DNA from: Octopus sinensis
Lineage: Eukaryota
Assembly: GCF_006345805.1 (NCBI RefSeq)
Contig: NW_021826681.1
Location: 1-12,150 of the forward strand
Length of the DNA stretch: 12,150 bases
Direction: 5' to 3'
Shown here piece after piece: positions 1 to 12,150 of this stretch. Below the pieces are notes generated by a model. It had not been told where the DNA came from and ran no database searches. It saw only the letters and a program-made list of their open reading frames with translations. Made by a program: the position numbers and the translations under genes. Position 1 is the first letter of the stretch, and each line of letters opens with the position of its first letter.

Positions 1-181
1 GTGAGCTAATGTATATGCTGTATATTAGCTCATTCCCTCCATCAAATCGACATTGATTGTACAGATGCACGGTACGCCATACGCCAGATGTCTAAGTTTT
101 CGCAGAGCGACTTGAAAGAAACTGTTTTGCTCAAGAACACAAAGCACTACTTTGTCTGGAAATGGAAACTGCGATGTTGTT
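1..181 (-). mobile_element. tRNA-derived SINE (host element), 3' part; B-box remnant and body
   Basis: Minus strand reads ...GTTTCCATTTCC (decayed GTTCGATTCC-type B box, plus 158-169), then TTGTGTTCTTGAGCAAAAC (CORE-like CCTTGRGCAAG motif) and GTCGATTTGATGGAGGGA. It becomes contiguous with 807-856 once the 182-788 insert and one TSD are removed. Family recognition is from memory of Octopus repeats. Confidence 0.65.
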
Positions 182-806
182 TAAGGCGGTAAGTGCTGGC
201 AGAACCGTTAGCAACGCCGGACGAAATGCTTAGCGGTATTTCGTCTGCCGCTACGTCCTGAGTTCAAATTCCGCCGAGGTCGACTTTGCCATTTCATCCT
301 TTAGAGGTCCATAAATTAAGTACTTGTTACGCACTGGGGTCGATGTAATCGACTTAATCCGTTTGTCTGTCCTTGTTTTCCCCCTCTGTGTTTAGCCCCT
401 TGTGGGTAATAAAGAAACAGGTATTTCGTCTGCCGCTACGTTCTGAGTTCAAATTCCGCCGAGGTCGACTTTGCCTTTCATCCTTTCGGGGTCAATTAAA
501 TAAGTACCAGTTACGCACTGGGGTCGATATAATCAACTTAATCCGTTTGTCTGTCCTTGTTTGTCCTCTCTGTGTTTAGCCCCTTGTGGGTAGTAAAGAA
601 ATAGGTATTTCGTCTGCCGTTACGTTCTGAGTTCAAATTCCGCCGAGGTCGACTTTGCCTTTCATTCTTTCGGGGTCGATAAATTAAGTACCAGTTACGT
701 ACTGGGGTCGTTGTAATCGACTTAATCCGTTTGTCTGTCCTTGTTTGTCCCCTCTATGTTTAGCCACTTCAGGGGCAATAAAGAAATAGGAAACTGCGAT
801 GTTGTT
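164..806 (+). repeat. 18-bp target-site duplication GGAAACTGCGATGTTGTT at 164-181 and 789-806
   Basis: Perfect direct repeat read directly on both sides of the 182-788 SINE. Confidence 0.95.
182..788 (+). mobile_element. tRNA-derived SINE: one head plus three tandem ~184-bp body units
   Basis: A-box-like GCTGGCAGAA near 195-204. Units start GGTATTTCGTC at 235, 420 and 604, each with B box GAGTTCAAATTCC, core GCCTTTCATCCTTTCGGGGTCGATAAA and tail AATAAAGAAATA. Bounded by the 18-bp TSD. Confidence 0.92.
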
Positions 807-856
807 ATCGTGAGTGCGGTACCAAAACGACTGCGCGCCTTGACTCAGCCATACAC
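807..856 (-). mobile_element. 5' tRNA-like head (A box) of the host SINE
   Basis: Minus strand TGGCTGAGTCAA (plus 840-851) resembles the A box TGGCNNAGTGG and runs through the TSD into the B-box remnant at 158-169. Confidence 0.6.
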
Positions 857-866
857 ATACTATACG

Positions 867-1074
867 AATAATCTTTTCTAGTATAGGCCTGAAATTTTGG
901 TGAATCGGTATAGTTGATTACACCGACTCCATTGTTCAACTGGTACGTTTTTCATCGATTCCGAAAGGATAAGAGGCAAAGTGGACCTCAGCGGAATTTG
1001 AAGTCAAAACGTAAAGACTAAACACTTGCCACTAAACACTTGCCCGATTTGCTGTCGATTCTGCCAGCTCGCCG
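867..1074 (-). mobile_element. tRNA-derived SINE with a head/core related to 182-788 but a different tail (CAAAATTTCAGGCC...AGAAAAGATTATT)
   Basis: Minus strand GGCGAGCTGGCAGAATCG...TTCAAATTCCGCTGAGGTCCACTTTGCC...; internal 14-bp tandem duplication ACTAAACACTTGCC (1017-1044). Confidence 0.85.
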
Positions 1075-1097
1075 TCGTAGTGCTTTTTAAATAAATC

Positions 1098-1271
1098 TTT
1101 TGATTATATTGACTTTCGGTACTCAACTGATACGTAATTTATCGACTCCGAAAGGATGAAAGGCAAAGTCGACCTCGGCGGAATTTGAACTCAGAACGTA
1201 GCGGCAGACGAAATACCTCTAAACATTTTTACCCTGCGTTCTAACGTTTCTGCCAGCACTTGCCGCCTTAA
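1098..1271 (-). mobile_element. 3'-truncated SINE of the same subfamily as 182-788
   Basis: Minus strand TTAAGGCGGCAAGTGCTGGCAGAAACGTTAG...GGTATTTCGTCTGCCGCTACGTTCTGAGTTCAAATTCCGCCGAGGTCGAC is near-identical to 181-300. Confidence 0.92.
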
Positions 1272-1284
1272 TTCAATCTAAATT

Positions 1285-1305
1285 ATGATGATGATGATGA
1301 TGATG
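1285..1305 (+). repeat. (ATG)7 microsatellite
   Basis: Direct reading. Confidence 0.95.
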
Positions 1306-2305
1306 GACTGTGTCAATGGGATTCGAGTGTTCTTTCTCTAGTTAATTTTCCTGATTGTCATGATGAGAAGTGTTGCGAAGACCAAGACATTGTTCCTCTC
1401 GAGAAAGTCTTCCCAGGGCGCTTCGCAACGCCTGTGGAATATCAATGAGGCAAGTGGAACATTTAACCCGTTAGCATTCAAATTATTCTGTCAAATATAA
1501 TGCTTATTCATTCGCTTTGTTTTGAAATAATCATGGATTATCTTGTAGCATCAAAATTTCGATGATGGGATTGTTTATTTTTAGAATGACATTGCAGGGC
1601 AAGTGTAAGGAACCTGATCTGGCTGGTTTGAACATCAGGTAGAATATCTGGGCCTGAATTAGCCGGTTTAAATGCTAAAGTATTCACGAGTTATGGAAAG
1701 CCGGAGACTAGATTAGATGCTAGAATTGTAAGTGCTGTTACAGTAATCTGCTAGCTTCAGGGTTCGATCTTTAGAAGAGGCGAGGTTGATAAAAGAAGAA
1801 AAAAGCCAAACTTGCTATTTTCAATTCGGTCTTCGTGCCTATCCTCACCTATAGTCATGAATATTGGGTATTGACCGAAAGAGCTTGATCGCGATCATAA
1901 GCATCCAAGCATCCAAAATGGGTACCTGAATATCTCTGGAATAATGTTACTCGATGGTGTACGTAACTTGAAGATCAGGGTCTCTTTCCAGGTTGAGCCG
2001 CTACCTCTCGGGATTGAGAGGTCACAGCTCAGATACTATGGACATGTGGTTAGAATGTCGTAGGATAGGATCGTAAGACGGATTCTTCACTTGAAGCTGA
2101 GCCTGCTGGCAGGCAACCTACGGGTAGACCAAGAATGAAATGGTTCGATACCATCAATAGTCACAGATGATCATGCTTGGGAATCCATCCGCAAATTGAC
2201 GGTTGCTTTTGATAGGACCTCATGGAGGAGGTGCCTGAGAATTCTACCCCAACGACCGTCCAGGAATACTAGACAGAGAAGATAGATGGCTGGATGGCTG
2301 GATGG
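1306..2305 (+). mobile_element. 5'-truncated, decayed RTE-clade LINE (RT C-terminal region) with (GATG)-type tail; interrupted by a MITE
   Basis: Manual translation across stops and frameshifts gives MRSVAKTKTLFLSRK..CGISMRQVEH / VFTSYG..LDARI..AKLAIFNSVFVPILTYSHEYWVLTER..IERSQLRYYGHVVRM..GRPRMKW..DRTSWRRCLRILPQRP. These are the RTE motifs VPxLTYGxExW, QLRWFGHVxRM and GRPRxRW. Stop at 2283-2285, then GATGGCTGGATGGCTGGATGG. Confidence 0.9.
1467..1680. mobile_element. MITE with TTAA|CCC terminus (piggyBac superfamily-type)
   Basis: TTAA at 1463-1466 is followed by CCCGTTAGCATTCAAA. The inverted copy TTTAAATGCTAAAG lies at 1667-1680, but the terminal GG and the right TTAA are missing. It splits otherwise colinear RTE coding sequence. 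Confidence 0.75.
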
Positions 2306-3078
2306 AAATCAGAATGTCTCTTGTGGTTGAACAAGTCTATATGCGAGTGGCTTTGTCGCTGGCAACCCGATCCGACGTATTTGTCACTTTTGAGGGGCCA
2401 GAGTGGTACTTTGGCGTAGCGGGTTGCACGACGCTTATGGAGCTGATCGTTACAGTAGTGTAGCAGTTTGATCCCAAACGATCTGGCTAAGAGTTAATCT
2501 GTCCAAATCATAGCTTATAAACTACGCAGTTATGCCTGCGCTTTTGAAGATATTATTAATGTTTTTTTAATATGTACAAAAAAAATGTTATAACGACGTT
2601 TTTTTTAAAAGAATTTTGATATCTCTACATAAATTTATTTTTGTGATAATTAATTATAAATATCCATTTGTAATGAAACTCAGAGTTTATGGAAATACGT
2701 TTTACCGTTCATATATGCTTCGACCTTGAATCACATGACGTATCCTTTACAACGATATTTCTTTAAATAAATGTTACTTTTTACATGTCTCCATAAAATA
2801 TACTTGAAGCAATCGTTAATTATCAAAAAAAAAAGAAGAATAACAAACAATTATAAGTTATAAATTTTTTGATAAACGATAATAAAAGACAAGCATCGGT
2901 TTTCTAAGTGCTCATTACAGATGAATTTTATCATATAGAAAAGTAAAGTTTAAAAAAATTTATACCTAACATAATTTATGATATTTTTAAATACGTATTT
3001 TTGAAATTAATCATTTTGAATATGTCTACCTATATTACATACACAAAGTGTGATTCGACTCTTAAGTTATAGAAATAC

Positions 3079-3187
3079 ATTTTGCAGGTGAATCTTCTTT
3101 CAGAGCCCGCGGCACAGCAGTTATCATGGCCAACAAGTCATTTGTAGAGCGAATTTTAGTTAAAGAAACATTAGAATAAATATGTCG
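3079..3187 (-). CDS. Candidate internal exon of an unidentified host gene (RHIYSNVSLTKIRSTNDLLAMITAVPRALKEDSPAK)
   Basis: Unique, relatively GC-rich island in very AT-rich DNA. A long T-rich tract ends TTTATTTTTAG at the acceptor (AG = 3189-3188). Only one frame is open, and the donor AAT|GTATTT is modest. A competing plus-strand reading exists (3088-3179). Confidence 0.35.
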
Positions 3188-3358
3188 CTAAAAATAAACT
3201 TAGAATATAAAATAACATCAAAATAAAATAAACCAGTGATTTTTTAAATATTTAAAATTAAATTAATACAAACATACTTCTCATTGATAGCAATACAGTA
3301 AATACGCCAAGATTGCATAAGTCTCTTTTCACAGCTTGTAAATATATCTTTTATCTTT

Positions 3359-3572
3359 TACTGCGGCCATGCTGGAGTAGTGTCTTGAAGAATTTTACGT
3401 TGAATGAATTGACCCCAGCATTTATCTATTTCTTCTTGACCCTGGTACATATTCTGTTGATGTTTTACTTTTTTACTTATATTTTGCTGAAACCCACCTC
3501 CCCACCTAAGTTTCGGAGATGCAAACACACCAGCGCCAGTTGTCAAGCGGTGGCGGGAGAGAAACGCAGGCA

Positions 3573-3624
<52 letters not shown>
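3359..3624 (-). mobile_element. 3' half of the bipartite SINE (diverged copy) ending in the (CA)n linker
   Basis: CTGCGGCCATGCTGGAG, GACCCCAG and AAACACACCAGC..GTTGTCAAGCG match 7868-8040; (CA)n at 3576-3624. Confidence 0.85.
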
Positions 3625-3625
<1 letters not shown>

Positions 3626-3637
3626 TATACGTGTGTG

Positions 3638-3807
3638 TCTGTATAAACAGATGAGGTTCACACAAACACATACAATGTGTGTGCGAGCGTGATGGTGTGT
3701 ATATGTGCTTTCTTTTTCTTCCAAGCACACTTAAGCGTGCGCACGTTACTTTCATATTACTAATGCCACGACAAGATCATAGACAAACTATTGAAATCTA
3801 TACCAGA
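3638..3807. repeat. Left arm of ~170-bp inverted repeat IR1
   Basis: Reverse complement of 5105-5277; the ORF track also shows near-identical peptides on opposite strands (THHHARTHIV.VCVNLICLYR). Confidence 0.92.
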
Positions 3808-4248
3808 TTTCTATTGAAATCTATAAATCTGTGGTGGTGATGGTGGTGGTGGTATAGGGTGCATGTGACTACTTGGCGTGTCTTTATGTATGTGCAAGCT
3901 TAATGCTTCAATGGAAAGAGACTGTACCTTAACGATTCGGATGGTAGTTCTTCATCATGAGGGAGACAACAATATAGAATAAGTGGCAATGAAGACTAGA
4001 CTGAGATGGAAATGAAATCAATAAAATCGGATGAAAGGTTAGAACCATTTAAAAATGTTGTTTTAAAGGGAAGGAGTTAAGAAAACAGTAAAAAGCGGCA
4101 ATTTATACGCATGTGTAGAATTATATACACATGTTCGTGTATGTACATTCTAACCTCAGTATTTTGCTACTCAGTTCCTTCATCCACTATACACACAAAT
4201 TTTACGGAGCAATTATGTAGTATCGCATCTTAAAATGTCATTTGAGCA

Positions 4249-4304
<56 letters not shown>

Positions 4305-4305
4305 C

Positions 4306-4364
<59 letters not shown>

Positions 4365-4617
4365 CTTTTTTTATTCTTTTCACGATCCCTTTTGATCGGA
4401 TTTCGCCTCTTTTTTTCTCCTTCTCTTCTTCCCAAAAAGAAAAGCTCTACTTTGTATTTTGTTCCGTCTGTGTGCAGCCCTGTGTAGCTAACAAAGAAAC
4501 ATATCTATCTAACTACCAATCCCTCCCTCCCTCTCTCCATCCATCCATCCATCCATCCATCCATCCATCCGTTAATCCATCCATCCATCCATCCATCCAT
4601 CAATCCATCCATCCATC

Positions 4618-4663
<46 letters not shown>

Positions 4664-4738
4664 TTGTCTCTCTATCTATCTATCTATCTATCATCTATCT
4701 ATCTATTATTATCTATCTATCTATTATCTATCTGTCTG

Positions 4739-4822
<84 letters not shown>

Positions 4823-4836
4823 CTTACCTATCTATC
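4249..4836. repeat. Compound tetranucleotide microsatellite (TGTC)n-(TATC)n ... (CCAT)n-(TATC)n
   Basis: Direct reading; it generates the IYLS/IHPS ORFs. Confidence 0.97.
4455..4500 (+). mobile_element. Isolated SINE-tail fragment inside the microsatellite block
   Basis: TTTGTTCCGTCTGTGTGCAGCCCTGTGTAGCTAACAAAGAAACA resembles the unit tail at 375-419. Confidence 0.5.
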
Positions 4837-5104
4837 CAATAAGCTAGTTGTTCAACAAGATAGCTAGCTATCTGTACAGTTATTACATTCTATATTACGT
4901 TACATAACTTTTGACGATTCTGTTTGAAATATATCTGTAATACAGACACATCCCACGCACACGCACACGCACACAGACACGTCTTCATATAATTTTCAAC
5001 GCAAATATTTATGTACACACACGCACACGCACACACATGTACACACACACACACGCACGAGCGCGCGCAAATTCCCGAACACACGCACTTTCATATTCTG
5101 ATGG

Positions 5105-5277
5105 TCTGGTATAGATTTCAATAGTTTGCCTATGATCTTGTCGTGGCATTAGTAATATGAAACTCAGGCGCGCGCGCATAAGTGTGCTTGGAAGAAGAAA
5201 AAAGAAGCACATGTACACACCATCACGCTCGCACACACATTGTATGGGTTTGTGTGAACCTCATCTGTTTATACAGA
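5105..5277. repeat. Right arm of inverted repeat IR1
   Basis: Reverse complement of 3638-3807, roughly 90% identical by eye. Confidence 0.92.
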
Positions 5278-5289
5278 AAATCATATATA

Positions 5290-5324
<35 letters not shown>

Positions 5325-5380
5325 AATTGAGATAGGGGTTGTAAATGCAACCCTCCATGGGATAACATATATCCAATATC

Positions 5381-5520
5381 CTCATCATTGTTCGACCGTG
5401 GTCGAGACAATGGAATTTACCATGCTATGCCAGACTTCACGGTCCATCATGGCATTACGGAGGTCCTGTTGCTGGATGTCTGTATCCCTGGAGATTACAT
5501 CAGGGTAGGAGAGTGTACCC
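5381..5520 (-). mobile_element. Extreme 3' end of a second RTE-clade LINE with (TGA)n tail
   Basis: Minus strand encodes TLSYPDVISRDTDIQQQDLRNAMMDREVWHSMVNSIVSTTVEQ** (RTE C-terminal DRxxW motif) and ends in TGATGA. Confidence 0.85.
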
Positions 5521-5616
5521 AACAAAGTTAATACATAAATGTTAATGATTGGGATGCAATCAATTCATTTACTGTATTATATGGGCAAAGGTAAAATGAT
5601 TTACCACAAATTACTA

Positions 5617-5870
5617 ATACAAGGTAAGAAAATGGAGAAATACATCTAAATCAAATATCAATTACCAGATAATACTCAATCACATACTTTCTTAAACCAC
5701 CATATAAGAGACTGTGGGGTTAAACATAAAAAAGCAGAACAAATCAGTGTACATAAAGGAATGTACATAAAAAAGTGTACATAAAAGAGTAATGTTGTAT
5801 AATAAGTAGAATATATATAAAAAAGAGAATATAGATATAAGTAAATATAAATATAAGTATAGATTACATC
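5617..5870 (-). mobile_element. Inverted copy of the region downstream of the 7416-7551 hammerhead (putative Penelope-like pLTR/retrozyme fragment); may extend to ~5532
   Basis: Reverse complement of 7544-7791, about 95% identical by eye. The homology is certain; the element class is inferred. Confidence 0.7.
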
Positions 5871-6156
5871 CGCGCATGCGCATCAACGTGTGCACTCTTA
5901 CGCGCTGTGCTTGCGGACATTCGCGTGTACTTGTATGCATGTTCTGGTGTGCATCTTGGTGATCGTGCGTGCGAGAGGGATGAGTGCGTGTGTGCCCGGC
6001 CATGAATTCGCGTGTCCGTGCGGGGGCGTGCATGTACATGTATGTGCATGTGGATGCATTTCGGCGTATCCACTTATATTTACTATATTAGGTTTATCTT
6101 TGTGCTCTTCTTAATTTGTATTCCATTTATTTATCTATTTATCTATACATGGGATT

Positions 6157-6187
<31 letters not shown>

Positions 6188-6930
6188 TATATAATTATAT
6201 ATATATATATATATATTTATGTTTATTTATTTAATTATTATTTTGTTTATTGGCACTTACTAATTTACAATTAATTTAATTTATAATTAATGAACTTATA
6301 TCTAAATTAATAGTAACTTCTGTTTACTTTTTGTGTATGGTATATATACGTCTTTGGATGGGCAGACATATATTTTAATCTATGATTTAGTGGATGTGGT
6401 TTGAGGTGGCGAGGTGTGTGAAAATGTGTATGTGTACGTATGATGTTTTTTGTACATACAGGTATGCTCGTGAGTGGTGTACGGATGTATGTTTTTCTTA
6501 TACATATGAGTACGCAGGTGCGTATTGGGTATGTATTATGTATATGCGAATATTTATTCATGGTGGATATAAGTATAGGTTTTATTTGTACGTATGAGTG
6601 CGCAGATATATATTTAAATATGTATATATGTGTGTGCGAATGTTCCCTGACACAGTATATGAGAGTGTATTAATATTTATGGGTATATGCGGATGTACGT
6701 GTGAGTGTGTGTGTTAGTGTATAGACACTGCTGCCTGTACTGATTTGTCTATAAGCCATGCGATGACAGACATACACTCTGCAATTTAGTGAATGTGTAG
6801 AGATGTGTCGGGGTGTATTCATGTGTGTGTGCATGTGTGTGTGAGTTTTTGTGTGGATGTGTGGGTTTAGGGTTGGATGTGGATGTGTATGTTTTTCTTG
6901 TGCGGTGTGGTGGAGGTCGGGCGGCTCTCA
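5871..6930 (+). repeat. Degenerate TG-rich low-complexity DNA with a central (TA)n/AT-rich block (~6076-6310)
   Basis: Strong G+T bias on the plus strand with decayed (TG)n/(TGCG)n/(TATG)n; no credible ORF. Confidence 0.75.
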
Positions 6931-6940
6931 ACGGACCAAC

Positions 6941-7791
6941 CGTGAGGAAGACAATGATAATTTAAATTCAAATCCAATAGTGAATTTATGTCATAAGGAA
7001 AATTACTAACTGGAACTCGGACATACATATGTGCCACTTTGGATCCAAATGTAAGCGTTATTAATAATATTATGAATGATAATAATGGTAGCATTAATGG
7101 TATTGACAACGATAATGATGCAAACTTTAATGACACTTTAGAAATTAGTATGAAGTAATATAATGTACTATTGACTATGTATATTTGCATCTAGGTACTA
7201 ATATGTGTGTTTATTATCACAATATTAATTGAAAAACTGAAACATTGAATGTGGAACACATATATATGTTTACTAATTTATATTATTATTTACATCATTA
7301 TGTATATGTATATTTTTATATGTATAGGAGTGTGAGTATATGCACTCATATGTATATGTATATGTTGTATTATAGTATGTACCCCACCCATGTGGGTATA
7401 TATGTAGCCATTTATATTACATAATCTCCGAAGAGGCCTTATGATATTTTTGTAAATGTCTCATTTCTATCTATATATATACCATAAAAGGCTAATATTG
7501 GTAACATGAGACATACTTATCTACATGGCCGAAACAGCTGTAAGATGTAATCTATAATTATATTTATATTTACTTATTTTATATTCTCTTTTTATATATA
7601 TTCTACTTATTATACAACATTACTCTTTATGTACACTTTTTTATGTACATTCCTTTATGTACACTGATTTGTTCTGCTTTTTTATGTTTACCCCACAGTC
7701 TCTTATATGGTGGTTAATAAAGTATGTGATTGAGTATATCTGGTAATTGATATTTGATTTAGATGTATTTCTCCATTTTCTTATCTTGTAT
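6941..7791 (+). mobile_element. Putative Penelope-like element 3' end: ORF remnant (6941-7158), AT-rich 3' region and hammerhead motif
   Basis: Frameshifted peptide DNLNSNPIVNLCHK/GKLL resembles the LLNxRxELxxxCRHxxKxLL C-terminus of some Penelope-like GIY-YIG ORFs (from memory). An HHR lies ~260 nt after the stop codon. Confidence 0.5.
7416..7551 (+). ncRNA. Type I hammerhead ribozyme motif with long loop II and U4C core variant
   Basis: Stem I ATTAC(ATA)ATCT / AGAT-GTAAT; core CCGAAGA 7428-7434; stem II GGCC 7435-7438 / GGCC 7527-7530; GAAA 7531-7534; palindromic stem III CAGCTG; GUA cleavage after 7542; 9-bp hairpin ATGTCTCAT/ATGAGACAT inside loop II. Confidence 0.75.
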
Positions 7792-7793
7792 AT

Positions 7794-7827
<34 letters not shown>

Positions 7828-7828
7828 A

Positions 7829-8255
7829 TACTCTTTACTTTACTCTTTTACTTGTTTCAGTCATTGACTGCGGCCATGCTGGAGAACCGCCTTTAGTCGA
7901 GCAAATCGACCCCGGCACTTATTCTTTGTAACCCAGTACTTATTCTATCGGTCTCTTGGGCCGGAACCCCTAAGTGACGGGGACGTAAACACTCCAGCAT
8001 CGGTTGTCAAGCAATGATAGGGGGACAAACACAGACACACACACACACACATATATATATGTGTGTATATATATATATATATATTATATATATATATATA
8101 CATATATATACGACAGGCTTCTTTCAGTTTCCGTCTACCAAATCCACTCACAAGGCATTGGTCGGCCCGAGGCTATAGCAGAAGACACTTGCCCAAAATG
8201 CTACGCAGTGGGACTGAACCTGGAACCATGCTGGTTAGCAAGCTACTTACCACAC
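7829..8255 (-). mobile_element. Near full-length bipartite tRNA-derived SINE with internal (CA)/(TA) linker
   Basis: Minus strand GTGTGGTAAGTAGCTTGC...GGTTCAGTCCCACTGCG (B box)...TTTTGGGCAAGTGTC (CORE-like)...GACTGAAACAAGTAAAAGAG tail; homologous to 10963-11358. Confidence 0.92.
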
Positions 8256-8423
8256 TATTAATTAAAATCTTAGGGTAGCAAGAATATTCATCGAAAAATT
8301 CTTAGTTACTAGTGGTCTAGCGAGAAAAAAAAATTGGTGGCTTGGAGTTTTAACTGCTCTTTCTAGCGAGTCAGATATCCTATTCTTCGGGTATCTCTTT
8401 GTGTTTGAACGTACACTGTATTC

Positions 8424-8473
<50 letters not shown>

Positions 8474-8569
8474 TATATATATATAATATATATATATATA
8501 TGTATATATAATATATATATATGTATATATATAAATAATAATAATAATATAATAATAATAATAATAATA
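8424..8569. repeat. Compound (CT)n-(TA)n-(AAT)n microsatellite
   Basis: Direct reading. Confidence 0.95.
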
Positions 8570-8823
8570 GGGAGTATAATTCCAAACTTACAGGGAAAAA
8601 TTCAATTTAGTATTAAATCAAATTTCACAATATAAATAGGATTATATATCTGTTCATGTATGTACATTTTAACGTTGTCTATTTATTAAGTATATACTGT
8701 TTATTATTATGTACTTTATTATGATCTATGTAAATGTTTTATGGTATATTTTATTTTTTCTATATGGTATGATTTACGTCTATCATTGCTTGAATTACAT
8801 AACAGTGTTTTTTCTTTAATATG

Positions 8824-8855
<32 letters not shown>

Positions 8856-8864
8856 TGTATGTAT

Positions 8865-9032
8865 AGGAAGAGTTACGAAAAAAAAACAAACGACGAAGAC
8901 AGGTGGTGTACAAAACAAACAAATGTGTTAGTATAACGCTCAGGATAGAAAAAAGTCTTTTACATCGAGCCTACGCACTTCTACAGAAAAGGACTCAGAA
9001 AAAACAAGGAGAGAAAAAATGTGTCTAGTGGT
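8865..9032 (-). mobile_element. Probable Penelope-like pLTR fragment between (TATG)n and (TA)n arrays
   Basis: Contains the decayed HHR at 8954-8995, followed on the minus strand by a T-rich tail; it resembles an Octopus repeat I recall. Confidence 0.5.
8954..8995 (-). ncRNA. Decayed minimal hammerhead ribozyme relic
   Basis: Minus strand AGTC(CT)TTT-CTGTAGA-A-GTGC GTAG GCTC-GATGTA-AAAGACT. Stems I and II and the motif order are preserved, but the core has A6>U and GAAACGTA is reduced to GATGTA. Confidence 0.5.
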
Positions 9033-9079
9033 TATATATATATATATGTATATATGTATATATATATATATATATAGAT

Positions 9080-9133
<54 letters not shown>

Positions 9134-9552
9134 TATATACATACATGAATGCGATTTTTGCAGCATGTACAGCATTGGGCCTTACAATCAAGTTGAAAAG
9201 AAACAACTGTTCTAATGTACCAGCCTACTGCTTCTAAGCTTTATGGGAACCTTCTATAACTGTGAATGGTCAAAGGCTGGAAGTTGTAACTAAATTAATT
9301 TATTTAGGAAATACTTTGAACACTGCTGGCTTGATGATGAAATTTCTTATAGAATCAGCAAGGCTAGTAGTGCTTTTGGTAGGCTTGACAAGCGACTCTG
9401 GTCACACCATAGTTTATCTTTCCAAATTAAAGTTAGGGCTTATGAAACATGCGTCCTGCCATTTTTGCTATATGGAAATGAGACCTGAGTTGGTTATCGT
9501 AAGGATTTAAGGCAGCTGGAACGATATCATCAATTTTGTCTTGAGGAAATTC

Positions 9553-9998
9553 TTAGTTAGTTGGTTAGTTAGTTAATTTTTGGCTCAAAACGCAAAAAGC
9601 AAGGCCATGTAGGGGGACATGGAGTTATGTACAGGGTGGTGTTCATGTAAAGAGTTCAGGCCACTTGAGGTCAAGGGAGACTTTGAACAAAACGGTCGTC
9701 GGCATCTTGACCATCTCGTCTGGCAGCTTGACCATCTCGTCTGGCAGCTTCACCATCTCGTCTGGCAGCTTCACCATCTCGTCTGGCAGCATCACCATCT
9801 CGTCTGGCAGCTTCACCATCTCGTCTGGCAGCTTCACCATCTCGTCTGGCAGCTTGTTCCACGGATCGCAACCCGGACGGAGGAGAAAGACCCTCTCCTT
9901 CGATGAGATGAAATCGTCGCGCAGATAGAGCTTTTCGGAATGACCCGCAGCCGACGCTCTGGGCAGGAGTGAAGAACAACTCTTTCGAGAGGTTACAC
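9553..9998 (-). mobile_element. 3' end of a CR1/L2-group LINE with (TAAC)n tail
   Basis: Minus strand ELFFTPA..GHSEKLYLRRFHL..WNKLPDEMVKMPTTVLFKVSLDLKWPELFT* (CR1 RGH.KL / WN.LP / FK..LD motifs); 3' hairpin CCATGT-6-ACATGG (9605-9622); tail AATTAACTAACTAACCAACTAAC. Confidence 0.9.
9706..9856. repeat. 21-bp minisatellite x7 (ACCATCTCGTCTGGCAGCTTC/G; KLPDEMV in the CR1 frame)
   Basis: Units start at 9710, 9731, 9752, 9773, 9794, 9815 and 9836. Confidence 0.97.
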
Positions 9999-10748
9999 GA
10001 AAATGGCCATCAGTGATGTGGAGGTACTTGAGAGATGTGGTAGTAGAAGTGGAGAATAAATGATTCTACAAAGTCTTTTGAGGTAGGGTGGACATCTGGT
10101 AAGAATGAATGATGAAAGACTTCCCAAGCAACTTTTATATGGTGAACCAGAAGGTGGTAGGAGACCAGCACATAAACACAAAATGAGGTTCGAGGACTGC
10201 CTCAGAATTGCTCTGACATAGACAGAAATTTCAGTTGTTGATTGGGAGACGGAAGCACAAGACCGAAATGGATGGAGGAGAAGAGTGCACAGTGGTTGTT
10301 CGAGGTCTGAGGGAAAGAGAACGAAGCACGAGAAGATTAGGCGAAGGCTTAAAAAGAATGAACCTGCGGAGAATGAGGGAGTGTGTAGTTTGTTGGAAGA
10401 GGTGCTTGAGTCGTGCGGGTTAGGTCAGCCATCAGAGAAGTCATAGGAATCGGCCCATGGTGAATTGTGATAGGGCTAATGTTCATAACAGATCATGTGC
10501 AACATGTGGAAAGGTGTGCCTCCCAGTTTGAGGATTGAAAGGGAATGTCAGAAGAGTTCATACTGTGGCACCTGCTTCTTCTGCCAGCCAGCACGGCACA
10601 GCATTATATAATAGTATGCTCAAAATTTTCGCCGGGCTCAAAAGTCATACAAGTGCCTCACATTGCATCAACATTGACTGATTTTAGCGATTCTTTCTAG
10701 CAATGGCTTTGCTCGTTTACGAGAAAGCAGCTAAGATATAAATAAATA

Positions 10749-10962
10749 CATACATACATACATACATACATACATACATACATACATACATACATACATA
10801 CGTACATACATACATACATGCATACATACATATATAACATACATACATACGTACATACATACATACATACATACGTACATACATACATACATTAATACTA
10901 CATACATACATGCATACATACATGCATACATGCATAAATGCATGCATACCTACATACATACA
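10749..10962. repeat. (CATA)n microsatellite, probably the expanded RTE tail
   Basis: Direct reading; directly follows the RTE 3' UTR. Confidence 0.95.
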
Positions 10963-11358
10963 TAAGTAGCTTGCTTACCAGCCACATGGTTCCGGGTTCA
11001 GTCCCACTGCGTGGCATCTTGGGCAAGTGTCTTCTACTATAGCCCGGGCCGACCAAAGCCTTGTGAGTGGATTTGGTAGACGGAAACTGAAAGAAGCCTA
11101 TCGTATATATGTATATACATATGTGTGTGTGTGTGTGTGTGGGTGTGTATGTTTGTGTGTCTGTGTTTGTCCCCCAAACATCGCTTGACAACCGATGCTG
11201 GTGTGTTTACGTCGCCGCCACTTAGCGGTTCGGCAAAAGAGACCGATAGAATAAGTACTAGGCTTACAAAGAATAAGTCCTGGGGTCGATTTGCTCGACT
11301 AAAGGCGGTGCTCCAGCATGGCCGCAGTCAAATGACTGAAACAAGTAAAAGAGTAAAA
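10963..11358 (+). mobile_element. Bipartite tRNA-derived SINE, A box lost at the microsatellite junction
   Basis: B box GGTTCAGTCC 10995-11004; TCTTGGGCAAG; (TA)/(TG) linker; tail GAAACAAGTAAAAGAGTAAAA. Confidence 0.93.
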
Positions 11359-11367
11359 TAGTAATAT

Positions 11368-11569
11368 TCTTTTATTTTTTTTTTTACTTGTTTCAGTCAT
11401 TTGAGACTGCGGCTGTGCTGGGGCATCGCCCTTAGTCGAACAAGTTGACCTCAGGACATATTCTTTGGAATTTAGTTACAACTTCCAAACTTTGTAAGTT
11501 CTTATTCTATCGAATTATTTTGCCGAACCGCTATGTTACTGGGACGTAAACACACCAACATCGGTTGGA
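11368..11569 (-). mobile_element. 3' half of the bipartite SINE, tail-to-tail with the previous copy
   Basis: TTACTTGTTTCAGTCATT..CTGCGGC..TTAGTCGA..TTGCCGAACCGCTA..GGGACGTAAACACACCAACATCGGTTG. Confidence 0.88.
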
Positions 11570-11571
11570 AA

Positions 11572-11612
11572 TGGCTGACGACTAGCATCACGCTTGAAAC
11601 TCTAGAGTACCA
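11572..11612 (+). ncRNA. Minimal type I hammerhead ribozyme motif
   Basis: Stem I TGG 11572-11574 / CCA 11610-11612; canonical core CTGACGA 11575-11581; stem II AGC-ATCAC-GCT with a damaged closing pair; GAAA 11596-11599; 8-nt palindrome CTCTAGAG 11600-11607; GUA cleavage after 11609. Confidence 0.68.
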
Positions 11613-11705
11613 ACGAATTTGAATCAAACTCTTTGATTCATGCATGTAACACCCAATAAATTGTTGAGTGTCTGAGTGTCTTTCTATCGTTTGTCCACCC
11701 TCCCA

Positions 11706-11714
11706 TATATAAAA

Positions 11715-11754
<40 letters not shown>

Positions 11755-11807
11755 TAGATATATATATAATATATATATGTTATATATATGTATATATATA
11801 TATATAC

Positions 11808-11854
<47 letters not shown>

Positions 11855-11861
11855 GTATATA

Positions 11862-11923
<62 letters not shown>

Positions 11924-11944
11924 CTATATATTATAATATATATA

Positions 11945-11980
<36 letters not shown>
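11706..11980. repeat. (TA)n block followed by (AG)15
   Basis: Direct reading. Confidence 0.96.
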
Positions 11981-11984
<4 letters not shown>

Positions 11985-12111
11985 ATAATAAAAGAAACTT
12001 CTGGTACAATATTATATATTTAAAAACATGAACAAAGCTGGCTTTGGGGGGGATAATTTTTATTAAAATATATATTATCCTCAAAACAGCCATCTCAACT
12101 ATTTTTTTCAA

Positions 12112-12142
<31 letters not shown>

Positions 12143-12150
12143 TATATATA

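Follow-up and report, generated by a model that had tools for sequence, protein, structure and literature searches.

A stretch of 12,150 nucleotides of Octopus sinensis DNA (contig NW_021826681.1; the whole stretch is referred to here as the window) carries a short repeat in two inverted copies, and the inner end of this repeat lies next to the predicted cut site of a hammerhead ribozyme (HHR)-like motif. This raises the question of whether the end of the repeat was set by self-cleavage of an RNA that was then reverse-transcribed and reinserted, or by some other event.

We compared the two regions, together with their flanks, by local alignment. We found that the right arm, 7544–7791 on the plus strand, is the reverse complement of the left arm, 5870–5617. 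The original prediction had placed an inverted repeat at just these positions, and the alignment reproduces it exactly at ~96% identity: 244 of the 248 aligned columns are identical, with 4 substitutions and six 1-nt gaps (96.1% over 254 columns), and blastn of arm against arm gives E=2e-89. The gaps are all bases absent from the right arm and fall mainly within A/T runs. They may be polishing errors or slippage, and the divergence of the arms by substitution is thus only ~1.6%. Both arms have a G+C content of 23–24%. The features of the repeat and its surroundings are as follows.

5617–5870, minus strand: left arm, 254 bp, inverted copy of the repeat tail (alignment, blastn, sequence)
5871–7415, unstranded: non-coding spacer from the left arm's inner end to the HHR-like motif (tandem repeat scan, ORF/six-frame survey, Pfam)
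7544–7791, plus strand: right arm, 248 bp, copy of the repeat tail that runs upstream into the hammerhead-like motif (alignment, blastn)
7789–7827, unstranded: (TA)20 microsatellite immediately 3' of the right arm, which may have served as an AT-rich target for insertion

In the local alignment the homology between the arms has abrupt limits on both the inner and the outer side. G7544 is the first common base at the inner limit; opposite A7543 the left copy has a G. The left arm has its 3' end, 5617, facing outward and its 5' end, 5870, at the equivalent of hammerhead position 1.2, without any ribozyme core; the 3' end of the right arm, 7791, adjoins (TA)n. The upstream half of the ribozyme had been said to be missing from the left copy, and indeed nothing like GGCCGAAACAGCTGTA was found from 5871 onward by sequence reading, local alignment or blastn. 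Self-comparison showed no mutual similarity between the two inner flanks except (TA)-type low complexity, and comparison of 5500–7900 with the whole window showed no third copy of the arm. Exact patterns from the arm and the junction gave zero matches in metagenome, prokaryotic genome and viral contigs, and an arm-derived peptide shared no words with any database protein.

The two arms are separated by 1.67 kb of non-coding, microsatellite-rich DNA. This spacer, which may be part of the right-hand copy or host DNA, contains a GC-rich GCGT-like stretch (5871–6060), (TA)n and AT-rich arrays (6125–6243, with a (TA)n array at 6157–6220 by tandem repeat scan) and GT-rich degenerate microsatellites (6360–6900). 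The outer flank of the left arm (…ATTACTA, 5610–5616) is AT-rich and has no microsatellite. Arrays of (TA)n such as the (TA)20 beside the right arm are very common across the window. At least three further inverted repeat pairs are present in the window, at 181–722/912–1271, 3626–3807/5105–5289 and 7864–8169/11045–11331.

The HHR-like motif was located with a self-written, relaxed hammerhead descriptor that leaves position 4 unconstrained and tolerates as many as 120 nt in the helix II loop. When both strands were scanned (24.3 kb of strand), 7416–7551 was the only match. The elements of the motif, all on the plus strand, are listed below.

7416–7551, plus strand: type-I hammerhead-like three-way junction (descriptor scan, shuffles, folding)
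7416–7420 and 7424–7427, plus strand: 5' strand of helix I, with the bulge AUA at 7421–7423
7428–7434, plus strand: core CCGAAGA, with C at position 4
7435–7438 with 7527–7530, plus strand: helix II, GGCC paired with GGCC, closing an 88-nt insert (7439–7526)
7531–7533, plus strand: GAA, the core strand 5' of helix III
7534–7535 with 7540–7541, plus strand: helix III, AC paired with GU (2 bp), with the palindromic loop AGCU at 7536–7539
7542, plus strand: A17, with the predicted cut between 7542 and 7543
7543–7551, plus strand: 3' strand of helix I, in which 7543–7546 pair with 7424–7427 (4 bp) and 7547–7551 with 7416–7420 (5 bp)

The three-helix architecture of a hammerhead is present, helix I being open and helix II closed by G10.1-C11.1, and all 15 of the 15 proposed pairs are standard. 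G12-A13-A14, A15.1-U16.1, C15.2-G16.2 and a cleavable NUH triplet are found as GAAAC…GUA at 7531–7542. The unconstrained minimum free energy fold already has helices I and II, and constraining the RNA to the hammerhead fold carries a penalty of ~4 kcal/mol (-20.7 vs -24.9 kcal/mol). The 88-nt insert in helix II folds as its own imperfect hairpin. When the core was compared with C3-U4-G5-A6-N7-G8-A9, 6 of the 7 positions fit (N7 is A, which is allowed) and position 4 is C for U. U4 is the sole non-variable core position missing; G10.1-C11.1, C15.2-G16.2, A15.1-U16.1 and the GUA triplet are all there. In hammerhead mutagenesis U4 has been essentially invariant, and thus the copy present here is probably inactive or catalytically impaired.

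The atypical nature of the motif is also apparent from covariance searches. Using cmscan we found no match to the Rfam hammerhead families (Hammerhead_1, HH9, HH10 and others) at E≤10, in either the whole window or a 261-nt slice (7380–7640). The Rfam matches listed were sub-threshold, miRNA-type, and lay on microsatellites and repeat palindromes. No canonical CUGANGA hammerhead occurs anywhere in the window on either strand, nor did the descriptor scan find a second HHR motif there. We tried two other arrangements and rejected both: the 88-nt insert cannot be a later insertion with a GGCC target duplication because its excision would abolish helix II, and no arrangement fits a more compact hammerhead inside 7500–7542. 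A third occurrence of GATGTAATCT, at 5492–5501 on the minus strand, was judged to be chance; it lies within a LINE ORF tail and has no flanking similarity.

To what extent the motif could arise at random was estimated by shuffling. The expected number of descriptor matches per shuffled window was 0.013 in 300 whole-window dinucleotide shuffles and 0.008 in 3000 block shuffles, falling to 0.0007 when the observed helix II was included. The original prediction had placed an HHR at the boundary. The three-helix junction and the GAAAC-AGCU-GUA strand speak for this call, while the C at position 4, the 88-nt helix II insert and the failure of any Rfam hammerhead family to match at E≤10 speak against it. 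Metazoan type-I and PLE (Penelope-like element) hammerheads have a short helix III, a palindromic 2–4-nt loop, a 4-bp helix II and G10.1-C11.1, and Cervera and de la Peña think that dimers act (PMC4209133). Unlike PLE hammerheads, the motif here has C4 and the 88-nt helix II insert. We conclude that the motif is a real hammerhead-derived sequence that is atypical and, in its present form, probably catalytically impaired.

The position of this motif relative to the repeat can be read directly from the alignment. Arm homology begins at G7544, 1 nt inside the predicted scissile bond 7542/7543, which bears out the claim that the inner boundary lies ≤1 nt from a predicted HHR cut after A7542. By our own arithmetic, the placement of a random motif ≤2 nt from either inner boundary contributes a further factor of ~4e-4. 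Together, the rarity of the motif and its proximity to the boundary make it very unlikely that the two are associated by chance, as judged from the sequence of this one junction. Moreover, helix I pairs bases of the arm with bases outside the arm. This indicates that the right copy is truly longer upstream and that the left copy is truncated.

We considered whether the same arrangement could have arisen at the level of DNA. The arms might be the long terminal inverted repeats (TIRs) that belong to a foldback element or a non-autonomous DNA transposon, or they might stem from segmental duplication in inverted orientation; the HHR-like motif would then be coincidental. Such an origin would fit 250-bp terminal inverted repeats around a 1.67-kb non-coding core, and also a hammerhead that Rfam does not recognise and that has a mismatch at an invariant core position. 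However, a motif expected ≤0.008 times per shuffled window sits on the repeat boundary, and helix I crosses that boundary, which makes the right-hand unit longer than a "TIR". In addition, no target-site duplication brackets 5617–7791 (positions 5616 and 7792), where the flanks …CAAATTACTA and ATATATATAT… share nothing beyond the (TA)n effect, and the six-frame survey and Pfam found no transposase-like ORF or transposase remnant in the window. The locus thus lacks the target-site duplication and the transposase-like ORF looked for as marks of a TIR DNA transposon, MITE or foldback element. We regard an origin of this type as very unlikely.

Several features of the locus instead resemble those of PLEs (Penelope/Poseidon/Neptune). 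Heavy 5' truncation is typical of PLE insertions, and many of them bear at the 5' end a copy that is inverted and itself 5'-truncated, the unit then being bounded by inverted repeats; the hammerheads of PLEs are located close to the 3' end in the pseudo-LTR (pLTR), a partial tandem direct repeat, and microsatellites such as (TA)n or AT-rich targets are favoured (PMC8557442). In vitro PAc, the enzyme of an Anolis Poseidon element, cuts each of the two target strands and extends it, and priming from both strands explains pairs with 3' ends outward (PMC11167929). A Penelope-type geometry with 3' ends outward had been proposed for this locus; it matches the insertions described in PMC8557442 and fits the two-strand priming by PAc (PMC11167929). 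Like PLEs, the locus has a type-I HHR-like motif with a minimal helix III and a palindromic loop a few hundred nt from the 3' end, and a second copy that is inverted and 5'-truncated, the 3' ends facing outward. It also lacks poly(A) and has (TA)n at one of its flanks. The distance from the cut site to the 3' end is 248 nt, compared with PAc, in which roughly 200 nt separate the HHR cut site from the RT start downstream of it (PMC11167929). PLEs and Rfam Hammerhead_1 matches do occur in cephalopod genomes (PMC13282606; PMC6962438).

Unlike PLEs, the locus has no RT/GIY-YIG ORF or remnant and no direct pLTR, and its copies are not demonstrably abutting. An upstream RT/GIY-YIG ORF and a tandem HHR-to-HHR unit had been suggested as checks on the identity of the element. 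The six-frame survey and Pfam found no RT or GIY-YIG ORF or remnant in the window, and we found a single HHR-like motif and no tandem unit containing it. Nor is the arm or the hammerhead region repeated directly, in pLTR fashion, anywhere in the window. The RT-like fragments in the window are only non-LTR LINE ORF2-type tails, at 1875–2282 (plus), 5388–5510 (minus) and 9238–10300 (plus); homologues of the last are reverse-transcriptase-domain proteins of other invertebrates, the best match being 54% identical and none coming from octopus. Poly(A) and LINE-type tails are absent from both arms, and a tRNA scan of the window found no tRNA and thus no sign of a tRNA-derived SINE head.

We also compared the locus with the metazoan non-LTR retrozymes, which are tandem ~170–400-bp units with type-I hammerheads expressed as circRNAs and are now argued to be non-autonomous PLE derivatives (PMC7229834; bioRxiv 10.64898/2026.07.22.740005). 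Like these, the locus is short, AT-rich and non-coding, with the same type-I hammerhead architecture and a proposed dependence on PLEs. The cut-site-to-3'-end distance plus the ribozyme comes to ~380 nt, inside the monomer size range reported for a mussel. Unlike retrozymes, the locus is not tandem, has a single HHR motif and an arm that does not run into a second ribozyme, and its two copies share one non-ribozyme 3' terminus. A tandem (retrozyme) arrangement was sought and rejected, the region upstream of the ribozyme having only (TA)-type low complexity in common with the end and flank of the arm. Since the defining ORF, pLTR and tandem features were sought in the window and not found, membership in either the PLEs or the retrozymes is not established. 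In its behavior the locus most likely resembles a non-autonomous tail, bearing a hammerhead, that was inserted in PLE fashion. We note that the lack of an RT/GIY-YIG remnant, of a pLTR and of a second HHR in the window argues against a PLE tail, as does a 1.67-kb microsatellite-rich spacer that is unlike the interior of an element.

The nature of the spacer bears on whether the two copies arose together. They could be independent insertions of an abundant short retroposon family, 1.7 kb apart and in opposite orientations, the left one having lost its 5' part or consisting of the tail only. Repeats are dense in the window, which has at least three other inverted repeat pairs; the spacer, with a (TA)n array of its own, resembles normal host DNA rich in microsatellites, and no target-site duplication surrounds the whole unit. 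These observations would be expected if the copies had separate histories. With just 4 substitutions in 248 bp, however, two young copies less than 2 kb apart would need a very large and very recent family, and 12 kb holds no third copy. Independent insertion alone also leaves the truncation at the cut site unexplained, and is compatible with either cleavage or stalling. It therefore seems to us an unlikely history for the pair.

We tentatively favor a single origin for the two copies, although our confidence falls somewhat short of an even balance: the locus may be a head-to-head pair of tails, the short copy derived from the 3' product of HHR cleavage and the long copy from uncleaved RNA, as read from one junction. 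According to this proposal the locus would be a head-to-head pair of 3' tails from a short retroelement, non-coding and associated with a hammerhead, most likely a PLE tail or a non-autonomous element moved by PLE machinery. In the right copy a now-degenerate type-I hammerhead would be retained, ~250 nt before the 3' end of the element. The left copy would be the same tail in opposite orientation, with its 3' end outward and its 5' end 1 nt inside the scissile bond. We infer that, at a DNA break, each of the two ends served as a primer for reverse transcription starting at the RNA's 3' end, a reaction that PLE enzymes carry out in vitro. The 3' product of hammerhead self-cleavage would have been the template for the short copy, the cDNA running off at the ribozyme-made 5' end, and RNA that remained uncleaved the template for the long copy. 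The C at core position 4 could then be a later mutation, or could be the reason why the RNA of the long copy escaped cleavage.

A precedent for ribozyme-defined ends exists among other retroelements. The HDV-like ribozymes of the R2, RTE and L1Tc non-LTR retrotransposons define the 5' ends of their RNAs. The proposed origin is like these systems in that a self-cleaving ribozyme would set the 5' end of the reverse-transcribed RNA, and copies would start at the cut. HDV-like ribozymes, however, cleave at their own 5' edge and are retained in the product, whereas the cut of a type-I hammerhead falls close to its 3' edge. The product would consequently be without the ribozyme, as is the case in the left arm. 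Truncation at the scissile bond is not among the PLE features described in PMC4209133, PMC8557442 and PMC11167929.

The same head-to-head retroelement origin could leave this boundary without catalysis. Reverse transcriptase may have stalled or switched template at the base of a folded junction, or the cDNA may have been trimmed on joining, and the boundary would then mark RNA structure; RT arrest at a structured junction leaves the same footprint as a cleavage-defined 5' end. The boundary is 1 nt off the scissile bond, the retained ribozyme has the non-canonical C4, and 5' truncation is the rule among PLE copies (PMC8557442). PLE hammerheads cleave poorly in vitro (PMC4209133). For PAc, HHR cleavage was dispensable for insertion, as HHR-dead mutants still inserted in vitro, and RNA-seq showed no RNA ends at the HHR cut site (PMC11167929). 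On the other hand, a stall would be expected 3' of stable helices, before the unwinding of helix I at ~7551, and not at a junction nucleotide, and closeness to the scissile bond at the level of a single nucleotide would be more specific than a pause site. These last two points are drawn from reasoning about the fold, and on balance we think it improbable that arrest or trimming set the boundary.

Cleavage of the template RNA thus remains the explanation that we prefer, and to read the left arm as a footprint of cleavage in vivo is plausible from this single junction; the interpretation given with the original prediction is partly supported. Several observations run counter to it, namely the lack of an Rfam match, the C4, the 88-nt helix II insert, the 1-nt offset of the boundary, the fact that there is one junction, and the behavior of PAc, whose insertion is independent of HHR cleavage and whose RNA-seq has no ends at the cut (PMC11167929). 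The broader proposition, that a PLE-associated hammerhead cuts in vivo in this cephalopod genome and that its ~250-nt 5'-OH 3' product is an efficient template for target-primed reverse transcription, we consider doubtful.

Whatever set the boundary, the arms could affect RNA from this locus. If co-transcribed, they are predicted to form a duplex of about 241–246 bp with a free energy near -350 kcal/mol. A ~250-bp dsRNA stem of ~95% identity had been foreseen, and the predicted values (~245 bp, ~96% identity) agree with this provided that the locus is transcribed through. Cephalopods are a lineage with heavy ADAR editing. If the broader proposition above is true, head-to-head pairs of tail copies would provide long, perfect dsRNA stems. 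Should the pattern not be general, the locus would be an ordinary decayed retroelement pair, and the potential ~245-bp dsRNA hairpin would be its sole practical consequence.

For the hammerhead of PLEs, a role in RNA processing was put forward in 2014 with no in-vivo evidence behind it (PMC4209133), and the work on PAc is the only biochemical study (PMC11167929). Our analysis suggests that the octopus locus is most likely the remnant of a hammerhead-associated PLE-type retroelement, and it offers a hypothesis that can be tested, namely that retrocopies owe their 5' ends to ribozyme cleavage. If many copies of the family start at the scissile bond, genomes would record ribozyme cutting in vivo and the mobilisation of the cleaved tail. 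Under the broader proposition "tail-only" retrocopies would form a class of their own, each starting at the scissile bond, and these would be the first genomic record of PLE hammerhead activity.

When the two arms of the inverted repeat (left arm 5617-5870, minus strand; right arm 7544-7791, plus strand) were compared with each other, we found six indels and just four substitutions. Each indel is a single base absent from the right arm, and most fall in A/T runs. That all six are one-sided, against only four substitutions, suggests that the indels do not reflect neutral decay but slippage or errors of homopolymer polishing.

The right arm begins next to the predicted cut site (7542|7543) of the hammerhead-like motif. 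The 3' strand of this motif's helix II contains an ATG, from which a 10-codon frame, MAETAVRCNL* (7525-7557), is open; the frame runs across the predicted cut site, which lies 15 nt downstream of the ATG. In the left copy the equivalent frame is open for ~60 codons. The ORF of the Anolis Poseidon element, a Penelope-like element (PLE), has its start codon in stem II as well, 26 nt upstream of the cut (PMC11167929); the resemblance is only weak.

The arm's initial 10 nt (GATGTAATCT) recur at 5492-5501 on the minus strand, a third instance that lies 116 bp past the 3' end of the left arm and within the tail of a LINE ORF. The number of such matches expected by chance is ~0.02, and we found no similarity flanking this one; we judged it a chance occurrence. 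The LINE sequence in which it lies is one of three decayed C-terminal fragments of a non-LTR (LINE) ORF2, listed here with a repeat found inside the last of them:

1875-2282, plus strand: LINE ORF2 fragment
5388-5510, minus strand: LINE ORF2 fragment
9238-10300, plus strand: LINE ORF2 fragment
9680-9876: 21-bp tandem repeat, ~9 copies, 94-100% identical, unit GGCAGCTTCACCATCTCGTCT

The fragments carry the typical tail …GH(V/L)VRM…DR..WR..V, and their best database relatives are reverse-transcriptase-domain proteins of flatworms, a coral and a gastropod at 48-54% identity. None of the three in the window is PLE-like in character. The 21-bp repeat has several open frames on both strands.

A SINE-like element (…ACTGCGGCCATGCTGGAG…GGGGACGTAAACAC…GGGGGACAAACACAGACACACA), which ends in (CA)n/(TA)n, is present in four copies. 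It may be the common octopus SINE, which it resembles.

~3340-3560, plus strand
7826-8170, plus strand
11045-11331, minus strand
11362-11570, plus strand

Two of these copies lie head-to-head and form a palindrome at 11261-11440, which produces sub-threshold false hits to MIR5070 and MIR6024, both of them plant miRNA models.

The window holds further inverted repeats:

235-843: 184-bp tandem repeat, ~3 units, neighbouring units 92-97% alike
912-1271: inverted copies of the 184-bp unit, arms 87-94% complementary
3626-3807 and 5105-5289: inverted pair of a separate repeat family, ~180 bp, 91% complementary

The 184-bp units and the inverted copies directly downstream of them make another head-to-head structure. 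The ~180-bp pair encloses a 1.3-kb block in which (TCTA)n/(TCCA)n microsatellites occur together with (CA)n/(CACG)n. Inverted repeat pairs are common within the window, and the background against which any such pair is to be read is correspondingly higher.
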